Shown here piece after piece: positions 1-64,000 of a DNA stretch of 64,000 bases. Source of the DNA: Thermodesulfobacteriota bacterium (GTDB lineage: Bacteria > Desulfobacterota > Desulfobacteria > Desulfobacterales > JAUWMJ01); the NCBI GenBank assembly GCA_034189135.1, contig JAXHVO010000059.1, positions 7,336 to 71,335 of the forward strand, in the 5' to 3' direction. Position 1 is the stretch's first letter. Each line of letters begins with the position of its first letter. The notes beneath the pieces are model-generated. The model was not told the origin of the DNA and made no database searches. It saw only the letters and a list, made by a program, of their open reading frames with translations. Both the position numbers and the translations under genes were made by a program.

Positions 1-100
1 TCGACCCTTGAAATTAGAGAGTAGGAATAGGGAAAAGACAAACTGAGTTTACCGGGAAAAGGCCAAAGCTGGTCCTTATAATTTCAACGTTTTCCAAACG
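1..100 (+). repeat. Family-2 GAAA-rich intergenic repeat, copy 2d (left end cut by window edge)
   Basis: CTTGAAATTAGAGAGTAGGAATAGGGAAAAGACAAACTGAGTTTACC aligns with copy 2a (11556-11653) in the same orientation. It lies upstream of fliH. Confidence 0.5.
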
Positions 101-170
101 CTTACAAAACCTCATTCTGGTCTTCAATTTAGAAGATTGACGTATTAAAGGACACAGGATTATTAATATA

Positions 171-887
171 ATGTCTTCAAATCAGGAAAATGCTTTTAAG
201 CTTCACTACTTTCCCACCATTCCTGTCAATTATTCAACTGAAAATACAAGAATTTTTAATAAAGGAAATAAATTTGAACGCAGTCATCATAAGAAGGGAT
301 CTGAAGTAGTTCAGAAAAATATTTCAAAAGACAATACAGCTGATGGAATTAAAAAGGGATCCATCGATGAAACTGTCAGGGAAATAGAAGAAAAAGCATA
401 TGCAAAGGGTTTTGCCAGAGGCGAAAAGGCTGGTATCGCATCGGGAGAAAAGAAATTCGAATCCGTCATAAACAGCATAAATAAGGGCTTATACGAGCTA
501 ATAAAAATAAGGCAGCATATTTGTCTGGAGACGGAACAGGAAATAGTAAAACTTACCATGGCCATCGCCCGAAAAATTGTATGTCATGAGATAAGAGTAA
601 ATAAAGCCACTGTGGCAAATGTGGTTAAAGAGGCGATGAACAAGGTTGAAGGCAATGAAACAGTGAAGGTTAAACTCAGCATCAAAGATTTTCAGTTCAT
701 AACCAATAAAAAACCCGTCATACTGGATAAAATAACCAATATTGAAAATGTTGTTTTTGAAATGGATGAATCGATATCCGACGGGGGGTGCTTGATAGAA
801 ACGGAATCAGGAGATATTGATTCAAGGGTTGAAAAGCAGTTTCAAGCTGTCGAAGAGGCATTTAAAAGTATAAATAAACAGCACTGA
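171..887 (+). CDS. fliH: Flagellar assembly protein FliH
   Basis: 238-aa ORF directly upstream of fliI. The C-terminal GGCLIETESGDIDSRVEKQF is a typical FliH/V-ATPase E-like motif. Confidence 0.85.
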   Translation: MSSNQENAFKLHYFPTIPVNYSTENTRIFNKGNKFERSHHKKGSEVVQKNISKDNTADGIKKGSIDETVREIEEKAYAKGFARGEKAGIASGEKKFESVINSINKGLYELIKIRQHICLETEQEIVKLTMAIARKIVCHEIRVNKATVANVVKEAMNKVEGNETVKVKLSIKDFQFITNKKPVILDKITNIENVVFEMDESISDGGCLIETESGDIDSRVEKQFQAVEEAFKSINKQH

Positions 888-976
888 AAACAAAAACAGT
901 ATAAAGGCAGAAGCGAAAAATAACTGAAGAACTCAGGCCGAAACCGCCAACTTGAACCGATGAACCATGAGCAGCG

Positions 977-2296
977 ATGAACTTATCAATTGACCTGGAA
1001 AAATATCATAGGAAATTAAAAAATACATCTACCATTTTATCTGTTGGAAGTGTGACCAATGTAACCGGTTTGGTTGTTGAAGCCATGGGCCCCGTGGCAA
1101 AGATTGGTACTGTTTGCGATATTTTTACCAAAGGGGATCAAAAGAAGGTGGGGGCGGAAGTCTTGGGGTTTAAGGACAGCAAAGTTAAGCTGATGCCGTT
1201 TGAAGAAATAAGGGGAATAGGTCCTGGAAGCCGTGTGGTTGCAAGACCGGAAAAGTCGTCTGTTGCGGTGGGGCAAGGGCTTCTTGGACGAGTGATAGAT
1301 GGAGTCGGTAATCCGATTGATAATAAAGGAAAAATCCAAAAAGAAAAGGAGTACCCCATATACGCGGATCCGGTTAACCCGCTGTCAAGAAAGAGAATCA
1401 CACGGTTTCTCGACATTGGGATAAGAGCAGTGAACGGATTGTTGACCGTGGGTTGTGGTCAGCGAATGGGTATTTTTTCCGGATCCGGTGTGGGGAAAAG
1501 CGTATTGCTGGGCATGATCGCAAGAAATACAAAGGCGGATGTGAATGTGATTGCGCTGATTGGGGAGAGAGGAAGGGAAGTCAACGAATTCATCGAAAAA
1601 GAGCTGGGCGAAGAGGGGCTTGAAAGGTCGGTCATTGTCGTGGCAACTTCGGACCACTTGCCTTTGATAAGGATGAGGGGCGCGTTTATCGCCACTGCAA
1701 TAGCAGAGTATTTTCGGGATCAGGGGAAGCACGTTAATCTTATGATGGATTCTGTAACCCGGTTTGCCATGGCGCAAAGAGAAATCGGTCTTGCGCTTGG
1801 AGAGCCGCCGACGATGAAAGGCTATACACCGTCGGTTTTTACCATGCTTCCCAAATTGCTGGAAAGGGCAGGTACTTCTTCAGCCAGAGGAACAATAACC
1901 GGCCTGTACACGGTTCTGGTAGAGGGTGATGATACAAATGAACCGATTGCAGATGCATTGAGGTCCATACTGGATGGGCATATCGTCTTAAAAAGAGAAC
2001 TTGCCATGCAAAATCATTATCCTGCCATAGATATCTTAAGCAGCGTAAGCCGCGTGATGGACGATATCATTTCTTCCTCGCAGAAAGAAAATGCAAACAG
2101 GTTAAAAGCAGTAATGGCTACTTACCAAAAGTCAGAAGATTTGATAAATATCGGCGCATATGTTGCCGGCAGCAACCCAAAGATAGATTATGCCATAGAA
2201 ATGAATGACCGGGTAAACGGATATTTAATGCAGGGAATCGAAGATTGCGTTGCATATGATGAAAGCGCAAAACAGCTTGAAGAATTGTTTAAATGA
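977..2296 (+). CDS. fliI: Flagellum-specific ATPase FliI
   Basis: 439 aa with Walker A GSGVGKS and Walker B LMMDSVTR. Similar to the F1/T3SS ATPase family and lies in fliH-fliI-fliJ order. Confidence 0.95.
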   Translation: MNLSIDLEKYHRKLKNTSTILSVGSVTNVTGLVVEAMGPVAKIGTVCDIFTKGDQKKVGAEVLGFKDSKVKLMPFEEIRGIGPGSRVVARPEKSSVAVGQGLLGRVIDGVGNPIDNKGKIQKEKEYPIYADPVNPLSRKRITRFLDIGIRAVNGLLTVGCGQRMGIFSGSGVGKSVLLGMIARNTKADVNVIALIGERGREVNEFIEKELGEEGLERSVIVVATSDHLPLIRMRGAFIATAIAEYFRDQGKHVNLMMDSVTRFAMAQREIGLALGEPPTMKGYTPSVFTMLPKLLERAGTSSARGTITGLYTVLVEGDDTNEPIADALRSILDGHIVLKRELAMQNHYPAIDILSSVSRVMDDIISSSQKENANRLKAVMATYQKSEDLINIGAYVAGSNPKIDYAIEMNDRVNGYLMQGIEDCVAYDESAKQLEELFK

Positions 2297-2374
2297 CATT
2301 GGAAACCAATCTTTTAATTTGGCGTAGAAATTAGCACTATCAAAAACGAAAAATCAACCAACCCCCATCCAATC

Positions 2375-2824
2375 ATGTACAAATTCAGCCTTCAATCACT
2401 TCTGGATCATAGGAAGCATTTAGAGGAAACCCTGGACAAAGAGTTGGGAAGAATTAAGCGAGAAGTAATTTATGAAAAGAGAAGGCTGAAAAATATCATA
2501 ACAGCAAAGACAAAATGTAAAGCAGAGCTGGAGAAAAAGCAGGGTGAGGCTAACAAGGTCAATGAAGTCATACTTTGCTTTAATTATCTTGGTAAATTGG
2601 CAAAAGACATTGATGAACAAAAAAAGCGCCTTAAGGGTGTGGAAAAAAAATACAATATAAAGCGCGGTGAGTTAATTGAAGCGATGAAGAACAGAAAAAC
2701 CTTAGAGAGGTTGAAAGAAAAAGAGATGAAAGCATTTAACTACTCGAACATGAAAGTCGAACAGGACATGATGAACGAGATGGCGGCAAATCGATTTATC
2801 AGAAAAACTTCCAAACCGGGATAG
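2375..2824 (+). CDS. fliJ: Flagellar export chaperone FliJ
   Basis: 149-aa coiled-coil protein starting MYKFSLQSLLDHRK, positioned after fliI. Confidence 0.8.
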   Translation: MYKFSLQSLLDHRKHLEETLDKELGRIKREVIYEKRRLKNIITAKTKCKAELEKKQGEANKVNEVILCFNYLGKLAKDIDEQKKRLKGVEKKYNIKRGELIEAMKNRKTLERLKEKEMKAFNYSNMKVEQDMMNEMAANRFIRKTSKPG

Positions 2825-3038
2825 AGAGGTTTTAACAAAACCGGAAAATCTTTCCGCCAATGATGGAAAATATTGCCGACCAATCAAGTGGCCATGAGAA
2901 AAAACCCGAATGGGGTTACCACCGATCGAATTTCAGCAAAAAACAAAACCCGCCATATATCTGCAAAAACAACAAGTTAGAATGTTTCTAAAAATAAATA
3001 AAACCATCTTGCCTGATAATTTCTCATAATTAGTATTG

Positions 3039-3054
3039 TGGCACAATACCTGCA
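3039..3054 (+). promoter_or_regulatory. sigma54 (-24/-12) promoter candidate upstream of fliK
   Basis: TGGCACAATACCTGCA has GG and GC exactly 10 nt apart. It lies 50 nt upstream of the fliK ATG. Confidence 0.65.
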
Positions 3055-3103
3055 AAGTTACCTGGTAACACCACTGCCAAAGAAAAATTAAGGAAAATAC
3101 AGC

Positions 3104-4711
3104 ATGCAGCCAAATCTTCAAACAGAGTTTCAACTTATCAATAATCAGCAGGGAAACACGGGTATAGGTCCCAAAGGCAATTCTTCAAAAGAAAATATTG
3201 GGATTATAAGCGAGAATGAATGTTTTATTGGAATGCTAAATCGGATAGAAAGAATATCGGAAAAAAATACCATTAATTTAGCAAAGCTACATGAAATGAG
3301 TCAAACAGAAGATAATATGCTGGGTATGGCAGTAAAAATCGAGCAGGAGACCGCTTCTCTGACAAACGATTTGACCCTAACAGAACAAAGACCGGCGGAA
3401 TTGTTGCTGGGATCTGATAAAAATGAAACAGGAAATGAAGAGAATATCAGGCTATGGGGATATTGTGGGAATACCAACCATGAAAATAGCTCCGTAGAAA
3501 AAAATAATATGGTTGTCGCAGCGAAAACCGAAAGCAACTCAGGCACGAAGAACTCAGCGCTGAGCGAAATGATAAATATTTCTGTTAAGGTAGAGGAAAA
3601 TGAAGCAAAAGCAGGGCAGGGGGAATTAGAAAAAAATAGTGCAGAGGTTCAAATATTAAAGAGATCAGAGGAAAGTGCTGGCAAAGAGTCAGCGGCTCAA
3701 ATCTCCAAGGGAGTAGAAGGAACTGTTGGTAAAGAAACAGGGGCTCAATTATTAAAGGATTTGGGAGCTGATATTGCTAAAACAATTAAGAATTCAAACA
3801 CCAAAAGCCCAAATATGGGTAAAGACATTAAACATACTGCAGATAAAGGGGATGCGGAAAAGACAGCCGTTTCAGACAGGATAGTGATAGAGGGCAAAAC
3901 TGTCCATACAGGTGTGGAAGAAGCAAAAATAGTTCACCGCCAGGATCATTTTAATGACGAACTGAAAAGCAGTGAAGCAAGTAAAAAAGATCTGGTATTA
4001 AAAATAGTCTCAGCTGCTAAGGAAGAAGAACAGGAAGCAGACTCCTTCCAAAGGGATAATACATCGGGCGAAAAATCGTCACCACAGGATAAGGAATTTA
4101 TTCGTCTTAAGGAAATCGGGTTGAAAATAAAAGCATCCGTCACTGAGTCTTCTGCTGGAAAAATGATTCACCTGGAATCCGAGAGCAAAGATAGTGGAAT
4201 CATACCCTCTGAAAATATATCGGGAGATAAGAGTCTGGAAGAAATGACGCCGGGAAGAGAAAACAGGCTGGCTTCAACCATTTCACGTACCGGCACTTTG
4301 AAGCAGATCGTACAAAAAGCGGCCTTAAATCTAAAAAATGGAAAATCTCAGGTCAGGATAGATCTCAAGCCGGAATTTCTCGGTTCAGTGCGTATGAAGA
4401 TAGCCACCGAGAACCAGATGGTAACGGTAAGGATATTAACTGAGCTTCCGGTTGTTAAGGAAATGATTGAAAGTAATCTAGGCCAGTTAAAATCGGATCT
4501 GCAAAGCCACGGCATGGAAATTGATAGACTTGATGTTTCGGTAGCCAGTGATTCACAGCAACATAGAAAAGGCTTTGAAAAAGCGGATTTTTTATCAGAA
4601 AAAGAAAACAGTGATAATGAGAATCATCATACTGTTTTAGCTGATGAAACAGGGACAGCAAGTCTGCTAAAGGAAAGCACAGCAGTAAATGGTCTCGATT
4701 TTTTTGCTTAA
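3104..4711 (+). CDS. fliK: Flagellar hook-length control protein FliK
   Basis: 535 aa with a low-complexity middle region. The C-terminal Flg_hook-type segment reads VRIDLKPEFLGSVRMKIATENQMVTVRILTE. The gene precedes flgD-flgE. Confidence 0.85.
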   Translation: MQPNLQTEFQLINNQQGNTGIGPKGNSSKENIGIISENECFIGMLNRIERISEKNTINLAKLHEMSQTEDNMLGMAVKIEQETASLTNDLTLTEQRPAELLLGSDKNETGNEENIRLWGYCGNTNHENSSVEKNNMVVAAKTESNSGTKNSALSEMINISVKVEENEAKAGQGELEKNSAEVQILKRSEESAGKESAAQISKGVEGTVGKETGAQLLKDLGADIAKTIKNSNTKSPNMGKDIKHTADKGDAEKTAVSDRIVIEGKTVHTGVEEAKIVHRQDHFNDELKSSEASKKDLVLKIVSAAKEEEQEADSFQRDNTSGEKSSPQDKEFIRLKEIGLKIKASVTESSAGKMIHLESESKDSGIIPSENISGDKSLEEMTPGRENRLASTISRTGTLKQIVQKAALNLKNGKSQVRIDLKPEFLGSVRMKIATENQMVTVRILTELPVVKEMIESNLGQLKSDLQSHGMEIDRLDVSVASDSQQHRKGFEKADFLSEKENSDNENHHTVLADETGTASLLKESTAVNGLDFFA

Positions 4712-4743
4712 AAAAAGATAAATCAAGAAAGGAAATTTAGAAA

Positions 4744-5418
4744 ATGTCAGTTTACCCTGTAGATGCATCAAATTCAAACACCAGTGCGGTGACTACTTCA
4801 AAGGATGATGCACTGGACAAGGACGATTTTATGAACCTGCTTGTTGCCCAATTGCAAAATCAGGACCCGCTGAATCCCATGGACAGTACGGCATTTACCA
4901 GTCAACTGGCTGAATTCAGTTCTCTGGAACAGCTTAGCAATGTAAATGAAAACCTTGAATATCTCCAGATGTACCAGTCATCCATAAATAATGCACAGGC
5001 GGTTTCATTCATCGGAAAGAATATAGATGCATTGGGAAACTCCATTCAACTGGAAAGCTCAGAAGATGAAGAGATTCATTTTGAACTAAGTCAGGATTCG
5101 AGTTCCGTGTATATAAATATTTATAACGCGACAGGCGATCTTGTCAAAGTTATAGAACACGGACCCATGGGAGAAGGGAGGCAAAGCGTTGAGTGGGATG
5201 GTACGGATAACGGTGGAAATACTCTTCCCGCAGGAATTTACGAGTTTGAAGTAATGGCTGCGGACGCCAACGGTAATAAAGTACAGACAACCACCTATAT
5301 CAGTGAGAGAGTGACAGGCGTCACCTTTAAGAATGGAGTGACTTATCTGCTGGCAGGGGGAATGGAAATTCCCATCGGTGACGTGATACAAGTGGCGGAA
5401 ATGAACGAAAATGACTAA
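4744..5418 (+). CDS. flgD: Flagellar hook capping/assembly protein FlgD
   Basis: Canonical N-terminal motif DKDDFMNLLVAQLQNQDPLNPMD and a FlgD Ig-like C-terminus. RBS AAGGAA. Confidence 0.95.
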   Translation: MSVYPVDASNSNTSAVTTSKDDALDKDDFMNLLVAQLQNQDPLNPMDSTAFTSQLAEFSSLEQLSNVNENLEYLQMYQSSINNAQAVSFIGKNIDALGNSIQLESSEDEEIHFELSQDSSSVYINIYNATGDLVKVIEHGPMGEGRQSVEWDGTDNGGNTLPAGIYEFEVMAADANGNKVQTTTYISERVTGVTFKNGVTYLLAGGMEIPIGDVIQVAEMNEND

Positions 5419-5499
5419 AATGAGCCACAGCCAATGAAATAAAAATGGTGATAAATACAAAATTTTAAAAAATTAATTTAAATACATGAGGAGGGAAAC

Positions 5500-6750
5500 A
5501 TGATAGGTTCATTATTTGCAGGAATATCCGGGCTGAATGCAAATGCCACAGCCATGACTGTAATCGGAGACAACATAGCAAATGTAAACACCACCGGTTT
5601 TAAGTCGAACAGGGCGTCGTTTGCCAATGTGTTGAGCACGTCCTTGCAAGGTTCGGGTGGAAGCGATATTGGCAGAGGGGTCGCATTCTGGGGTTCAACC
5701 CCGTCATGGAGCCAGGGATCGGTTGAAAATACAGCCAACGCAACGGACATGGCCATAAACGGGCGTGGTTTTTTTATGGTAAATGACGAAAGCGGCCAAA
5801 CTTTATTTACCAGGGCCGGAGAATTTGCTTTTGACAGGAACGGTGATTTACGAAATCCGGATGGTCTCGCGGTTCAAGGATACGAAGTCACCGCCGTAGC
5901 TCCGGATGGAACATTAACCCTGGGTGCAATCATGAACATTGGTGTTCCCAGCGAGAGTACCTCACCTCCTGTTGCTACGGACGAGTTCACCATGGATATC
6001 AACCTCGATGCTGGCGCTGCAGTGACCGATACCTACTCCACATCACAGGTGTTTTACGATTCTCTGGGCAATGCGGTTCCGGTGACTTTTACATTTACGA
6101 GAGCTGCAGCGGTAGCTCCTGCCACCGCAACCTGGAATGTTGCAGCTGCGATTCCAGCATCAGCAGGAACAGGTGCTGCGGTTAGTGTTCCATCAATCGG
6201 ATTCGATGCAAACGGAAATATGATAGTACCTGCAGCTGATGCGACAGTCACCTTAACTTTAACAAATGGCGCTGCAAGTCCGCAGGCGATAAACTGGATG
6301 CTTTACGATCCAGCCGGTCCAAGCTTAGGTGATATTACAGGATATTCATCTACTTCCGTCACTACATTTCAGACTCAGAACGGATTCCCCGCAGGATCAC
6401 TCAGGGGTGTTTCAGTGGATGAATTGGGTGTGGTCACCGGGGCCTATTCCAACGGGCAGATGACCCCTCTTTACCAGGTTGCCCTGGCAGATTTTCCCAG
6501 TTATTATGGACTAAACAAGATGGGGAACAACCTGTATGCAGAATCGCTTGCATCGGGGCAAGCCCTGCCTGGCGTGGCACAAAGTGGCAGGCTGGGAAGT
6601 ATCAGCCCAAGTGCAGTGGAAATGTCAAATGTTGATCTTGCCCAGGAGTTTGTTAAAATGATTACCACTCAAAGGGCCTTTCAGGCAAATTCCAGGGTCA
6701 TTACCACCAGTGACGAAGTACTCAATGAATTGATTAATATTAAGCGATAA
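5500..6750 (+). CDS. flgE: Flagellar hook protein FlgE
   Basis: N-terminal GISGLNANATAMTVIGDNIANVNTTGFK and C-terminal QRAFQANSRVITTSDEVLNELINIKR. RBS GAGGAGGG. Confidence 0.95.
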   Translation: MIGSLFAGISGLNANATAMTVIGDNIANVNTTGFKSNRASFANVLSTSLQGSGGSDIGRGVAFWGSTPSWSQGSVENTANATDMAINGRGFFMVNDESGQTLFTRAGEFAFDRNGDLRNPDGLAVQGYEVTAVAPDGTLTLGAIMNIGVPSESTSPPVATDEFTMDINLDAGAAVTDTYSTSQVFYDSLGNAVPVTFTFTRAAAVAPATATWNVAAAIPASAGTGAAVSVPSIGFDANGNMIVPAADATVTLTLTNGAASPQAINWMLYDPAGPSLGDITGYSSTSVTTFQTQNGFPAGSLRGVSVDELGVVTGAYSNGQMTPLYQVALADFPSYYGLNKMGNNLYAESLASGQALPGVAQSGRLGSISPSAVEMSNVDLAQEFVKMITTQRAFQANSRVITTSDEVLNELINIKR

Positions 6751-6780
6751 GAGAATAGGTTCAGCTCATGGGTAATGGTT

Positions 6781-6853
6781 GGCAGCTCATCGTCCCTTCA
6801 CAAAAGCGATTGAAAGACTGAAATCCTTTTTTGTGACGGGGCGATGAGCTGCC
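6781..6853 (+). other. Long stem-loop 31 nt downstream of flgE
   Basis: GGCAGCTCATCGTCCC pairs with GGGGCGATGAGCTGCC (16 bp, one G-U). An inner TCACAAAA/TTTTGTGA stem adds 8 bp. No U-tract follows. Confidence 0.6.
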
Positions 6854-7110
6854 AGTTATGAGTCCTTTCAGCTATAAGCGATCATCAGACGTCAAAGAGT
6901 TGACAATTTTAAATAAAAATTGACACTCGTATCACTGGTTTTTATTCTTTTCCCAGCCAATCACCGCTAAATATCATTTATTCCCACCTTCGGTTTGATG
7001 CAATTCCCTTGGTCTTTGATAATTATAGGCAAATACTTTCCTATAAGTTCAAACTGTTATGGACCACTGGTCATAGTCTTACCATATTCAAACCATGATA
7101 CCATTTCATA

Positions 7111-7126
7111 TGGCACAATACTTGCT
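7111..7126 (+). promoter_or_regulatory. sigma54 promoter candidate upstream of fliL
   Basis: TGGCACAATACTTGCT with correct GG-N10-GC spacing, 68 nt upstream of fliL. It is nearly identical to the fliK promoter. Confidence 0.65.
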
Positions 7127-7193
7127 AAATTAGATGCAAACGAGAATATTCATCCAACTAAATGATTATCCCAACAATGGAGGATAAAGGATA

Positions 7194-7652
7194 ATGTCCA
7201 ATAAAATATTGCTCATACTCATTGGTGTTATTTTGCTGATCGTGATTGCGATGGGCGGGGGTTTTTTTATGATGTGGAGTAAGATGTCTTCTATGAATGT
7301 CGTCAACAGTGAAGAAGCGGATAACGAAATAGAAGAAGTGGTTGAAACAATGGGGCCGACTAAAAAGCTGGAAACATTCATAGTAAACTTGGGGGATAAA
7401 GGCGGAAAACGCTATTTGCGAGTCTCAATGGATTTAGAGCTGGAAAATGGGGAGTCAGCTAAAGTCGTGGATAAAAGGCTTCCGAAATTGAGAGATGCGG
7501 TTTTAATGATATTACCCACCAAAAAATATGAAGATATCGGTACGGTTCAGGGGAAAAGTGCTCTAAGAAATGAAATACTTACAAAACTAAACGAATTAAT
7601 GGAGCCGGAAGCAATTAAAAATATCTATTTCACTGAATTCGTTGTTCAGTAA
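7194..7652 (+). CDS. fliL: Flagellar basal-body-associated protein FliL
   Basis: 152 aa with an N-terminal TM helix and the FliL-type motif FIVNLGDKGGKRYLRVSMDLEL. RBS GGAGGA. Confidence 0.9.
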   Translation: MSNKILLILIGVILLIVIAMGGGFFMMWSKMSSMNVVNSEEADNEIEEVVETMGPTKKLETFIVNLGDKGGKRYLRVSMDLELENGESAKVVDKRLPKLRDAVLMILPTKKYEDIGTVQGKSALRNEILTKLNELMEPEAIKNIYFTEFVVQ

Positions 7653-7666
7653 AAGGCTAACCAAGC

Positions 7667-8653
7667 ATGGCTGATCAGATATTATCACAGGAAGAAATCG
7701 ATGCACTTCTTTCCGCAATGGATAAAGGGGAAGTCGATATCAATGAGGGGAAAAAAGGCGCTGCCGAAGCTGAAGTCAAACCTTACAGTCTAACTTCACA
7801 GAATCGAATGCTGCACGATCAGTTTAATGCGCTCGAGGAGGTATATGACAAATTTTGTACATTAATGGACTCATCATTGACCACCACGCTTCAACAGCCT
7901 GTTGAAATAGAGTTTGTTTCAACGGAAATGATTAAATATGGAGAATTTATAAGTGCTTTTACAAACCCAACCGCCTTTGGGATTTTTAACATGGAACCTC
8001 TGATCGGTTCAGCCATACTTGCCATAGAGCCTAAGCTGGTATTTTCTCTGATAGATTGTATGTTCGGTGGAAATGGAAAACCCACAGAACAAATAAAAGA
8101 ATTTACCATGATAGAGCAGAGAATGATTAAAAGAATCATAAATGAAGCTCTGAAAAAACTAGAGGAAGCTTGGAAAGTGGTGTATTCACTTAAATTCTCT
8201 CTAAAAAAAATCGAATCAAAACCTGAATTTGTACACCTGGTTAACCCAAACGAACTGATGCTTATCATTCTGTTTTCCATTAAGGGAGAAGTCTTTAGCG
8301 GGAATATTCATCTGGGCATTTCTTCTCTTATGTTGGAGCCGATTAAAGAATATCTGTCTTCAAGATATATGACTGAAAAGGATATGGAAAACACATGGAG
8401 CTCTCAGATAAAGAATTTGCTGAAAAATACCAATGTGACCCTAATCGCAGAACTGGGGAAAACCAACAAGACGGTTGGCGATTTGCTGGCTCTAAAACTT
8501 GACGATGTGATTAATCTCTCCACAGGCACTCAGGATTTGATAAGAGTGAATGTCGAAGGTGTTCCAAAATATCAAGGTTTTCCCGGAACTGTAAAAGGAA
8601 ATAATGCAGTTGAAATCACAGGGTTGATTCAACAAATTAGAGGAGAAAAATAG
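7667..8653 (+). CDS. fliM: Flagellar motor switch protein FliM
   Basis: N-terminal CheY-P-binding motif LSQEEIDALLSA. 328 aa, followed by fliN. Confidence 0.95.
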   Translation: MADQILSQEEIDALLSAMDKGEVDINEGKKGAAEAEVKPYSLTSQNRMLHDQFNALEEVYDKFCTLMDSSLTTTLQQPVEIEFVSTEMIKYGEFISAFTNPTAFGIFNMEPLIGSAILAIEPKLVFSLIDCMFGGNGKPTEQIKEFTMIEQRMIKRIINEALKKLEEAWKVVYSLKFSLKKIESKPEFVHLVNPNELMLIILFSIKGEVFSGNIHLGISSLMLEPIKEYLSSRYMTEKDMENTWSSQIKNLLKNTNVTLIAELGKTNKTVGDLLALKLDDVINLSTGTQDLIRVNVEGVPKYQGFPGTVKGNNAVEITGLIQQIRGEK

Positions 8654-8655
8654 GA

Positions 8656-9057
8656 ATGACTGCAGAAGATGAAAAAAGCCAAACGGGGAGCCCAAGCAGC
8701 GAAGCATCCGCCGGTGAGACTGAAAATCAGCTAAATGTTGAGCAACAAGCGCCATATGAATTTTCAGGCATTGATCACTCAAAGGAAGCGGTATCTGAAA
8801 GCAATATGGAGTTTCTTCTTGATATTCCATTAGAGATTTCAATTGAACTCGGCAGAACCCGAATGTTGATAGATCAGCTGTTAAAACTCAGTCAGGGATC
8901 TGTGATTGAACTTTCAAAATATGCCGGTGAGACACTCGAAATACTGGCAAATCAAAAGGTCATTGCCAAAGGCGAAGTCGTTGTTGTTAATGAAAAATAT
9001 GGTATCCGTTTGACTGAAATCGTAAGCCCAATGGAACGGGTAGCGAGGCTTGGATGA
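8656..9057 (+). CDS. fliN: Flagellar motor switch protein FliN
   Basis: C-terminal SpoA/FliN domain LDIPLEISIELGRTRMLIDQLLKLSQGSVIEL. Confidence 0.9.
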   Translation: MTAEDEKSQTGSPSSEASAGETENQLNVEQQAPYEFSGIDHSKEAVSESNMEFLLDIPLEISIELGRTRMLIDQLLKLSQGSVIELSKYAGETLEILANQKVIAKGEVVVVNEKYGIRLTEIVSPMERVARLG

Positions 9058-9434
9058 GTATTTATCCTGAAATTATTCCAACAGCAATAAAAATGCTGAC
9101 CGCACTGGGAATGGTTCTGGGGGGAATGCTGGTTGTATATTATTTTTCAAAGCGGATATTGAAGAGGCAGGCGGGACATTCAAAAGGAAGAATGATCAAA
9201 GTTCTGGAAAGCAGTTATATTGGCGTAAAAAAAAATATCTCTCTTGTAGAGATTCCGGGGGCAATTCTTGTTTTGGGAATTACCAACGATCACATATCCC
9301 TTCTTTCAAAAATAGAAAATCAAGAAGTAATAAATGGTTGTAAAGAAGTTGACCAAGAAAAAGAAATGCTTTCATTTTCCGATCGCTTACATCATTTTTC
9401 TTCAAAGTTAAAAGGGATGAAAAGTGTCAGGTAA
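9054..9434 (+). CDS. fliO: Flagellar biosynthesis protein FliO
   Basis: 126 aa with a single N-terminal TM. The conserved stretch is LESSYIGVKKNISLVEIPGAILVLGITNDHISLL. ATGA overlap with fliN, and the gene precedes fliP. Confidence 0.75.
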   Translation: MSIYPEIIPTAIKMLTALGMVLGGMLVVYYFSKRILKRQAGHSKGRMIKVLESSYIGVKKNISLVEIPGAILVLGITNDHISLLSKIENQEVINGCKEVDQEKEMLSFSDRLHHFSSKLKGMKSVR

Positions 9435-10224
9435 CCCGACAAAAAAAAGGATTTCTGCTACGACAAAACTGCTTGTCCTGAGTCTGGTGATATTTGCGGG
9501 CTTTTTTTTTCTGATGCCGACTCACTGCTTTGCGCAAACACCAAGTGCCGGTTCGCCTTTTTTCAGTATCAATGTGGAGCAACAAGAAGATCCGGGGCAG
9601 GTTTCGGTTGTTCTTCAGATATTTTTATTACTTACGGTCCTTTCTATCGCTCCGGCACTTTTAATCATGATGACTTCCTTTACCAGGATTGCCATCGTAC
9701 TTTCCGTACTTCGACAGGCAATCGGTACCCATTCAATGCCTCCGAACCAGATTGTACTCGGCTTGGCACTTTTTCTGACTTTTTTCATAATGGCTCCTGT
9801 CTGGGACAAAGTAAACACCGAGGCAATTCAACCATATTTGAAAAAGGAAATCACCCAAAAACAGGCGCTGGAGAATGCATTTAAACCAATAAGATCTTTT
9901 ATGTTCAAGCAAACAAGGGAAAAGGATCTTGCCATGCTGGTTAAAATTTCAAACACGGCAAGGCCGAAAAATATGGATGACGTTCCCACCAGTGTTTTGA
10001 TTCCTTCATTCATCTTAAGCGAATTAAAAACAGCATTTCAGATGGCTTTTATGCTCTATGTGCCTTTTTTAGTGATCGATATGGTGGTGGCAAGTGTCCT
10101 TCTTTCAATGGGAATGATGATGCTGCCGCCCATTATGATTTCTTTGCCTTTTAAGCTGATGCTGTTTGTTCTTGCAGATGGCTGGTATTTGATTGTGGGG
10201 TCCTTGGTAAAGAGTTTTGGATAG
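9424..10224 (+). CDS. fliP: Flagellar export-gate protein FliP
   Basis: Polytopic membrane protein with the FliP motifs TSFTRIAIVLSVLRQAIG and FKTAFQMAFMLYVPFLVIDMVVASVL. GTG start overlapping fliO. Confidence 0.93.
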   Translation: MSGNPTKKRISATTKLLVLSLVIFAGFFFLMPTHCFAQTPSAGSPFFSINVEQQEDPGQVSVVLQIFLLLTVLSIAPALLIMMTSFTRIAIVLSVLRQAIGTHSMPPNQIVLGLALFLTFFIMAPVWDKVNTEAIQPYLKKEITQKQALENAFKPIRSFMFKQTREKDLAMLVKISNTARPKNMDDVPTSVLIPSFILSELKTAFQMAFMLYVPFLVIDMVVASVLLSMGMMMLPPIMISLPFKLMLFVLADGWYLIVGSLVKSFG

Positions 10225-10293
10225 ATACCCCCCGACATTTGTCGATAACCATAAACTGTCTTTTTTAACTTGTTTGTTTGCCTGTCACGTAGG

Positions 10294-10383
10294 TGTTTCG
10301 GGTTACGAGTGGTGTGTTGTGAGTTATTAATGGGAAATAATCCTTTTTTATAACCCATATCCCGCAACCCGTAACCCGCAACA
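10294..10383 (+). other. Imperfect long hairpin in the unusual 241-bp fliP-fliQ gap
   Basis: GTTTCGGGTTACGAGTGG...GAGTTAT faces ATAACCC...CGCAACCCGTAACCCGCAAC, with a perfect 9-bp core CGGGTTACG/CGTAACCCG. The GGTTTCGGGTTACGGGG motif recurs at 51999-52015. Confidence 0.5.
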
Positions 10384-10465
10384 ATATCGCATGACACAAA
10401 AAGAAGCTGTTGTTCTAAATACAGCGGACAAGTTGAAGGATGATTATAATGAAAGGTTAAAGAAC

Positions 10466-10735
10466 ATGACACCCGAATTAATCACCGGTTATTTTATTGA
10501 AGCAATAAAAATGGCTATTTTACTGTCAGCACCGATGTTGCTGTCCGGTCTAATTATCGGACTTATGGTGAGTATCTTTCAGGCAGCAACGCAGATAAAT
10601 GAAATGACCATGACTTTTATTCCCAAAATGCTGGCGGTGGCTGTTGCACTGATCATTTCTTTTCCTTGGATGCTTCAGGTCATGATCGATTTTATGAAGA
10701 ATATGATAACCGGCCTTCCTTCATATGTTGGATGA
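10466..10735 (+). CDS. fliQ: Flagellar export-gate protein FliQ
   Basis: 89-aa product from the internal ATG at 10466 (RBS GAAAGG), which is typical FliQ length. The track ORF start at 10391 adds 25 non-conserved residues. Confidence 0.88.
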   Translation: MTPELITGYFIEAIKMAILLSAPMLLSGLIIGLMVSIFQAATQINEMTMTFIPKMLAVAVALIISFPWMLQVMIDFMKNMITGLPSYVG

Positions 10736-10744
10736 GACATTGCA

Positions 10745-11521
10745 ATGGCAACTTTTACTTTCCCCCTTATAAAACTTCAGATGTTTTTTCTTATCTTTTT
10801 ACGCGTAAGTGCAATATTGATGAGCATTCCTGTTTTTGACAGTAAAGCCATTCCGGTTATATTTAAAGCCGGGCTGGTTTTTTCTATCAGTATAATGCTG
10901 TTCCCCTTAATAAAAATGGATGAAATACCGAATTTTTCCCATATAATCACCTTCGCCATAGGTGCAGCCGGCGAAATTTTGTTTGGGTTAATTATCGGGA
11001 TGTTCGTGAGGATGATATTTGCCGGAATTCAATTGGCAGGTCAGCTGGCAGGATATCAGATGGGGCTTGCTATTGCAAATGTTCTTGATCCTACCACAAG
11101 CGGGCAGTTCCCGATTATTTCACAGATATATAACCTGATCGCAATGCTGATTTTTATAACCATAAATGCACATTACTGGTTTTTAAACGCGCTGAAAGAA
11201 AGCTTTACGCTGGTTCCTCCCCTGGGATTTCAATTCAGCAACTCCCTTATAGATCAATTGGTCAGTCTTTCCGGTAATATTTTCGTGATTGCCGTTAAAG
11301 TAGGGGCTCCAATCATAGTGGTGCTGCTGTTAACCAGCGTGGCATTCGGGCTTATCGCACGTACCGTGCCCCAAATGAATGTTTTTATCGTGGCCATGCC
11401 TTTAAAAATTGCAGTTGGACTTTTATTTTTAATTTTAAGTATTCCCTATTTGGTTGTTTTTCTCAGGCAGATATTCCACCATTTCGGGAGCAGTATTATT
11501 TTTATAATGAAAGCGATGTAG
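10745..11521 (+). CDS. fliR: Flagellar export-gate protein FliR
   Basis: 258-aa polytopic membrane protein following fliQ, with FliR-like GAAGEILFGLIIGM and QLAGQLAGYQMGL. Confidence 0.9.
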   Translation: MATFTFPLIKLQMFFLIFLRVSAILMSIPVFDSKAIPVIFKAGLVFSISIMLFPLIKMDEIPNFSHIITFAIGAAGEILFGLIIGMFVRMIFAGIQLAGQLAGYQMGLAIANVLDPTTSGQFPIISQIYNLIAMLIFITINAHYWFLNALKESFTLVPPLGFQFSNSLIDQLVSLSGNIFVIAVKVGAPIIVVLLLTSVAFGLIARTVPQMNVFIVAMPLKIAVGLLFLILSIPYLVVFLRQIFHHFGSSIIFIMKAM

Positions 11522-11555
11522 GTGCATAACCTCGCAACGAAATTCAGTAGTCGTT

Positions 11556-11653
11556 TACGGTTTGAAACTTGAAAATAGAAAGTAGAAATTAGGGAGAGAT
11601 GAAACGAGTTTGCGAATTGAAAGCCAAATTTCCAATTTCTATTTTCTAATTTC
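11556..11653 (+). repeat. Family-2 GAAA-rich intergenic repeat, copy 2a
   Basis: ACGGTTTGAAACTTGAAAATAGAAAGTAGAAATTAGGGAGAGATGAAACGAGTTTGCG...AAGCCAAATTTCCAATTTCTATTTTC. The purine arm pairs with the pyrimidine arm. It lies in the fliR-flhB gap. Confidence 0.7.
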
Positions 11654-11732
11654 TTCGTTTAATAAAAGCTTAAAAATTTATTGTTAACTATAATCTGTCA
11701 TTTTTATCTTGTTTGGTTATTAACTAATTCTT

Positions 11733-12809
11733 ATGGCTGAAGAAAGTTTTCAGGAAAAAACTGAGCAACCGACACCTAAAAAAATCGCAGATGCGAGGAA
11801 GAAGGGGACGGTTGCCCAAAGCAGAGAAATTCCATCGGCAATCATATTGCTGACTTCTCTCGGAATTTTCTTTTTCTCTGGAAGCTGGATGTTTTCAAGC
11901 CTGTCGGATTTTATGGGGGGGATATTTCGAAATATCGGTACATTTAAAATTTATGATATTACCACTGCAAGCACACTATCGACTATAATCTTAAAGAATG
12001 TATTATCAATTATACTTCCTTTTATGCTGGCAGTGGTGGTTGCCGGCATAATGGCAAATATCCTACAGATCGGCTTTTTGTTTAGCCCGGAAGCGTTTTC
12101 TCCCAAACTGTCCAAATTCAATCCTTTAAAGGGTATAAAAAAACTCTTTTCCTTAAAATCGTTTGTTGAGCTTATTAAATCCTTAATCAAGATAACTTTT
12201 GTGGGTGGGATTGCTTATTTAACCATAAAGATGGAAATAAAGACCATTCCGATCTTAATGCAAATGGGCATTAAGGATATTGTATCATTTGTCGGTATTA
12301 CTTCTTTTAAAATTTGCCTGTATGTATCCATGGCTCTGATAATTATGGCTGTTTTGGATTATATTTATCAGAAGTATGAGCATATTAAGGGTTTAAAAAT
12401 GACCAAACAGGAAGTTAAAGATGAAAATAAGCAGACAGAAGGAGATCCTAAAGTAAAAGCCAGAATTAGAAGTATTCAGTTAGAAATATCCAGGCGTCGA
12501 ATGATGGAGTCCGTTCCTGAAGCAGACGTGGTGATTACCAACCCCACTCATCTGGCCATTGCACTTAAGTTTGATGCTGAAAAAATGATTGCTCCAAAGA
12601 TAATGGCCAAAGGCGCTGGGAAAATAGCTGAGCGGATCAGAGAAATTGCCGATGAAAATCATGTGCCGATAGTGGAAAATAAACCTCTGGCCCGGACGCT
12701 TTTTAAAATCGCTGAGATAGGCGATTATATTCCTGCAGAACTTTATCAGGCCGTTGCAGAGGTTCTGGCTTATGTGTACCGGTTGAAAGGAATGGCAACC
12801 GGCGCATGA
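11733..12809 (+). CDS. flhB: Flagellar export switch protein FlhB
   Basis: N-terminal EKTEQPTPKKIADARKKG and the autocleavage site NPTH (VVITNPTHLAIAL). Confidence 0.95.
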   Translation: MAEESFQEKTEQPTPKKIADARKKGTVAQSREIPSAIILLTSLGIFFFSGSWMFSSLSDFMGGIFRNIGTFKIYDITTASTLSTIILKNVLSIILPFMLAVVVAGIMANILQIGFLFSPEAFSPKLSKFNPLKGIKKLFSLKSFVELIKSLIKITFVGGIAYLTIKMEIKTIPILMQMGIKDIVSFVGITSFKICLYVSMALIIMAVLDYIYQKYEHIKGLKMTKQEVKDENKQTEGDPKVKARIRSIQLEISRRRMMESVPEADVVITNPTHLAIALKFDAEKMIAPKIMAKGAGKIAERIREIADENHVPIVENKPLARTLFKIAEIGDYIPAELYQAVAEVLAYVYRLKGMATGA

Positions 12810-13100
12810 CCTACAGAAAGATGACCAACCCGGAATAGATGCCATCCACCACAGGGGTGACATTGATTGACCTCCCAACCCGCACCACATTTCCAAACAG
12901 AAATACGTCATGCATGTTAACATCGGCAGCCAATTGTCGATGTGATGTGGCCAGGTGCCTAAAGGTTTTTCGTCAATAAATTATCACCTACCGTCAAACA
13001 ATTAACGCCTTGGATCATCCCCGTTTGAAAAATATTATTAACCTCAGATTATTATCAATCAAAATAAGGCGTTATTGAAATTATTAAGTTCCTTCAATGT

Positions 13101-13116
13101 AGGCACGAAACATGCA
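13101..13116 (+). promoter_or_regulatory. sigma54 promoter candidate upstream of flhA
   Basis: AGGCACGAAACATGCA with GG-N10-GC spacing, about 220 nt upstream of flhA. A second, mis-spaced GGCAC...TTTGC lies at about 13153. Confidence 0.5.
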
Positions 13117-13335
13117 TAATGCTATGTAGTGTTTGCCGGAAAATAGCAACACGGCACCCATCTTTGCCTCTGGCTGCAGCGAGGCAGGGACACATACAGA
13201 GTCAAAAGGGAAAAAACTCATTGCAGATAACTCATAGCAAAAGGATTAAACTCTTCAGATGGTGAGCTATCAGCTGTAAGCTGTGAGCCGATAAATTACG
13301 GAGTAATTTATTCAGAGAAAGAAAGGCATGAACAT

Positions 13336-15438
13336 ATGGAAGTGGTCAGTCAATCAAGGTTAGCGGCGCAAATTCCAATTATATCGAAAAACAGCGATAT
13401 AATAATTGCGTTTGTTGTCGTTAGTATTCTGGCATTTATGGTGATACCTTTGCCTCCGGTACTGCTCGACTTGCTCCTTTCGTTTAATATTACCTTTTCC
13501 CTGACCATTCTTCTTGTTGGTATGTACATCATAAAGCCCCTTGAATTTTCCGCATTCCCCAGTGTGCTCCTCATTGTCACATTGTTCAGGCTATCGCTCA
13601 ATGTGGCTTCAACCAGAATCATTCTTCTTCATGGGAACGAAGGAACAATGGCTGCCGGAAAGGTGATCAAAGCATTTGGAGGCTTTGTGGTCGGAGGAAA
13701 CTACCTGGTAGGAATTATCGTTTTTTTGATTCTGGTAATCATTAATTTTGTAGTTATAACAAAAGGAGCCGGAAGAATAGCAGAGGTTGCGGCCAGGTTT
13801 ACTTTGGATGGAATGCCGGGCAAACAGATGAGCATCGATGCGGATCTCAACGCCGGTTTAATCAGTGAAGAAGAAGCCAGGAAGAGAAGGGAGCAGATCA
13901 CCCAGGAGGCGGAATATTACGGTGCGATGGACGGAGCCAACAAATTTGTTCGCGGAGATGCCATCGCTGGAATAATTATTACCCTGATAAATATAATTGG
14001 CGGACTGGCAATCGGCGTATTTCAAAATTCAATGAGTTTCGCCCACGCGGCGCAGAATTATACCTTGCTCACCATAGGGGACGGACTGGTGACACAGGTC
14101 CCCGCTCTTATCGTATCGACTGCAGCCGGAGTTATTGTAAGCAGGGCAGGATCAGAAAAAAGTCTGGGAAAAGAAATGACCATGCAGATATTATTTCAGT
14201 ATCGAGCCGTTGCCGTTGCTTCAGCAGTCCTTTTTGGATTTGCGCTTGTCCCGGGACTGCCAGGAATTCCTTTCCTGCTTTTAGCAATGGGAGCAGCAGG
14301 TCTTGCCTTTATGGTGTTCAAGGCGGGTAAGAAAAGCCTTGCAAAAGAAGAAGCCGATAAGATGCTGCAAGAAAAAGCCGGGCCGGAAGAAAAGCCGGTA
14401 TCTCTTCCGCTCCTTGACGTACTTGGTCTCGAAGTCGGCTATGGGATTATTCACCTGGTAGATATGGAACAGGACGGCCAGCTTCTGGATCGAATTAAAT
14501 CTATTAGACGTCAGGTCGCACAGGAAATCGGCATTATTGTTCCACCCATTCATATCCAGGATAACATGCAGTTAAAGCCGGGAGAATATTCAATATTATT
14601 GAAGGGAAATGTAGTCGGAACCGGCGAGCTGATGACCAATTATTGTCTTGCCATGGATCCTGGAACTGTTCAGGGAAAGCTGGACGGGGTACAAACAAAA
14701 GAACCGACTTATGGACTGCCTGCAATCTGGATCAAGGAAAGCAAAAAAGAAGACGCCATAGCCAAAGGGTACACAGTCGTTGATCCAGCTACGGTTTTAA
14801 CTACCCATATCTCTGATGTGGTCAGGCGTTTTTCACATGAGTTGCTGGGGAGACAGGAGGTGCAGCAGATGCTGGACATGCTGAAAAACTCCCATCCAAA
14901 AGTTGTGGAAGAACTGATTCCGAATATGCTCTCACTCGGGGGCGTGGTGAAGGTTCTGCAGAACTTGCTGAAGGAACAGGTGCCTGTTAGAGATTTTCTC
15001 GCTATACTGGAGACGCTGGCTGATTGGGCGCCAATGGTAAAGGATATAGATATGCTGACGGAATATGTGCGGCATTCCCTGGCCAGAACCATTACCAACC
15101 TTCATCAAACCGATAAAGGCAAAATACCGGCGATTACATTGGGACACAGTATAGAAGAGTCCGTATCAGAAGCGATTCAGAGAACTGATCAGGGAAGCTT
15201 TGTTGCCATGGAACCGGATCTTGTACAAAAAATCGTTAATGCCCTTACCGGTTATATGGAAAGAATATCATCATTAAATTATCAACCGGTTATTTTATGT
15301 TCTGCCCAGATCAGGCTGCATTTCAAGAAGCTGATTGATCGTTTTATTTCAAATCTGGCTGTTATTTCATATGACGAACTGTCAAGTAATATTGAAATAG
15401 AGTCCTTGGGAATTGTGGAGTTATCAGATGCAGATTAA
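13336..15438 (+). CDS. flhA: Flagellar export-gate protein FlhA
   Basis: 700 aa with FHIPEP-family motifs such as GGNYLVGIIVFLILVIINFVVITKGAGRIAEVAARFTLDGMPGKQMSIDADL. Confidence 0.97.
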   Translation: MEVVSQSRLAAQIPIISKNSDIIIAFVVVSILAFMVIPLPPVLLDLLLSFNITFSLTILLVGMYIIKPLEFSAFPSVLLIVTLFRLSLNVASTRIILLHGNEGTMAAGKVIKAFGGFVVGGNYLVGIIVFLILVIINFVVITKGAGRIAEVAARFTLDGMPGKQMSIDADLNAGLISEEEARKRREQITQEAEYYGAMDGANKFVRGDAIAGIIITLINIIGGLAIGVFQNSMSFAHAAQNYTLLTIGDGLVTQVPALIVSTAAGVIVSRAGSEKSLGKEMTMQILFQYRAVAVASAVLFGFALVPGLPGIPFLLLAMGAAGLAFMVFKAGKKSLAKEEADKMLQEKAGPEEKPVSLPLLDVLGLEVGYGIIHLVDMEQDGQLLDRIKSIRRQVAQEIGIIVPPIHIQDNMQLKPGEYSILLKGNVVGTGELMTNYCLAMDPGTVQGKLDGVQTKEPTYGLPAIWIKESKKEDAIAKGYTVVDPATVLTTHISDVVRRFSHELLGRQEVQQMLDMLKNSHPKVVEELIPNMLSLGGVVKVLQNLLKEQVPVRDFLAILETLADWAPMVKDIDMLTEYVRHSLARTITNLHQTDKGKIPAITLGHSIEESVSEAIQRTDQGSFVAMEPDLVQKIVNALTGYMERISSLNYQPVILCSAQIRLHFKKLIDRFISNLAVISYDELSSNIEIESLGIVELSDAD

Positions 15439-16780
15439 GAGGTTTGAAGCGAAGAGTATGACAGAGGCCTTAAGGTTGATTAAAAAGGAACTGGGGTCTG
15501 AAGCGGTTATTTTATCGGCACGGAGTCTGAAAAAAGAAAGCCGTTTATTGGGGGCTTTGAAAAAAAGCGGTGTTGAAGTCACCGCAGCGACGGACCATTT
15601 ACCTTACCAACCGAAACAGAAAAGTGCATTGGTCAAAAGAGACTTTTATACGGATAAAAACGATCAGTTCAATTTTAACATGCAGGTGAAAAGGGAGGAT
15701 CAACATATAATATCATCTTTGCGGAGTAAATTAATATCTCAAGATATAAATGAAGATATAGCCGATAGACTGGCAAAAGAACTGAAAGAGATCCTTCCCA
15801 CAAAAAGTATCATGAATGAAATGATGGTGCAAGAGGCGTTGGATTCAATTATCAGCGGTATGGGAGTAAGGTTTGACCCCATAAAAGTTAATTTGGGGAG
15901 TCGCAAGGTCATAGCATTAATCGGACCTTCCGGCGCTGGAAAGACAACCACCGCTGTCAAGCTGGCGACTGCCTGGAAATTTGAAAAGAAAAGAGATGTT
16001 GCCCTGGTTATCATGGATGGTCACAGGATCGGTGCGGTGGATCAAATGAAGACTTATTCAAGAATTATAGGGGTGCCGGTGGCAATTGTTTCCGGTAGAA
16101 ACGAGTTGAGAGAAGCCATAAAAAAATTAAGATATAAGGATCTGGTGATTATAGATACTCCTGGATTGAACTGGCAAAATGACCTGCAGCTTGAAAAGTT
16201 TTATAAATGTTTTGAGAAGATGAAAAAAATTGAAACCCATCTTGTTCTCAGTGCAACCACCAAAGAGAAAGATTATATCAATATTGCAGAAAAATTGAAT
16301 AAGTTTGAAATCAACAGGTTGATATTTACCAAAATCGATGAGAGCAGCACCCACGGAAACATACTCAGCCACTTAATTAGAACGAAAATACCGGTTTCAT
16401 GTTTTACCTGCGGGCAAGAGATTCCTGAAAGTATTGAAGAGGCGTCTATGGATAGATTGCTCGGTTTGATTATAAACAAAGCAAAAGAAAAAAGATATGG
16501 GACCGGGTTTGTTAAAAAAATAGAAACCGTGGACAGTGAAGTGAAAACAGAAAGTGATATAAAAGAATATTTTGTGGCAAACCAAAATTCAGATGTTTTT
16601 CACCGACCCGGCTGCAAATGGACGAGGATGATAAAGCAGGATAATATTGTTGTTTTTAAAAGTGTGGCAGAGGCTGAAGAAAAAAGGTTTAAGCCATGCA
16701 GATATTGCAGGCCTAAACCGGAAGTAGAATATGAGTGCCTGCAATATGGTATGAGCAAAAGAAAAATCGCAAGCGGTTAA
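15428..16780 (+). CDS. flhF: SRP-type GTPase FlhF with an extra C-terminal Ada-like zinc-finger domain
   Basis: Begins MQIKRFEAKSMTEALRLIKKELG (canonical FlhF B-domain start). The ATG at 15428 overlaps the flhA stop. G domain motifs GPSGAGKTTT and DTPG are present. The tail VFHRPGCKW...FKPCRYCRP matches the Ada_Zn_binding pattern. Confidence 0.9.
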   Translation: MQIKRFEAKSMTEALRLIKKELGSEAVILSARSLKKESRLLGALKKSGVEVTAATDHLPYQPKQKSALVKRDFYTDKNDQFNFNMQVKREDQHIISSLRSKLISQDINEDIADRLAKELKEILPTKSIMNEMMVQEALDSIISGMGVRFDPIKVNLGSRKVIALIGPSGAGKTTTAVKLATAWKFEKKRDVALVIMDGHRIGAVDQMKTYSRIIGVPVAIVSGRNELREAIKKLRYKDLVIIDTPGLNWQNDLQLEKFYKCFEKMKKIETHLVLSATTKEKDYINIAEKLNKFEINRLIFTKIDESSTHGNILSHLIRTKIPVSCFTCGQEIPESIEEASMDRLLGLIINKAKEKRYGTGFVKKIETVDSEVKTESDIKEYFVANQNSDVFHRPGCKWTRMIKQDNIVVFKSVAEAEEKRFKPCRYCRPKPEVEYECLQYGMSKRKIASG

Positions 16781-16908
16781 TAGGTAGGGAAGAGGCGCTT
16801 GTTTTTGTCTTTTGCTGCGGAGCGACCGGAAATGAAGCCTGTTCGGCTAAACCGAGAGATGTGTTCATACAATAAATTAATAGGGTTGTTTGAGGAGCTA
16901 TTCGCATT

Positions 16909-17808
16909 ATGGGGCTGAAAGATAATGAAAATAAAGTGATTAGTCTTTCCAAAAGAATAGGAGAGAGCTCGGGAATGAAGAAAAGTACGCATTCAGATAA
17001 AAAATGCAAAAAAGAAACAAGAGTCATTGCCATCACAAGTGGTAAGGGTGGAGTGGGGAAAACAAATATTGTGGCAAATCTTGGACTTGCATTGAGCAAG
17101 CTGGGGAAAAAAGTGATTATTCTGGACGCGGATCTTGGCCTGGGAAATCTGGATGTGTTGCTGGGCCTGGCCCCGAAGTATAACCTGTCCCATGTGATTT
17201 CCGGTGAGAAAAGTATGCGGGAAATCATCCTCAAAGGGCCCGGAGATGTAGAGATACTTCCTGCCTCCTCGGGGATCCAGGAACTTACCCAATTATCTGA
17301 ACAACAGAAGATACAAATCTTAACAAAACTGGATTTATTGATAGATTCCGTTGATGTCTTGTTAATAGACACCGCCGCAGGAATTTCCACCAATGTGCTG
17401 GATTTCAATGCGACTGCTCAGGAAATATTAATCGTTGTATCGCCGGAGCCCACTTCCCTGACTGATGCCTATGCTTTAATGAAAGTGCTTTCTCTGAAAT
17501 ATGCGGAAAAGCATTGTAAATTGGTGGTGAATCAGGCTGCAAGTGATCAGGAGGGCAGAGAGATATACAGGCAGTTGAACATAGTGGCTGAGAGATTTCT
17601 GGATATTTCGGTGGAATATTTCGGATGCATTTTAATGGATGAGAAGGTGACAAAGAGTATAAGACGGCAGAAAATTGTACTCGAATTATATCCGGATAGT
17701 CCGGCGAGCAGATGTTTTGGGATGTTAGCGAAAAAAGTAAAAAATATGAAGAGCTTAAAATCAACAAAAGGAGATTCCAATTTATTCTGGAAGCATCTTG
17801 CCTCTTAG
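16909..17808 (+). CDS. flhG: MinD/ParA-type ATPase FlhG (FleN)
   Basis: Deviant Walker A ITSGKGGVGKT, followed by ILDADLGLGNLDVLLG. Lies downstream of flhF. The start is uncertain (alternative ATG at 16975). Confidence 0.88.
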   Translation: MGLKDNENKVISLSKRIGESSGMKKSTHSDKKCKKETRVIAITSGKGGVGKTNIVANLGLALSKLGKKVIILDADLGLGNLDVLLGLAPKYNLSHVISGEKSMREIILKGPGDVEILPASSGIQELTQLSEQQKIQILTKLDLLIDSVDVLLIDTAAGISTNVLDFNATAQEILIVVSPEPTSLTDAYALMKVLSLKYAEKHCKLVVNQAASDQEGREIYRQLNIVAERFLDISVEYFGCILMDEKVTKSIRRQKIVLELYPDSPASRCFGMLAKKVKNMKSLKSTKGDSNLFWKHLAS

Positions 17809-17991
17809 TCCTTTAGCGCTAAAGGCCGTTAAGATCGTTGCGCTGGGCGGGACTCAAAGATTCAAGAGATCCATCTTCGCCTGTTATGACGACAATATCG
17901 AAGGCGGACCCTGATCAGCGTTACCAGCATAGGAAGCGCGTATCAAAAAAGTGCTTTTTAAGCGTGGCATTCCTAAATGGAATAAAATATC

Positions 17992-18750
17992 ATGCAACTG
18001 GCGGAAGAACAAAAAACTGGTTTTAATAAGTGCAATCGTTTAAACAGGGAGCAGACAATTATGCGGTATCTGCCTCATGTAAAACGTATCGTTCAAAGAA
18101 TAGCGGTCCATCTTCCTCAAAGCGTAGAAATCGAAGATCTATTAAATGTCGGGGTTATTGGATTAATACAGGCCATAGAGAGGTATAATCCGGACCGGGA
18201 TAATAAATTTATGACCTATGCGGCATTCAGGATCAGAGGTGCTGTATTAAGTGAGCTTAGGTCAAGAGACTATATCTCAAGAACAAACAGGAGAAAAGTA
18301 AGAGAGCTGGAAAAAACTTATTTAAAGCTCGAACAAAAAAAAGGCGAAGAGGTTGAAGATCATGAAGTGGTAAAAGAAATGGGGATTGGTTTTGAGGAGT
18401 TTCACAAAATTAAACAAATGTCGACTATTTCCATCATAAGTCTTGATGAGATGGGATACTCCTCTGATAAGAAAAGAGATTCCCTGTCGGAAATGTTTAT
18501 TAATAACAGGGAGGAAGATGCCCTGAATCAGACAGGAATTAAAGAGATAAAAGCAGCCATTGCCAAAACAATCGATGAATTACCGCAAAAGGAAAAACTG
18601 GTCATTTCTTTATACTACATGGATGAACTTACCATGAAGGAAACGGGAAAGGTATTAGGTATAACAGAGTCAAGGGTTTCTCAGCTGCATTCAAAAGCCA
18701 TTACCCGCTTAAGGGCAAAACTCAGAAGGAAAAAGCTGGTTGAAGAATAG
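17992..18750 (+). CDS. fliA: Flagellar sigma factor FliA (sigma28)
   Basis: 252 aa. Sigma70 region 2 reads FMTYAAFRIRGAVLSELR and region 4 HTH reads MKETGKVLGITESRVSQLHSKAITRLR. Lies in flhF-flhG-fliA order. Confidence 0.92.
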   Translation: MQLAEEQKTGFNKCNRLNREQTIMRYLPHVKRIVQRIAVHLPQSVEIEDLLNVGVIGLIQAIERYNPDRDNKFMTYAAFRIRGAVLSELRSRDYISRTNRRKVRELEKTYLKLEQKKGEEVEDHEVVKEMGIGFEEFHKIKQMSTISIISLDEMGYSSDKKRDSLSEMFINNREEDALNQTGIKEIKAAIAKTIDELPQKEKLVISLYYMDELTMKETGKVLGITESRVSQLHSKAITRLRAKLRRKKLVEE

Positions 18751-18889
18751 AAAAACTGAAAGAAGAGGAGGCTGGGATACCGGGATGCCTGGAGGCAAAA
18801 AGGCCAAGAGGGCCGGCGCTTTTTAGAAAAGATATTCAACCTCAAAGCCCACATGCTTTCAGACTTTATGGCTCCAGCATAGGCACGTT

Positions 18890-19165
18890 ATGGTTGAAAA
18901 TCTAAATATTCAAAAAGTATTGGCACCCATATCGTTAACATCCAGGGTAAAAAAGGCCAGCAGGGAAAAGAATAAAAACCGGCAAAAAACCTTTGATGAG
19001 GAATTAAAGAAAAAAAAAGAACATAAGGAAGGGCGGTCTGTTGCTCAATCAAAGACAGATAAAGAAACAAGTATAAGGAAAGAAGAATCTCTAACAGAAA
19101 ACCAGAATGAAAATAGTGAAAGTGTAGAAAGCAAACAGGGTAAGCGGATAGATATTCATATTTAG
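18890..19165 (+). CDS. Hypothetical Lys/Glu-rich small protein
   Basis: 91-aa highly charged ORF co-directional with the operon, ending 19 nt before the strong RBS of the next ORF. It has a weak RBS and no recognisable domain. The hydrophobic antisense ORF 18888-19169 is likely a mirror artefact. Confidence 0.35.
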   Translation: MVENLNIQKVLAPISLTSRVKKASREKNKNRQKTFDEELKKKKEHKEGRSVAQSKTDKETSIRKEESLTENQNENSESVESKQGKRIDIHI

Positions 19166-19184
19166 GCAAAAAAAGGAGTTAAAA

Positions 19185-19691
19185 ATGGGATTTAATGCAA
19201 CGCATGTATTTGAGACGAGTCTGGATGTGGTAGGGATTACACTTAGCTGTGTGATTATTTCCTATCTTATTTATAACAGAATAAAATACAATCAGCTGGT
19301 ATTAAGCAGAAAATATAATAAAAGTATGAGCACGTTTAAATCTGAAGTTGCGGTTAAGATGATTAAGCAACAAACAGAAAGAAGCTTTGATACCATTTGC
19401 GATATTATAAATAAGGAACAACGGAAATTCAAAAGACTGATGGAAAAGGAAGAACTTGAAAACGCAAAATATCTGATGATGATGATGGAGAAAGGCCACC
19501 TCCTTAAAAAAGTAATCAATGTAAAAGCCATGGATGAAGTGCAGCCGGGTATTACTGCAGATCCCTATGACGAAATATCCAAGATGGCCGGTTCCGGTAT
19601 GGGTGTGGAAAAAATATCCAAAAAAGTGGGGATGCCGCCAGGAGAAGTTGAACTGTATTTAAAGCTCAATAAAAATTATACTTTTAATTAG
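19185..19691 (+). CDS. Hypothetical membrane-anchored protein with a C-terminal HTH-like tail
   Basis: RBS AAGGAG 8 nt upstream and an N-terminal TM helix (VVGITLSCVIISYLIY). The C-terminus GMGVEKISKKVGMPPGEVELYLKLNK resembles tails of DUF2802-type flagellar-cluster proteins; this comparison is from memory and is not verified. Confidence 0.55.
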   Translation: MGFNATHVFETSLDVVGITLSCVIISYLIYNRIKYNQLVLSRKYNKSMSTFKSEVAVKMIKQQTERSFDTICDIINKEQRKFKRLMEKEELENAKYLMMMMEKGHLLKKVINVKAMDEVQPGITADPYDEISKMAGSGMGVEKISKKVGMPPGEVELYLKLNKNYTFN

Positions 19692-19698
19692 ATGGAGG

Positions 19699-20030
19699 AT
19701 CGGGGAGTTTTTCAATCTGTACTCAGTTCGTTCGGGGAAGCGCCCATTGGCCCGTATCAGCCTTAACAATCATTTCGAGAAACTGGCGTACGGTCCGCCT
19801 AGGCGGACTGAGATTCGATTTGAACCAGCCCCAAGGGACAGAATCCCACGGCAGCGTTGATCGTCTCTGCCTGTGTGTATTTAACTGAGAAGATAGGGGG
19901 CGTGTACAGAGTGCTGGGATTATTTGTTAAGGCTGATACGGGCCAATGGGCGCTTCCCCGAACGAACCACTAACAATCATTAAAGCTCAAACGGTTCATA
20001 AAAAAGGCCTAGGCAAAAATTGCCCGGTGG
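19699..20030 (+). repeat. Family-1 palindromic element, copy A
   Basis: 44-nt arms 19726-19769 and 19924-19967 are perfect reverse complements (44/44). They flank a 154-bp core. Outer arms are GATCGGGGAGTTTTTCAATC... and ...AAAATTGCCCGGTGGC. Confidence 0.85.
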
Positions 20031-20089
20031 CTTTATACGGGAAACAAGCAAGGGCGCCTAAATGCTTAAAATTAAATATCTATCAGCTT

Positions 20090-20105
20090 TGGTACATCTT
20101 TTGCA
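20090..20105 (+). promoter_or_regulatory. sigma54 promoter candidate upstream of flgF
   Basis: TGGTACATCTTTTGCA with GG-N10-GC spacing, 46 nt upstream of the flgF ATG. Confidence 0.55.
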
Positions 20106-20150
20106 TAATAAATTAAACAGGTTAAAAAACAAAAATGCCGGAGGTGGAAG

Positions 20151-20903
20151 ATGAGCGGCGGGATATACATGTCGGCAGCCGGAGCAATGGCTTACGAAAA
20201 AAGAATGCAGATAATTTCTAATAATCTTGCGAATATAAATACATCAGGTTTTAAAAAGGATAAAGGACATTTTCAAATTATCGATTCCCCTGAATCGATA
20301 CAGGAAGATCTTGAAAAAGATTCAGTTTCAACAGAGAAGCCGCAGCCTCCATTATGGCTTCAATTTGAAACAAAAACTGATTTTTCCGCTGGATCGTTGA
20401 AGCATACCGGGAATCCTTTAGACCTTGCGCTTGAAGGAGATGGGTTTTTTTGCATCAAAACAGAGCAGGGAACCCAGTATACCCGAAACGGAAATTTTTC
20501 ATTAAACCAGGATGGAATGCTGGTGACTATGGATGGATTGCCCGTTCTGGGAGATGGAGGGCCGATTAATATTGAAGGGGATACTTTAAGCGTAGATGTA
20601 AAAGGTAATATATCGATAGATGGAAACGTGGTTGATACACTTAAAATTGTCGACTTCCCACAGCAGGATGTTTTAAAAAAAACAGGAAATAGTCTGTTTG
20701 CTATTGCGGATAAAAAAGCAGTTGAGCGCAGGGCTGAAAATACCGGGGTGAGCCAGGGCTTTATCGAACTTTCAAATGTTAATGCGATAAGGATGATGAC
20801 TGAGATGATAGAAGTGCTCAGGGGATATGAGTCGTACCAAAAAGCGATCAAAACGGCCGATGAGGCAAGTGCAAAGGCAATTAATGATGTTGGAAGAGAG
20901 TGA
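20151..20903 (+). CDS. flgF: Flagellar basal-body rod protein FlgF
   Basis: N-terminal IISNNLANINTSGFKKD and C-terminal GFIELSNVNAIRMMTEMIEVLRGYESYQK. RBS GGAGGTGG. Confidence 0.9.
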   Translation: MSGGIYMSAAGAMAYEKRMQIISNNLANINTSGFKKDKGHFQIIDSPESIQEDLEKDSVSTEKPQPPLWLQFETKTDFSAGSLKHTGNPLDLALEGDGFFCIKTEQGTQYTRNGNFSLNQDGMLVTMDGLPVLGDGGPINIEGDTLSVDVKGNISIDGNVVDTLKIVDFPQQDVLKKTGNSLFAIADKKAVERRAENTGVSQGFIELSNVNAIRMMTEMIEVLRGYESYQKAIKTADEASAKAINDVGRE

Positions 20904-20919
20904 CAAATAAGGGGGTAAC

Positions 20920-21708
20920 ATGATCAGAAGCATATGGACGGCAGCCACGGGAATGCAGGCCCAGACATTAAATATTGATGTGATTGCGAATAATCTGGCC
21001 AATGTGAATACAGCGGGTTTTAAAAGGAGCAGATCGGATTTCCAGGATTTATTATATGAAACTTTAAGGCCTGCGGGTGTCTCTTCTTCAGAAGGAACGC
21101 AGGTTCCTGTGGGGGTGCAATTGGGGCATGGAACAAGGTCGGCAGCAGTAAATAAGATATTTTTACAGGGGGATTTTCAGAAAACAGACAACGAACTTGA
21201 TCTGGCTGTGGAAGGTGATGGTTTTTTTCAGATCCTGCAGCCAAATGGTGAAATTGCATACACACGTGCCGGCGCTTTTAAACTGGATAGTGAAGGAAGG
21301 ATGGTTACTTCTGACGGGTTTTCCCTGGAACCGGAAATCTCCATACCCACAGACACAGTTACCCTGTCGGTGGGAATAGATGGTACTGTTTCAGTGGTGC
21401 AGTCCGGGGCGACCGAGGCAACTGAGATAGGAACCATTGAGCTTGCGCGGTTCATTAATCCCGCCGGAATGCATACCATCGGCAGGAACCTGTATGTACC
21501 CACCGCAGCATCCGGTGATGTGGTAACGGGAACCGCAGGCGAAGATGGGTTTGGCACCATTGCACAGGGATATCTGGAGATGTCGAATGTGAGTGTGGTA
21601 GATGAAATGGTAAATATGATCACTGCGCAGAGAGCTTATGAAATAAACAGCAAAACAATTCAGGCGGCTGATGATATGCTGCAAATGGCAAATAATATTA
21701 AACGATAG
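20920..21708 (+). CDS. flgG: Flagellar distal rod protein FlgG
   Basis: [35 protein letters not shown] at the N-terminus and [25 protein letters not shown] near the C-terminus. Confidence 0.95.
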
Positions 21709-21741
21709 TGTCTGAGCAAAGACAGAAGGAAAAAAAGGATC

Positions 21742-22752
21742 ATGACATCCCCTAGTGTTAAAACTGGAATAAACCATATTTTTAAGCATCCCATACCGCT
21801 TGTTGTCCTTGGCCTTTTAGTGTTGGCAATTCCAGGATGCCTTTATGCAGAAAGCATAACATCAATAAATGTTTATAAAAAGACAACTGTAGAAAAAGAC
21901 GAAATACTGTTAGGAAAAATAGCGGACATAGAAAGTGAAGATCATGTGCTGCTTGACAGACTTAAAAATATTGTGATCGGAAGATCACCACTTCCGGGAA
22001 AGTCTCGCTATCTTGGAAGGGAATATATCAAACTGCGATTAAAACAAAATGATATCGAGTTTTCAAGGCTGGCACTTAAGATTCCTGAAAAAATTAAAGT
22101 ATCAAGGGGTTTTGTTAAAATCAGCAGGGAAGAAATACAAAGGATTGTTATAGATTATATCTATGAAAAACAGTTTTGGGATGAAGATAATGCAAGAATA
22201 ACGGATATTCAAATCGCTCACATTCCGTTTCTTCCAAAGGGAAAAATAAGCTACAAAGTGGTCCCGCCAAAAACGATGCAGGGAAAGGGCACGATCCCAT
22301 TGTCAATACTTTTTCTGGTGGATGGAGAATTTTATAAAAAGGTAAAAGCAGTCGCTAAAATTAAACTATTTAAAGAAGTGGTGGTTACCAAAAAACCACT
22401 GGGAAGGTACCGAACAATCACCCAAGAAGATGTCTACATGCAAAAAATGGACATCACCAATCTACCCAACGATATTATTACCAATTATAAAGATGCATTG
22501 GGGAAAAGAGTCAGGAGAAATATCTGGGCCAAAGTGGTTTTAAGGGCTGAACATATTGAATTCCCTCCTCTGGTAAAACGGGGAGATACAGTGCTGATCG
22601 TTGCAGAATCAGAAAAGATGAAAATTACAGCTCTGGGGGAAGTCAGAAAAGCAGGAAGGCGGGGTGAAAGAGTAAAGGTTGTAAACCTTAACTCCAACAA
22701 GAGGATATTTGCCCGTATTATCGATGAAAACACGGTCAAAGTCGAATTTTAG
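21742..22752 (+). CDS. flgA: P-ring assembly chaperone FlgA
   Basis: Signal peptide, SAF-like region and a C-terminal FlgA motif GDTVLIVAESEKMKITALGEVRKAGRRGERVKVVNLNSNK. Confidence 0.85.
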   Translation: MTSPSVKTGINHIFKHPIPLVVLGLLVLAIPGCLYAESITSINVYKKTTVEKDEILLGKIADIESEDHVLLDRLKNIVIGRSPLPGKSRYLGREYIKLRLKQNDIEFSRLALKIPEKIKVSRGFVKISREEIQRIVIDYIYEKQFWDEDNARITDIQIAHIPFLPKGKISYKVVPPKTMQGKGTIPLSILFLVDGEFYKKVKAVAKIKLFKEVVVTKKPLGRYRTITQEDVYMQKMDITNLPNDIITNYKDALGKRVRRNIWAKVVLRAEHIEFPPLVKRGDTVLIVAESEKMKITALGEVRKAGRRGERVKVVNLNSNKRIFARIIDENTVKVEF

Positions 22753-22821
22753 CCAACCAAACTTTTTTCATGTTTTGGTGATAACTATTTTTGCAGGTAT
22801 GCCCCCACAGGAGAATATAAC

Positions 22822-23604
22822 ATGGCTTTAAAATACAAGAGACTGATCAACCATCTATTTCACCTGTTCATTTTATTCTTTGTTTTTGCCTATCTGGTAG
22901 GTTGTGCCGGCAGCCTGAAGAATTTGAAGTCCGCTGGAACAAAAAAAGAACAACAGAAGAAAATTGTTTATAAACTCGATAAAACGCCTGAAGTAAAAAA
23001 AGTCCATCATGAAGGGTCTCTCTGGCGGGATGACAGTCCGATGAATAATTTATTCATAAGCCAAAAAGCCAGAAAAGTCGGAGATATTGTCACCGTCAAT
23101 ATTGTGGAAGCCTCCAGCGCTTCGAATCAAGCGGGTACAAAAACGGAAAGGGGATCATCCTTGAGCGGGGGCATAGATACCTTATTCGGTTTTGAAAACG
23201 AATTTAACCACGATGATAAGTATAAAGATATCAGAAAATATTTTAACCCCTTTTCATCAGCGGGTGGTCCAACCATAAAGGGATCAATAGACAGTGAGTT
23301 TGATGGATCGGGGACAACGGCAAGAAGCGGCAATTTGAACGCTTATATAACCGCGAGGGTAACCGAAGTCATGCCGGGAGGTAACCTTCAGATTATCGGT
23401 GTACGTGAGGTTGAGATCAACAACGAAAAGCTGATTATTACCCTAAGCGGGGTGATCAGGCCCAGGGATATTTCTCCTGAAAATGTGGTACTGTCCACAT
23501 ACATTTCTGACGCAAAAATCAGCTACAGTGGATCAGGAGTCATCAATGACCGCCAGCGACCGGGCTGGCTGGCAAACCTGATTAATGCGGTATGGCCGTT
23601 TTAA
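22822..23604 (+). CDS. flgH: Flagellar L-ring lipoprotein FlgH
   Basis: Lipobox YLVGC. FlgH motifs GSLWRDDS, KARKVGDIVTVNIVE and GNLQIIGVREVEINNE. Confidence 0.93.
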   Translation: MALKYKRLINHLFHLFILFFVFAYLVGCAGSLKNLKSAGTKKEQQKKIVYKLDKTPEVKKVHHEGSLWRDDSPMNNLFISQKARKVGDIVTVNIVEASSASNQAGTKTERGSSLSGGIDTLFGFENEFNHDDKYKDIRKYFNPFSSAGGPTIKGSIDSEFDGSGTTARSGNLNAYITARVTEVMPGGNLQIIGVREVEINNEKLIITLSGVIRPRDISPENVVLSTYISDAKISYSGSGVINDRQRPGWLANLINAVWPF

Positions 23605-23689
23605 GCGATTGGCAGAGCGTCCCTTTAGGACTTGAGGAGCCATGCGACTACGGCGAATTTAACGCTCAGAGCAAAGCGTTTCTCGAAAG

Positions 23690-23705
23690 TGGCACTCTTC
23701 GAGCA
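23690..23705 (+). promoter_or_regulatory. Weak sigma54 promoter candidate upstream of flgI
   Basis: TGGCACTCTTCGAGCA has correct spacing, but the -12 element is AGC rather than TGC. It lies in the 156-bp flgH-flgI gap. Confidence 0.35.
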
Positions 23706-23760
23706 AAGCGGTCATCGAGGGAAGCTCACATTTTTTTCAGCCCGGTCGGGGTAGGTTTAT

Positions 23761-24870
23761 ATGGTAAGAAATATGATTAAAAAAATCGGACTCATCTCAG
23801 TGATATTGGTCTTTCTGTGGGGAAGTGCAGATGCCGTCAGAATTAAGGATATAACTGAAATAAAAGGGGTACGTTCCAATCAGCTCATCGGATATGGTTT
23901 GGTGGTGGGACTGGACGGAACGGGTGACGGTAAAAAGTCAAAATTTACCATTCAGTCAGTGGGGGGTATGCTTGAAAAAATGGGGGTGACGGTAAACAGT
24001 AACGATATCAAAGGTGACAACGTTGCTGCCGTGATGCTTACGGCCGAACTTCCCCCCTTTGCAAGGGTCGGAAGCAGAGTTGATGTTATCGTCAGCTCCA
24101 TCGGCGGAGCAAAAAACCTCCAGGGCGGAACACTTTTGTTGACGCCCCTTAAGGCGCCTGATGGAAAAATTTATGCGGTGGCCCAGGGGCCTGTTAGTAC
24201 CGGAGGCTTTTCAGCCGAAGGTACTTCAGGCAGCGGGGTACAAAAAAACTTTCCCACAGTGGGAAGGTTGGTAGGCGGTGCCTTGATAGAAAGGGAGATA
24301 CAGATCGACTTTGACCAAAAGGAAACATTGTCACTGGCGTTACACCATCCCGATTTTACTACAGTATCCCGCATTGCAATGGCGATAAATGAAGCTTTGC
24401 TGGAAAATGTGGCCTATACTCCGGATGCCGGAACTGTAAAAATTAAAGTTCCGGAAAAATATTCAGAGAACTTGGTAAGCCTGATAACGCTAATTGAAGG
24501 TCTGGGGGTTACACCGGATATTGCTTCCAAGGTGGTGATCAATGAACGAACCGGAACAGTCATTATGGGTGAGAATGTCAGGATTTCGACCATTGCCATC
24601 GCACATGGAAACCTGAGCGTCCAGATCAGGGAAACAGAGGATGTTTCCCAGCCCCTTCCATTCTCCAAGGGACAGACGGAAGTGACGCCTGAGTCGGATG
24701 TCCTTGTTCGGGAAGGGAAAAACCCCATCTTTTTGGTAAAATCCGGGGTGAGTATTGGAGAGTTGGTAAGAGGCTTGAATGCACTGGGAGTTTCCCCCAG
24801 GGATCTGATATCCATTTTTCAGGCTTTGAAAGCGGCAGGCGCGCTTCAAGCTAAGTTGGAGATCATATAA
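23761..24870 (+). CDS. flgI: Flagellar P-ring protein FlgI
   Basis: Signal peptide followed by VRIKDITEIKGVRSNQLIGYGLVVGLDGTGD. The C-terminus reads LISIFQALKAAGALQAKLEII. Confidence 0.96.
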   Translation: MVRNMIKKIGLISVILVFLWGSADAVRIKDITEIKGVRSNQLIGYGLVVGLDGTGDGKKSKFTIQSVGGMLEKMGVTVNSNDIKGDNVAAVMLTAELPPFARVGSRVDVIVSSIGGAKNLQGGTLLLTPLKAPDGKIYAVAQGPVSTGGFSAEGTSGSGVQKNFPTVGRLVGGALIEREIQIDFDQKETLSLALHHPDFTTVSRIAMAINEALLENVAYTPDAGTVKIKVPEKYSENLVSLITLIEGLGVTPDIASKVVINERTGTVIMGENVRISTIAIAHGNLSVQIRETEDVSQPLPFSKGQTEVTPESDVLVREGKNPIFLVKSGVSIGELVRGLNALGVSPRDLISIFQALKAAGALQAKLEII

Positions 24871-25223
24871 TGCCTGATCCGATCAATTTGTCGAATATAC
24901 CGGTCAAAACCATTAGTCTGAGCAATGAAATACAAAGGGTGAAACATTCGATTAAATCCGGGGGAGCTGCATTTTCCGGTCAAAGAGATGCGGAGTTGAA
25001 AGACACATGTTGTGAGCTCGAGTCTCTTTTTATTAATTACCTCTTACAGGAAATGCGACAAACCATTGATAAATCAGGATTTATATCAGGAGGTCGAGCT
25101 GAGGAAATCTACACTTCCATGCTGGATACCCATATGGCAAAACAGTTCGCCCAAAAAGGTGGAATCGGTATTTCTTCCATATTGATGCAACAGCTCAAAC
25201 AAAATGAAAATGTAAAAAAATAG
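24870..25223 (+). CDS. flgJ: Rod-binding protein (FlgJ N-terminal-domain-only homolog)
   Basis: 117 aa with the Rod_binding motif CCELESLFINYLLQEMRQT. No muramidase domain. The ATG overlaps the flgI stop. Confidence 0.8.
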   Translation: MPDPINLSNIPVKTISLSNEIQRVKHSIKSGGAAFSGQRDAELKDTCCELESLFINYLLQEMRQTIDKSGFISGGRAEEIYTSMLDTHMAKQFAQKGGIGISSILMQQLKQNENVKK

Positions 25224-25224
25224 C

Positions 25225-25251
25225 TAAAGGTTTTGTCATTTAGGCCGATAT
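25225..25251 (+). promoter_or_regulatory. sigma28 (FliA) promoter candidate upstream of flgM
   Basis: CTAAAG-N(15 from TAAA)-GCCGATAT matches the TAAA-N15-GCCGATAA consensus. Confidence 0.7.
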
Positions 25252-25390
25252 TAGAATTGTAAGTTTCATTAAAAATACAACACTCTCTTTCTTGCCGTCA
25301 GGGAATGGGAAAGCTAAAATGAGCTATCCTGGTGGTAGAAAAAAATAAAATGGGGGCAACAGACATTAGATTTAAAAGGAGGTTTCATCA

Positions 25391-25699
25391 ATGAAAATAA
25401 CCGATAACAATTCTTCTTTAAATATCCGGAATTATGTTAATAATATTCAGGATGGCAAAAAGTTAGACGGTTCAGCCAAACCGGACGCGTCTCGGCAGGT
25501 GAAGGGGGATAAAGTTGTACTATCACCCAAGGCAAAAGAGGTACAGGAAGCGACAAAGCTCATCAAAGAGCTTCCCGATATCAGGGAAGAAAAAGTGGCG
25601 AAGCTGAAAGAGCAGGTCGATCAGGGAACATACAAAATTGATGGGGAAAAAATTGCCTTCAAGATGTTAAAAGAATCTATCCTTGATGAACTGTTATAA
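25391..25699 (+). CDS. flgM: Anti-sigma28 factor FlgM
   Basis: 102 aa. The C-terminal REEKVAKLKEQVDQGTYKIDGEKIAFKML is a typical FlgM signature. RBS AAAGGAGG. Confidence 0.88.
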   Translation: MKITDNNSSLNIRNYVNNIQDGKKLDGSAKPDASRQVKGDKVVLSPKAKEVQEATKLIKELPDIREEKVAKLKEQVDQGTYKIDGEKIAFKMLKESILDELL

Positions 25700-25828
25700 A
25701 TGCATGTTTATATCGCTTTCCATGAATATGTTCCGCAATATGAAATTGCGGTATATGTGGATGCAGAAAAGGAACGTTTGGTTTACGAAATGGATTTTTG
25801 ACAACCACTATAAAGATTAGGGATCCCT

Positions 25829-26329
25829 ATGGAAATATTATTAAAAGAACTGCTTAAACTTCTTGAAGACGAAATAGACATTTCTCGATCCCTGCTTCCT
25901 GTTTTTAAGCAAGAAAAAGAAGCGTTTTTAACTTCAGATCTAAACGAATTAAATAAGGCTTTGGCAGAAAAAGAAGGTCTTCTTTTTAATATGCGTTCCG
26001 TTGAAAAAAAAAGAACGCATGTAATGAATAAGATTTCAGAATCCTTAAAAGTTCTTCCACATGAGCTTACCTTGACAAAATTGGCTCAATCGGTCAAAGA
26101 GCCATACTCCATCCGTCTTAAAAATTGCGGCTTACAACTGTTAAAATTAACCCAAAACATAAGTCACGCCAATACCGGCAATAAGAGTATGTTTGCCCAT
26201 TCCCTTAATTTCGTAAAAGGCGCATTAACTTTATTGCAAAACATTATTGCTCCGGGCCAGGTTTATCATCGAACCGGCAGGGTACAACCCGGCCATCAGG
26301 GCGGCAATGTTCTGTCGGGTGAAGTATAA
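25829..26329 (+). CDS. flgN: Flagellar chaperone FlgN family protein
   Basis: 166-aa helical protein starting MEILLKELLKLLEDEIDISRSLL, positioned after flgM. Confidence 0.75.
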   Translation: MEILLKELLKLLEDEIDISRSLLPVFKQEKEAFLTSDLNELNKALAEKEGLLFNMRSVEKKRTHVMNKISESLKVLPHELTLTKLAQSVKEPYSIRLKNCGLQLLKLTQNISHANTGNKSMFAHSLNFVKGALTLLQNIIAPGQVYHRTGRVQPGHQGGNVLSGEV

Positions 26330-26441
26330 AAGACAGATAGAAGACACAAATTAAAAAGCAGACTTCTGACTTCTGTTCAGGCATGATTAAAGCTTTGATA
26401 TTCCGTAAAATTCCGGGTAAAAAAATTGAAGGATATCAGAA

Positions 26442-29186
26442 ATGACCAAAAAAGATCAAAAGCTTATTAAAATTTTAAACCAAATTGGAGAGGATATAGA
26501 TTCGTTCAGCATTGGTGACACCGATGAGTGGAAACACATTCATGGTGAACTGGAAAAGGTTAAAAAAGACCTGCCCAAAAACAAATCCAAGGTAACTGAA
26601 ATTTTAAACCTTTGTCTTAGCGGGTTAGAGCGAATATGTCAAAAAACCACCGATGATTTCCTTTCTTTGGTATCCGCCATATCAGAAGCATTGATTGGTT
26701 CAGAAAAGTATATAAAGGATAAAAAAGCAGGAAAACCCCTGTTAAGTGAATCGGGGAAAGCACTGAAAAAAATTTTAGACGAGCAGTCTAAAAATGACAG
26801 GGGGTCTTCTCCCCAAACAGAAAACAAAGAAAAAAGTGAAAAATTATCTCTTGATGAAGCGGCGGTTGCGCTAATCCAGCTTGAAGCAGGAGATGACAGA
26901 GGACTAAATGATTTAAGGGAGTGTTTGGAAAAAATGGCCGCTGATGAATCGTATCCTGAATCTTCCCGCCAATACATTACCGATGCTGCCGAGAAAATAA
27001 CCATGATCCTGAAAGAAGGGTCAACTGATGCTGATGCAGCGATGGAAGAAGTGGGCGACCTCTTGGAAGAAGCAATGAATGTAGCCGGAGATTACGGCAG
27101 GGAAGGAAATGAGAAATCGGTTCCGGCAGGAAGTGCTGTTTCGGCCAAAAAACAGGGGAATGATCAGGGCGATGCGCCCCAAATCAAAGATGAGAAACAT
27201 AGGGCTGAAAGGACGGAGACGGAAAAGCCGGACAGCGAAACTGAACATAAGGAACACATTGAACGAGTTGGAAAAACTGCTGGGCAGAAGGATGATCCGC
27301 AACCTGCAAAAGAACCTGAGCAAGATTACATGCCTGAAGATGCTGACGTTGAATTGATCGCCGAATTTATTGCTGAAGGAAATGATTTATTTGAAAGCGC
27401 TGAAGAGGCACTGCTAACACTTGAAACAGATCCGGACGATTTGGAATCTGTCGATAAAATTTTTCGGGCTTTTCACACCGTAAAGGGAACTTCAGCATTT
27501 TTAGAACTCACCCTGCTTGCCGAAATGGGTCACCATGCTGAGTCACTTTTAAGCCGTGTGCGTGACGGAGAAATACGTTACAGCGGAGGATATGCCGATT
27601 TATCACTTCGCGCACTGGATATGTTAAAGGGAATACTACGGTCTGTTAAGGATGCCATTGGCGGAAAGCCCCTTTTAAAACCGGCTGGTTATGACGAATT
27701 AATGAAGGTTCTCAAAGACCCTGAAGCAGCCGGTGTTTCCGCTGATGAAGATGTGATCGATGAACCCAGGGTGGGAGATATTCTGGTTGCCCAGGGAAAA
27801 ATTGAGAGAGAAGAGCTGGAAAAAATTGCCGACACCTGTAAAGATGAAAAGATTGGTACCCAGCTAATAAAATCAAAGGCAGCCACTGCTGCTGATGTGG
27901 GCCAGGCACTTAGAACTCAGAAAAAAATGAAAAGCGGAGGCCGGGTGGTTGAATCATCGGTACGGGTTGGCACCAGAAGGTTGGACCGTCTGATCGATAT
28001 GGTGGGAGAGCTTGTAATTGCGCATTCCATGGTAGCTCAGGACGAGCTGATTGTGGACGGCAGTAATATTGAACTCCAAAAAAAAGTCTCTCTAACTAGC
28101 AAGATTGTTCGAGAGCTTCAGGATATAAGCATGTCTATGAGGATGGTTCCCCTTAAATCGACTTTTAATAAAATGGCCCGGCTTGTGCGTGATATATCAC
28201 GAAAGATCGGTAAAAAGGTGAACTTTGTGACCGAAGGTGAAGATACGGAAATCGATCGGAACCTGGTGGATGTCATCAATGATCCGCTGGTACATATGGT
28301 AAGAAATGCAGTGGATCATGGAATTGAACCGCCGGAAGCACGGAAAAAGAATGGTAAAGATGAAACCGGTGTGGTTAAACTGACCGCTTATCATTCAGCC
28401 GGAAGTGTGGTGGTGGAAATATCAGACGACGGTAAGGGTCTTGATCGGAAGGCCCTCATTGCCAAAGCAAAAGAAAAAGGTTTTATCAGCGACTCCCCCG
28501 ATTTTAATGATAATACCTTAACCGACAAAGAAGTGTTTAATATGATTTTTGAGCCAGGATTTTCCACTGCTGAGGCCGTAACCGATGTATCAGGACGCGG
28601 TGTGGGTATGGATGTGGTCAGAAAAAATATAGAATCCTTGCGGGGGCAGGCTGAAATAAAATCTGAACTGGGAAAGGGAAGCGTTTTCAGAATGAGCCTT
28701 CCTCTGACTCTTGCAATTATCGACGGGATGGTTGTTCGGGTGGGAAATGAAACCTATGTCATCCCAACAGGTTCTATCATAAGGTCTATTAAACCAGACT
28801 CCAAAAATATCACCAATGTATTTGAAAAAGGCGAAATGTTATCACTTCAAGGGGAGCTTATCCCTTTGATAAACATGTCCGCTTTATACGACATTGCAAG
28901 TACACCCAAAGACGAAGACATGTCGCTGGTTGTTATTGTTGAAGATGAAGAAAAACAGGCAGGACTTTTAATAGATGAGCTTATCGGCCGGCAGCAGGTA
29001 GTTATAAAAACACTGGGTGGCACCATGAAAAGTACACCTGGGATTTCGGGCGGTGCGATTATGCCCAGCGGAAGGGTTGGACTGATTATTGATGTGGCAG
29101 GACTTTTAAAGTTTTCTAATGAGGTGCAGGAAAAAGAGGAAGGGGATGGACCAGGGGCGGCAGGAACGCAGGTGCTTGCGGCATGA
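26442..29186 (+). CDS. cheA: Chemotaxis histidine kinase CheA (atypical N-terminus and P2 region)
   Basis: Hpt motif FRAFHTVKGTSAFLEL. N-box NAVDHGIE, G1 DDGKGLD, G2 GRGVGMDVV and a C-terminal CheW-like domain are present. About 300 extra residues precede Hpt. Confidence 0.95.
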   Translation: MTKKDQKLIKILNQIGEDIDSFSIGDTDEWKHIHGELEKVKKDLPKNKSKVTEILNLCLSGLERICQKTTDDFLSLVSAISEALIGSEKYIKDKKAGKPLLSESGKALKKILDEQSKNDRGSSPQTENKEKSEKLSLDEAAVALIQLEAGDDRGLNDLRECLEKMAADESYPESSRQYITDAAEKITMILKEGSTDADAAMEEVGDLLEEAMNVAGDYGREGNEKSVPAGSAVSAKKQGNDQGDAPQIKDEKHRAERTETEKPDSETEHKEHIERVGKTAGQKDDPQPAKEPEQDYMPEDADVELIAEFIAEGNDLFESAEEALLTLETDPDDLESVDKIFRAFHTVKGTSAFLELTLLAEMGHHAESLLSRVRDGEIRYSGGYADLSLRALDMLKGILRSVKDAIGGKPLLKPAGYDELMKVLKDPEAAGVSADEDVIDEPRVGDILVAQGKIEREELEKIADTCKDEKIGTQLIKSKAATAADVGQALRTQKKMKSGGRVVESSVRVGTRRLDRLIDMVGELVIAHSMVAQDELIVDGSNIELQKKVSLTSKIVRELQDISMSMRMVPLKSTFNKMARLVRDISRKIGKKVNFVTEGEDTEIDRNLVDVINDPLVHMVRNAVDHGIEPPEARKKNGKDETGVVKLTAYHSAGSVVVEISDDGKGLDRKALIAKAKEKGFISDSPDFNDNTLTDKEVFNMIFEPGFSTAEAVTDVSGRGVGMDVVRKNIESLRGQAEIKSELGKGSVFRMSLPLTLAIIDGMVVRVGNETYVIPTGSIIRSIKPDSKNITNVFEKGEMLSLQGELIPLINMSALYDIASTPKDEDMSLVVIVEDEEKQAGLLIDELIGRQQVVIKTLGGTMKSTPGISGGAIMPSGRVGLIIDVAGLLKFSNEVQEKEEGDGPGAAGTQVLAA

Positions 29187-29362
29187 TGGGAGAGAACTGG
29201 CTCATAGTGGATGGTTGACGGCCGATGAAGACAGCTAAAATGATAAAAGTATCCGTTATTGCTTTCAACTGTGCTGTTCAAGGAAAAGTTAAGGCCCAAT
29301 GGTGATAGGCGGAAGGAAGAAAATGACATGCTCTGCATATCTACAGGAGAAGAAAGGAACAA

Positions 29363-30178
29363 ATGGCATTGGTTTCGTTTGAGCTAAATGACAGGCAGTT
29401 TAAAAAAATAAGCCGGATTGTTTACCAATACAGCGGCATTGCATTGAAAAGGGGTAAGGAAGCTCTGGTCAGGGCACGTCTTGCCAAACGACTACGTATT
29501 TTAGGAATGACAGATGTTGAAGAGTATATGACGCACATCGAAAGTACTGAGGGGGCCAACGAACTGAGGGCGATGCTTGATATAATGACAACCAACAAGA
29601 CCAGTTTTTTCCGTGAGGTAGAGCATTTCAAATATATGGAAAGGGAGATATTGCCAAGGCTGAAAAACAACAGGATGAGGTTTTGGAGTGCTGCCTGTTC
29701 TTCAGGAGAAGAGCCTTATTCGATCGCAATTTCGCTTATGGAAAAACTGCGGGGAGTTGAGTCAAAGGATGTCCTTATTCTGGCGACCGATATATCGTCT
29801 GGAATGCTTAAAAAGGTCAAAGACGCTGTTTACAGCGAGGAAAACATCCGTGACCTTCCCAAAGCGTTTTTGCATAAATATTTTACCAAAGTTTCCAAGA
29901 ATCCGAGCACGTTTTATAAGGTAAAAGATAATGTCCGTTCAATTGTTCGGGTGGCCTGGTTAAATCTCATGGAAAATTGGCCCATGAAAGGAACTTTTAA
30001 TGTGATTTTCTGTCGCAATGTGATGATTTATTTTGACCGGCCCACCCAGGAAAAATTGATAAATCGATTCTATGATTACCTGGAGCCGGGTGGGCATCTT
30101 TTTGTCGGTCATTCGGAAGGATTGTCCGGTGTTCAGCATAATTTTAATTATATAAAACCGGCAACCTATCGGAAATAG
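29363..30178 (+). CDS. cheR: Chemotaxis methyltransferase CheR
   Basis: CheR N-domain plus SAM-binding motifs RFWSAACSSGEEPYSIA and FCRNVMIYFD. Confidence 0.93.
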   Translation: MALVSFELNDRQFKKISRIVYQYSGIALKRGKEALVRARLAKRLRILGMTDVEEYMTHIESTEGANELRAMLDIMTTNKTSFFREVEHFKYMEREILPRLKNNRMRFWSAACSSGEEPYSIAISLMEKLRGVESKDVLILATDISSGMLKKVKDAVYSEENIRDLPKAFLHKYFTKVSKNPSTFYKVKDNVRSIVRVAWLNLMENWPMKGTFNVIFCRNVMIYFDRPTQEKLINRFYDYLEPGGHLFVGHSEGLSGVQHNFNYIKPATYRK

Positions 30179-30235
30179 ACATTGTAGCTCAGCTTAATTT
30201 TAGCCAGAAACGATTCAAATACACGGTTTGCATAT

Positions 30236-30709
30236 ATGAGACATATAATTGTAGTCGGCGACATGAAGACCGGAAACAGAGAAGACTTTTTGATCACCCA
30301 CGCCTTGGGCAGCTGTCTGGGATTGATGGTTTATGACCCGCAGGAAAAAATCGGCGGTCTTTTACATGCCATGCTTCCATTGTCAAAAATTAACAGGGAT
30401 AAAGCCCAGGCCAATCCTTACATGTTCGTTGATACGGGAGTTCCAGCCCTGTTTCAAGCACTGTACGAAATGGGTGCAGAAAAATCGAGATTGGTGGTTA
30501 AGGCAACCGGTTGTGGGAACCCCATGGGTAGGAATGAAATGTTTAAAATAGGCCATCGGAACTACACTGTGCTGAAAAAACTTTTATGGAAAAATAATAT
30601 CCTCCTTAATGCAGAAGATGTCGGCGGAACAAAAAGCCGTACGGTTAATTTTGATATTTCAACCGGTAAAACAATAATTAGCAGTAACGGACAAAAAGAG
30701 GAACTCTAA
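30236..30709 (+). CDS. cheD: Chemoreceptor glutamine deamidase CheD (copy 1)
   Basis: HALGSCLGLMVYDPQEKIGGLLHAMLP contains the catalytic Cys/His pattern of the CheD family. Confidence 0.9.
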   Translation: MRHIIVVGDMKTGNREDFLITHALGSCLGLMVYDPQEKIGGLLHAMLPLSKINRDKAQANPYMFVDTGVPALFQALYEMGAEKSRLVVKATGCGNPMGRNEMFKIGHRNYTVLKKLLWKNNILLNAEDVGGTKSRTVNFDISTGKTIISSNGQKEEL

Positions 30710-30714
30710 AGACA

Positions 30715-31569
30715 ATGGATTCAAATATTATTGCAAAGGTAGAGGCGTTCCCCAGCCTGCCCGGTGCAACCACAAAACTGATTTCCCTGCTTGATGATTC
30801 CAATGCTGCCGTGGTCGAGATAGAAGAAATCTTACGTATGGATCCAGGTCTTACCGCCAATGTCTTAAAGCTGTCAAACTCTGCTTACTTCGGGTTTCCA
30901 TCTAAAATAGGGTCTGTACACAAGGCAATTGTCCTGCTGGGTGTAAAAAGATTAATGCAAATTGTGATGACATCCTGTGTAAACTCCCTGATGAGTAAAT
31001 TTGTTCCGGGTTACGACTTGCCGCCGGGTGAAATGTGGCGTCATTCAATTGCAGTATCTGTTGCCGCAGAAGGCCTGATTGCTGAGCTGAATACTTCTGA
31101 AGCTGATGAAATATTTACTGCCGCACTTCTTCATGACGTGGGCAAGCTTGTTATGGGGGAGCTCATGAAGGACGATATTAATAAAATTGACAAAATAGTA
31201 TCCCAGGATGTTTCATTTGAAGAAGCAGAGCATATCGTCTTTGGAATCGACCATGCCCAAATAGGTGCAAAAATACTTGAAAACTGGGGATTGCCCGCAG
31301 AAATTGTAAGTGCTGTAAGATGGCACCACGATCCTGATGCTGCCGATGAATCAAGCACGTTAATCGATATCGTTCATGTGGCAAATGTTTTATGTTTAAT
31401 GATCGGTATCGGTGTGGGCAGAGAGGGCCTCCAGTACAGACCGTCACCGGTGGTGACCCAAAGGCTGGGGATAAAGCCGGCGAACCTTGAAAAGGTTGCC
31501 AGTTATACACTGGATTGGGTCAGTGATTTGACGGATGTTTATGAAATAAACCAGGAAGTTGATGCTTGA
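30715..31569 (+). CDS. HDOD domain signalling protein (copy 1)
   Basis: FPSLPGATTKLISLLDDSN...ILRMDPGLTANVLKLSNSAYFG and LLHDVGKLVM are HDOD hallmarks. Confidence 0.88.
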   Translation: MDSNIIAKVEAFPSLPGATTKLISLLDDSNAAVVEIEEILRMDPGLTANVLKLSNSAYFGFPSKIGSVHKAIVLLGVKRLMQIVMTSCVNSLMSKFVPGYDLPPGEMWRHSIAVSVAAEGLIAELNTSEADEIFTAALLHDVGKLVMGELMKDDINKIDKIVSQDVSFEEAEHIVFGIDHAQIGAKILENWGLPAEIVSAVRWHHDPDAADESSTLIDIVHVANVLCLMIGIGVGREGLQYRPSPVVTQRLGIKPANLEKVASYTLDWVSDLTDVYEINQEVDA

Positions 31570-31582
31570 GGAGAGGGTAATA

Positions 31583-31972
31583 ATGGCTCTAAATATACTG
31601 ATTGTCGATGACAGCGCTGTGATGAGAAAGATGATTATTAAAACCATGGGTATGTGCGGCATTCCGATCGGAGAGATAAAGCAGGCTGGCAACGGCAGGG
31701 AAGGACTGGAAGAGTTGACAAAAAGCTGGATTGATATCGTTATCCTGGACATCAATATGCCGGTAATGAACGGCGAGGAAATGATGGATGCCATGCAGCA
31801 ACGTGCTGAAACAAGCGACATTCCGGTTGTGGTCATCTCCACAGAAGGAAGCAGCACCCGTATTGATCGTCTAAAGGAAAAAGGCGCGAGGTTTATTCAA
31901 AAACCTTTTACACCGGAAATAATCAGGGATACCATATCCGAAGTCACAGGAGTAGGAGAAGGTGATGAATGA
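31583..31972 (+). CDS. cheY: Chemotaxis response regulator CheY
   Basis: Single REC domain with ILIVDDS, ILDINMPVMNG and FIQKPF. Start chosen at ATG 31583 behind RBS GAGAGGG. Confidence 0.9.
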   Translation: MALNILIVDDSAVMRKMIIKTMGMCGIPIGEIKQAGNGREGLEELTKSWIDIVILDINMPVMNGEEMMDAMQQRAETSDIPVVVISTEGSSTRIDRLKEKGARFIQKPFTPEIIRDTISEVTGVGEGDE

Positions 31973-32459
31973 GAAAATAGACGATATAATTTTAAAAACA
32001 GCTGCAGAGACTTTAGAAAAACTGGCGTTTATGTTTGCATCTTTGTATGACCCTGAGGAAGCAATTGAAAAAGATCCTGACACAGGGGTGTGCGTTTCAT
32101 TTACCGGTCCTTTTTCAGGGACACTCGGGATGAAAGTATCAGGGGAGGTTCTGGGCGAAATTGCGGTAAACATGCTCGGCGCTGATGACGAAGATGACAT
32201 TACACTGGATGATAAAAATGATGCCCTGAAAGAAACCATCAATGTGATTTGTGGAAATATTTTGCCGGCAATTGGCGGGAAGCAGGCGGTTTTCAACATC
32301 GGTGTGCCGAAGATTATTCCTGCAGGTGAAAATATAACGGGCAAAGACGGGGAAGACCCTGTGTCAGATGTAAAGCTTTCCCTCGATGAGGGAAGATGCG
32401 ATCTCGTATTATTCGTAAAGGGTAATATCCCTGAAGCGGGTGAATCGTTCAGCGGATGA
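31965..32459 (+). CDS. cheX: CheX/CheC-like CheY-P phosphatase
   Basis: About 164 aa overlapping the cheY stop. The N-terminus ILKTAAETLEKLAFMFAS and the stretch ALKETINVICGNI are typical of the CheX/CheC fold family. Confidence 0.65.
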   Translation: MNEKIDDIILKTAAETLEKLAFMFASLYDPEEAIEKDPDTGVCVSFTGPFSGTLGMKVSGEVLGEIAVNMLGADDEDDITLDDKNDALKETINVICGNILPAIGGKQAVFNIGVPKIIPAGENITGKDGEDPVSDVKLSLDEGRCDLVLFVKGNIPEAGESFSG

Positions 32460-32534
32460 ATGGTTGAGCGGATTAATTGACGAAAGATTTTAATTCCTGC
32501 TTAACTGTTTATCCAAGTCTGAAAGAAGAGATGA

Positions 32535-33572
<1,038 letters not shown>

Positions 33573-33580
33573 GGAAATCT

Positions 33581-33641
33581 ACCACGGATTTTCACGGAGA
33601 TACACTGAAAAAATCTGTGATATTCCGTGTCCCTCCGTGGT
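33581..33641 (+). other. Interrupted hairpin between cheB and flgK
   Basis: ACCACGGA...CACGGA...CAC pairs with GTG...TCCGTG...TCCGTGGT (8+6+3 bp) around an AAAAAAT loop. Confidence 0.4.
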
Positions 33642-33659
33642 GAATAGAGGTAAACAGAT

Positions 33660-35042
33660 ATGTCAAACATCATCGGATTGCTTGATCTGGGAAGGGGAGC
33701 GCTTCTTGCCCACCAACAGGCGATAAGTATCACAGGGCATAATATCGCCAATGTGAATACGCCAGGCTATTCCCGCCAACGGGTGAATTTGTCAACAAAC
33801 CCGGGATTAACCAGTAGCCCCGGTCAGATAGGGGCAGGTGTCAAGGCTTCGGATATTCAAAGGATTTACGATCAATTTTTAGGCTCACAAATCAATGCCG
33901 AAAGCTATAACCTGGGAAAATGGGAAGCGCAAACAAGCTCGCTTGAAAGAGTGGAAATCGTCTTTGATGAAACCACCGGATTCGGATTGAATCAGGCAAT
34001 GGGAGATTTCTTCAATGCCTGGCAGGACCTGACCAATAACCCGGAAGGTCATACAGAAAGGCAAATGCTTGTGGCAAAAAGCGAGATCATGGCCGAGACA
34101 TTTAATAAAATATCGTCCGATTTAAACCAGCTGCAAAACGACATGGACAGCAGCATTGAGGGAGCGGTTAGCGAAATCAACACCATGGCCGGACAAATTT
34201 CCGATCTTAACGCCAAGATAAGCGATATTGAAAAAAGCGGACAAAATGCAAACGATCTGAGAGATAAGCGGGATTTATATCTCAAAGAACTTTCTTCAAT
34301 GATAGATATCAGTACTTTTGAAGGAAACGATGGACAGGTTACTGTTTTAGTCGGTAACGGAAAACCCCTGGTTCAACCACCATACTCCTTAAGCTTATCA
34401 ACTGTCACCAATGCTTCCGGTCACCAGAATGTTGTCTGGGTCGATCGTGACGGAAACAACGTGGACATCACCAATGATATTTCCGGCGGAAAGTTAAAAG
34501 GCTGGCTTGAAGTCAGGGATGTGGCCATTGAAGATTATAAAACCAGGCTGGATAATGTGGCTTCAAGTATAATTGCCGAAGTGAACAACCTTCATGGTTT
34601 GGGATTTGATCTGAACGGAATAGCCGGAGGGGCATTTTTTACCGGTACATCGGCCTCGGATATTGCAATCGATACAAATATCGTCAACAACGTCAACCTG
34701 ATCGCAGCATCAGGAACAGGAGCACCGGGAGACAACAGCAATGCCATAGCCATTGCCAACCTGCAAAACAGTCTCCTCATGAGTGGAGGGACAGCCACCT
34801 ATGATGATTTTTATAATTCCTTGGTCAGTGACGTGGGAATCGCTGTGCAGTTCGCCCAGACCAATTACGATCATCAAACAGCCATGGTTGCAAATCTGGA
34901 TAATTATCGAGAATCAATTTCCGGTGTCAGCCTTGACGAAGAAATGGTAAACCTTGTCAAATTTCAGCACGCTTACGATGCCGCAGCCAAGCTAATCACT
35001 GCCGTGGATGAAATGATGAATACCGTTATGAATATGGTATAA
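33660..35042 (+). CDS. flgK: Hook-associated protein 1 FlgK
   Basis: N-terminal GRGALLAHQQAISITGHNIANVNTPGYSRQ and C-terminal LVKFQHAYDAAAKLITAVDEMMNTVMNM. Confidence 0.93.
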   Translation: MSNIIGLLDLGRGALLAHQQAISITGHNIANVNTPGYSRQRVNLSTNPGLTSSPGQIGAGVKASDIQRIYDQFLGSQINAESYNLGKWEAQTSSLERVEIVFDETTGFGLNQAMGDFFNAWQDLTNNPEGHTERQMLVAKSEIMAETFNKISSDLNQLQNDMDSSIEGAVSEINTMAGQISDLNAKISDIEKSGQNANDLRDKRDLYLKELSSMIDISTFEGNDGQVTVLVGNGKPLVQPPYSLSLSTVTNASGHQNVVWVDRDGNNVDITNDISGGKLKGWLEVRDVAIEDYKTRLDNVASSIIAEVNNLHGLGFDLNGIAGGAFFTGTSASDIAIDTNIVNNVNLIAASGTGAPGDNSNAIAIANLQNSLLMSGGTATYDDFYNSLVSDVGIAVQFAQTNYDHQTAMVANLDNYRESISGVSLDEEMVNLVKFQHAYDAAAKLITAVDEMMNTVMNMV

Positions 35043-35202
35043 TAGTTGTTTGTTGCTGAAAGGATATTAATAATAAAAAAAATCTAAAGTAAATATTATA
35101 AGCCAGGTAGAAGTTTTAAGGTTGGGATTTTAGGCGGTCGGAGGCTTTAATGCTTCCTATATTGCCGGCCTCTCAGCTTCCTGGCTTCAATGGGGGTATA
35201 CC

Positions 35203-36096
35203 ATGCGAGTAACGAATAAAATGATGACGGATACTGTGTCTGCCAATCTCTTTAAGCAGGCCAATCGGCTATTAGCTGCGCAGGAAGTGGTGGCCACCGA
35301 AAAAATCATTAACAGACCATCCGATGATCCCATAGGAATGGAAAAGATTCTGGATTATCGCAAAGCCATTTCTTCCATAGAGCAGTATCACAGGAATTTG
35401 ACTCAGGGAAAAATGTGGGTTGAGCACAGTGAAGTTGTTTTGGATGAGGTAAATGACATGCTCAGACAAGCAAAGGAGATCGCTGTTGTTCAGTCTGAAG
35501 GAAGTTCACCAAGGAGTGACAGAGCCATCGCTGCTGAACAGGTAAAAACAATATATGACCAGGTCATGCAGCTGGCAAACACCAAACTCGGTGACCGGTA
35601 TATGTTTGCCGGTCATGAAACAGGGGCGGTTCCCTTTACCCGTGATGCGGCATATAATGCAACCTACCATGGCGATGCGGGCGAGATTCGCATCATTATA
35701 GGAGAAAATACGGATTTGGCGGTAAATGCCGATGGGATGCAGGTTTTTAATAACGGAACAGATACTTTTGATGTGTTAAGGCAGCTTAAGGATGCTTTGG
35801 AGAATCCGGTTTATAACCAGGCAGATATTTCAAATCAGATCCAGTCACTTGTTGATGCAAGTTCTCAGGTGGAAAGCGCAAGGTCCGACGGTGCGGCCAA
35901 TTACACGCGTCTGGAGCTCACCGAAAGCAAACTGGAAGTATTCAAACTAAATGTTAAGAATATGCTGTCAAACACCGAAGACGCAGACATGGCTCAGGCG
36001 ATTATCACCTTAAAAAACGAAGAAACCGCATATGAAACAGCCCTTGCGGCCGCAGCCGAGGTGATTCAGCCGAGCCTTATTAATTTTCTTAAATAG
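35203..36096 (+). CDS. flgL: Hook-associated protein 3 FlgL
   Basis: Flagellin-like N-terminus MRVTNKMM and a C-terminal helical region, positioned after flgK. Confidence 0.88.
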   Translation: MRVTNKMMTDTVSANLFKQANRLLAAQEVVATEKIINRPSDDPIGMEKILDYRKAISSIEQYHRNLTQGKMWVEHSEVVLDEVNDMLRQAKEIAVVQSEGSSPRSDRAIAAEQVKTIYDQVMQLANTKLGDRYMFAGHETGAVPFTRDAAYNATYHGDAGEIRIIIGENTDLAVNADGMQVFNNGTDTFDVLRQLKDALENPVYNQADISNQIQSLVDASSQVESARSDGAANYTRLELTESKLEVFKLNVKNMLSNTEDADMAQAIITLKNEETAYETALAAAAEVIQPSLINFLK

Positions 36097-36209
36097 AGGG
36101 AGCTCTTCAAGTCAGTCAGTGGCACTCTTTAAGGCCCGAAGAACTGCTCAACAAGTTTCGTGTTTCCGTGATTGTTTTTTATTTTTAATAAAAAAATAGC
36201 AAACAGAAA

Positions 36210-36671
36210 ATGAAAAGATTAATCAACCCGATTTTTCTTATAATTTTTTTCTCCCTTTTTGCTGAAGCGGGACTGTGTATCAGCGGAGAAGATATTATAA
36301 AACTGAAAAAAGCCGGGGTCAGCGATACAACCGTGCAATTAATGGTTAAAGAAAAGACCATAGAGACATGTGCGTTTACTGTGGAAGAAATAGTGAATCT
36401 AAAAAAGGCGAAAGTCAGCGATGGAACGATCCAGGTGCTGATAACAGAAGGCTCGTTTACAAAAAATGCCGAAACCATTGTTTACGGCAAAGATATCAGA
36501 CCCATTAAATTTGCCACAGTGAAAGATATTATCAAGCTTAAAAATTCCGGGCTCAGTGAAAAAACAATACAGGCCATTATTTCCGTCACCGGAAAGACAA
36601 GGGACGATTCTCAGCGTGAAAAGGCCTGGGAAATGTTGAAGAGCATGGAAATCCATATTGAAAAAAAGTGA
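36210..36671 (+). CDS. Secreted protein with three tandem repeats of about 25 aa
   Basis: Signal peptide MKRLINPIFLIIFFSLFAEAG. The repeats are DIIKLKKAGVSDTTVQLMV, EIVNLKKAKVSDGTIQVLI and DIIKLKNSGLSEKTIQAII. The stop overlaps the next start (GTGA). Confidence 0.7.
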   Translation: MKRLINPIFLIIFFSLFAEAGLCISGEDIIKLKKAGVSDTTVQLMVKEKTIETCAFTVEEIVNLKKAKVSDGTIQVLITEGSFTKNAETIVYGKDIRPIKFATVKDIIKLKNSGLSEKTIQAIISVTGKTRDDSQREKAWEMLKSMEIHIEKK

Positions 36672-37180
36672 TCCGTAATTTTAAGAACAAGGAAACTGAA
36701 AATTACTACCTTGAACCGGGATATATATTCCTGGCTGAAAAACCCACCTCTATATCCACAGTGCTTGGATCATGCGTTTCCGTGTGCCTCTATGACCGCA
36801 AAAAAAAAATCGGCGGGATGAATCATTTTCAAATTCCTTTTGTAACTGATTCAACCCAGGCAACTGCAAGATTCGGGAATGTGGCTACCATTACCCTAAT
36901 CCGCATGATGATCCATGGCGGTTCCAAAATAAAAAATCTGGAAGCCCAGGTATTGGGCGGGGCATACAACAGTAAGGTGTCAGCCAAAGACATCGGTTTT
37001 GAGAATATCATGGCGGCAAAAAAAATTCTTGCCCGGGAGCGGATACGTGTCACCTCAGAAGATATTCGGGGAGGCAAAGGAAGAAAGATCGTTTTTAATA
37101 CATCAACAAACGATGTTGCCGTATTTAAAGTCGATAAACTCAGAGAGTCGGACTGGTATCCCTATAAGAGCAATAGATAG
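36668..37180 (+). CDS. cheD: CheD paralog (copy 2)
   Basis: VLGSCVSVCLYDRKKKIGGMNHFQIP matches the CheD catalytic pattern. GTG start is translationally coupled to the upstream ORF. Confidence 0.82.
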   Translation: MIRNFKNKETENYYLEPGYIFLAEKPTSISTVLGSCVSVCLYDRKKKIGGMNHFQIPFVTDSTQATARFGNVATITLIRMMIHGGSKIKNLEAQVLGGAYNSKVSAKDIGFENIMAAKKILARERIRVTSEDIRGGKGRKIVFNTSTNDVAVFKVDKLRESDWYPYKSNR

Positions 37181-37361
37181 TTTAACATCGGGCATTATTC
37201 ACTCACACTCCCAAAAGCATATTAAGCTGCTTACGTTCGATCAAAACCCGACAGCAGCAAACAACGACATCTTAAATCACGCCTTGCTTTCAAAGATATC
37301 AATAAAACTTGCCAATCAATTGACACGTCTTGCCAATAATTTGGCACTTTCACTTTGAAGC

Positions 37362-37449
37362 AAAAAAAAATAAAAACCCTGCCGGGGGGATGGCAGGGTT
37401 TTAAGGAGGCGGGAATGAAGGAAAGGAGAGAAACTTCATTCCGTTTGAT
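37362..37449 (-). ncRNA. Predicted sigma54-dependent small RNA (about 88 nt) with anti-SD motifs
   Basis: Lies downstream of a perfect minus-strand sigma54 promoter. Hairpin 1 is GGAAUGAAG/CUUCAUUCC with loop UUUCUCUCCUUUC. The linker is CGCCUCCUUAA. The terminator hairpin is AACCCUGCC/GGCAGGGUU followed by UUUAUUUUUUUUU. No ORF is present. Confidence 0.45.
37375..37402. terminator. Bidirectional Rho-independent terminator
   Basis: 9-bp GC-rich stem AACCCTGCC/GGCAGGGTT. The + side has TTTT. The - side has a much stronger T-tract (complement of the A9-T-A5 run at 37362-37376). Confidence 0.7.
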
Positions 37450-37459
37450 TTAATAAGTA

Positions 37460-37475
37460 TGCAACTTTAGTGCCA
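37460..37475 (-). promoter_or_regulatory. sigma54 promoter (minus strand) driving the predicted sRNA
   Basis: The minus strand reads TGGCACTAAAGTTGCA, a perfect TGGCAC-N5-TTGCA consensus. Confidence 0.65.
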
Positions 37476-37542
37476 AGTAAGTTTGGAAGTTGTAAGGTCT
37501 AAAAACGGGAAACCTGGGTGACAAACAAAACAATCGATGTGG

Positions 37543-37877
37543 GATCGGAGAGTATTTCAATCTCCACTCAGTTCGTCCGGAGGAGCGCCCATTTGCCCGT
37601 ATCAGCCTTAACAAATAAGTCCGGCACTCTGTACACGCCCCCTATCTTCTCAGTTAAACCCATACAGGCAGAGACGATCAACGTTGTCGTGGGATTCTGT
37701 CCTTTGGGGCTGGTTCAAATTGAATCTAAGCGAGATAGCTGCCGAACGCCGGTTTCTCGAAATGATTGTTAAGACTGATACGGGCAAATGGGCGCTCCTC
37801 CGGACGAACTACTAACAATCATTAAAGCTCAAACGGTTCATAAAAAAGACCATTGATAAGAAACTCACCGAGCCATC
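37543..37877 (+). repeat. Family-1 palindromic element, copy B (core inverted)
   Basis: Arms 37571-37614 and 37767-37810 pair 43/44. The outer arms are oriented as in copy A, but the 152-bp core is the reverse complement of the A/D core. Confidence 0.85.
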
Positions 37878-37909
37878 AATTATTTTATATACAATAATCG
37901 AATTTGGAA

Positions 37910-37925
37910 CGGCACAAAGATTGCA
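37910..37925 (+). promoter_or_regulatory. sigma54 promoter candidate upstream of cheW
   Basis: CGGCACAAAGATTGCA with GG-N10-GC spacing. Confidence 0.6.
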
Positions 37926-37944
37926 GATGTTTATCATTATTCAC

Positions 37945-37972
37945 TAAAGTTTTTAACAGAATATCCCGATAC
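37945..37972 (+). promoter_or_regulatory. sigma28 promoter candidate upstream of cheW
   Basis: CTAAAGTTT...N16...CCCGATAC. It shares the CTAAAG(T/G)TTT -35 region with the flgM and OMP promoters. Confidence 0.5.
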
Positions 37973-38064
37973 AAATAAAAAGACAATGCTAGTATGAAAG
38001 GGCAAAAACCTGAAACCGATGAATGCAAAAATATATCAATCATCAATATGGGAGGTATAAGAAA

Positions 38065-38577
38065 ATGACGGAAACAACAAAAACAATGGATCAGGCGGTA
38101 AGAGCAATGGCCGACAAGGAAGGTAAATACCTGACATTTACCCTGGCGAACGAGGAGTATGGCATCGGTATTCTTAAGATAAAAGAGATTATCGGTATGA
38201 TGCCGATTACCACGGTGCCGCGAACACCTGAGTTTGTGAAAGGGGTGATCAACCTCAGGGGAAAGGTGATACCGGTCATGGATCTGAGGTTACGATTCGG
38301 CATGGAAGCCATGGAATACAATGACAGGACCTGTATCATTGTGGTGGAAATCGAAAGTCAGGCAGGAACGGTCCAAATAGGGGCGGTGGTAGATTCCGTA
38401 TCTGAGGTATTGAATGTCGGTGGTAATGATATAGAAGAAACCCCGTCATTCGGGGCAAAGCTTGATACGGAATATATACTTGGCATGGCCAAGATGGAAG
38501 GCGGTGTGAAGATTCTGCTTGATATTGATAAAGTGTTAAACGATGAGGAAATTGCTGCTCTGGAAAAGGCAGCATAG
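38065..38577 (+). CDS. cheW: Chemotaxis coupling protein CheW
   Basis: CheW domain YLTFTLANEEYGIGILKIKEIIGM...VINLRGKVIPVMDLR. Start at ATG 38065 behind RBS GGAGG. Confidence 0.93.
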   Translation: MTETTKTMDQAVRAMADKEGKYLTFTLANEEYGIGILKIKEIIGMMPITTVPRTPEFVKGVINLRGKVIPVMDLRLRFGMEAMEYNDRTCIIVVEIESQAGTVQIGAVVDSVSEVLNVGGNDIEETPSFGAKLDTEYILGMAKMEGGVKILLDIDKVLNDEEIAALEKAA

Positions 38578-38689
38578 AATAAAACGTTTTGACCGGTTGA
38601 GTAAATGAGCGGCTGAACTGTTGAAGGATAAGACGACATAACCGCTCAACGACTCATCTGCTCAAACAAACAAGGAAGAGGTGATAACA

Positions 38690-40567
38690 ATGTTTAAGAA
38701 TATGAAAATAAGTACCAAAACAAGTTTGGTTATCGCCGTTGCCTTGATTTCGATTTCAGTTATTTTAGGTTTTGTCTCAGTTATGCAGTTGATGCGAAAC
38801 GGGAAGCTGGCTGTTGCCCAGATAGAAAGGCTAGGCACTGATAACATTGAAAGGATAAAGGCGGACGGAAAAAGCCAAATACAAGCCTTTCGTGAGGAAC
38901 GCATGTTGCGGGAAAAGGAATACCTGAAGTCACAGGTTCAGACAACTATGAGTGTCCTTAAGAAAGCCTTAAAAGATGCCACATCCTTAGACAGCGGAAG
39001 TGTACTAACTGAACAGGTTAAAAAGGCCATCATACTTGAACAACAGGAGAGCATCGCGGGTTTTATCGGCGCACTTCGCTATGGTCCCGAAAATAAGGAT
39101 TACTTCTGGATCAACGACATGCATCCGAAGATGGTCATGCATCCTTATAAACCGCAGCTGAACGGTAAAGATCTCTCTGAAAGCAAGGACCCGAACGGCA
39201 AAAGGCTATTTGTGGAATTTGTCAAAGTCTGTCGTGAACAGGGTGAAGGATTCGTGGATTATTACTGGCCCAAGTACGGTGCAGACCAGCCGCAACCCAA
39301 ACTTTCATTTGTAAAGCTTTTTAAAGAATGGAACTGGGTGGTGGGCACCGGAGTATATATCGATGATATCGACAAAATAGTGAATATCAAAAGGGGAGAA
39401 TTGGAGAACGAAATAAAAGCGGTTATGGCTGATATGAACAAACAGGTTGATTCAACCAAACGAGAATTTCAAAAAAATGTCCGACAGGTCATTATGCTAA
39501 CAAGTGTAATTTCGCTGATTGCTTTGGCGGTGGTATTGGCCGGGTCTTATTTGTTTGCCAAATGTAATATAACAAAACCGATCAGCCGAATCATAGAGGG
39601 GATGAATGAAAGCGCCGAGCAGGTGGCATCCGCATCCGGGCAGGTTTCATTTTCCAGTCAGTCTCTGGCGGAAGGCTCATCGGAGCAGGCGGCCTCCATT
39701 GAAGAAACATCAGCATCCTTGGAAGAGATGTCCTCCATGACAAAGCAGAATGCCGAGAATTCAAAACAGGCGGATGCTCTAATGCAGGAGTCAAACCAGA
39801 CGGTAGGCCGTGCCAGCACATCGATGACAAATCTTAAGGATTCCATGATCGATATCACAAACGCAAGCCGGGAGACATCCAACATTATAAAGACCATTGA
39901 TGAAATTGCCTTCCAGACCAATCTTCTGGCACTGAATGCAGCAGTAGAAGCAGCCAGAGCCGGTGAAGCCGGAGCCGGATTTGCTGTGGTGGCCGAAGAG
40001 GTTCGAAATCTGGCCATGCGCTCTGCAGATGCCGCTAAGAACACTGCTGAACTGATAGAAGACACGGTTAAGAAAGTAAAAAATGGATCCGAGCTGGTAA
40101 ATACGACTTCTGATGCTTTTGCTGAAGTGGCTGCCAGTTCCGCCAAGGTTGCCGAATTGATCGGAGAGATTGCTGCAGCGTCAAACGAACAGGCGCAGGG
40201 AATTGATCAGGTCAATGTAGCGGTCACCGAAATGGACAAGGTCACCCAGTCGAATGCCGCCGGAGCAGAGGAATCCGCGTCAGCTTCGGAACAGATGAAT
40301 GCACAGGCGGAAGAGATGAAGCGTATGGTGAATGAGCTCGTAGCGATGGTCGGCGGAAGTGCAAAAGGAGCCGGAGATGGGGCAGGATCATTCGGGTGGA
40401 GAAAAATGATTCCAGGCGATGGAGCAGGAAAAAGACCAGAAATATCCCAAAAGGCTCCTGCTGAAACACCGGGCAAGGGAGTAAAGAAGATTGTGCATCA
40501 CCAGGCAAAGGAAGTTAATCCCAAACGGGTCATTCCTTTGGATGATGCGGAATTTAAAGATTTCTAA
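38690..40567 (+). CDS. Methyl-accepting chemotaxis protein with a periplasmic Cache-type sensor
   Basis: Two TM helices flank the Cache-like segment [25 protein letters not shown]...[12 protein letters not shown]. The MCP signalling domain reads [37 protein letters not shown]. The C-terminus is EFKDF. Confidence 0.93.
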
Positions 40568-40581
40568 ATTTAAAGATTAAA

Positions 40582-41682
40582 ATGGGATTGGCGTTAATAA
40601 AGAAAAAGAGTGGTAATTCTGCCGGAGAAGACCTGTCGGAAATTCTGAAAAGCAGCGATGAAAAGCGGCACTTTTATCTACTTATAATAAGGGCGCTGCT
40701 GGTATTTATTAAGGATTTTTCACTGGATTTAAAGGAAATAGACTCTGAAGAGTTCAAAAGGAAGATAGATGGTTTAGCCGAAAAACTCTTATCTGATGAG
40801 AGGACCAAAAAGCTGCAATCGGGTTTTGAAAAAAACAAAAAAAACATAGTTACCTATATTAAAAAGCAGAAAGAATATTTGAAAGATCGTGAGGACGAGT
40901 TTAAAGAAATTATTGATCTGCTGACAAAAGCGATGGCAGTGGCTGATCACGACAACCAGGTTTATAATGAAAAGATTTATCAGCAGAGCGAGAAGCTGGA
41001 AAAACTAACTTTGCTTGACGATATAAGGAAAATAAAGAATGAGCTGATAATACAAGTTGAAAATATAAGAAGGACTGTAAGGAAAAAGGATTTACATGAT
41101 AGCGAGAAGCTGGAAAAATTGTCCCAAAAGGTAAATTCTCTTAATGTTGAGCTTGAAAAGGCAAAGGAAGAATCTGTAAAAGACGGCCTGACCGGTATTT
41201 ATAACCGGAGAGCCTTTGACATATATATCAGGAAGCTGGTTGAGCGAAACACTGTTACAAAGGCACCTTTTTCATTACTGCTTTTAGATATAGACGATTT
41301 TAAGAAAATTAATGATAATTTCGGTCACCAGACCGGAGATCGTTTGCTGGTAGCCACAGCCCGCAAGTGCAAAGAATTTATAAGAAGTGATGACTTTTTG
41401 GCTCGTTACGGTGGAGAAGAGTTTGTTGTTGTTCTGCCTGGGGCTTCACTGAGAAATGCCGCAAAAAAGGGTAAAATTATTTGTAAAGAGATAGCAAAAG
41501 CCAGATATGCTTTAGAGGGGAGCAAAGAAGATACCATCATTTCAATTACTCTTAGCATTGGCGCCAGTATTCACAAAAAAGGTGATACAGTGGAAACTGT
41601 GATAGAGCGTGCAGATAAAGCCCTTTATGCTGCAAAGCAATCTGGGAAAAATCGGATCATATCTGAAAAAGAAATTAAATAA
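40582..41682 (+). CDS. Diguanylate cyclase (coiled-coil N-terminus plus GGDEF domain)
   Basis: DGLTGIYNRRAF, LLLLDIDDFKKINDNFGH and the active site RYGGEEF. Confidence 0.9.
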   Translation: MGLALIKKKSGNSAGEDLSEILKSSDEKRHFYLLIIRALLVFIKDFSLDLKEIDSEEFKRKIDGLAEKLLSDERTKKLQSGFEKNKKNIVTYIKKQKEYLKDREDEFKEIIDLLTKAMAVADHDNQVYNEKIYQQSEKLEKLTLLDDIRKIKNELIIQVENIRRTVRKKDLHDSEKLEKLSQKVNSLNVELEKAKEESVKDGLTGIYNRRAFDIYIRKLVERNTVTKAPFSLLLLDIDDFKKINDNFGHQTGDRLLVATARKCKEFIRSDDFLARYGGEEFVVVLPGASLRNAAKKGKIICKEIAKARYALEGSKEDTIISITLSIGASIHKKGDTVETVIERADKALYAAKQSGKNRIISEKEIK

Positions 41683-41704
41683 TAAAAAAGAGGTTAAAAT
41701 ACAC

Positions 41705-41731
41705 TAAAGTTTTAGGAAAATATACCGATAA
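41705..41731 (+). promoter_or_regulatory. sigma28 promoter candidate upstream of the FadL-like OMP gene
   Basis: CTAAAGTTT-(N15 from TAAA)-ACCGATAA, a 7/8 match to the -10 consensus. Confidence 0.65.
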
Positions 41732-41810
41732 AAAAATAGAGGAATAAAGAAGATTACAGAAAAGATGTGGCCTCAAAGATTAAACACTAAGAGAAGAGAG
41801 AGGAAAAATC

Positions 41811-43069
41811 ATGAAAAAGTCATCAATGACCATTTTTGTAATCTGTTTGGTTTTAGGATTATCTGCACAGGGTTATGCGATTAACGGACCACTGATAGAC
41901 GGTCAGGGTACCAGGATTATGGGTATGGGAGCAACCAATATTGCGGTTACCGATGACAGTAATACCATAGCCAACAACCCCGGAGCCATTTTTGCTCATG
42001 ATGAGGGTGTTATCGATTTGGATATAGGTCTTGTTGCCCCTCATCCGGATTTTAAAAACGCTCTTAATGATGAAGACGGACAAAACCTTCTCTGTCCCCT
42101 TCTTGCTGTCAGTTTCTTATCCACACCTTTAAATGAAAAATTTAAACTGGGCTTCGGCCTTTTTCCGATGGGTGGTTTGGCATCAGAATACCGGCTTACT
42201 AATGCTAATTATGGGGATCAGGTTACGAGTCAAACTTATCTTTTTTGAAAATGTTGCCTGCAGTCGGATACAAGGTTAATGAAAATTTTTCTGTGGGACT
42301 TTCATTTGGCATCGGATACCAGAGCATGAGGTTGAAAATGCCTTATCAGGTTCATTCGGGCGCTTTGGCAGGTAATGTTATGGTTGCCGACATGCGCATG
42401 GAGGGTTCTGATTATTGCAGCAATTTAGGTATTCTTTATAAGGTTAACGATGCCGTAAAAATTGGTTTCGTATACAAGTCAGAGACAAAGATAAATATGT
42501 CAGGAGATGCAAACGTGGATGCATCTGCACTGGGAGCCGGTACGGCAAAGTATGATGTGGAAGCAACCTATAAATGGCCGCAATCAGCCGGTGTTGGTAT
42601 ATCCTATCTGGCAACCCCCAAATTACTTGTTGCGGCGGATGTTGAATGGATAAACTGGAAAAAAGCGATGCAAAGCCTTGAGTTCGAATTTTCCCAAGGT
42701 AATAGCGGATTGCTGCCTCCCGCACTCAACGATGAATTGCCCCTTGACTGGGACGATCAATATGTTTTCAGACTTGGCGTCGAATACGAAGCGACGGAAA
42801 ACCTGGATCTTCGTTGTGGGGTTACATACGGCAAATCACCTATTCCTGATAACACGGTAATGTCTATATTATGCACAATTATCGAATGGTCGGCAACTAT
42901 CGGGCTGGGTTATAATGTCACTGAAGATGTTTCTTTTAATGCAGCCTATCTCCATTCCTTTGACCATACGCAGGATTCGGATGTAAGCTTAATCGGTAAT
43001 GAATATGATGGAAGCTCAACCGGTGTGTCAATAGATGCAATCTATATGGGATTGACTGTAAATTTTTAG
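41811..43069 (+). pseudogene. FadL/OmpP1/TodX-family outer-membrane channel, split by a frameshift in a T6 run
   Basis: ORF 41811-42248 has a signal peptide and GQGTRIMGMGATNIAVTDDSNTIANNPGAI. ORF 42245-43069 has beta-strand repeats and ends with a terminal Phe (LTVNF). One extra T at 42241-42246 would fuse them into about 420 aa. Confidence 0.7.
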
Positions 43070-43094
43070 AATGAAAAATTGAGGAGGAAATGTT

Positions 43095-44333
43095 ATGTTT
43101 AATTTAAATGAAATTTTAATAGCCTCTGCTGTTATCTCAGTAGGTGCATTTATGGTAGCGGCTGTCTTGTACATGATTTATAAAAAGACACTAACTTTTA
43201 TGCTTTGGGTAAGATTGATGCCTGGAATAATCATTCTCTGCATCGATCTTTTTACCTGGGGAAGATTTGGCGTTTATAATGTGCTGATTAGTGCAGTTAT
43301 GCCGCTCATAGGTGTTAGCCTTATGGTTGCGAACCTTATCTACGTTGCGAAGAAACTGTCTGTTCCCCTGATACGTATTATCGAGGGCTTGAGCGAAGGA
43401 TCTAACCAGGTGGCATCCGCTTCAGGACAGATTTCGTCTGCAAGCCAGTCACAGGCGGAAGGTGCTTCAGAGCAGGCTGCATCCATAGAGGAAACATCTT
43501 CTTCCCTTGAAGAGATGTCGTCCATGACCAAGCAAAATGCTGACAATGCCGGCCAGGCGGATAAGCTTATGCAGGAAGCCAATCAGGTCGTTGTTGAAGC
43601 GAATGATGCCATGGGCAAACTGACCACTTCTATGGAGAATATCTCCGAAGCAAGTGAAGAGACACAGAAAGTAGTAAAGACAATAGATGAGATAGCCTTC
43701 CAGACAAACCTGCTTGCACTGAATGCAGCAGTAGAGGCCGCCCGTGCCGGTGAAGCAGGGGCCGGTTTTGCTGTAGTAGCGGAAGAGGTAAGAAATCTTG
43801 CACTACGTTCTGCGGATGCAGCCAAAAGCACGGCAGAACTTATTGAAGGTACCGTCAAGAAAGTAAGTGATGGGTCGAAATTAGTGGAAAGGGCCAACGA
43901 AACCTTCAGCAAAGTGGAAAAGAGTGCTTCTAAGGTAGGTGAGCTGGTAGGTGAAATAGCCGCTGCATCTAATGAACAGGCCCAGGGTATTGAGCAGGTG
44001 AACACAGCGGTAGCTGAAATGGATAAGGTTGTACAGACAAATGCCGCCAATTCTGAAGAAACGGCCTCCGCATCTGAAGAGATGAATGCCCAGGCTGAAG
44101 AAATGAAGGGGTTTGTCAGGAGTCTGTCAGTTCTGGTCGGAGAGAGTGAGAATGGAAAAGATAACGAGCAGGACGAGGACGCTGCGCTCATGCAACCAAA
44201 AACCAAACCTCAGAGGCTCGCTTTCGCTGCAAAGATGAAAGCAGGCACTGGGGAAATGGCTGTTGTTCAAAAAAAAGAAGTGAAACCGAATCAGGTGATC
44301 CCTTTGGATGATGCTGATTTTCAGGATTTTTAA
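43095..44333 (+). CDS. Methyl-accepting chemotaxis protein (membrane-embedded N-terminus, no periplasmic domain)
   Basis: About four predicted TM segments precede a signalling domain highly similar to the 38690 MCP ([37 protein letters not shown]). The C-terminus is DFQDF. Confidence 0.92.
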
Positions 44334-44346
44334 TCAAACAACATGA

Positions 44347-44374
44347 CCCTAATCGAGTTTTGACTCGATTAGGG
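44347..44374 (+). terminator. Probable Rho-independent terminator after the MCP gene
   Basis: 11-bp stem CCCTAATCGAG/CTCGATTAGGG with loop TTTTGA, followed by a T-containing tail CTGTGTGTTTGCTT. Confidence 0.55.
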
Positions 44375-44428
44375 CTGTGTGTTTGCTTGAAAACAGGATA
44401 AGTAGTTACAAAAATTTACTGATTTATT

Positions 44429-45283
44429 ATGGAAACTAACAAAATATTTAATAGACTGGATTCAATCAAAGACATTCCCACTTTGCCCACCATCGTTTTT
44501 GAGCTCAATGAACTGCTCCAGGACCCGAATACACCCATCACCGATATAAGCGATATTATAGAAAAAGATCAGGCCATGTCCCTGAGAGTATTAAAACTGG
44601 TAAATTCCGCATTCTATGGGATTCAAAAAGAAGTAAATGATATAGGAAATGCGATCGTGCTGCTTGGTTTTAATACGGTACGAAATGCCATTGTTTCCCT
44701 GGGCGTAATAAAATCGTTTTCAGGGAAAAAGTCTCTGGCAGGATTCGATATCAGTGACTTCTGGAAACATTCACTTGCGGTTGCCGTTGTCAGTAAAAGC
44801 CTTGCAGAAAAGACAAAAATAGCATCACCGGACAGTTGTTTTGTGGGTGGGCTATTGCACGACATAGGAAAGGTTATACTGGCACAATATTTTCAGGATC
44901 TGTTTGAAAAAGTGTGGAATACTGCCAAAAAAGAAAGCATTTCCTTTTATGAAGCTGAAAAGAAAGAGATTTCCATAGACCACGGAAGAATAGGCGCTCA
45001 CCTTGCAGCAAACTGGGAGCTTCACCAAAGCTTTATTGATGTGATTCGCTGGCACCATGATGTGCGAAATGATTCGGAAAGCAAAAAAATGATCTTGATC
45101 ATATATTTAGCGGACATTATCGTCAACAGTTATGATGCTGATTCTGAGGGCAATATTGATTTATCTGTGATGCACCCTGCGGCTTTAAAATTTCTTAACA
45201 AGCAACTGGGAGACGTTGACAGCTGGTTTGATGAAATTAAAGACGATATTCAATCCGCATACCAGTTCTTTTTGGAAGATTAA
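44429..45283 (+). CDS. HDOD domain signalling protein (copy 2)
   Basis: IPTLPTIVFELNELLQDPN, AMSLRVLKLVNSAFYG and LLHDIGKVIL. Confidence 0.88.
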   Translation: METNKIFNRLDSIKDIPTLPTIVFELNELLQDPNTPITDISDIIEKDQAMSLRVLKLVNSAFYGIQKEVNDIGNAIVLLGFNTVRNAIVSLGVIKSFSGKKSLAGFDISDFWKHSLAVAVVSKSLAEKTKIASPDSCFVGGLLHDIGKVILAQYFQDLFEKVWNTAKKESISFYEAEKKEISIDHGRIGAHLAANWELHQSFIDVIRWHHDVRNDSESKKMILIIYLADIIVNSYDADSEGNIDLSVMHPAALKFLNKQLGDVDSWFDEIKDDIQSAYQFFLED

Positions 45284-45420
45284 CATCGAACCTATTGAAA
45301 GACGAACACCCAACGCTCAATGCAGAATAATAATTCCGCTTCGCTCGTTAAATTATTGTTAAAACGGAATTAAGCATTTTATAGAAGGTCCTGACTTTCT
45401 ACGCAGCTATCATTTCTATA

Positions 45421-45876
45421 TTAAATATAGTCACCCCGGTTGAATTTGATGGTCTCAAGTGACGATGTAACCAGTGCCTGGTTTAAAATATTCTTCAGGC
45501 CGTTATCGTCGGAAAGCGAATCCAGCACAGGCGTCAGGTTTTCCTTTTCTTTTTCCATTTGCTTAACCAGGGAATCAATTTCTTTTAAAGAAAAATGCGG
45601 ATCATTTAGTTTTTGCTGATACTCTTCCAGCACATTTAGCAGATTCTCCACCCGATCAATCATAGATGCATTTTGTGCGGGAGATAACGCATTTAATTGT
45701 ATTGGAGTAATACTACTGATGGGTGGCATCTGTTGAGGTCCTGATTTTAATTCGGCGGATTTTTCAACCTCGTTTTTCAAAACTGTCCCGAAGTCAATTC
45801 CCTGATTTTTTATATTATTACTAATTTTTCCACCGTAAAGACTTTTTTGAATATTTTCATTGTGTTCGATTTTCAT
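45421..45876 (-). CDS. Hypothetical protein (helical, no recognised domain)
   Basis: 151-aa ORF with normal composition, convergent with the che block. No motif I can name. Confidence 0.5.
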   Translation of the reverse strand: MKIEHNENIQKSLYGGKISNNIKNQGIDFGTVLKNEVEKSAELKSGPQQMPPISSITPIQLNALSPAQNASMIDRVENLLNVLEEYQQKLNDPHFSLKEIDSLVKQMEKEKENLTPVLDSLSDDNGLKNILNQALVTSSLETIKFNRGDYI

Positions 45877-46314
45877 TTTTTGGGTTCCTTTTGTTTCTTA
45901 GGGTAAAAAATTAAACCGTCACGAAAACATGACAGGAAGAAAGCAGTAACATATCGCATTTTATCTCTATGTTGGGATAAAACAAAACTATATTGGAAAT
46001 ATGCAAGAAGCATGCAAGGCGGTAAGATAATAAATATTTATTTTGCATCGGCCGTGTTACATGGAAGAGATAATGATATAACAAAATGTAATAATTGATA
46101 AAAAAATGATTTATCAGGCAAAAGGTAAAGGGCAGCAGGTTAAAAAGTTTATATCTTCTGCTTTTATAGTAATAAGCGGCAGGAAATATTTGCCTACCCA
46201 TGGCTCATCTATTTGCCAACCACTTTCATTAAATCAGAAAAAAAACAATCATTCTTGAATAATTATTTTTGGTATACCCTTTCCGCTTTCGCAAGGCAGA
46301 GCCTTTTACTTTCA

Positions 46315-47034
46315 TCACAAATTCAATCGAATTCTTTTTCTTAATAACTGCTGCTGGTATTTGTATATAAATTTTGTCAAGGATTTTTGTTCATTTTTAT
46401 CTATACTAACGAACTGTAGGGCACAGCAGTTTTTTGGTTTAAGTGAACCTTTGACCGCTCTTACGATGGTTGCTTTTTTAATTTTTGATTTAAAAAATTT
46501 TCCTTCCAGGGGAAATAACAGTTCGATATCTTCAAAGCAGTCTCCGACTTTTAAAAAATGTTTTTCTTCAATTTCTGGCATATGACCGACAAGCGCAATA
46601 AGGGTGCCGCCAAGACTGACATCAATCACATTCATTTTAAGAAGTTTTGAATTTATTCTGACATGAAGTTTGGTTCCGGCAGGAACCTCCAGCCTGAAAT
46701 CTTTTCTTCTTTGTTTCCGATTAATGAAATCAGGAAAATTGACCTTTATTTCATCATGGTGGATTTCTCCCCCGGACGTTTTAAAGGAATAGCTTAAATT
46801 ATCTTTTCCGGTAAATTTAAAATTCATTTTTAGGTTGTTTAAACCGCCGGAAGCAGGTTGGAAATCCTTGGGAGAGTCGATCATAAAGGTTCGATTTTTC
46901 TTATTGGGATATACATTGGTAATAATGGTAAGACATTCATAATTCTTGCCGGTCAGCCGCATTTTGATAAGTGTTTTATCTTTTTTTATCGTTGTAAGAA
47001 TATCGGCAATGTGTTGGCCTTCAATTTTTTCCAT
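46315..47034 (-). CDS. PilZ domain c-di-GMP-binding protein (YcgR-like architecture)
   Basis: PilZ motifs RRKDFR (RxxxR) and DVSLGG (D/NxSxxG), with an N-terminal beta-rich domain. Confidence 0.8.
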   Translation of the reverse strand: MEKIEGQHIADILTTIKKDKTLIKMRLTGKNYECLTIITNVYPNKKNRTFMIDSPKDFQPASGGLNNLKMNFKFTGKDNLSYSFKTSGGEIHHDEIKVNFPDFINRKQRRKDFRLEVPAGTKLHVRINSKLLKMNVIDVSLGGTLIALVGHMPEIEEKHFLKVGDCFEDIELLFPLEGKFFKSKIKKATIVRAVKGSLKPKNCCALQFVSIDKNEQKSLTKFIYKYQQQLLRKRIRLNL

Positions 47035-47037
47035 GAG

Positions 47038-47487
47038 CTATAACCTTGCTATACTTTCGGCAAAAGTGGAATCCTGTAAAAGCTTCTTGGCAAAATCGAG
47101 ATATTTTCCCGTGATGGCCCTGACTGCAAGTTGCAATGCATAAGGTTTAATTGGTTTTTCCAGAAGGTAATTCACATCAGATGCCAGACACATATTTACA
47201 ATATCATCGCTGGCCATTCCGGAGATAATGATGGCATCTTTGTGGGCGGATGGAAATCTTTGTTCTATGGAATCGAGAAATAAAAAGCCGCTTTTCCCGC
47301 CCAGGAAAACATCAACAACAAACACAGCAACGCCGATCTCTCTGTTAAGACAGTATAGGATCGCTTTGTCCACATCGCTGAAAGTGACTATGTTTCCCCA
47401 GGTATAAAATTTCTCAATAATACCGGCGATGACTTTGCACACACTTTGATCATCGTCAACTATAATCACATCCAGGCCGTCTGACAT
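47038..47487 (-). CDS. Stand-alone response-regulator receiver protein
   Basis: REC signature VIIVDDD, VVDVFL, IIISG and LEKP. Start set at the ATG 6 nt after RBS AAGGAG. The track ORF extends to 47511. Confidence 0.8.
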   Translation of the reverse strand: MSDGLDVIIVDDDQSVCKVIAGIIEKFYTWGNIVTFSDVDKAILYCLNREIGVAVFVVDVFLGGKSGFLFLDSIEQRFPSAHKDAIIISGMASDDIVNMCLASDVNYLLEKPIKPYALQLAVRAITGKYLDFAKKLLQDSTFAESIARL

Positions 47488-47800
47488 CATTGTCTCCTTG
47501 TTTAGCATCACGATTACTGGTTATATGGAGATATTGGGTCTGCAAGTATTAAGCTGTTTGTAATATGCTCATCCATCGGAGAGGGTTGAATAATGATGAG
47601 ATTTTCCTCCCCAAATTAAAGTAAGTGGCAAACATTTAACACCTGCGCGAGTTACCTTGCAGACGAGTTGATAATGGTGACAAAAATTTATTTAATTCTC
47701 CTGTTTGTTTATTTTTCCACCATATTTATATACCATTTATCATTAATTTGCAATAAAATCTTGTATTTTTATGGATTCAAATATTTGGTTGGCTGGAAAA

Positions 47801-49033
47801 TCAGGCAGAGAAATTGCTTATTTTTCTAATCAAATCATTGGGAAAATATTCGTTATTCAACAAGACAGTGACCCTGCTTCCGGGCTGGGCAAAAGGCAAT
47901 GATTGTCCGTTGATATCGATGATATCTATTATTTTGTCCTTAACCACCGGTCCTTTTCTCCCCAGGACTTCGACATCGGTGCCTTTAAACATTTTATTTC
48001 TAACCTCGATATATGCCAGAGACCGGCCTGCTTTTTTAATCACTTTACCAATAAACAGGTGGCTGTCTAAAGGTTTGTTTTTTTCATAATTTGGCAATAT
48101 CTGATCGGGGTCTCCCAAATAAAAACCGGTGCAATAGCCACGGTTGTTTATTGAGGCAAGTTCATCCATCCATCTCGGTTTGGTTTCATAATCTTCAGGT
48201 GATGCATAATAGCTGTCAATGGCTTCCCGGTAAACTTTTACAGTTGATGCAAGATAGTTGATTGATTTCATTCGGCCTTCTATCTTAAATGAATCTATGC
48301 CTGATTCGATAATTTGCGGGATGTGTTCAATCATGCATAAATCGCTTGAATTAAAGATATAACTGCCACGGTCATCTTCAGCCAGGGGGTAGTATTTGTC
48401 GGGTCTTAATTCTTCCACCACGGCATATTTCCACCTGCATGGGTGCGTGCACAACCCGCGGTTGCTGTCCCGATTTGTCATAAAACTGCTGAGAAGACAT
48501 CGGCCTGAATAAGAGATGCACATGGCCCCGTGAACAAAAGCCTCTATTTCCAGCGAGCTTTGCGAGGCAATCTCATTTATCTCCTTTAAAGAAAGCTCCC
48601 GTGCTACATTTACTCTTTTGACGCCCAGTTTTTCCCAGAACACTGCACTTTTATAACTGGTGGTGTTGGCCTGGGTGCTGAGATGTATGGGAATTTCAGG
48701 TATAACGTTGCCGGCCTCCATGAATACTCCGGGATCGGAGATGATGACCGCATCGGCACCAATTTCGCCGATATATGTCAGAAAATCGATGACCGCTTCT
48801 TGCTCAAAATTCCTCGGATATATATTGCAAGCCACATAAACTCTGACACCCGCTTTATGGGCATCTCTTACCGCACTTTGAAGCTCATCGTGGCTGAAAT
48901 TTCCTGAAAAATTTCTCAAACTGAACTCCTTGCCGGCAAGATAAACCGCATCCGCACCATAATGTATGGCGATTTCTAATTTTTCCGGGTTGCCCGCAGG
49001 TGATAGAAGCTCTACTTTTTTAGTCATAGACAT
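47801..49033 (-). CDS. Peptidase U32 family protein
   Basis: N-terminal VELLSPAGNPEKLEIAIHYGADAVYLAG and EAFVHGAMCISYSGRCLLS are typical of the U32 family. Confidence 0.85.
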   Translation of the reverse strand: MSMTKKVELLSPAGNPEKLEIAIHYGADAVYLAGKEFSLRNFSGNFSHDELQSAVRDAHKAGVRVYVACNIYPRNFEQEAVIDFLTYIGEIGADAVIISDPGVFMEAGNVIPEIPIHLSTQANTTSYKSAVFWEKLGVKRVNVARELSLKEINEIASQSSLEIEAFVHGAMCISYSGRCLLSSFMTNRDSNRGLCTHPCRWKYAVVEELRPDKYYPLAEDDRGSYIFNSSDLCMIEHIPQIIESGIDSFKIEGRMKSINYLASTVKVYREAIDSYYASPEDYETKPRWMDELASINNRGYCTGFYLGDPDQILPNYEKNKPLDSHLFIGKVIKKAGRSLAYIEVRNKMFKGTDVEVLGRKGPVVKDKIIDIIDINGQSLPFAQPGSRVTVLLNNEYFPNDLIRKISNFSA

Positions 49034-49238
49034 GGCTTTTTATCGCGTAAAGTTGTTGGTTTATGAAAAAATCAGCCTTGCTGATGTATTTTGAACCGCA
49101 GAATATCGAACAATGATTTACGAATGTCGAAGTAAATGATAACGAATAACCTTTGTTAATTCGATATTCCTTGTTCAAAATTCGATATTTAAATGGCGAT
49201 GCCGTTGTTTAAAAATTAAGCCTGATGAGTTCCACTTT

Positions 49239-50123
49239 TTACGAATCCATCAATATGTGCTCGATGGTTTTTTTAAGACTTTCCTGCCAGGATTTTATAC
49301 TAATTCCAAAATGTTGTTTGACCAGGCTGCAATCAAGGGCGGAAAAGGCCGGTCGTTTGGTCCGGACAGGGTACTGGTCGGTTGTTACCGCTTCTACGCT
49401 GGGCACTTTATAATTTTGGTATTGAGCTGCAATTTCAAATATCGTTTTGGCAAATTTGTGCCATGTGGTGATGCCAAGGCCGCAATAGTGGTAAGTTCCC
49501 CAGGCAGTTTTATTGTTTAGTATAATTTGTTTTGAAATATCCACGGCAGCTTCAGCCAGATCCGCCGCACAGGTTGGACAACCGTATTGATCGGAAACAA
49601 CTTTTATGACCCCTTTTTCATTGCCGAGCCGAAGCATTGTTTTTACAAAATTATTTCCGTAAGCGCCATACAGCCAGGAAGTACGCAGAATAACATGTTG
49701 CTTCAGTATAGATCTCAGTTTGTTTTCACCCTCTGCTTTACTTTTTCCGTAAATGCCAAGCGGTGATACAGGGTCCGATTCGGTGTAAGGTTGGCCTTTG
49801 CTGCCGTCAAAAACATAATCCGTTGAGACATGAATGAGCGGTATTTGCTTTTTATTACAACATACGGCAAGGTTGGCAGGTCCAATGCTGTTTACCGAAA
49901 AGGCCATTTCCGATTCGGTTTCCGCCTGATCGACATTTGTGTAGGCACTCGCATTGATAACCATTGAGGGCTTAAATTCAGTAAGAATTTTTTCAACGCA
50001 AGACGGGTCGGCGATATTAAATTCCGGAAGGTCAACAGCCAGGTATAAAAAATTATTTCTTCTGCATTCGATCACCAATTCTGAACCGAGTTGCCCGTTT
50101 GAGCCGATAATGAGGAGCTTCAT
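49239..50123 (-). CDS. rfbD: dTDP-4-dehydrorhamnose reductase
   Basis: MKLLIIGSNGQLG Rossmann motif, STDYVFDG and YGKSK catalytic motif. Confidence 0.9.
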   Translation of the reverse strand: MKLLIIGSNGQLGSELVIECRRNNFLYLAVDLPEFNIADPSCVEKILTEFKPSMVINASAYTNVDQAETESEMAFSVNSIGPANLAVCCNKKQIPLIHVSTDYVFDGSKGQPYTESDPVSPLGIYGKSKAEGENKLRSILKQHVILRTSWLYGAYGNNFVKTMLRLGNEKGVIKVVSDQYGCPTCAADLAEAAVDISKQIILNNKTAWGTYHYCGLGITTWHKFAKTIFEIAAQYQNYKVPSVEAVTTDQYPVRTKRPAFSALDCSLVKQHFGISIKSWQESLKKTIEHILMDS

Positions 50124-50683
50124 CTGCTGTTCTCCTGTGAGGGAAGCTGGTTAGGGAGAAGGTCGCAAAGCTTGAGGTTGCGTCTGTCTTTATCAGAAAC
50201 AATTGGATTTTTCTCAGGCCAGGCTATAGCGATGTCGGAATCCGCCCAATTAATACCGCATTCATCTTCCGGAGCATAGAATTCAGAACATTTATATAAA
50301 AAGTGGGCGGTTTTGCTGATCACGCAGAAGCCGTGGGCGAAACCTTGGGGAATGAAGAGCTGACGTTTGTTTTGATCGGACAGGTAAGCACCGGTCCATT
50401 GGCCGAAGGTGGGTGAACCGGATCGGATATCAACAGCCACATCAAATATTTCACCTGTTAAAACCTGGACCAGTTTTGCCTGGGGATGTTTAACCTGATA
50501 ATGCAAGCCACGCAAAGTACCTTGAACGGAAAAAGAAAGATTGTCCTGAACAAATATCTGATTGATACCGTGTTTTGAATACCTCTCCTGTTGATAGGTT
50601 TCCATGAAAAATCCACGATTGTCTTTGAATACCTCAGGTTCAATAATAAGGACACCTTCAATTGCTGTGGTGATGATATTCAT
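50120..50683 (-). CDS. rfbC: dTDP-4-dehydrorhamnose 3,5-epimerase
   Basis: IEGVLIIEPEVFKDNRGFFMETY, RGLHYQ and GFAHGF. Start at the internal ATG 50683 (RBS AAAGGAA). The longer track ORF would overlap the upstream gene. Confidence 0.9.
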   Translation of the reverse strand: MNIITTAIEGVLIIEPEVFKDNRGFFMETYQQERYSKHGINQIFVQDNLSFSVQGTLRGLHYQVKHPQAKLVQVLTGEIFDVAVDIRSGSPTFGQWTGAYLSDQNKRQLFIPQGFAHGFCVISKTAHFLYKCSEFYAPEDECGINWADSDIAIAWPEKNPIVSDKDRRNLKLCDLLPNQLPSQENSR

Positions 50684-50768
50684 TTTAATTCCTTTTTGTA
50701 TGTTCGATGTTTGGTCTATTTTTTTGTTTTCTTTCCCTTCTGCCTTCTGCCACCTTGTCTTCCGTCTT

Positions 50769-51983
50769 TCATTTAAGCGCCATGTCGGAAGATAAAATAA
50801 GTTCAACTCCGGCTTCAGTTAGCAGGGCAGCCGCCGTCCCTTCCTTTTTCTCAACAACAATGACCTGATCCGGTTTAAAACCGAGCAGCCATCTTCCCAC
50901 CAGAAATCCCTTTTTGGTTTCTGCCTGCCAATGGGGGTTGCGGACATATTCACGATGGGATATTTCTCCTCCGGCTCTGTCAATGGTTTCAAGCAAAAAC
51001 CATGGCGCCCTAGCCATGTGGGCTTCTATTTCTCCTTCCGGTTTTTTTACCGGAGTAAGACGTCGAAACTTATCAGGCTCATGAGAGTGGATTTTAACGC
51101 CGGCCATGACCACCTGAGAGAAAGTGCTCAGGATATTATTTTCCAGGTTGTGACTGATACGATGGGCGAGTTCAAGGGAACAGGAACGAAGAACGACATC
51201 CAGATCAACAATAAAACGGCCTCCAGCCATACGGCTTAGACACCTTTCGACACGCTCTACGCGGGGATGGGCTTCAACCAGGGCTATAATTTTTCGTTCA
51301 GTATCACGGTCGATGGCTTCATCCATCAGGTCACGAAGCGCCCTAAGCAACAGGTTGCCACCGGACCAGAAAATAAAGATTGACACCGCACCTGCCGCCC
51401 ACCGGTCAAGCCTGACACCATAGTATGCGCCGATCAGGCTGAAAACCACCACCAATGTGGAAAGCCCGTCAGCCAGATAGTCGCGGGCATCGGCTTGCAG
51501 GGCTTTTGAATGCAGTTTTTTCCCGGTGTGAAGCTGGTAAAAGCCGAAAGACAAAGTAATGATAAGGGAAACCACTGCAACGGGAAGTGTAATGGCAACA
51601 TCGGGTAGGATATTCGGTCCTAAAAAGGCGCGCCTGCCGACTTCATAGCCTGCCAAAATGACAGCAATTGAGGTAATTAGCGTTGCCAGGGTTTCAGCTT
51701 TGTAAAGGCCGTAGGGAAAAGAAGGGTGTTTTTTACCGGCCAGCCAGAGACCGGCACAGGCAGCGGCAGAGCCAACCACATCTGTGGCAGAATGGATGGC
51801 ATCACCGACAAGGGCTGAAGAACCGCCAAGAACGCCGGCAACACCTTTGCCTAAAGACAGCAAAAGGTTGAGTGCGACTGAAACTGCAGCCCTGCTCCGG
51901 GCCTTTTTAATTTCTATATGGGCGCCAACAGCTTTTTTGGCCTGTGGCTGGACAAGTTGAGATGATTTTTCTGTAGATTTCAT
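50769..51983 (-). CDS. Cation diffusion facilitator transporter with a C-terminal NifB/NifX-like domain
   Basis: CDF TM core with ALVGDAIHSATDVV and ADARDYLADGL. The C-terminal roughly 100 aa (HMARAPWFLLE...LLTEAGVELI) resembles the dinitrogenase FeMo-cofactor-binding fold. Confidence 0.75.
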   Translation of the reverse strand: MKSTEKSSQLVQPQAKKAVGAHIEIKKARSRAAVSVALNLLLSLGKGVAGVLGGSSALVGDAIHSATDVVGSAAACAGLWLAGKKHPSFPYGLYKAETLATLITSIAVILAGYEVGRRAFLGPNILPDVAITLPVAVVSLIITLSFGFYQLHTGKKLHSKALQADARDYLADGLSTLVVVFSLIGAYYGVRLDRWAAGAVSIFIFWSGGNLLLRALRDLMDEAIDRDTERKIIALVEAHPRVERVERCLSRMAGGRFIVDLDVVLRSCSLELAHRISHNLENNILSTFSQVVMAGVKIHSHEPDKFRRLTPVKKPEGEIEAHMARAPWFLLETIDRAGGEISHREYVRNPHWQAETKKGFLVGRWLLGFKPDQVIVVEKKEGTAAALLTEAGVELILSSDMALK

Positions 51984-52023
51984 AAAAATGACTACGCAGG
52001 TTTCGGGTTACGGGGCTCGAATT

Positions 52024-54198
52024 CTAAGCGCCTAACAACTTTCCTCCCTGATAAACGAAAAAAGCAGCAAACCACGCAATGGAAGTGTTATAGGTAATGC
52101 TGAAGAACATCCATTTAAAGGAACCGGTTTCCCGTTTGATTGCTGCAACTGTGGCAAGACACGGAAGATACAACAGAACAAAAATCATCATTGAAAGCGC
52201 AGAAAGGGGAGTCATCCCGGATGATAAAAGAGCTTCCTTTAAGGCGTCTGACTCTTCATCGGCGGCATGCAGAACAGCCATGGTGCTTACCACAATCTCT
52301 TTGGCAACAAACCCGGTGAGTAGGGCGACTCCTCCACGCCAATCAATACCTATGGGTGCAAATAAGGGTGAAATGGTTTTTCCCAGCCTGCCCATGAAAG
52401 ATTTTTCCACTTGCTCGGTTTTCTGAGCTCGGGTTAATTCCGGTATGTCGGCATCTTTTTGGCTTAACAATGTGTTATTATCCGCATTACCTGACTTGAC
52501 ATCAGTCTGGTAAGACGCTTTTATTTTTTTCATTTCACCGTTAGCATCTAAAGAATACTCTGCACTGCGGGGAAAAGCAGAAAGTGTCCACACGACCACG
52601 GAACCAATCAGTATTATCCCGCCCATTTTTTTTAAAAACATTTTGCTGCGGTCCCACATATGAATTAAAAGATTTTTTAAGATGGGAACCCGGTATGGCG
52701 GAAGCTCCATGACAAAGGGAGCGTCCGCTCCTCTTAAAAGGGTTGAACGGAAAAGGCGGCCGGTTAAAATGGAAAGGACAATTCCCACCAGATAAATAGA
52801 GAAGATAACGGTTCCGGCCTTTGCACCAAAGAAAGTTCCTGCAAGTACAATATAAACAGGCAGCTTTGCCGAACAGGACATAAAGGGAGTAATCAGGATT
52901 GTAAGGATACGGTCTTTTTCACCTTCGAGAGTCCGGGCCGACATGATGGCAGGGACATTGCACCCAAACCCCATCAGCATGGGAATAAACGATTTTCCGT
53001 GAAGGCCGATCAGATGCATGATCTTATCCATGAGAAAGGCAGCTCTTGCCATATAGCCGGTATCCTCAAAAATTGCGATGCAGAAGAAAAGAATCATAAT
53101 GTTCGGCAAAAAAATGATCACACTTCCGACACCTGCAATAATTCCGTTTAACAGGAGATCTTTAAAAAGGCTAGCAGGAATCAAACCATTCAGTGTGGAC
53201 GATAAAAAACTGATACCTGTGTCAATCCACTCCATCGGATATGCACCGAAATAAAAAGTTGCCTGAAACATGGCCCAGATAAATATAAAAAAGATGGGGA
53301 ACCCGATGAAACGGTTGGTCAAAACAAGATCAATGTTTCGGGATATATCTATGCGTTCCTTAATGGATGTTGTATGTACTTCTTTGATAATTCCGGCAAT
53401 GAATCCGTATCGTTCATCTGTCATGATGATTTCCGGTTCATCGTCGAAACGATCCCTTAAAAAAATGCGCTGCGATAAAGCTTCCTTAAGAATTTTTTCA
53501 GCCTTGTCGGCGGCCTTTTCAACAATGCGCTGCTTTACAATTTTATCGTCTTCCAACAGCTTTATGGCCGTCCACCTGGTATTATAGGGTAGTTCCTCAG
53601 CAATTTTTGACTCAATAAGGCTCTGGAGCTTTGCAATGGAATTTTCAATATCTCTGTTATACCGGACCTTACGTTCTTGAGGCATTTTAAAGCTCGATTT
53701 TGCCAGTTTAACGGCTTCTTTTAACAGAGTGTCTATGCCTTCATTTTTATTGCTGATGGTAAAAACAACCGGTACATCAAGAAGTTCGGATAGCTTGTTG
53801 GCATCGATTTTGATCCCTCTTGTTTTGGCCAGATCAGCCATATTAAGGGCGAATAGAACTTTACAATCGGTTTCCCTTAACTGGGTGGCCAGGTAGAGAC
53901 TTCTTTCAAGATTGGACGCGTCAATGATATCGATGACAAGGTCAGGACATTCTTCAAGAACAAAATCCCGCGCAATGATTTCTTCAATAGAAAAAGGGGT
54001 CAGGCTGTAAGTTCCGGGAAGATCAATAATGGTAAGATCGTATCCGAACTTGTTCACCGTACCCTCTTTTTTTTCAACAGTCACGCCGGGCCAGTTGCCG
54101 ACTTTTTGCCTGGTCCCGGTAATATTATTAAACGTTGTCGTTTTACCGGAATTGGGGTTGCCTGCAAGGGCTATGGTAAAGTTTTTTTGCTGTATCAT
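52024..54198 (-). CDS. feoB: Ferrous iron transporter FeoB
   Basis: N-terminal G domain IALAGNPNSGKTTTFN and DLPGTYSL, plus a large polytopic permease domain. Confidence 0.96.
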   Translation of the reverse strand: MIQQKNFTIALAGNPNSGKTTTFNNITGTRQKVGNWPGVTVEKKEGTVNKFGYDLTIIDLPGTYSLTPFSIEEIIARDFVLEECPDLVIDIIDASNLERSLYLATQLRETDCKVLFALNMADLAKTRGIKIDANKLSELLDVPVVFTISNKNEGIDTLLKEAVKLAKSSFKMPQERKVRYNRDIENSIAKLQSLIESKIAEELPYNTRWTAIKLLEDDKIVKQRIVEKAADKAEKILKEALSQRIFLRDRFDDEPEIIMTDERYGFIAGIIKEVHTTSIKERIDISRNIDLVLTNRFIGFPIFFIFIWAMFQATFYFGAYPMEWIDTGISFLSSTLNGLIPASLFKDLLLNGIIAGVGSVIIFLPNIMILFFCIAIFEDTGYMARAAFLMDKIMHLIGLHGKSFIPMLMGFGCNVPAIMSARTLEGEKDRILTILITPFMSCSAKLPVYIVLAGTFFGAKAGTVIFSIYLVGIVLSILTGRLFRSTLLRGADAPFVMELPPYRVPILKNLLIHMWDRSKMFLKKMGGIILIGSVVVWTLSAFPRSAEYSLDANGEMKKIKASYQTDVKSGNADNNTLLSQKDADIPELTRAQKTEQVEKSFMGRLGKTISPLFAPIGIDWRGGVALLTGFVAKEIVVSTMAVLHAADEESDALKEALLSSGMTPLSALSMMIFVLLYLPCLATVAAIKRETGSFKWMFFSITYNTSIAWFAAFFVYQGGKLLGA

Positions 54199-54231
54199 TA
54201 TTGGTCTACTTGTAACCGTTCAATGAATGAT

Positions 54232-54336
54232 GAATTTAGAAAATAGAAATTGGAAATTTTAGGCCTTCACCTCGTAACAACGTCTTATCTTATCCTAATT
54301 TCTACTTTCTGATATCAAGTTTCAAGCCGTGAACGG
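54232..54336 (-). repeat. Family-2 GAAA-rich repeat, copy 2b (between feoA and feoB)
   Basis: The reverse complement aligns with copy 2a: ...CGGCTTGAAACTTGATATCAGAAAGTAGAAATTAGG...AAAATTTCCAATTTCTATTTTCTAAATTC. Confidence 0.7.
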
Positions 54337-54343
54337 CTTCTTT

Positions 54344-54571
54344 CTATTTTACATTATCAACCGTGATAAGAGCTGCTTCTTCCACACGAAGTGATATATG
54401 ACATCCCTTTATTATCAGTTCAAGGGGATCTTTCAAGGGAGCATATTTTTCAATATATATTTCAGTACCTTTTAAAATTCCCATTTCAAGTATTCGCCTG
54501 CGCAATGCACTGTTTCCGCCGATGGTTTCAATGCTGGCGGTCTGACCTTCTTTCATTTCACTTAATAACAT
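54344..54571 (-). CDS. feoA: Ferrous iron transport protein FeoA
   Basis: 75-aa SH3-like FeoA with MLLSEMKEGQTASIETIGG and RRRILEMGILKGTEI. Confidence 0.9.
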   Translation of the reverse strand: MLLSEMKEGQTASIETIGGNSALRRRILEMGILKGTEIYIEKYAPLKDPLELIIKGCHISLRVEEAALITVDNVK

Positions 54572-54908
54572 TTATAAACTTTCCTTTTTTTATACCTTCA
54601 GTCCCGCTCCATCTGATGGGCATTACTGTCAAGACAGCAAGGGACAATAAATTATTTTTATCGCTTACCGTCTACGGCTTAACATAAACCAAGGGGTGGA
54701 AGACTTGTTTGTCAATCTCAAATTTCTAACACTTTTGCCCCATAAAAGAGTACATCGCATGAATGAACTGTAATCATACAACTACAACGGCAACAAGGTC
54801 TGGATACTGTAATATAATTCTCTTGAGGCGGTTATCAATAAAATGCAGGTAAATATTTAAAAAAACCACCACAATCGTCTCCCTGCCCTGAGATTTTATG
54901 GCCGCGAT

Positions 54909-56294
54909 TTACCTTTTTGCTAATTTGGTTACAGATTCTATATGATATGTATGGGGAAACATGTCAACAGGCTGAACCTCTATCACGCGGTATATATCTT
55001 TCATCAGGAAAATATCTCTTGCCAGGGTGGCAGGGTTGCATGAGACATAAACAATTCTGTCCGGTGCCATATCAATGACCTGTTTGACAACATCTTGGTG
55101 CATTCCCGACCTGGGTGGATCAATAATCATCACATCAGGTCGCTTGGTAATCTGCGCAAGACATTTTATGATATCCCCACAGATAAATCGGCAATTGGAA
55201 ATATGATTACTGGCACAGTTATTTTGAGCATCCTTTACCGCACTTTCATTAATTTCGATTCCGATGATTTCTTTGGCGGAATCTGAAATATAAATCGGAA
55301 TGGTGCCGGTACCGCTGTATAGATCGATTACGGTTTCATTACCGATGAGTTCGGCGAACATTTTTACCGTTTCATATAAACGCGTTGCGCCGGACGTGTT
55401 GGTTTGGAAAAAAGAGTTTGCCGATATCTCAAAGTCATGAGCGCCTATTTTATCTTTGATATGTGAAGAACCCGCCAAACAAATCTCATACTCGCCGATG
55501 GCCACGCCCGCCGGTTTTGAGGTGATATTGTTTATTACCGATGCTATTTTCGCATATTTTTTAATTAAAAGATCGGCCAGAGGCTGTACTTTTTTTCTGT
55601 TTTCATCCGCGGTTATGATATTGACCATCCACTGATCATAAAAAGACGAATGCCTTAACATAAGAAATCGCCAGAATCCCACATGGCTGCGAAGTCCGTA
55701 AACAGGAAGGTCGGAACTTTTTATGAAATTTCCCACATCATCAAGAATCAAGTTGCCCAGGTCGGGCTGAAGCAGGCATTTCCGGATATCCAATACCTTA
55801 TAAAAAGTCCCGGGCACATGAAGTCCGATGGCAAAACCGGTTTCCAGGTTTAAACCCATCTCATCCGGTAACAGCCATCTTCTGTCACTGCAGGAAAACT
55901 CCATTTTATTTCTGTAACCGAAAAGCAGCTTCGAAGGGATGGTCGGATGCACCACAGCATCCTCGATAAAGCCGATATGTTTTAAGGAATCGATCACATG
56001 CTGCTGTTTGTAGAAAATTTGTTTGCCATATTCCAAAAACTGCCACTTGCAGCCTCCGCAGAAGCCACTGAACTCGCACGGGGGATTTATCCTGTCTGGT
56101 GAGGGCTCAATCAGTTTTACAATGCGACCATTGGCAAAATTTTTCTTTTTTTTGGTTATTTGAATCGATACCAGATCTAACGGTACAGCCTGATCAACAA
56201 ATACAGCAAAGCCGTCCACACGCGCAATGCCTTTGCCGCCAAAGGCCATGTCTGTGATCTTAACATCAATAATTTGTCCTTTTTTAATTGTCAT
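54909..56294 (-). CDS. rlmD: 23S rRNA (uracil-5)-methyltransferase, RlmD/RumA family
   Basis: TRAM domain, Fe-S cysteines CEFSGFCGGCKWQ, SAM motif DLYSGTGT, and DPPRSG and VSCNPATLARD motifs. Confidence 0.85.
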   Translation of the reverse strand: MTIKKGQIIDVKITDMAFGGKGIARVDGFAVFVDQAVPLDLVSIQITKKKKNFANGRIVKLIEPSPDRINPPCEFSGFCGGCKWQFLEYGKQIFYKQQHVIDSLKHIGFIEDAVVHPTIPSKLLFGYRNKMEFSCSDRRWLLPDEMGLNLETGFAIGLHVPGTFYKVLDIRKCLLQPDLGNLILDDVGNFIKSSDLPVYGLRSHVGFWRFLMLRHSSFYDQWMVNIITADENRKKVQPLADLLIKKYAKIASVINNITSKPAGVAIGEYEICLAGSSHIKDKIGAHDFEISANSFFQTNTSGATRLYETVKMFAELIGNETVIDLYSGTGTIPIYISDSAKEIIGIEINESAVKDAQNNCASNHISNCRFICGDIIKCLAQITKRPDVMIIDPPRSGMHQDVVKQVIDMAPDRIVYVSCNPATLARDIFLMKDIYRVIEVQPVDMFPHTYHIESVTKLAKR

Positions 56295-56342
56295 TTTCTT
56301 AAATTATGTTTATCCTCTTAACCTGTTAGAATTAATTGAGGA

Positions 56343-56668
56343 GGCCGGGGGTTTCTCCTTAAAGGTTTTTGGTAAGCCGTTGCGTTTTAATGATCGTCAA
56401 CGGTTCGCCTTGGGGATGGCCTATTCGCCCGTACAAGCCTTAACAAATTATTACAGTGCTTTGCAGCCGCCCCCTATATTCTGCGTTACGCTCATACAGG
56501 CAGAGACGATCATCGCCATCGTGGGAATCTGTCTACTGGGGCTGGCTCAAATCTTATTTCAGCGAGATAGCTGCCGTACGTCAGTTCCTCGATATTATTG
56601 TTAAGGCTTGTACGGGCGAATAGGCCATCCCCAAGACGAACAGAGCAGGGATTGAAAAACTCCCCGAT
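56343..56668 (-). repeat. Family-1 palindromic element, copy C (whole element in reverse orientation)
   Basis: Arms 56403-56446 and 56598-56641 pair 43/44. The long outer arm is on the left and the short GATTGAAAAACTCCCCGAT arm is on the right. The core-to-arm relationship is the same as in copy A. Confidence 0.8.
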
Positions 56669-56701
56669 TTCTCAATTAATTATAAATACGATAAACTCAA
56701 A

Positions 56702-57424
56702 ATGAAATCAATCTGTAAAAAATTAAGTTTTTTTTCCGATAGTTTCCTGCTCAGAGGAATACTTCATATACCGTCTGCTGAGAAAGGTCCGGTTGTGATA
56801 GGATCCCACGGTCTTTTAAGCAACAGCAGTTCACCAAAACAAATTGAGCTGGCCCGAAGATGCAACGATCTGGACATTGCCTATTTTAGATTTGACCATC
56901 GAGGCTGCGGGGAAAGTGAAGGTAATTTTAAAGAAGTCACTTCGCTTGAAGCAAGGCGTATCGATATCCTGAGTGCCATTGAAACAATTCGAAACCAGGG
57001 ATATATGGGCAGCAGGATAGGACTTTTCGGGAGCAGCCTGGGAGGTGCGGCATGCATATCAACGGCAAGTGCAACTAAAATAGATTCCATGGTTGTCAAC
57101 GCAGCCCCGCTTAGAAGTCGTACGATAAAAAAGTCGGATGAAATAAAATGCCAAGCAGAATATCCAAGATTTTCCTTTGACATATCGGACCGGATTTCCG
57201 GGATTGATAATATTCTCATTTTCCACGGGGATGCCGATGATGTGGTTCCATTTTCCAATGCACTTGAGCTATACCAGAAGGCAGGGAACACTAAGAAGCT
57301 AATCATACAGAAAGACGGAGATCATTTGATGAGCAATAAGACCCACCAGAAGGAGTTCATTGGCGAAGCAGGGATATGGTTTAAGGAAAGGCTGTTTGCA
57401 ACCCAATCACCAAGATACAGTTGA
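56702..57424 (+). CDS. Alpha/beta hydrolase family protein
   Basis: 240 aa with nucleophile elbow GSSLGG, HGDADDVVP and a catalytic His region GDHLM. Confidence 0.8.
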   Translation: MKSICKKLSFFSDSFLLRGILHIPSAEKGPVVIGSHGLLSNSSSPKQIELARRCNDLDIAYFRFDHRGCGESEGNFKEVTSLEARRIDILSAIETIRNQGYMGSRIGLFGSSLGGAACISTASATKIDSMVVNAAPLRSRTIKKSDEIKCQAEYPRFSFDISDRISGIDNILIFHGDADDVVPFSNALELYQKAGNTKKLIIQKDGDHLMSNKTHQKEFIGEAGIWFKERLFATQSPRYS

Positions 57425-57458
57425 TCCCTGTTGAAGGGTGAATCGAGACAGTTATATT

Positions 57459-57797
57459 GATGGGTCGGGGAGTTTTTTAATCTCTACTCAGTTCATCCGG
57501 AGAAGCGCCCATTTGCCCGTATCAGCCTTAACAATGATTTTGAGAAACCGGCGTACGGTCCGCCTAGGCGGACTGAGATTCGATTTGAACCAGCCCCAAA
57601 GGATAGAACCTCACGGCAGCGTTAATCATCTCTGCCTGTATGGATTTAATTGAGAAGATAGGGGGCGTGTACAGAGTGCTGGAATTATTTGTTAAGGCTG
57701 ATACGGGCAAATGGGCGCTTCTCCGGATGAACCTCTATCAACCATTAAATAACAAACAATTCACCAAAAATGCCATTAATAAGAAACTCCCCGATGC
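57459..57797 (+). repeat. Family-1 palindromic element, copy D
   Basis: Arms 57491-57534 and 57689-57732 pair 44/44. The core is about 90% identical to copy A. It fills the convergent gap between the hydrolase gene and cinA. Confidence 0.85.
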
Positions 57798-57814
57798 CTC
57801 AGTTATGCTATTCT

Positions 57815-59062
57815 TTAAGCGCGTAAGAGCTCTTTCCGTAACAGGTCGAGTGCGGTCATGGCAAAGATTTTTTTATTCATTGGGCGATTGAAAGATGAAA
57901 AATGAAAGCGATGTGCGTAGACAGTGTCAGGGGTTGCCACACCGATACAGACTGTTCCCACAGGTTTGCTTTCAGTCCCGCCGTCAGGGCCGGCAATACC
58001 TGTGGTTGAAAGACCGTAAGTTGCATTAGAGATCCGCCGTGCACCTTTTGCCATCTCTTTTGCCGTCTCTTCATGTACGGCACCGTTTTTTTCCAGTGTA
58101 GAAGGGGAAACGCCAAGAACTTTTATTTTAGCATTATTTGAATAGGTGACTCCTGAAAAAAGAAAAAAATCGGAGCTGCCTGAAACATTGGTAACCAGGT
58201 GAGATATAAGACCGCCTGTGCAGCTTTCAGCAATCGCTACAGTGGCCTTTTTCTCAACCAGAAGATCAGCGACCACCCTTTCCATGGATTTACCGTTAAT
58301 AGACACTATCCTTTGGCCGAATTTGTGTGATATCCAGTCAGTTGCCTTGTCCAATAATTCATTCAGGTCATTTTCATCTTTTCCGGTTCCATAAAGTTTT
58401 ACCTGAATGACCGGGAAGTTCGCGCGCAAGCCCAGTTTCAGTTGTTTAAAAAGATTGGGAAAATCAGAAAGTTTTTCATTTACCGCCGCTTCAGTGAGGC
58501 CGAAGGTTGGGATCATCCTGTTTCGACAATAAGTTCTTATTTTTCCCTGAAGTTTTTCAATTCGAGGCAATACTTTATCCAAAAGCATTTTTCGCATTTC
58601 CGGCGGAACACCGGGAAGAAAGAAAAAAAGGCACTTATTTATTTTTAAAGAAAATCCCGGAGCCGAACCGATTGGATTGAATAAGCAATCGGATCCCTTT
58701 GGAAGCATGGCCTGTTTTTTGTTTGATGAAGTAAAAAGGCGTTTTCGGATTTTAAAAAAATTTTCAACGGAGTTTAAAGCTTCCTGGTTGATCACCAGGT
58801 TTACTCCGGCGGCTTTGGCTGCGACCTCGGAAGTTAAATCATCCGACGTGGGACCCAGACCGCCTGTTACAATGCATATGTCAGTGCGGCTGCCTATTTC
58901 TCTGAGGATGGCGGTGAGGATATGCGGGTCATCTCCCACACAACTGTGTCTGATCACGGCTATCCCTTTTTCTTCAAGCTTTTGTGAAATATGAGCTGAG
59001 TTGCTGTCAATCAGGGCGCCGGATCTGATTTCATCACCGGTTGCCAGAATTTCCGCTTTCAT
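57815..59062 (-). CDS. cinA: CinA family protein (MoCF-binding domain plus NMN amidohydrolase PncC domain)
   Basis: MKAEILATGDEIRSGALIDSN and VTGGLGPTSDDLT in the N-domain. ESCTGGLI in the C-terminal domain. Confidence 0.9.
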   Translation of the reverse strand: MKAEILATGDEIRSGALIDSNSAHISQKLEEKGIAVIRHSCVGDDPHILTAILREIGSRTDICIVTGGLGPTSDDLTSEVAAKAAGVNLVINQEALNSVENFFKIRKRLFTSSNKKQAMLPKGSDCLFNPIGSAPGFSLKINKCLFFFLPGVPPEMRKMLLDKVLPRIEKLQGKIRTYCRNRMIPTFGLTEAAVNEKLSDFPNLFKQLKLGLRANFPVIQVKLYGTGKDENDLNELLDKATDWISHKFGQRIVSINGKSMERVVADLLVEKKATVAIAESCTGGLISHLVTNVSGSSDFFLFSGVTYSNNAKIKVLGVSPSTLEKNGAVHEETAKEMAKGARRISNATYGLSTTGIAGPDGGTESKPVGTVCIGVATPDTVYAHRFHFSSFNRPMNKKIFAMTALDLLRKELLRA

Positions 59063-59130
59063 TTTTAGTAATCGTCCGGGGGTTTATGGCAAACATTAAA
59101 AAAGTTCATGGGTCCAAGGGTCACGGCTAT

Positions 59131-59950
59131 AGTAATTCTCATAAATATGTTCCGTTTTAAATGAGGAAACTGTCTGAGTGTATTAGAAATCGTTAAGAAA
59201 GAACATAAGTGCAATATGGTTAATTTATTGTAGAAGTTGTCATACTGAAATTAATTACTCAAGTTTCGCACCCCGGTTTGGCTGAAAGTAATGCCCTGAC
59301 TTCAGGTAACATATAAAATCAGATGTGAATCGAAACGGTTATATTTTTTTCTGTAAGGGGATATGTGGGTCATCTATTACCCCTTTTCGCAGTGTCCGGA
59401 TATTTGGGATAGACCATCCCTTTTATATTGTTTAGCAACGGATAGACTTTATCCCAACTATCCGGACACGCTGCAACCGATTCAATTCATGTCCCCTGGA
59501 AGAAAATAATATAACCCTAAATGAGCGTAAACAAAACTGAGAACTTGTATAAAACACCTCATTTATAGCTTTTTTTAAGCGACAAGCGGCTTGCTTGCAA
59601 CTCTTGCATCAGTGAAATATAAATTATCAAAAAACCACTCAATTTTTTTACCCTGCTGGAAAGCCGATGATACTCCATCTTCATCGTTGCCAAGGGCTCG
59701 CAGTAAATTACTACGGCTTCGCCCTTGGACGCCTTGAATCTGGGGCACCCTCGATTTTCGCTCAATTAGGGTATAACTGTCTCGATTCACACCCTTAACA
59801 CCAATCGGCGCTTTAACAATTCCGGCTCCACCGCAGATAAGGGGTGCGAAACTTGAGTAATTATAATAAGAAAGATAGTTCTTTCTTTACGATTTCTTAT
59901 ATACGAGTTTTTCATCGTTTAAAACGGAATATATTTATTAGAAACAGTAT
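59131..59950. repeat. Nested inverted-repeat non-coding island
   Basis: Outer IR 59131-59274 faces 59841-59950, including an exact 23-nt TTAATTACTCAAGTTTCGCACCCC / GGGGTGCGAAACTTGAGTAATTA pair. Inner IR is GTGAATCGAAACGGTTATA (59326) versus TATAACTGTCTCGATTCAC (59771-59789). The central hairpin is at 59389-59474. No credible ORF. Confidence 0.75.
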
Positions 59951-60055
59951 ATTCAGCACCGCATCTGTTTCCTGTCCACATTCGATGTTCGGTTTTTGTA
60001 ATTTTCTCTTCTTTACCTGCTGCTGTACGGGACATTTCCTTCTTTTGCCTTGGGA

Positions 60056-60835
60056 CTATTTTTTCGGCGGAGATAAAACAAACATGGATGGAGAAACCTC
60101 CACATCAGCCAGATACCTTTCAATATCAAGCATAAAGCCGGAGCCATCATTATTTGAAATGACCAGCTTTAAGGGCACTTGATAGCCTTTAATATGCTGC
60201 ATCGTTTTAAATGCTGCGCGATATTTGAGAGAGCCAGCCGGTTTGAATATCTCAATCGCTTGGATATCTGACTTGTTTTCCTCCAGATAAATTTTTTCAA
60301 CCGTCCCCTGCCATCTTTTCTTTAATACCAGTATATAGCCTTTTTCCGATTTGTTTTTTATTAAATCGGCTGAGGTGTGTTTGTAAATGGGTATGCGGCC
60401 GGATAGGAGGGAAACCACATCGCTGGATCGAATCGGGATGGAAACCAGACGATCAAGACTGGCATCGGTTGAGCGGATTTTTTTAAAAAACGGCGGGTGG
60501 GTGGTTAAATCAAGATAATAAAGAAAACTTCCATCCGTTGATAATTTAATTACAGGATGCCTGGAAGCCAGAACAACAATCCGTAAACTGGCCGGATTGG
60601 CACCTGCCCACGCCACACGTTCATGTATTCCGGGGTTATCATTTTGCCACAGCCTTATGCTACCGATGCCTTTAAAGGTTTTAAGATTTTGATTTTTTGT
60701 GTTCAGAGACGAAAGCAGGTTGGCAGCTTCAACCTGATCTGCTGATTTTTCCGGTATGCTGACGGTAAGGCTTGTGCAGGAAGAAAAAAGCAAACAGGCG
60801 GCAGCAAGGGAAAATATTAAAGGTGTAAACTTCAT
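60056..60835 (-). CDS. LolB-like / DUF4292-type outer-membrane lipoprotein
   Basis: Lipobox LLFSSC. The roughly 240-aa beta-rich body lies downstream of the TPR lipoprotein gene. The family name is an inference. Confidence 0.6.
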   Translation of the reverse strand: MKFTPLIFSLAAACLLFSSCTSLTVSIPEKSADQVEAANLLSSLNTKNQNLKTFKGIGSIRLWQNDNPGIHERVAWAGANPASLRIVVLASRHPVIKLSTDGSFLYYLDLTTHPPFFKKIRSTDASLDRLVSIPIRSSDVVSLLSGRIPIYKHTSADLIKNKSEKGYILVLKKRWQGTVEKIYLEENKSDIQAIEIFKPAGSLKYRAAFKTMQHIKGYQVPLKLVISNNDGSGFMLDIERYLADVEVSPSMFVLSPPKK

Positions 60836-60867
60836 TGGGCATTTAAAAATTACTGTAATTAGTTACG

Positions 60868-60995
60868 GAATGTTGAAATTTGGAAATTTGGCTTTAATGC
60901 TTTGGTGCGATTAATAAACGCATCCACCTGGTAAACTCACTTCATTTCTCCCCAATTGTTTTTTTCAGTTTCATGTTACAAGCCGTGAGTGGCTA
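60868..60995 (-). repeat. Family-2 GAAA-rich repeat, copy 2c (divergent, with an insertion)
   Basis: The reverse complement reads ...CACGGCTTGTAACATGAAACTGAAAAAAACAATTGGGGAGAAATGAAGTGAGTTTACC...AAGCCAAATTTCCAAATTTCAAC. It shares the conserved blocks of copy 2a. Confidence 0.55.
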
Positions 60996-61034
60996 AAAAA
61001 TATTTTACGGTTTCCAATTTCCGTTTTATTTGGA

Positions 61035-62777
61035 TTAGGGCTTTTCTTTGGTCAGTGCTTTAATTTTTTTTTCAAGCTGCGTTTTATCTTTTTTCTTATT
61101 TTTTAAAGAACGTTGGTAAAATTTAAGTGCATTGACCCGATCGTTGGTTTTAAGATAAGCATCTCCAAGATGTTCCAGCATAATCGGGTCATCGGGAACC
61201 AGTTCCACGGCTTTTGTTAAAAAATGTATGGCTTGGTCAAACAGCCCCTTTTTAAAATAGACCCATCCCAGGCTGTCGGTAATGTATCCGTCATCAGGTT
61301 TATATTTTAATGCTTGTTTAATCAGGCGCTCAGCTTCATCAAGGTTTATTCCCAAATCCGCATAGGTATAACCAAGATAGTTCAATGCATTTGCATGTTC
61401 CGGGTTAAGCTTTATGACCGCCTTCATTGCTTTAATGGAATCTTCTTTTTTGTTCCATTTATCATAGACCACACCCAGGCGAAAAAGAAACTTTTCCTCG
61501 CCGGGGGAAATCTCAATGGCTTTTTTAAGGGTGGTTTCAGCCGCTGTGAAATTTTGGATATCTTCATAAAATGTAGAAAGATAATATAACAATTCAGCAT
61601 CATCAGGCGTCTTATTAATGGCTTGTTTTAAATGATCGATGGCCTTTTGAATATCTCCATTTTCCTGGTACAGGTAAGCGATATGCAAGATTGCATCCTG
61701 GTAAAATCTGGAATCGGATGTGACCTTTTTAAAGTGCATCATTGCTTTATCATTATCTTTTTTGCCGTAAAAAGCGATTCCTGCAATATGGTGTATGTTG
61801 GGGTTGTCCGGGGCGCCTGTAAGCATTCCTTCCAGAATAATTGTGGCGGTACCATACTTTTTTTTATCTATATAAAGTTGTAAGATATTTAATATTATAG
61901 CGAATTTGGACTTGCTCCTTTTCCCCAGATCGGCAAATAGCTTTTGCGCCTCATTCACTTTTCCTTTTTCATGGCAATAAACACCAAGTTCTAAAGTGGC
62001 ACGGATATTATCCGGATTTTTTTTCAAGATATCTTTATAAATGTTATAAATTTTTTCAGTATCCTGTTTTTTCCCTTGGGTGCGGTAAAGGTTCAGTAGC
62101 TCGAATTTTGGCTCTACCGATTCCGGTTGCAGGGATAGGGCCTTTTTAAGCTGTTTTTCGGCTTCTTTAAAATTGCCTTGCTGGGAGTGGATTTTTCCCA
62201 GGAAAAATCGACCCGGATACGAGGCAGGAAAATGATGAACGAGCTGTCGGAAAACACTGAGTGCTTCAGACATTTCATTATCTTTTATATATAGCCCTCC
62301 AAGAATCAAATATATATTTTCCCTGCGGCTATCAATTTGGATCACTTTTTTATAGGCTGCTTTTGCCGCAACGGTACTTTTTAGGTTGTGATGGATTTTC
62401 CCTGAAAGAATAAGTGTTTCAACATCGTCAGGATAACTTTGAAGAATTTTGTTTATTATTGCCAAGGCCTTATGTTTATTGTTTTTCTGCGCATAGAACA
62501 ACGCAAGTTCCCTTTTAAGATACACAGAGTCGGGGTCAATGCGGATCGCTTTCTCCAAGTATTCGATTGCTGTGTCAAAGTTCCCTTTTTTGCGTGCGAT
62601 TTGTGATTTGGTAAAAAAATAGTAGCTACTGTCAGGTGCGTAAGAGGCAGGTGGCTTTTGTAAAGAAGGTGGTGCTTTCTTTTCAACAGATGTACACGCT
62701 GAATAAAAGGAGATCATTATGATAATAATGATAAATACAAATATATTGTTTTTCATTTTACATTTAATTCCTGTCAT
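61035..62777 (-). CDS. Tetratricopeptide-repeat (TPR) lipoprotein
   Basis: Many TPR units, such as AIEYLEKAIRIDPD and ALKFYQRSLK. N-terminal signal with FYSAC. The start may be the ATG at 62756. Confidence 0.85.
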   Translation of the reverse strand: MTGIKCKMKNNIFVFIIIIIMISFYSACTSVEKKAPPSLQKPPASYAPDSSYYFFTKSQIARKKGNFDTAIEYLEKAIRIDPDSVYLKRELALFYAQKNNKHKALAIINKILQSYPDDVETLILSGKIHHNLKSTVAAKAAYKKVIQIDSRRENIYLILGGLYIKDNEMSEALSVFRQLVHHFPASYPGRFFLGKIHSQQGNFKEAEKQLKKALSLQPESVEPKFELLNLYRTQGKKQDTEKIYNIYKDILKKNPDNIRATLELGVYCHEKGKVNEAQKLFADLGKRSKSKFAIILNILQLYIDKKKYGTATIILEGMLTGAPDNPNIHHIAGIAFYGKKDNDKAMMHFKKVTSDSRFYQDAILHIAYLYQENGDIQKAIDHLKQAINKTPDDAELLYYLSTFYEDIQNFTAAETTLKKAIEISPGEEKFLFRLGVVYDKWNKKEDSIKAMKAVIKLNPEHANALNYLGYTYADLGINLDEAERLIKQALKYKPDDGYITDSLGWVYFKKGLFDQAIHFLTKAVELVPDDPIMLEHLGDAYLKTNDRVNALKFYQRSLKNKKKDKTQLEKKIKALTKEKP

Positions 62778-62806
62778 ATTTTTAAGCTTCTATCCGGAAA
62801 AGGCGG

Positions 62807-63790
62807 CTATTTTTTTGGTTTTTTATACAAATATGAAGCAAAGTCGGGGATTTCTTTTTTAAAAAAATCCCTAATTTTCTTTATAATATTATTTTCCACC
62901 TGACGAACACGCTCTCTCGATATTCCATAACGATCTCCTATTTCCTGTAATGTAACCGGGCTGTCTGAGAAGATTCGCAGATCGAATATTTCCATCTCTC
63001 TTTCAGTCATCTCTTTTCTGAATTCAGAAATTTTATTGTGAAGGAGGGTTTCAATCTGCTTTTTGGCCACCTGGTCTTCGATGGAATCAGAATCAGGGGT
63101 GATAAATTCAATTCTTTCTGTATCAGATTCATCTTTATAAGGTGCGTCCAGGGATAGGTCCCAACCGTCAAGCCGCTGTTCCATATCCAGGATTTCTTTT
63201 TCGGTCACTCCCAGATTTTGGGAAAGGAGTTTGGGCTTAGGATCAAACCCCTGATCAATCAGTTTTTGCTTTTCTTTTTTCAGTTTAAAAAACAGTTTTC
63301 GCTGGCCTTGAGTGGTACCAATTTTGACCAGGCGCCAGTTGTCCATAATAAATTTAAGAATATATGCCTTAATCCAGAAAGAGGCATAATAAGAAAATTT
63401 TACATTCTTGTAGGGATCGAATTTCCTGACCGCATGTATCAGGCCGATATTTCCTTCCTGAATAAGATCTAAAAGATTTTGCATCCAGACTCTTTGAAAA
63501 TCGAGTGCAATTTTTACAACCAGTCTTAAATTGGAGGTGACCAGAGCATAGGCAGCCTGTCTGTCTCCATGCTCCTGAACTGCAATGCCGTATTCTTTTT
63601 CCTGCTCACGGGTGAGGAGTTTGTAGCTGCTGATCTCCGCCAGGTATCGCTGAAGGGGGTCAAACTTTACTATCGCCTTATCCGTTTTTTTAGGAATTTT
63701 ATTTGAAGCTTTAGCTTTTTTTTGAGAGGAAGGATCTTTTTTTAAAGCGGTTTGCTTATTTTTTTTCTTATTTACGATTTTTTTACTCAT
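62807..63790 (-). CDS. rpoH: RNA polymerase sigma factor, RpoH (sigma32)-like
   Basis: RpoH-box-like QRKLFFKLKKEK, region 2 FDPYKNVKFSYYASFWIKAYI, and region 4 LQEIGDRYGISRERVRQVENNIIKKIR. About 40 aa of Lys-rich N-terminal extension. Confidence 0.75.
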   Translation of the reverse strand: MSKKIVNKKKNKQTALKKDPSSQKKAKASNKIPKKTDKAIVKFDPLQRYLAEISSYKLLTREQEKEYGIAVQEHGDRQAAYALVTSNLRLVVKIALDFQRVWMQNLLDLIQEGNIGLIHAVRKFDPYKNVKFSYYASFWIKAYILKFIMDNWRLVKIGTTQGQRKLFFKLKKEKQKLIDQGFDPKPKLLSQNLGVTEKEILDMEQRLDGWDLSLDAPYKDESDTERIEFITPDSDSIEDQVAKKQIETLLHNKISEFRKEMTEREMEIFDLRIFSDSPVTLQEIGDRYGISRERVRQVENNIIKKIRDFFKKEIPDFASYLYKKPKK

Positions 63791-63852
63791 GGCAGCTTAT
63801 ACATTTATTATAGACACTGGAAAAATAATATGATAATTTGTTAAATAAAAAT

Positions 63853-63929
<77 letters not shown>

Positions 63930-64000
63930 ACTAAAATGAAACCGGATCTTCCAAAAGTATCGTTTCATAAAGGTCTCAAATCCAGCAGGTAAAGATCGGG

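Follow-up and report, generated by a model that had tools for sequence, protein, structure and literature searches.

We analysed a 64-kb stretch of DNA (64,000 nucleotides, hereafter the window) from a metagenome-assembled genome (MAG) of an uncultured member of the Thermodesulfobacteriota. The window carries motility genes in the order fliH, fliI, fliK, flgE, fliL, fliM, flhA, flhF, flhG, fliA, and flgF, followed by cheA, cheB, flgK, flgL, an ORF of no known identity, cheD, a candidate small RNA (sRNA) element, cheW, and genes for an MCP and a GGDEF protein. The plus strand encodes all of these genes, and the sRNA element is on the minus strand. It lies in the 840-bp spacer between cheD and cheW, where it is convergent with cheD and divergent from a σ54-like cheW promoter (CGGCACAAAGATTGCA, 37910). 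Its own promoter is directed at the 3′ end of cheD, approximately 180 bp away. The original prediction described the RNA as antisense to the che/flagellar direction. This holds for the geometry of the locus but not in the sense of overlap, as the RNA stops before cheD and overlaps no gene.

The promoter of the element is TGGCACTAAAGTTGCA (37475 to 37460, minus strand), a perfect match to the σ54 (−24/−12) consensus TGGCAC-N5-TTGCA, as had been claimed. Only two perfect matches to TGGCAC-N5-TTGCW occur in the 64 kb, this promoter and a site at 7111 before fliL. When one mismatch was permitted, the window contained 7 matches to the σ54 consensus versus 2.2 expected, with several preceding motility genes: fliK (3039), flgF (20090), and cheW (37910). 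We placed the predicted transcription start site about 12 nt past the −12 GC, near 37449, and the 3′ end in the U-tract that follows the terminator. The resulting transcript of about 80-88 nt (37362-37449, minus strand) is predicted from its fold, from a peak of conservation, from two alignments (A2 and A3), and from its covariance model score. No ORF of at least 40 amino acids among the ORFs of the window fits this transcript, which agrees with the earlier statement that the RNA is non-coding.

Folding of the 88-nt stretch 37449-37362 gave a minimum free energy (MFE) of −28.9 kcal/mol (z = −7.6), and 0 of 200 shuffled sequences folded as well. In the predicted transcript, a 7-nt leader precedes hairpin 1, which consists of a 9-bp stem (GGAAUGAAG/CUUCAUUCC, 37442-37434 and 37420-37412) and a 13-nt loop (UUUCUCUCCUUUC, 37421-37433) containing the first of two pyrimidine motifs, CUCCUUUC. 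The second motif is the 9-nt linker CGCCUCCUU (37403-37411), which is unpaired in both the MFE and centroid structures. An intrinsic terminator (37362-37402) follows, in which an 11-bp GC-rich stem (AAAACCCUGCC/GGCAGGGUUUU, 37402-37373) encloses an 8-nt C-rich loop and is followed by UAUUUUUUUUU. This fold is identical to the one proposed originally, a 9-bp hairpin with a 13-nt loop and an unpaired linker resembling the anti-Shine-Dalgarno (anti-SD) sequence. A terminator scan called the hairpin on the minus strand only, since the plus strand has merely UUUU after the stem, in keeping with the claim that the terminator is much stronger on the minus strand.

We fetched relatives of the locus through the CheD protein, a search in which no RNA information was used. 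The element was present at five syntenic loci with CheD identities of 79-86% (L001, L020, L023, L024, and L027), of which L001, from a Desulfobacteraceae MAG, is the closest locus from a named genome. The promoter, RNA body, and terminator are nearly unchanged in all five, with TGGCAY-N5-TTGCA retained in 5/5; the arrangement described in the original prediction has thus been kept in these relatives. A column-wise profile over cheD, the spacer, and cheW revealed a conservation island of 175 bp (37301-37476) with identity of 0.71-0.96. Identity peaked at 0.93-0.96 between 37390 and 37448; cheD coding DNA reached approximately 0.85, the flanking spacer only 0-0.3. Conservation of the ~180 bp from the terminator to cheD is poor except at two palindromic boxes, described below. 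Using nhmmer and a covariance model of the element (R1), we did not find it beside cheD in relatives with CheD identity of 72% or less (L002-L014), nor in L025, where a histidine kinase gene replaces cheW. Too little of L026 lies past cheD for it to be informative. Since the element is present in relatives with 79-86% CheD identity and missing at 72% or less and in L025, the family is real and phylogenetically narrow at the cheD locus.

We found additional homologues by scanning metagenomes with a pattern in which the promoter and both motifs were mandatory and the two stems were left free. Fourteen loci matched, and 13 were clear homologues representing 11 distinct sequences, among them the diverged lineages L028 and L036/L041. 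The remaining match (L032) has neither hairpin nor terminator and was rejected as a chance match. The covariance model R1, built from alignment A3 (16 distinct sequences), identified one more homologue, L043 (40.2 bits, E 3e-8), which was found by the model alone in a locus fetched for another reason. L043 carries its own perfect promoter (TGGCACAGTACTTGCT), the linker CACCUCCUCCU, a covarying terminator with other stem bases, and a box. In total there are 17 distinct homologues from Desulfobacteraceae-like MAGs and metagenomes (5 from synteny, 11 from the pattern scan, and 1 from the covariance model), and the promoter, RNA body, and terminator are retained across all of them. The spacing from promoter to hairpin is also conserved among the aligned homologues. 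As the search pattern demanded the promoter and motifs, the agreement of the metagenome homologues on these features is circular; only the five synteny loci and L043 were found independently of that pattern. The window copy scored 112.9 bits with R1, and no second copy was found in the 64 kb with nhmmer or R1. The neighbourhoods of the divergent homologues (L028, L036/L041, and L043) are non-motility.

The alignments carry information on both structure and strand. In the terminator helix, compensatory double changes occurred at three pairs (C-G to U-A twice and A-U to G-C once). Pairing was possible in 99% of terminator cells, versus 39-63% when the partner columns were slid, and 0/500 shuffles attained the observed covariation values. 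RNAalifold independently returned the same two helices. Both arms of hairpin 1 are invariant in 16/16 aligned homologues. As the search pattern included neither arm, this invariance points to a strong sequence constraint; pairing of hairpin 1 is not demonstrated, because invariant arms give no covariation. In L043, hairpin 1 is lost through a changed 3′ arm, leaving the pyrimidine tract fully single-stranded. Because each of the three divergent lineages has the U-tract after the terminator on the same strand as the promoter, promoter and terminator agree on the strand. The opposite strand at the terminator has no U-tract in L028 and only U3 in L041.

The RNA contains a near-invariant pyrimidine tract of approximately 26 nt, CUCCUUUC-CUUCAUUCC-NR-CCUCCUU, which is exposed in the loop and in the linker. 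CCUCCUU is invariant in alignments A2 and A3; the linker variants are ACCUCCUUA and CACCUCCUU, the latter occurring in L028, L036, and L043. CCUCCUU is identical to the anti-SD sequence of the 16S rRNA 3′ tail, and the loop motif CUCCUUUC corresponds to the extended 16S tail of many bacteria; presumably this holds for the host as well, whose 16S gene lies outside the window.

On the plus strand, the linker reads as a perfect AAGGAGG, with an ATG 5 nt on that opens a 12-codon frame (MKERRETSFRLI). AAGGAGG, the 5-nt spacer, and the ATG occur on the plus strand in every homologue, together with four GGA triplets within 30 nt. The frame is closed by a stop at codon 6 in L023, L027, and L033 (five codons), is frameshifted in L040, and in the remaining homologues runs for 12-16 codons in some and exceeds 28 codons without a stop in several. 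With these early stops and the frameshift, a terminator hairpin directly before the frame, and no promoter, we rejected a coding or leader-peptide reading of MKERRETSFRLI.

Judged by sequence comparison, the element is under purifying selection, and its anatomy, strand, and non-coding nature are established at that level. It is very probably a real, selected, non-coding small RNA gene transcribed from a σ54 promoter.

The conserved island continues for approximately 60 bp past the U-tract, where it contains two palindromes 21 bp apart. These GYCAA-N4-TTGRC boxes, which we assigned to neither strand, are candidate sites for a σ54-dependent enhancer-binding protein (bEBP). Box A (GCCAATAATTTGGC, 37332-37345) is centred at about +110 from the predicted start site and box B (GCCAATCAATTGAC, 37311-37324) at about +131. 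Box A is centred at +107 to +110 in 12/12 close homologues scanned, and box B at +128 to +131 in 10/12, with L024 and L035 scoring for box A only. Both half-sites, GYCAA and TTGRC, are conserved, with variation in the 4 nt between them. Perfect GTCAA-N4-TTGAC boxes also accompany the divergent homologues (L041 at +134 and +387, L043 at about +130, and L028 at +281), in unrelated gene contexts.

The box recurs at a second σ54 promoter of the cluster. The window contains exactly three perfect boxes versus 0.37 expected, a number that 0/100 shuffles reached; with one mismatch permitted, no such enrichment is seen. The third perfect box (6891-6904) is approximately 210 bp upstream of the fliL σ54 promoter and is conserved in relatives, with L049/L050 differing by one change in the central 4 nt. 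In addition, two near-boxes before flhA (12972-12985 and 12993-13006) are 21 bp apart and lie ~100-125 bp upstream of the σ54-like sequence AGGCAC-N5-ATGCA.

In the window, a MITE-like repeat of about 350 bp lies 61 bp upstream of the sRNA promoter; its terminal inverted repeats are 45 nt long (37570-37614 and 37766-37810). With the MITE between them, the sRNA and cheW promoters are 435 bp apart in the window versus ~120 bp in relatives. As the insertion displaced the cheW promoter, the sRNA promoter needs nothing essential close upstream. The tolerated upstream MITE fits an enhancer located downstream of the gene.

Among the window ORFs that we scanned, we detected no gene for an enhancer-binding protein, and the window has no FleQ homologue. 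The boxes resemble the FleQ box of Pseudomonas, for which the consensus GTCaNTAAAtTGAC is reported (PMC6120874). At the flhA, fliE, and fliL promoters of P. aeruginosa, the sites that FleQ binds are reported to lie downstream of the one for RpoN (PMC6120874, its reference 10). The two box types are 14-bp palindromes with similar outer half-sites (GTCA...TGAC), although the consensus derives from Pseudomonas, which belongs to another phylum, and the sRNA boxes often read GCCAA/TTGGC, unlike the FleQ consensus. By this resemblance, the activator may be FleQ-like. The shared box type suggests that a single enhancer-binding activator serves fliL, probably flhA, and the sRNA.

In some lineages, a small Zn-ribbon and Fis-HTH protein is encoded adjacent to the element. 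Of the loci with a homologue of this Zn-ribbon/HTH_8 gene, L043 has the sRNA and L044 and L045 lack it; the L042 locus is masked by Ns in this comparison. The protein had no match in the window by tblastn.

The location of the element in a σ54/flagellar cluster had led to the proposal that it regulates flagella or chemotaxis. In its favour is the box type shared with the fliL σ54 promoter, with near-copies before flhA; this sharing is the strongest argument available for assigning the sRNA to the motility regulon. Against the proposal, the divergent homologues occur in non-motility contexts, the element is absent beside cheD in relatives with CheD identity of 72% or less and in L025, and the ribosome-binding site (RBS) of flgE, the best target match in the window, is not conserved as a match (see below). 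On balance, we put membership of the sRNA in the flagellar σ54 regulon at even odds, and a role in motility is plausible.

C/U-rich motifs of the anti-SD type pair with GGAGG-type RBSs, a mechanism used by the alpha-r14/15, RoxS/RsaE, and RNAIII-type regulators. When we scanned the whole window for RNA duplexes, long gappy pairings in purine-rich coding stretches were recovered and no specific target. A scan restricted to RBSs ranked flgE first (−18.8 kcal/mol) and flgF next (−17.1 kcal/mol). The flgE pairing drops to −9.8 in a relative with the same sRNA core, and as the match is not kept in L046 and L047, we rejected flgE as a conserved target. Thus, the search for targets within the cluster that the original prediction had suggested brought out no conserved target within the 64 kb. 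That it acts through anti-SD pairing on mRNAs is about as probable as that it does not.

A model that accommodates these data is that σ54 RNA polymerase would occupy TGGCAC-N5-TTGCA (37475-37460) and await an enhancer-binding ATPase, probably bound to the two boxes in their unusual position past the terminator (about +110 and +131), that opens the promoter. The same box type would serve the flagellar fliL σ54 promoter. Transcription would begin near 37449 and end at the strong terminator (37402-37362), yielding an RNA that is predicted to expose, in its loop and linker, parts of the pyrimidine tract that copy the 16S rRNA 3′ tail. Its most likely action would be pairing with purine-rich SD regions, exclusion of the 30S subunit, and translational repression. 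Expression of the RNA, the identity of its activator, its targets, and the motility link are what we infer from these features. To this model as a whole, in which the element is a stand-alone σ54-dependent regulatory sRNA gene of 80-88 nt belonging to an uncatalogued family in Desulfobacteraceae-like Thermodesulfobacteriota, we assign a probability of roughly 60%.

The alternative that survives best accepts the RNA as real and has it mimic the 16S rRNA 3′ tail, or stand in for it as a decoy, rather than act through gene-specific mRNA repression. Such an RNA could compete globally for strong SD sequences or, alternatively, sequester a protein or purine-rich RNA recognising the pyrimidine tract. 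The two motifs indeed copy the 16S tail (CUCCUUUC and (A/G)CCUCCUU(A)), and the ~26-nt tract is invariant even inside the stem, a constraint exceeding the usual need of a short seed. The failure of our scans to recover a specific conserved target also agrees with a decoy, but these scans covered just 64 kb of the genome. Moreover, known sRNAs with C/U-rich loops (RoxS/RsaE, alpha-r14/15, and RepG) regulate specific mRNAs, and a single-copy 85-nt RNA is unlikely to be a stoichiometric competitor of ribosomes. We therefore regard a decoy as unlikely. Quite unlikely is a broader version, in which the flagellar master σ54 activator, working through an enhancer past the gene's own terminator, induces an RNA with two anti-SD copies that competes for strong RBSs, or acts as a decoy for a factor reading the anti-SD, and so throttles translation during flagellar assembly. 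In this version, the small Zn-ribbon and Fis-HTH protein of some lineages may compete for the same boxes.

A different explanation dispenses with a functional RNA and attributes the island to DNA-level regulatory architecture. Its parts would be a bidirectional terminator of the cheD operon, protein-binding palindromes (the inverted repeat GGAATGAAG-N13-CTTCATTCC and the two boxes), and a poised σ54 site for the divergent cheW promoter. Invariant hairpin 1 arms that do not covary are what a protein-binding palindrome would produce, the boxes and the cheW σ54 promoter are close (~120 bp between the promoters in relatives), and the terminator hairpin is also 3′ of cheD on the plus strand. However, L028, L041, and L043 carry the complete module (promoter, body, terminator, and box) although neither cheD nor cheW is close to it there, and the U-tract is always on the promoter strand. 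Further, the ~350-bp MITE of the window lies between the module and the cheW promoter and yet the module has not eroded, and the spacing from promoter to hairpin is conserved. We consider this explanation highly unlikely.

Another explanation builds on the orientation of the promoter, which faces cheD from 180 bp beyond its 3′ end: transcription from it could run antisense into the convergent cheD operon or interfere with the expression of that operon, with the short RNA as a by-product. The strong conserved terminator (11 bp, U9) would halt transcription before cheD, the 180 bp between terminator and cheD are poorly conserved save for the boxes, and homologues occur in other contexts with no convergent gene, such that the chance of this explanation is very slim. 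Slimmer still is the chance of a plus-strand product, either the tiny peptide MKERRETSFRLI or a purine/GGA-rich CsrA-type leader, which would make the anti-SD the mere complement of an RBS: the AAGGAGG, spacer, ATG, and GGA triplets of every homologue favour it, but peptide length is not conserved and L040 is frameshifted, the ORF directly follows a terminator hairpin with no plus-strand promoter, the opposite-strand U-tract is missing in L028 and only U3 in L041, and the conserved σ54 promoter faces the other way.

Under the preferred reading, a stand-alone regulatory sRNA gene, expression of the RNA would establish a new sRNA family in environmentally abundant, largely uncultured sulfate reducers, in which post-transcriptional regulation is nearly unexplored. 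It would also provide a second, independently evolved flagella-linked sRNA of the σ54 class after Campylobacter CJnc230. The element is a natural case of a candidate σ54 enhancer downstream of a complete gene, and the GYCAA-N4-TTGRC box offers a handle on the flagellar σ54 regulon of these bacteria. General concepts are unchanged, as σ54-dependent, anti-SD, and flagellar sRNAs have each been described before.

To place the element among known RNAs, we compared the window with Rfam 15. At gathering thresholds, no family matched the element, and the sole match in the window was a tRNA. The best sub-threshold alignments, to ar14 and FsrA, reflect the CU motifs plus the terminator. Alpha-r14 (RF02344) scored 28.6 versus 58.8 bits required (E 0.0044), with its first hairpin missing from the alignment, and the FsrA/RoxS-type C-rich sRNA (RF02273) scored 24.7 versus 80 bits; we rejected both as assignments. 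There is a likeness in that the alpha-r14/alpha-r15 (AbcR) "CCUCCUCCC" RNAs and RoxS/RsaE/FsrA similarly expose RBS-complementary C/U motifs in loops or linkers. However, alpha-r14 has three hairpins with CCUCCUCCC loops and is alphaproteobacterial, whereas the element belongs to the Thermodesulfobacteriota and has a σ54 promoter. The likeness to FsrA and ar14 is limited to low-complexity CU motifs and the terminator, and the phylum differs.

The sRNAs Qrr (of Vibrio), GlmY/GlmZ, CrcZ, NrsZ, and Pxr combine a σ54 promoter, control by a bEBP, and a Rho-independent terminator. Qrr has four hairpins and the element two, and their sequence motifs also differ; in a permissive Rfam scan of the window (E up to 10), as at gathering thresholds, no family of this group matched the element, and Qrr (RF00378) did not appear at all.

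In sulfate reducers, Desulfovibrio vulgaris has the σ54-dependent sRNA Dv_sRNA2, which is under control of the bEBP DVU0679, and D. alaskensis G20 has two unannotated RpoN-dependent sRNAs (PMC3333781, PMC4045070). These come from a similar phylogenetic neighbourhood (sulfate-reducing members of the former Deltaproteobacteria) and are stand-alone genes with a −24/−12 promoter and a dedicated enhancer-binding regulator. They are not in Rfam and have no assigned function; their likeness to the element is one of gene architecture. The element differs from them in that its candidate enhancer is downstream of the terminator.

In Campylobacter jejuni, the RpoN-dependent sRNA CJnc230 (FlmE) is part of the flagellar hierarchy and represses translation of target mRNAs through base pairing; the RpoN-dependent flgE mRNA, at whose 3′ end it is encoded, is processed to yield it (PMC11187230). 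In contrast, the element has its own promoter, on the opposite strand between cheD and cheW, and its homologues are not always flagellar. As it follows cheD and flgE lies at 5500-6750, biogenesis from a flgE 3′ end is inapplicable, and we rejected assignment to the CJnc230/FlmE type. Thus, the mode of the element resembles that of σ54-dependent and flagellar sRNAs and no known family matches it, which would make it a new family within a known kind.

Copies of the GYCAA-N4-TTGRC palindrome (box), a candidate enhancer site present in two copies past the terminator of the predicted sRNA, or close variants of it also lie upstream of other sigma-54 or sigma-54-like promoter sequences. One perfect box, GTCAAAGAGTTGAC (6891-6904), is situated ~210 bp upstream of the perfect fliL sigma-54 promoter (7111-7126). 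Relatives (L046-L050) keep this box at an equal distance, in a surrounding spacer that is only weakly conserved, and in L049 and L050 the box reads GTCAAAGTGTTGAC. The spacer before flhA contains two near-boxes, GTCAATAAATTATC (12972-12985) and GTCAAACAATTAAC (12993-13006), ~100-125 bp upstream of the sigma-54-like sequence AGGCACGAAACATGCA (13101-13116); their 21-bp tandem spacing is that of the boxes at the sRNA. At locus L045, a perfect box, GTCAAACATTTGAC (1059-1072), occurs ~115 bp upstream of the sigma-54-like sequence TGGCATGCTTCCTGCT (1181-1196), behind which lie cheR and a gene for a PAS histidine kinase. This locus adjoins another gene for the Zn-ribbon/HTH_8 protein described below, and we found no sRNA there.

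On the cheW side of the sRNA, a conserved island (37913-37987) spans the cheW sigma-54-like promoter and leader. The first ATG of the cheW ORF (38023-38577) is at 38023, but translation probably starts at 38065, a start that has a GGGAGG ribosome-binding site and yields a 170-aa product, the length seen in all relatives. The 10-mer CACTAAAGTT, which forms part of the sRNA promoter's spacer (37463-37472), is repeated on the opposite strand at 37942-37951, within the conserved leader (TTCACTAAAGTTTTT), and is also found in the leader of L020 and L023, two loci with the sRNA beside cheD. This recurrence may be coincidence.

A MITE-like repeat (37536-37885) that relatives lack has inserted between the promoters of the sRNA and cheW. 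Such repeats are ~240-350 bp, and the 45-nt terminal inverted repeats (37570-37614 and 37766-37810) are 98% complementary. Three further copies, with 77-88% identity, occur in the window (19691-20009, 56330-56668, and 57462-57806), one of them directly upstream of the flgF sigma-54-like promoter. Two long metagenome contigs, L021 and L022 (36.5 and 100 kb), whose CheD protein is the same as that of L020, both end 86 bp past cheD, short of the boxes and the sRNA. These ends may be places where the assembly broke because the cheD-cheW spacer varies between strains or contains repeats.

The FlhF-like SRP-type GTPase (15413-16780) ends in an Ada-type zinc-binding domain at its C-terminus (PF02805, E 7.9e-10, residues 385-434), a fusion that is unusual for FlhF. 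A FadL/TodX-type outer-membrane transporter is seemingly encoded by two overlapping ORFs (41811-42248 and 42245-43069) that match profile positions 10-124 and 142-418; this split may reflect a frameshift or a pseudogene.

In the divergent lineages L041 and L043, where the sRNA lies away from cheD and cheW, it sits immediately downstream of a gene (L041, 937-1572, minus strand; L043, 3001-3612, plus strand) for a ~200-aa protein (P0121-P0149) that combines an NrdR-type zinc ribbon with a Fis-type HTH_8 domain in one fusion. The window contains no homologue of this protein. Its HTH part shares ~63-76% identity with the C-terminal ends of AAA+ sigma-54 activators (P0210-P0232), many of which are ~353 aa. 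This likeness suggests a small protein that would have the DNA specificity of an enhancer-binding activator without the ATPase, possibly acting as an anti-activator.

Follow-up and report, generated by a model that had tools for sequence, protein, structure and literature searches.

Small inversions associated with hairpins occur in the non-coding DNA of plastids. On a much larger scale, flip-flop between long inverted repeats (IRs), as in the plastid IR and the yeast 2-micron plasmid, couples concerted evolution of the arms with inversion of the segment between them; the arms in these systems are hundreds to thousands of base pairs long, and the exchange depends on general recombination or on an own recombinase (FLP). 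Invertons, such as fimS with FimBE, hin with Hin and the Bacteroides polysaccharide promoters with Mpi, are short IR-bounded segments that occur in both orientations. Template-switch (quasipalindrome) mutagenesis at inverted repeats, as described by the Ripley model, leads both to homogenisation of the arms and to inversion of the spacer (PMC8604942, PMC8794818), and the documented inversions of this kind concern spacers of 3-5 bp in yeast genes (PMC8604942). The bacterial MITEs and palindromic intergenic repeats, which include Correia/NEMIS of Neisseria, ERIC/IRU, RUP and Nezha, have been reviewed (PMC3184786). Here we report, from a clade of uncultured marine Desulfobacteraceae (Thermodesulfobacteriota), an undescribed repeat that is a variation on two known themes, the MITE and the inversion of a spacer mediated by its IRs. 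We found no paper in the literature describing such an element in Desulfobacter-type bacteria.

The stretch of DNA analysed here, referred to as the window, is 64 kb long and contains four copies of the repeat (A, B, C and D), each consisting of a core of ∼151-154 nt between two 44-bp inverted repeats (Table 1). Comparison of related copies shows that the full repeat is a nested palindrome of ∼345 bp, larger than the 240-bp segment first described. Its outer TIRs are ∼20 bp long, with ATTGAGGGGTCGGGGAGTTT on the left and the complement AAACTCCCCGAyCCCTCAAT on the right, and the left end of the repeat reads (A)TTGAGGGGTCGGGGAGTTT. The spacers between the TIRs and the inner IRs are of unequal length: the left one measures ∼12-15 nt (∼25 nt in copy B), the right one ∼50 nt. 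The two inner arms are 100% complementary in copies A and D and 98% complementary in copies B and C. Whole copies are predicted to fold into a single long hairpin, with an energy of -161.7 kcal/mol for copy D (z = -13.9) and -139.6 kcal/mol for copy B (z = -10.6).

Table 1. Positions of the repeat copies, of the parts of copy B and of the sigma54-type sites beside it in the 64-kb window
Feature	Position	Strand	Remarks
Copy A, whole element	19693..20009	+	right terminal repeat deleted
Copy A, inner segment	19726-19967	+	IRs 19726-19769 and 19924-19967; core 19770-19923; A state
Sigma54-type -24/-12 site TGGCACTAAAGTTGCA	37460..37475	-	perfect TGGCAC-N5-TTGCA; points away from copy B
Copy B, whole element	37536..37881	+	B state; ends approximate; parts in order: left TIR, left spacer, IR, core, IR, right spacer, right TIR
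Copy B, inner segment	37571-37809	+	IR-core-IR
Copy B, left inner 44-bp IR	37571..37614	+	differs from the right arm at IR position 36 only (C vs T)
Copy B, core, 151 nt	37615..37765	-	the family's A orientation is on the minus strand
Copy B, right inner 44-bp IR	37766..37809	+	
Sigma54-type site CGGCACAAAGATTGCA	37910..37925	+	one mismatch; upstream of cheW
Copy C, whole element	56330..56681	-	
Copy C, inner segment	56403-56641	-	IRs 56403-56446 and 56598-56641; core 56447-56597; A state
Copy D, whole element	57457..57801	+	
Copy D, inner segment	57491-57732	+	IRs 57491-57534 and 57689-57732; core 57535-57688; A state

Two core subtypes are present, GGCAGCTATCTCGCT in copies B and C and GGTCCGCCTAGGCGGACT in copies A and D. 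They differ by the swap of a hairpin at the same place (CAGC-TATCTC-GCTG vs TCCGCC-TA-GGCGGA), the core of the A/D subtype carrying the hairpin GTCCGCC-TA-GGCGGAC. Across the repeat family, the core contains the near-invariant blocks CGTACGGCAGCTATCTCGCT, GATTTGAGCCAGCCCCAG, GATCGTCTCTGCCTGTATG and GAAGATAGGGGGCG. The inner 20 nt of the IR (GCCCGTAyMAGCCTTAACAA) are also nearly invariant family-wide, which is partly imposed by the search pattern. Copies differ from one another by indels of 1 nt and 4 nt, and the repeat is therefore non-coding; together with the presence of stops, these indels led us to reject the core as a coding sequence.

The copies differ in the orientation of the core relative to the asymmetric outer arms. 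The outer arms of copy B align with those of copy A in direct orientation (left arm, 25/30 matches; right arm, 40/42). Its core, on the other hand, matches the core of copy A at 133 of 154 positions as the reverse complement and at 89 in the forward direction; compared with the core of copy D, the matches number 130 and 88, respectively. The core and arm alignments thus agree with the initial annotation, which described copy B as carrying an inverted core between outer arms that run as in copies A and D. Copy C had been read as a reversal of the entire element that preserves the A-type relation of core to arms. It is indeed reverse-complemented as a whole, and once the entire copy is turned round, its core matches that of copy A at 113 positions in the forward direction and at 93 in reverse. 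We refer to the relation of core to outer arms found in copies A, C and D as the A state, and to that of copy B as the B state. The core alignments reach the first and the last base of the core in both states, and the proposal that an exchange across the 44-bp arms inverted the core holds, with breakpoints inside the arms. The coordinates of copy B required a partial correction: the left arm stays where it had been placed, and the core, previously given as 152 bp, comprises 151 nt, which moves the right arm to the position listed in Table 1.

The repeat is multi-copy and intergenic in the clade. In a scan of one genome per species the arm motif was found in one Desulfobacteraceae MAG only, and in a metagenome scan it was found on 25 contigs, many of them from CAJHXW01 (GCA_905147875.1), both of these large DNA scans having used one single arm motif as query. 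At least 14 contigs of this related MAG, whose FlhA is 89% identical to that of the window, carry a copy of the repeat. The hosts are abundant, uncultured sulfate reducers, in which a function of the copies would be worth finding. Within the window, the four intergenic contexts are unrelated to one another: copy A has a DUF2802 gene on one side and flgF on the other, copy B lies in the spacer between cheD and cheW, copy C between the divergent genes for a trmA-like methyltransferase and a hydrolase, and copy D between the convergent hydrolase and cinA genes.

Comparison with related assemblies recovered both filled and empty sites. Copy D is absent at the orthologous site of L007 and L024, which have ∼86% nucleotide identity. 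Three related assemblies with two distinct sequences (L032, L033 and L034) have a cheD-cheW spacer that lacks copy B, and copy A is absent at the orthologous site in L035-L040 and L043-L047. At the latter site L041/L042 carry a deletion remnant that comprises a TIR and the right arm only. Copy C is the only window copy shared with relatives, with orthologues in L007, L011 and L024. Truncated copies were found in L005, L006 and L020. In the window and loci L001-L029 the outer TIR gave 41 matches; every one of them is next to a core or to a partial copy at the end of a contig, and none belongs to a solo outer element or to a transposase-carrying parent. An autonomous IS with matching ends was found neither in the window and L001-L029 nor in plasmid, phage and viral collections; a phage, plasmid or viral origin of the repeat was rejected, as those collections gave no match. 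The insertion sites are AT-rich and similar to the tip of the TIR (TTAATT / ATTAGA), and the filled and empty sites of copies A, B and D have diverged too far for the exact junction, where a target-site duplication would lie, to be placed.

Like the described MITEs (PMC3184786), for which a length of up to ∼400 bp is the rule, the repeat is shorter than 400 bp, carries no transposase, has TIRs around a non-coding core, occurs in multiple dispersed intergenic copies, forms a long stem-loop, shows filled and empty sites between relatives, and has truncated and internally deleted derivatives. It differs from them in having a second, much longer (44-bp) and perfect inner IR, in a central segment that is found either way round between the asymmetric outer arms, in the conservation of one old copy far above that of neutral sites, and in that a parent IS with matching ends was not found. 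The repeat is thus a MITE-like mobile nested palindrome with an orientation-dimorphic core, and the four copies in the window are insertions of one such mobile repeat, not a set of regulatory invertons. For annotation, this means that what could be taken for four "invertons" in a motility locus is a single undescribed, mobile and palindromic repeat present four times.

Both states are common in the repeat family. Of 24 complete copies, 14 show the A state and 10 the B state, and partial copies add ∼2 and ∼4, respectively; this is a comparison of orientations across different loci, not within one locus. The initial annotation had named copy B as the single flipped copy, which is correct within the window and does not extend to the family. 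The B state is in fact the majority in the related MAG GCA_905147875.1. Fitch parsimony gave a minimum of 8-9 state switches on three neighbour-joining trees, which were built from the whole normalised element, from the inner part alone and from the outer arms alone. The flip state is independent of core subtype, as first noticed in copies B and C, and the family has gone through at least eight independent switches.

Opposite states are found even among copies that share unique variants. The arms of L012_A and L018_B both start with GTTAGACTGGGG, and L022_A has GTTTGTCC arms and a distinctive core in common with L004_B and L013_B. The nearest relative of window copy B is L014_A, which is in the opposite state. 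The nearest neighbour has the same state in 13 of the 24 copies, and 6 of these 13 are members of orthologous pairs. Judging from the trees and from these shared variants, core inversion has happened many times across the repeat family. Orthologous copies in different assemblies, on the contrary, always have the same state. The C locus (window C, L011, L007 and L024) and the pair L016/L019 each show one state, the loci of copies A, B and D are empty in relatives apart from the remnant of copy A in L041/L042, and among all of these we found no orthologous locus with opposite states.

The two arms of the inner inverted repeat evolve together. On average, arms differ at 1.5 positions within a copy and at 7.8 between copies. 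When the arms are scored as a helix, 97.7% of cells are paired, and the paired fraction drops to 32-44% if the arm registers are slid. Changes on both sides are seen in 19 of the 44 pairs and in 87 cells, a level reached in none of 500 shuffles. The copies were found with a 20-mer, and most of the variation falls outside it, at arm positions 4-24. At the C locus, each orthologue has its own substitutions, present in both arms: the window reads TCTTGGGG, L011 TCCGGGGG and L007 TTCGGGGG. Such changes, fixed in both arms after speciation, are direct evidence of arm-to-arm copying in place. One base upstream of TCTTGGGG, the arms of window copy C still differ (T vs C).

Mismatches between the arms comprise 10 of the G-U type, 7 of the A-C type and 15 of the transversion type (about half), with no strand bias, and one-sided G-U intermediates are rare (9 of 968 cells). 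The lack of a bias of G-U over A-C and the abundance of transversions show that the matching of the arms acts on DNA and not on an RNA stem; we have ruled out arms as an RNA stem, as the mismatches show no G-U bias on either strand. Co-evolution this strict over all 44 bp argues for a process driven by homology or by replication; for a site-specific recombinase, a short crossover site is enough. Full-length arm identity with in-place homogenisation is neither needed nor produced by site-specific recombination.

With slightly better than even confidence, we attribute the flip to a homology-driven, enzymatically unspecialised exchange between the repeat's own two 44-bp arms. As to the enzymology and the rate, we infer that the core would flip either by template switching at the hairpin during replication or by homologous recombination between the arms, that the same exchange process would copy substitutions from arm to arm and in this way keep the arms identical, and that the flips would arise over evolutionary time, perhaps during transposition or shortly afterwards. 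As in template-switch mutagenesis, the arms are kept perfect by arm copying, the loop has turned repeatedly and in either direction with its breakpoints within the arms, and a dedicated enzyme would not be required. Unlike the documented cases, the repeat has a spacer of 151 nt, which is far longer and nearer to the range where RecA-type recombination could act, and the substrate is a multi-copy mobile element. For a loop of 151 nt and arms of 44 bp, recombination between the arms is as plausible a route as template switching. In scale, the repeat falls between template-switch events of a few base pairs and the kilobase-scale flip-flop systems; it resembles the latter in combining concerted evolution of the arms with inversion of the segment, and differs from them in the length of its arms. 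It can be regarded as a natural experiment, in which dozens of copies with perfect 44-bp arms and a 151-nt loop record arm homogenisation and loop inversion.

Several points besides the length of the spacer count against arm exchange. For a RecA-type synapsis, a double-stranded loop of 151 bp is stiff. The near invariance of the inner 20 nt in the IR is what the binding site of a recombinase or transposase would show. The recombinase search covers 64 kb of the genome, and a trans-acting invertase may be encoded elsewhere.

A sign of a function comes from copy C. This old copy is 93-95.5% identical to its orthologues in L007, L011 and L024, while the third codon positions of the two genes flanking it are 68-76% identical (Fisher p ∼1e-17 vs copy C). 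The core is its best-conserved part (94-98%), and the intergenic sequence next to it shows no alignment at all between the orthologues. Conservation so far above that of neutral sites implies strong purifying selection, so that the repeat, or at least copy C, is functional; perhaps a function has been acquired by some of the copies at least. Two divergent start codons lie ∼35 and ∼20 nt beyond the ends of copy C, and the promoters of these genes must therefore lie in or across it. With a function implied by this selection, the flip could matter, which keeps alive the minority reading in which the orientation of the core is of consequence.

One such possibility, which we consider unlikely, is a true inverton family, in which a recombinase encoded elsewhere recognises the inner part of the arms and flips the cores reversibly, the loci being phase-variable cassettes. 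The anatomy of an invertible segment between IRs agrees with it, as do the frequency of both states and their interspersion on the tree, the near invariance of the inner 20 nt of the arms and of several core blocks, and the purifying selection at the C locus. The similar IRs of the repeat are also dispersed over many loci, as those of invertons are, and Bacteroides-type global invertases act on dispersed invertons. Unlike invertons, the repeat has no recombinase nearby. No recombinase, integrase or resolvase domain was found in the 40 window ORFs scanned against Pfam, in line with the earlier statement that the window contains no invertase gene. Nor does the segment contain a promoter or an ORF: the cores hold no conserved sigma70-type promoter (one weak match, in copy A only, is at chance level), and a pattern scan found no sigma54 site inside any copy. 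To our knowledge, 151 bp is shorter than any classical invertible segment. A likeness of the arm ends to integron attC (GTTRRRY) and to dif/XerCD sites was rejected by eye, as the relative orientation of the motifs is wrong.

Two further differences from invertons concern the arms and the loci. The arms of the repeat are 44 bp long and strictly identical over their full length, and the whole cassette, including the outer arms, is mobile; full-length identity and co-substitution in place are left unexplained by site-specific recombination. The orthologous loci are fixed in one state, and orthologues in different species share it (the C locus in three lineages, and L016/L019). The suggestion that copy B may be an active DNA switch is accordingly not upheld: the segment lacks a conserved promoter or ORF, copy B is a lineage-specific insertion and no ancestral control region, and orthologues agree in state. 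A recombinase-driven phase switch controlling the chemotaxis genes is probably not the case. An active inverton is disfavoured, and a recurrent structural polymorphism is the best reading of the locus. This cautions against over-calling phase variation from IR anatomy alone.

There is likewise only a small chance, in our view, that the orientation is set at transposition and remains stable afterwards, each new insertion receiving a random state. This could come about by two routes: a foldback or single-stranded intermediate may reverse the loop, or an IR-core-IR module may enter a fixed site of the outer element either way round. It would fit the observation that state is uncorrelated with relatedness among paralogues and constant among orthologues. 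Copies B and D are both recent lineage-specific insertions and have different states, and even the closest opposite-state paralogues are 9% apart, which is also in its favour. However, the inner module was never seen without the outer arms, and the outer part without the inner only as the L041/L042 remnant, which is an imprecise deletion that has also removed the left spacer and not an empty outer element. No target-site duplication was found at the boundaries of the inner IRs, and neither a transposase nor a parent element was found.

We think it quite unlikely that the repeat is a selected cassette of the "mobile inverton" kind, with a core toggled by a recombinase, of the host or specific to the element, or by programmed hairpin processing and spread by MITE-like transposition. 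If it were, orientation-dependent control elements would be seeded next to promoters, with copy C spanning a divergent promoter region.

A structured ncRNA gene or RNA processing cassette, in which RNase III would cut the 44-bp stem and so free the core, and the flip would exchange a sense for an antisense product, appears improbable. The hairpin is very stable, the core hairpin is swapped between the subtypes, copy C is under purifying selection, and copy C abuts two start codons and must therefore be transcribed. Against this, RNAalifold on 23 cores gave a weak consensus fold on both strands (-9.0 / -12.5 kcal/mol) with almost no covariation, by which we rejected the core as a structured RNA. 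A search of the whole window against Rfam 15 returned only a tRNA at gathering score, with nothing meaningful for copy D at E <= 10 or for the B region at E <= 5. The arm mismatches show no preference for G-U on either strand, one-sided G-U intermediates being rare, and no consensus promoter or terminator belonging to the repeat was found.

It is highly improbable that the orientation of copy B is an assembly artefact, a 44-bp IR resolved the wrong way round by a short-read metagenome assembler: the window does come from a metagenome-assembled genome, locus B is known from one assembly, and Logan contigs (k=31) from the same source runs stop in or beside the arms, which marks the repeat as an assembly problem at small k. 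However, 44 bp is shorter than standard reads and than the large k-mers of common metagenome assemblers, which therefore bridge the junctions directly. Each of the two states has also been assembled independently many times, and independent assemblies of one locus agree (L016/L019; L007, L024, L011 and window C).

Copy B had been placed between two divergent sigma54 promoters, and both flanking sites are found (Table 1). The minus-strand site is predicted to drive a candidate small RNA, and the plus-strand site is conserved in L034. Sigma54 promoters follow copies A and B within ∼25-80 bp downstream. In L032-L034, the cheD-cheW spacer without copy B carries the two sigma54 promoters ∼40 bp apart.

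The sigma54-type promoters of flgF and cheW lie only ~25-80 bp downstream of the ends of copies A and B of the ~345-bp nested-palindrome repeat, and the element therefore fills the zone where an enhancer-binding-protein site would be expected. No sigma54 site adjoins copies C and D. The cheD-cheW spacer that holds copy B also contains a candidate sigma54-dependent small RNA, with a perfect TGGCACTAAAGTTGCA promoter upstream of an RNA of ~85 nt. The RNA is predicted to fold into two hairpins (-28.9 kcal/mol, z = -7.4) and ends in an intrinsic terminator. Its C/U-rich loop (UUUCUCUCCUUUCC) and CCUCCUU linker look like anti-Shine-Dalgarno sequences. A search of Rfam returned no family above threshold for this candidate, the best score being that of ar14 (28.6 bits versus a gathering score of 58.8). 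Both the small RNA and its promoter are kept in L032 and L034, two related cheD-cheW loci lacking copy B.

In these two relatives, the spacer between cheD and the small RNA exceeds that of the window by ~270 nt. The longer versions look alike by eye, and small ORFs of 45-53 aa are called within them. The window lineage could have lost a small gene here, or the extra sequence could represent a further non-coding element.

At the site of copy A, the orthologous loci L041 and L042 carry a remnant of the element of roughly 90 nt (about positions 2262-2345), in which the left terminal inverted repeat (TIR; TCGGGGATCGGG) runs straight into the right spacer and the right TIR. Everything that normally lies between, namely the left spacer, the core and the two 44-bp arms, has been deleted from the remnant. 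In copy A of the window it is instead the right TIR that has been lost, the element ending near position 20009. Positions 35-36 of the 44-bp inverted repeat hold 8 of the 32 arm mismatches in the whole family, including the sole arm mismatch of copy B (window 37606 versus 37774). Mismatches may arise more often at this place, close to the arms' inner end, as at a local hotspot, or homogenisation may miss it.

Contigs of the k=31 Logan assemblies of the source runs SRR24907504/5 stop within the 44-bp arms or the near-identical right spacers of copies A and B. Assemblies made with short k-mers are broken up by this repeat family. In public metagenomes, many of the contigs that carry FlgF reach a length of only 1-4 kb.

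Coordinates of the features discussed (window positions unless a locus or contig is named)
Feature	Position	Strand	Remark
flgF sigma54-type promoter	20090-20105	+	downstream of copy A
cheW sigma54-type promoter	37910-37925	+	downstream of copy B
Candidate small RNA with promoter	37362-37475	-	sigma54 promoter, hairpins, terminator
cheD-to-small RNA spacer	37180-37373; L032 2723-3190; L034 2577-3050		regions compared
Logan contig L028	56606-57520		
Logan contig L029	start 19980		
Logan contig L031	start 37819		
Second dispersed repeat	11546-11675; 54210-54341	inverted relative to each other	identity 76-82%
MCP gene repeated segments	39587-40089 vs 43374-43876; 40507-40567 vs 44273-44333		
HDOD genes	30715; 44429		
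GGDEF gene	40582		

A second dispersed repeat, AT-rich and ~130 nt long (AAATTTCCAATTTCTATTTTCTAATTTC...), has two intergenic copies in the window. One copy is found upstream of feoB, and the other between flagellar export genes matching Pfam Bac_export_1 and Bac_export_2, which are probably fliR and flhB. The window also encodes two paralogous methyl-accepting chemotaxis proteins (MCPs), whose genes share repeated segments of 74-79% identity, one of which is 3'-terminal in both genes. Together with the HDOD and GGDEF genes, the paralogues suggest a partly duplicated chemotaxis/c-di-GMP module.

Follow-up and report, generated by a model that had tools for sequence, protein, structure and literature searches.

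What occupies an unusually wide gap between two genes on the same strand, when the gap is filled with inverted repeats that lie one inside the other? The question is raised by a 993-bp interval (59063-60055) of a Thermodesulfobacteriota genome, which is flanked by cinA and by a gene for a 259-aa lipoprotein, both encoded on the minus strand. Positions are counted along the window, that is, the whole stretch of 64,000 nucleotides that was analysed. An ORF scan found no credible ORF in the gap, only short and overlapping ones, as an earlier reading of this DNA, made from the sequence alone, had stated. The sequence-only reading had also called the lipoprotein gene LolB-like; its nature as a lipoprotein gene stands, while the LolB-like label, with a DUF4292 match below cutoff, is plausible but unproven and is kept here for convenience. 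For the gap itself, three explanations had been offered, namely a non-autonomous mobile element with long terminal inverted repeats (TIRs), a large structured RNA, and an invertible segment.

Every nested layer listed at that stage was recovered by a repeat search, which also revealed two further pairs. The outermost arms pair as 59128-59169 / 59910-59951 (42 nt, 83%) and 59178-59204 / 59878-59904 (27 nt, 89%), and enclose a 23-nt pair (59252-59274 / 59841-59863) that is exact as described (100%), its 23-mer being found at only two sites in the 64 kb, with 0.00 expected. The inner pair, presented as an exact one of 19 nt, is indeed there, offset by 1-2 nt, but it is 90% complementary over 20 nt (59324-59343 / 59772-59791). 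The central two-step hairpin (59392-59411 / 59450-59469; 20 nt, 95%) and the smaller CCAAGGGC/GCCCTTGG hairpin are likewise present, and the two pairs that had been missed are 59337-59365 / 59488-59516 (83%) and 59514-59531 / 59755-59772 (89%). The predicted fold of 59110-59970 reaches -286 kcal/mol on the plus strand (shuffles -193 +/- 6; z = -16.0) and -299 kcal/mol on the minus strand (shuffles about -204; z = -12.0).

Comparison with known families gave little. At gathering thresholds, the only pass of Rfam 15 over the whole window was a tRNA at 63853-63926, with no match in the island formed by the repeats, and a permissive scan (E <= 10) of 58900-60200 returned nothing better than E = 0.05, a match that is an artefact of a miRNA model on the apical hairpin of layer C (Table 1). 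In particular, no Rfam match in the island was obtained for RNase P, tmRNA, SRP, group II intron, HEARO, OLE, GOLLD or ROOL, in agreement with the earlier remark that hallmarks of the first four are not visible. A BLAST search of the island against an annotated phage collection found no match, and no sigma-70-like promoter was predicted in the island.

The island is specific to its lineage. By means of a CinA protein scan, 80 Desulfobacterales loci were compared, among which the closest CinA proteins are 85% (L003), 82% (L004) and 77% (L005) identical to that of the window, which places the source among the uncultured members of this order. The junction between the lolB-like gene and cinA spans only 140-230 nt in relatives (230 nt in L003, 143 nt in L005 and 140 nt in L052), and layers A, C and D are missing from these three spacers, so that the comparison is one of presence versus absence. 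Aligning the junction to the same three loci yielded no clean empty site, the spacers of these relatives having diverged too far. Both outer junctions of the island were recovered in two independent short-read assemblies (Logan SRR24907504/5) that encode CinA and lolB-like proteins identical to those of the window, and this agreement excludes an assembly fold-back artefact. Logan unitigs stop about 30 nt inside each outer arm, one (L204) ending at 59917, about 34 nt in, and another (L001) starting at 59155. Such breaks within the arms of layer A are the expected behaviour of a k = 31 graph at the edge of repeated or polymorphic sequence, and the same pattern is given by a multi-copy layer A and by presence/absence polymorphism. 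Repeat nests of this kind explain why public assemblies break on either side of cinA in this lineage.

Table 1. Features of the gap and of its flanking genes, in window coordinates.
Feature	Position	Strand	Basis
cinA	57815-59062	minus	Pfam CinA, MoCF_biosynth and CinA_KH domains
Layer A, cinA-proximal arm	59128-59204		pairs with 59878-59951; 77 nt, 79% complementary
Layer A central segment, cinA side of the putative B insertion	59205-59251		final 13 nt match the middle of the L015 copy
Layer B arm TAATTACTCAAGTTTCGCACCCC	59252-59274		exact complement of 59841-59863
Layer B interior, cinA side	59275-59323		by subtraction
Layer C uninterrupted arm	59324-59365		pairs with 59772-59794 and 59488-59509 after D removal
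Layer C apical two-step hairpin GTGTCCGGATATTTGGGATA / TATCCCAACTATCCGGACAC	59392-59469		20 nt, 95%; fold
Layer C, distal half of the D-interrupted arm	59488-59509		repeat search; fold
Target-site duplication of D, copy 2 (TTATA on minus strand)	59510-59514	minus	flank comparison, D removal
Layer D, GAGCG subfamily, ends CCC...GGG	59515-59771	minus	257 nt; family profile, alignment, fold
Target-site duplication of D, copy 1 (TTATA on minus strand), also inner end of the C proximal half-arm	59772-59776	minus	flank comparison, D removal
Layer C, proximal half of the interrupted arm, GGGTGTGAATCGAGACAGTTATA on minus strand	59772-59794		repeat search
Layer B interior, lolB-like side	59795-59840		by subtraction
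Layer B arm GGGGTGCGAAACTTGAGTAATTA	59841-59863		repeat search; exact 23-mer
Layer A central segment, lolB-like side of the putative B insertion	59864-59877		sequence
Layer A, lolB-like-proximal arm	59878-59951		repeat search, L015 match
259-aa lipoprotein gene (lolB-like)	60056-60835	minus	DUF4292 match just under cutoff

The layers can be found apart from one another, as independent copies of A, B and D exist outside the island. Both arms of layer A occur in L015 (6063-6108 and 6163-6224), where they are only about 55 nt apart and form a small intergenic palindrome, and the terminal 30 nt of the layer occur again in L041 (2721-2750). Removal of the inserts in silico leaves a layer A of 218 nt that folds at -55 kcal/mol. 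The arms of layer B carry CTCAAGTTTCGCAC, of which inverted pairs about 93 nt apart are present in L005 (9870/9962) and L040 (4007/4101); without layer C, layer B is 144 nt long and folds into a hairpin of -57.6 kcal/mol. The pair in L005 sits within the orthologous lolB-like/cinA gap, an observation that counts against the simple outside-in order and sits less comfortably with it than with recurrent insertion or with a B site that is ancestral or functional. As for their positions, layer C lies at the very midpoint of B, and B within the central loop of A. A G·U strand bias is absent from all three outer layers, and inspection by eye found no convincing target-site duplication for A, B or C.

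No independent full copy of layer C was found across the 1.84 Mb examined. One of its arms is split by layer D directly after GTTATA, as read on the minus strand, and when D is removed in silico together with one TTATA, TGTGAATCGAGACAGTTATA is joined to TTATTTTCTTCCAGGGGACATG and a continuous 212-nt hairpin of -97 kcal/mol is restored. The half-arm at 59772-59794 has an exact 19-nt reverse-complement match to 57438-57456, the left end of a neighbouring repeat of the c57 family. Layer C is probably related, through this terminal motif, to that lineage-specific repeat family, which flanks the other side of cinA. In the window, the neighbouring repeat family has perfect 44-bp arms, and its loop is flipped in one copy.

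The innermost layer, D, is the one that stands out. When the island was searched by blastn against the CinA loci, the part of about 430 bp that had been described as an asymmetric interior was matched in L025, L037 and L040, whose copies have differences of a compensatory kind in the CCAAGGGC/GCCCTTGG hairpin. An exact pattern (CAAGGCGTC-N6-7-GAAGCYGTA-N40-70-GCTTTCC), which matched 4 of the 4 known copies, was then found in at least 120 metagenome contigs, with one match each; it had 0 matches in viral contigs, and BLAST of D against a plasmid collection gave no match. A profile HMM built from 41 distinct full copies produced 191 nhmmer hits over 1.84 Mb, with a second copy on several contigs. 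The window contains a single full-length copy (59514-59772, minus strand), which is the top-scoring one at 222 bits, and copies are present in five Desulfobacterales genomes (L025, L037, L040, L035 and L022).

All copies of D begin sharply at (A)CCC(T/C)AA, the DNA upstream being unrelated, and most of them end about 260 nt further on in complementary sequence, which gives a copy length of 257-262 nt. The TIRs differ by subfamily (CCCTAATTGAGCG / CGCTCAATTAGGG or CCCCAACGTTGCA / TGCAACGTTGGGG), and the cells of helix 1 are paired in 98.4% of cases. In the window copy, the P1/TIR is formed by CCCTAATTGAGCG / CGCTCATTTAGGG, the conserved 5' domain covers roughly 59638-59757, and a long-range helix (AAAAAAAUUGAG / CUCAGUUUUGUUU) surrounds a variable AT-rich region. 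Copies lie between genes and often take up all but a few bases of the spacer. Their orientation with respect to the flanking ORFs takes all forms (-- in 28, ++ in 22, -+ in 12 and +- in 11), and clustering of the neighbouring proteins found no recurrent neighbour, only unrelated housekeeping genes.

The flanks of these copies carry the signature of transposition. The window copy is a member of the GAGCG subfamily, of which 20 out of 50 distinct copies have the same pentamer on both flanks, as against 1.7 expected from shuffled partners; these duplications are variable but fit TNNNA (for example TTATA, TTACA, TTTAA and TAGAA). For the TTGCA subfamily it is a tetramer that is identical, in 23 of 35 copies with 2.9 expected, and a pentamer in none. 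Duplications that are fixed in length but variable in sequence are what the staggered cuts of a transposase or integrase leave behind, and, being far above chance, they show D to be a mobile element. D has no coding capacity, most copies being without an open frame and their lengths differing modulo 3; a 71-aa ORF lying over D (59575-59790, minus strand) was rejected as a gene, its frame not being conserved. Collectively, D is a miniature element of the MITE type, short and non-coding, with TIRs, fixed-length duplications and many dispersed copies, the parental insertion sequence (IS) excepted. A search of the literature for the D motifs, or for such elements in Desulfobacterales, found none. 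The family, abundant in sediment Desulfobacterales, is widespread and apparently undescribed, with no counterpart in Rfam 15 or in the literature searched.

Taking these observations together, the island is best explained, with a probability of roughly 0.78, as the product of successive MITE-like insertions into a spacer that is short in relatives, the last of them belonging to a structured family mobilised in trans. In the inferred order A, B, C, D, a palindromic layer A of about 215 nt would have inserted between the lolB-like gene and cinA, followed by layer B, of about 144 nt and with CTCAAGTTTCGCAC terminal repeats, in the central loop of A, by the 212-nt long hairpin C at the exact middle of B, and finally by the 257-nt D in one arm of C, with duplication of TTATA. 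D would have been moved by a transposase supplied in trans, making 5-bp staggered cuts at TNNNA in the subfamily of the window and 4-bp cuts in its sister. The appearance of a 0.82-kb palindrome in several layers arises because each element is a hairpin and three of the four insertions fall near the centre of their predecessor. Of the element with long TIRs that the sequence-only reading had suggested, mobility is thereby retained and unity is lost, since at least four small palindromic repeats are nested; similarly, the asymmetric interior is organised after all, as one inserted element of 257 nt plus the remainder of a long hairpin. The mechanism that produced the island itself is ordinary, nested MITE insertion being already a known phenomenon, and the lesson for annotation is that a spectacular multi-layer palindrome of 0.8 kb can be a mere stack of small repeats.

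The source of the transposase was sought in several ways. No autonomous IS with D termini was present among the 191 nhmmer hits or in the 1.84 Mb, partial and paired ends (L152) having been checked, and no linked transposase emerged near D copies, either from the clustering of neighbours or from that of all ORFs of at least 220 aa. A tblastn search with the ISEcp1 transposase against the window and 203 loci gave only noise (E >= 0.9), in a sample that is small and with IS copies that assemble poorly. The ends of D begin with CC(C) and are bordered by AT-rich duplications of 4-5 bp, as is characteristic of IS1380/piggyBac-type ends. ISEcp1, a member of the IS1380 family, has the terminal repeat CCTAGATTC, ends in CCTAGA and generates a target-site duplication of 5 bp. 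The TIRs of piggyBac begin with CCC and its duplications are of the TTAA type, IS1380 being its prokaryotic relative or outgroup (PMC10813416). D may well be mobilised by an enzyme of the IS1380/piggyBac type; as no IS1380-like transposase was found, this assignment draws on the signatures of ends and duplications only.

A second property of D is its fold. RNAalifold predicted, from the 41-sequence alignment, 61 pairs in 9 helices. The consensus comprises a terminal helix formed by the two ends of the element, a long irregular 5' domain with invariant unpaired CAAGGCGUC, GAAGC, CAAC and GCUUUCC, a small CCC/GGG hairpin, and a 14-bp long-range helix (AAACAAAAUGGAG / CUCCAUUUUGUUU) around approximately 100 variable AT-rich nucleotides. 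Standard pairs make up 96.7% of the cells, compared with 88.9 +/- 0.3 in column shuffles and 36-46% when the registers are slid by 1-3 columns; 31 of the 61 pairs have changed on both sides (17.6 +/- 2.1 in shuffles), and compensatory cells number 203 (49.5 in shuffles). None of 500 shuffles reaches any observed measure, although these controls overstate the significance somewhat, the structure having been derived from the same alignment and the sequences being related; the margin is large. The window copy adopts the consensus architecture on its own, with a single-sequence fold of z = -4.9.

The fold also belongs to one strand. The alignment contains 182 G·U cells and 21 A·C cells, with a G·U bias in 7 of the 8 helix groups tallied, including the terminal helix (20 vs 2); the small CCC/GGG hairpin, helix H8, is uninformative (1 G·U, 0 A·C). 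At several positions, U·G is exchanged for C-G, or G·U for G-C, from copy to copy. Such an excess of G·U implies that pairing is selected on one strand, given that neutral decay of a DNA duplex would give both mismatches equally. In the window, the folding strand is the minus strand, the same as that of cinA and of the lolB-like gene. D is thus shown to have a conserved, covarying and strand-specific predicted fold, and it is the only layer with evidence of a function beyond mobility. The suggestion of a large structured RNA survives in this restricted form: the predicted fold is confined to the innermost 257 nt, around 30% of the island, and does not extend to a single RNA of 0.8 kb. A cis-regulatory RNA was rejected as an identity for D, whose copies lie in all orientations beside unrelated neighbours.

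What the fold does can be proposed only with caution. With moderate to low confidence, it may act, as RNA or as single-stranded DNA, in the propagation or control of the element itself. A bolder version, which is possible but well short of even odds, is that D would constitute a new class of mobile element in Desulfobacterales, whose fold would be an active RNA or single-stranded DNA intermediate for its own mobilisation or regulation rather than a passive remnant, and whose subfamilies, with their duplications of 5 bp and 4 bp, would have swapped TIRs and transposases and retained the fold. If this were true, the fold might be a structure recognised by an enzyme, a ribozyme, a guide-like RNA or a mobile small-RNA gene.

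The rival that fares best, while still being rather improbable, is that the fold was inherited passively: it would have been the 5' leader of the transposase mRNA in parental ISs and would have been kept in internal-deletion MITEs of two IS lineages. Passive inheritance would accommodate two subfamilies that share an internal domain and differ in TIRs and duplications (5 vs 4 bp). It would also agree with the end of the 5' domain, where a Shine-Dalgarno-like AAGGGU, an A-rich spacer and an AUG are found in most copies, and with the organisation of ISEcp1, in which a leader of about 185 nt separates the terminal repeat from the start codon. However, none of the at least 120 pattern matches is followed by a transposase ORF, and the AUG has been lost in many copies in which pairing is retained by compensatory change. 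Furthermore, the G·U bias reaches the terminal helix, made of both ends, for which a mere leader would have no use. With z = -1.1, the leader of ISEcp1 shows no notable structure and was discarded as a structural analogue of D.

The two other rivals concern the island as a whole. That it works as an invertible switch, in which recombination between arms such as the 23-bp pair flips the interior and alters cinA expression, is very improbable. The exactness of that inverted pair, the flipped-loop copy in the neighbouring 44-bp-arm family, which shows that inverted repeats do undergo inversion in this genome, and the public unitigs that end inside the outer arms would all suit a switch. However, a recombinase or invertase gene is absent from the surrounding 12 kb or so, with no recombinase domain in the ten largest ORFs at 47.8-63.8 kb; no promoter-like site is predicted in the interior; and the assembly at hand contains one orientation only. 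Moreover, element B, whose terminal repeats recur in L005 and L040, fully accounts for the identity of the arms through those repeats, and the unitig breaks fit repeat copies at k = 31. That a single large structured non-coding RNA gene spans the whole island (about 59128-59951), with the nested helices as its architecture, is hardly credible: this view would profit from the extreme stability on both strands, the covarying fold predicted for the innermost part and the co-direction with the flanking genes, but the orthologous junction of the closest relatives lacks the island, other genomes carry A, B and D apart from one another, the outer arms form long and nearly perfect duplexes free of G·U strand bias, as is typical of DNA repeats, D bears its own target-site duplication inside the structure, and Rfam offers no match.

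Of the whole island, D is the part with wider interest. It provides a testable case for asking if small mobile elements can rely on a structured RNA or spread one, and its two subfamilies amount to a natural experiment, with a common fold and different termini and duplication lengths, that bears on how non-autonomous elements change their transposase partner. Known systems share some of these features with D, each in a different way. Retron msr/msd resembles it in having a conserved 5' domain and a long, variable 3' hairpin that are closed by terminal pairing of the a1/a2 kind; D was rejected as a retron, as there is no adjacent reverse transcriptase, the neighbours are unrelated and duplications flank the copies. 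The large non-coding RNAs of Rfam (OLE, GOLLD, ROOL, HEARO/IscB omega RNA, raiA, group II introns) have a similar size range and strong covariation, whereas D has no covariance-model match at E <= 10, is mobile with duplications, and shows neither an associated protein gene nor an orientation bias. With IS200/IS605 and PATE elements, REP/RAYT and integron attC sites, D has in common a structure that is read on one strand and tolerates G·T pairs. These systems, however, make no duplication, use fixed target or cleavage motifs and rely on hairpins of about 20-140 nt, in contrast to the variable 4-5-bp duplications and the 260-nt multi-helix structure of D; its identification as an IS200/IS605-type or PATE element was discarded on account of the variable 4-5-mers duplicated at both ends.

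The likeness to IS1380 (ISEcp1) and piggyBac lies in ends that begin with CC(C)TA and in duplications of 4-5 bp at AT-rich, TTAA-like targets; it amounts to 5-6 terminal bases plus the length and composition of the duplication, the transposase not having been detected in the window or in the 1.84 Mb of related contigs. The bacterial MITEs (Correia/NEMIS, ERIC, RUP, Nezha, MITEAba12) are the closest in general form, since they too are short and non-coding, with TIRs, fixed-length duplications and dispersed intergenic copies. They are served by a transposase in trans and tend to insert into one another and into AT-rich spacers, and their transcripts can fold as hairpins. In ordinary MITEs, the termini are conserved and the interior drifts, whereas D, for which no parental IS was found, keeps a multi-branched fold across subfamilies that differ in their TIRs, with 31 covarying pairs and a ratio of G·U to A·C of roughly 9:1. 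The combination of transposon hallmarks with covariation of RNA grade and a strong G·U bias makes D unusual among bacterial MITEs.

The window also carries a second repeat family, here called c57, with four copies in its 64 kb, which are listed in the table below. Every copy has the same architecture, composed of an imperfect outer inverted repeat, an inner inverted repeat of 44-45 nt and a loop of 151-154 nt. Within any one copy the inner repeat is 98-100% perfect, while its stems differ at 4-12 positions from copy to copy despite the near-perfect arms. One copy (37571-37809) keeps collinear flanks around a loop that is reverse-complemented with respect to them, the loop identity to the 19.7-kb copy being 0.86 in reverse complement and 0.56 in direct orientation. 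This flipped loop implies that either inversion or arm homogenisation has acted between the perfect repeats. The family is without an Rfam match, and none of the 202 other loci searched contained a copy.

Copies of the c57 repeat family in the window
Feature	Start	End
c57 copy	19692	20046
c57 copy	37538	37888
c57 copy	56333	56720
c57 copy	57438	57811

A 29-nt motif, GGGTGAATCGAGACAGTTATA..., is common to the left end of the copy lying downstream of cinA (57429-57458) and to the terminus of layer C in the palindromic island (59772-59800), with 19 nt being an exact reverse complement, so that cinA has related element ends on either side, in inverted orientation and 2.3 kb apart. A 17-nt direct repeat, GGATATG(C/T)GGGTCATCT, is also present at 58918-58934, in the cinA coding region, and at 59359-59375, in a layer C arm; the two copies are identical at 16 of 17 positions, and the match may be due to chance. 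In public short-read data (SRR24907504/5), Logan unitigs L001/L002 and L204 encode CinA and lolB-like proteins identical to those of the window and end some 30 nt into each outer arm of the island (window 59155 and 59917), with a further break in the c57 copy, in its right-hand stem of 44 nt, at about 57700. Due to these breaks on both sides, cinA is an isolated 1.45-kb contig in the corresponding assemblies. As for its expression, no sigma-70-like promoter match was found on either strand of the 1.2 kb at 58950-60150, as compared to 3.0 +/- 1.9 in shuffled sequences, a mild depletion within an AT-rich spacer that must still supply the cinA promoter, unless the gene is read through from upstream.

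Different repeats have landed repeatedly in the three spacers that surround cinA and the hydrolase gene. In two relatives, a copy of layer D, the 257-nt structured mobile element of the island, lies in the spacer between the rlmD-like methyltransferase and alpha/beta-hydrolase genes (L025, 11998-12258; L023, 5818-5870), with the same duplication, TTGAA, and the window counterpart of this spacer carries the c57 copy at 56333-56720 instead. Two inverted copies of the layer B terminal motif, CTCAAGTTTCGCAC, lie in the spacer orthologous to the lolB-like/cinA gap in L005 (9870-9975), a relative with 77% CinA identity, and another such pair occupies an unrelated position in L040 (4001-4125), with lone copies in L038 (12660) and L186 (14314). 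The interiors between these termini are unrelated to one another, and the repeats could represent a MITE family defined by its termini alone or a recurring protein-binding site.

Elsewhere in the window, diverged direct repeats of 74-79% identity and about 3.79 kb spacing (39587-40089 and 43374-43876; 40507-40567 and 44273-44333) have the appearance of a gene block duplicated in tandem.

Structural variants of layer D are found in several loci. It is present as two tandem copies in L137 (362-640); in L109, L110 and L122 an additional GC-rich hairpin has been inserted behind CCCCAG; the L040 copy (240-300) contains a 22-nt tandem duplication; and in L172 a helix is lengthened at its tip. Insertions into layer D sit at helix tips and loops, the same placement that is displayed by RNA families.
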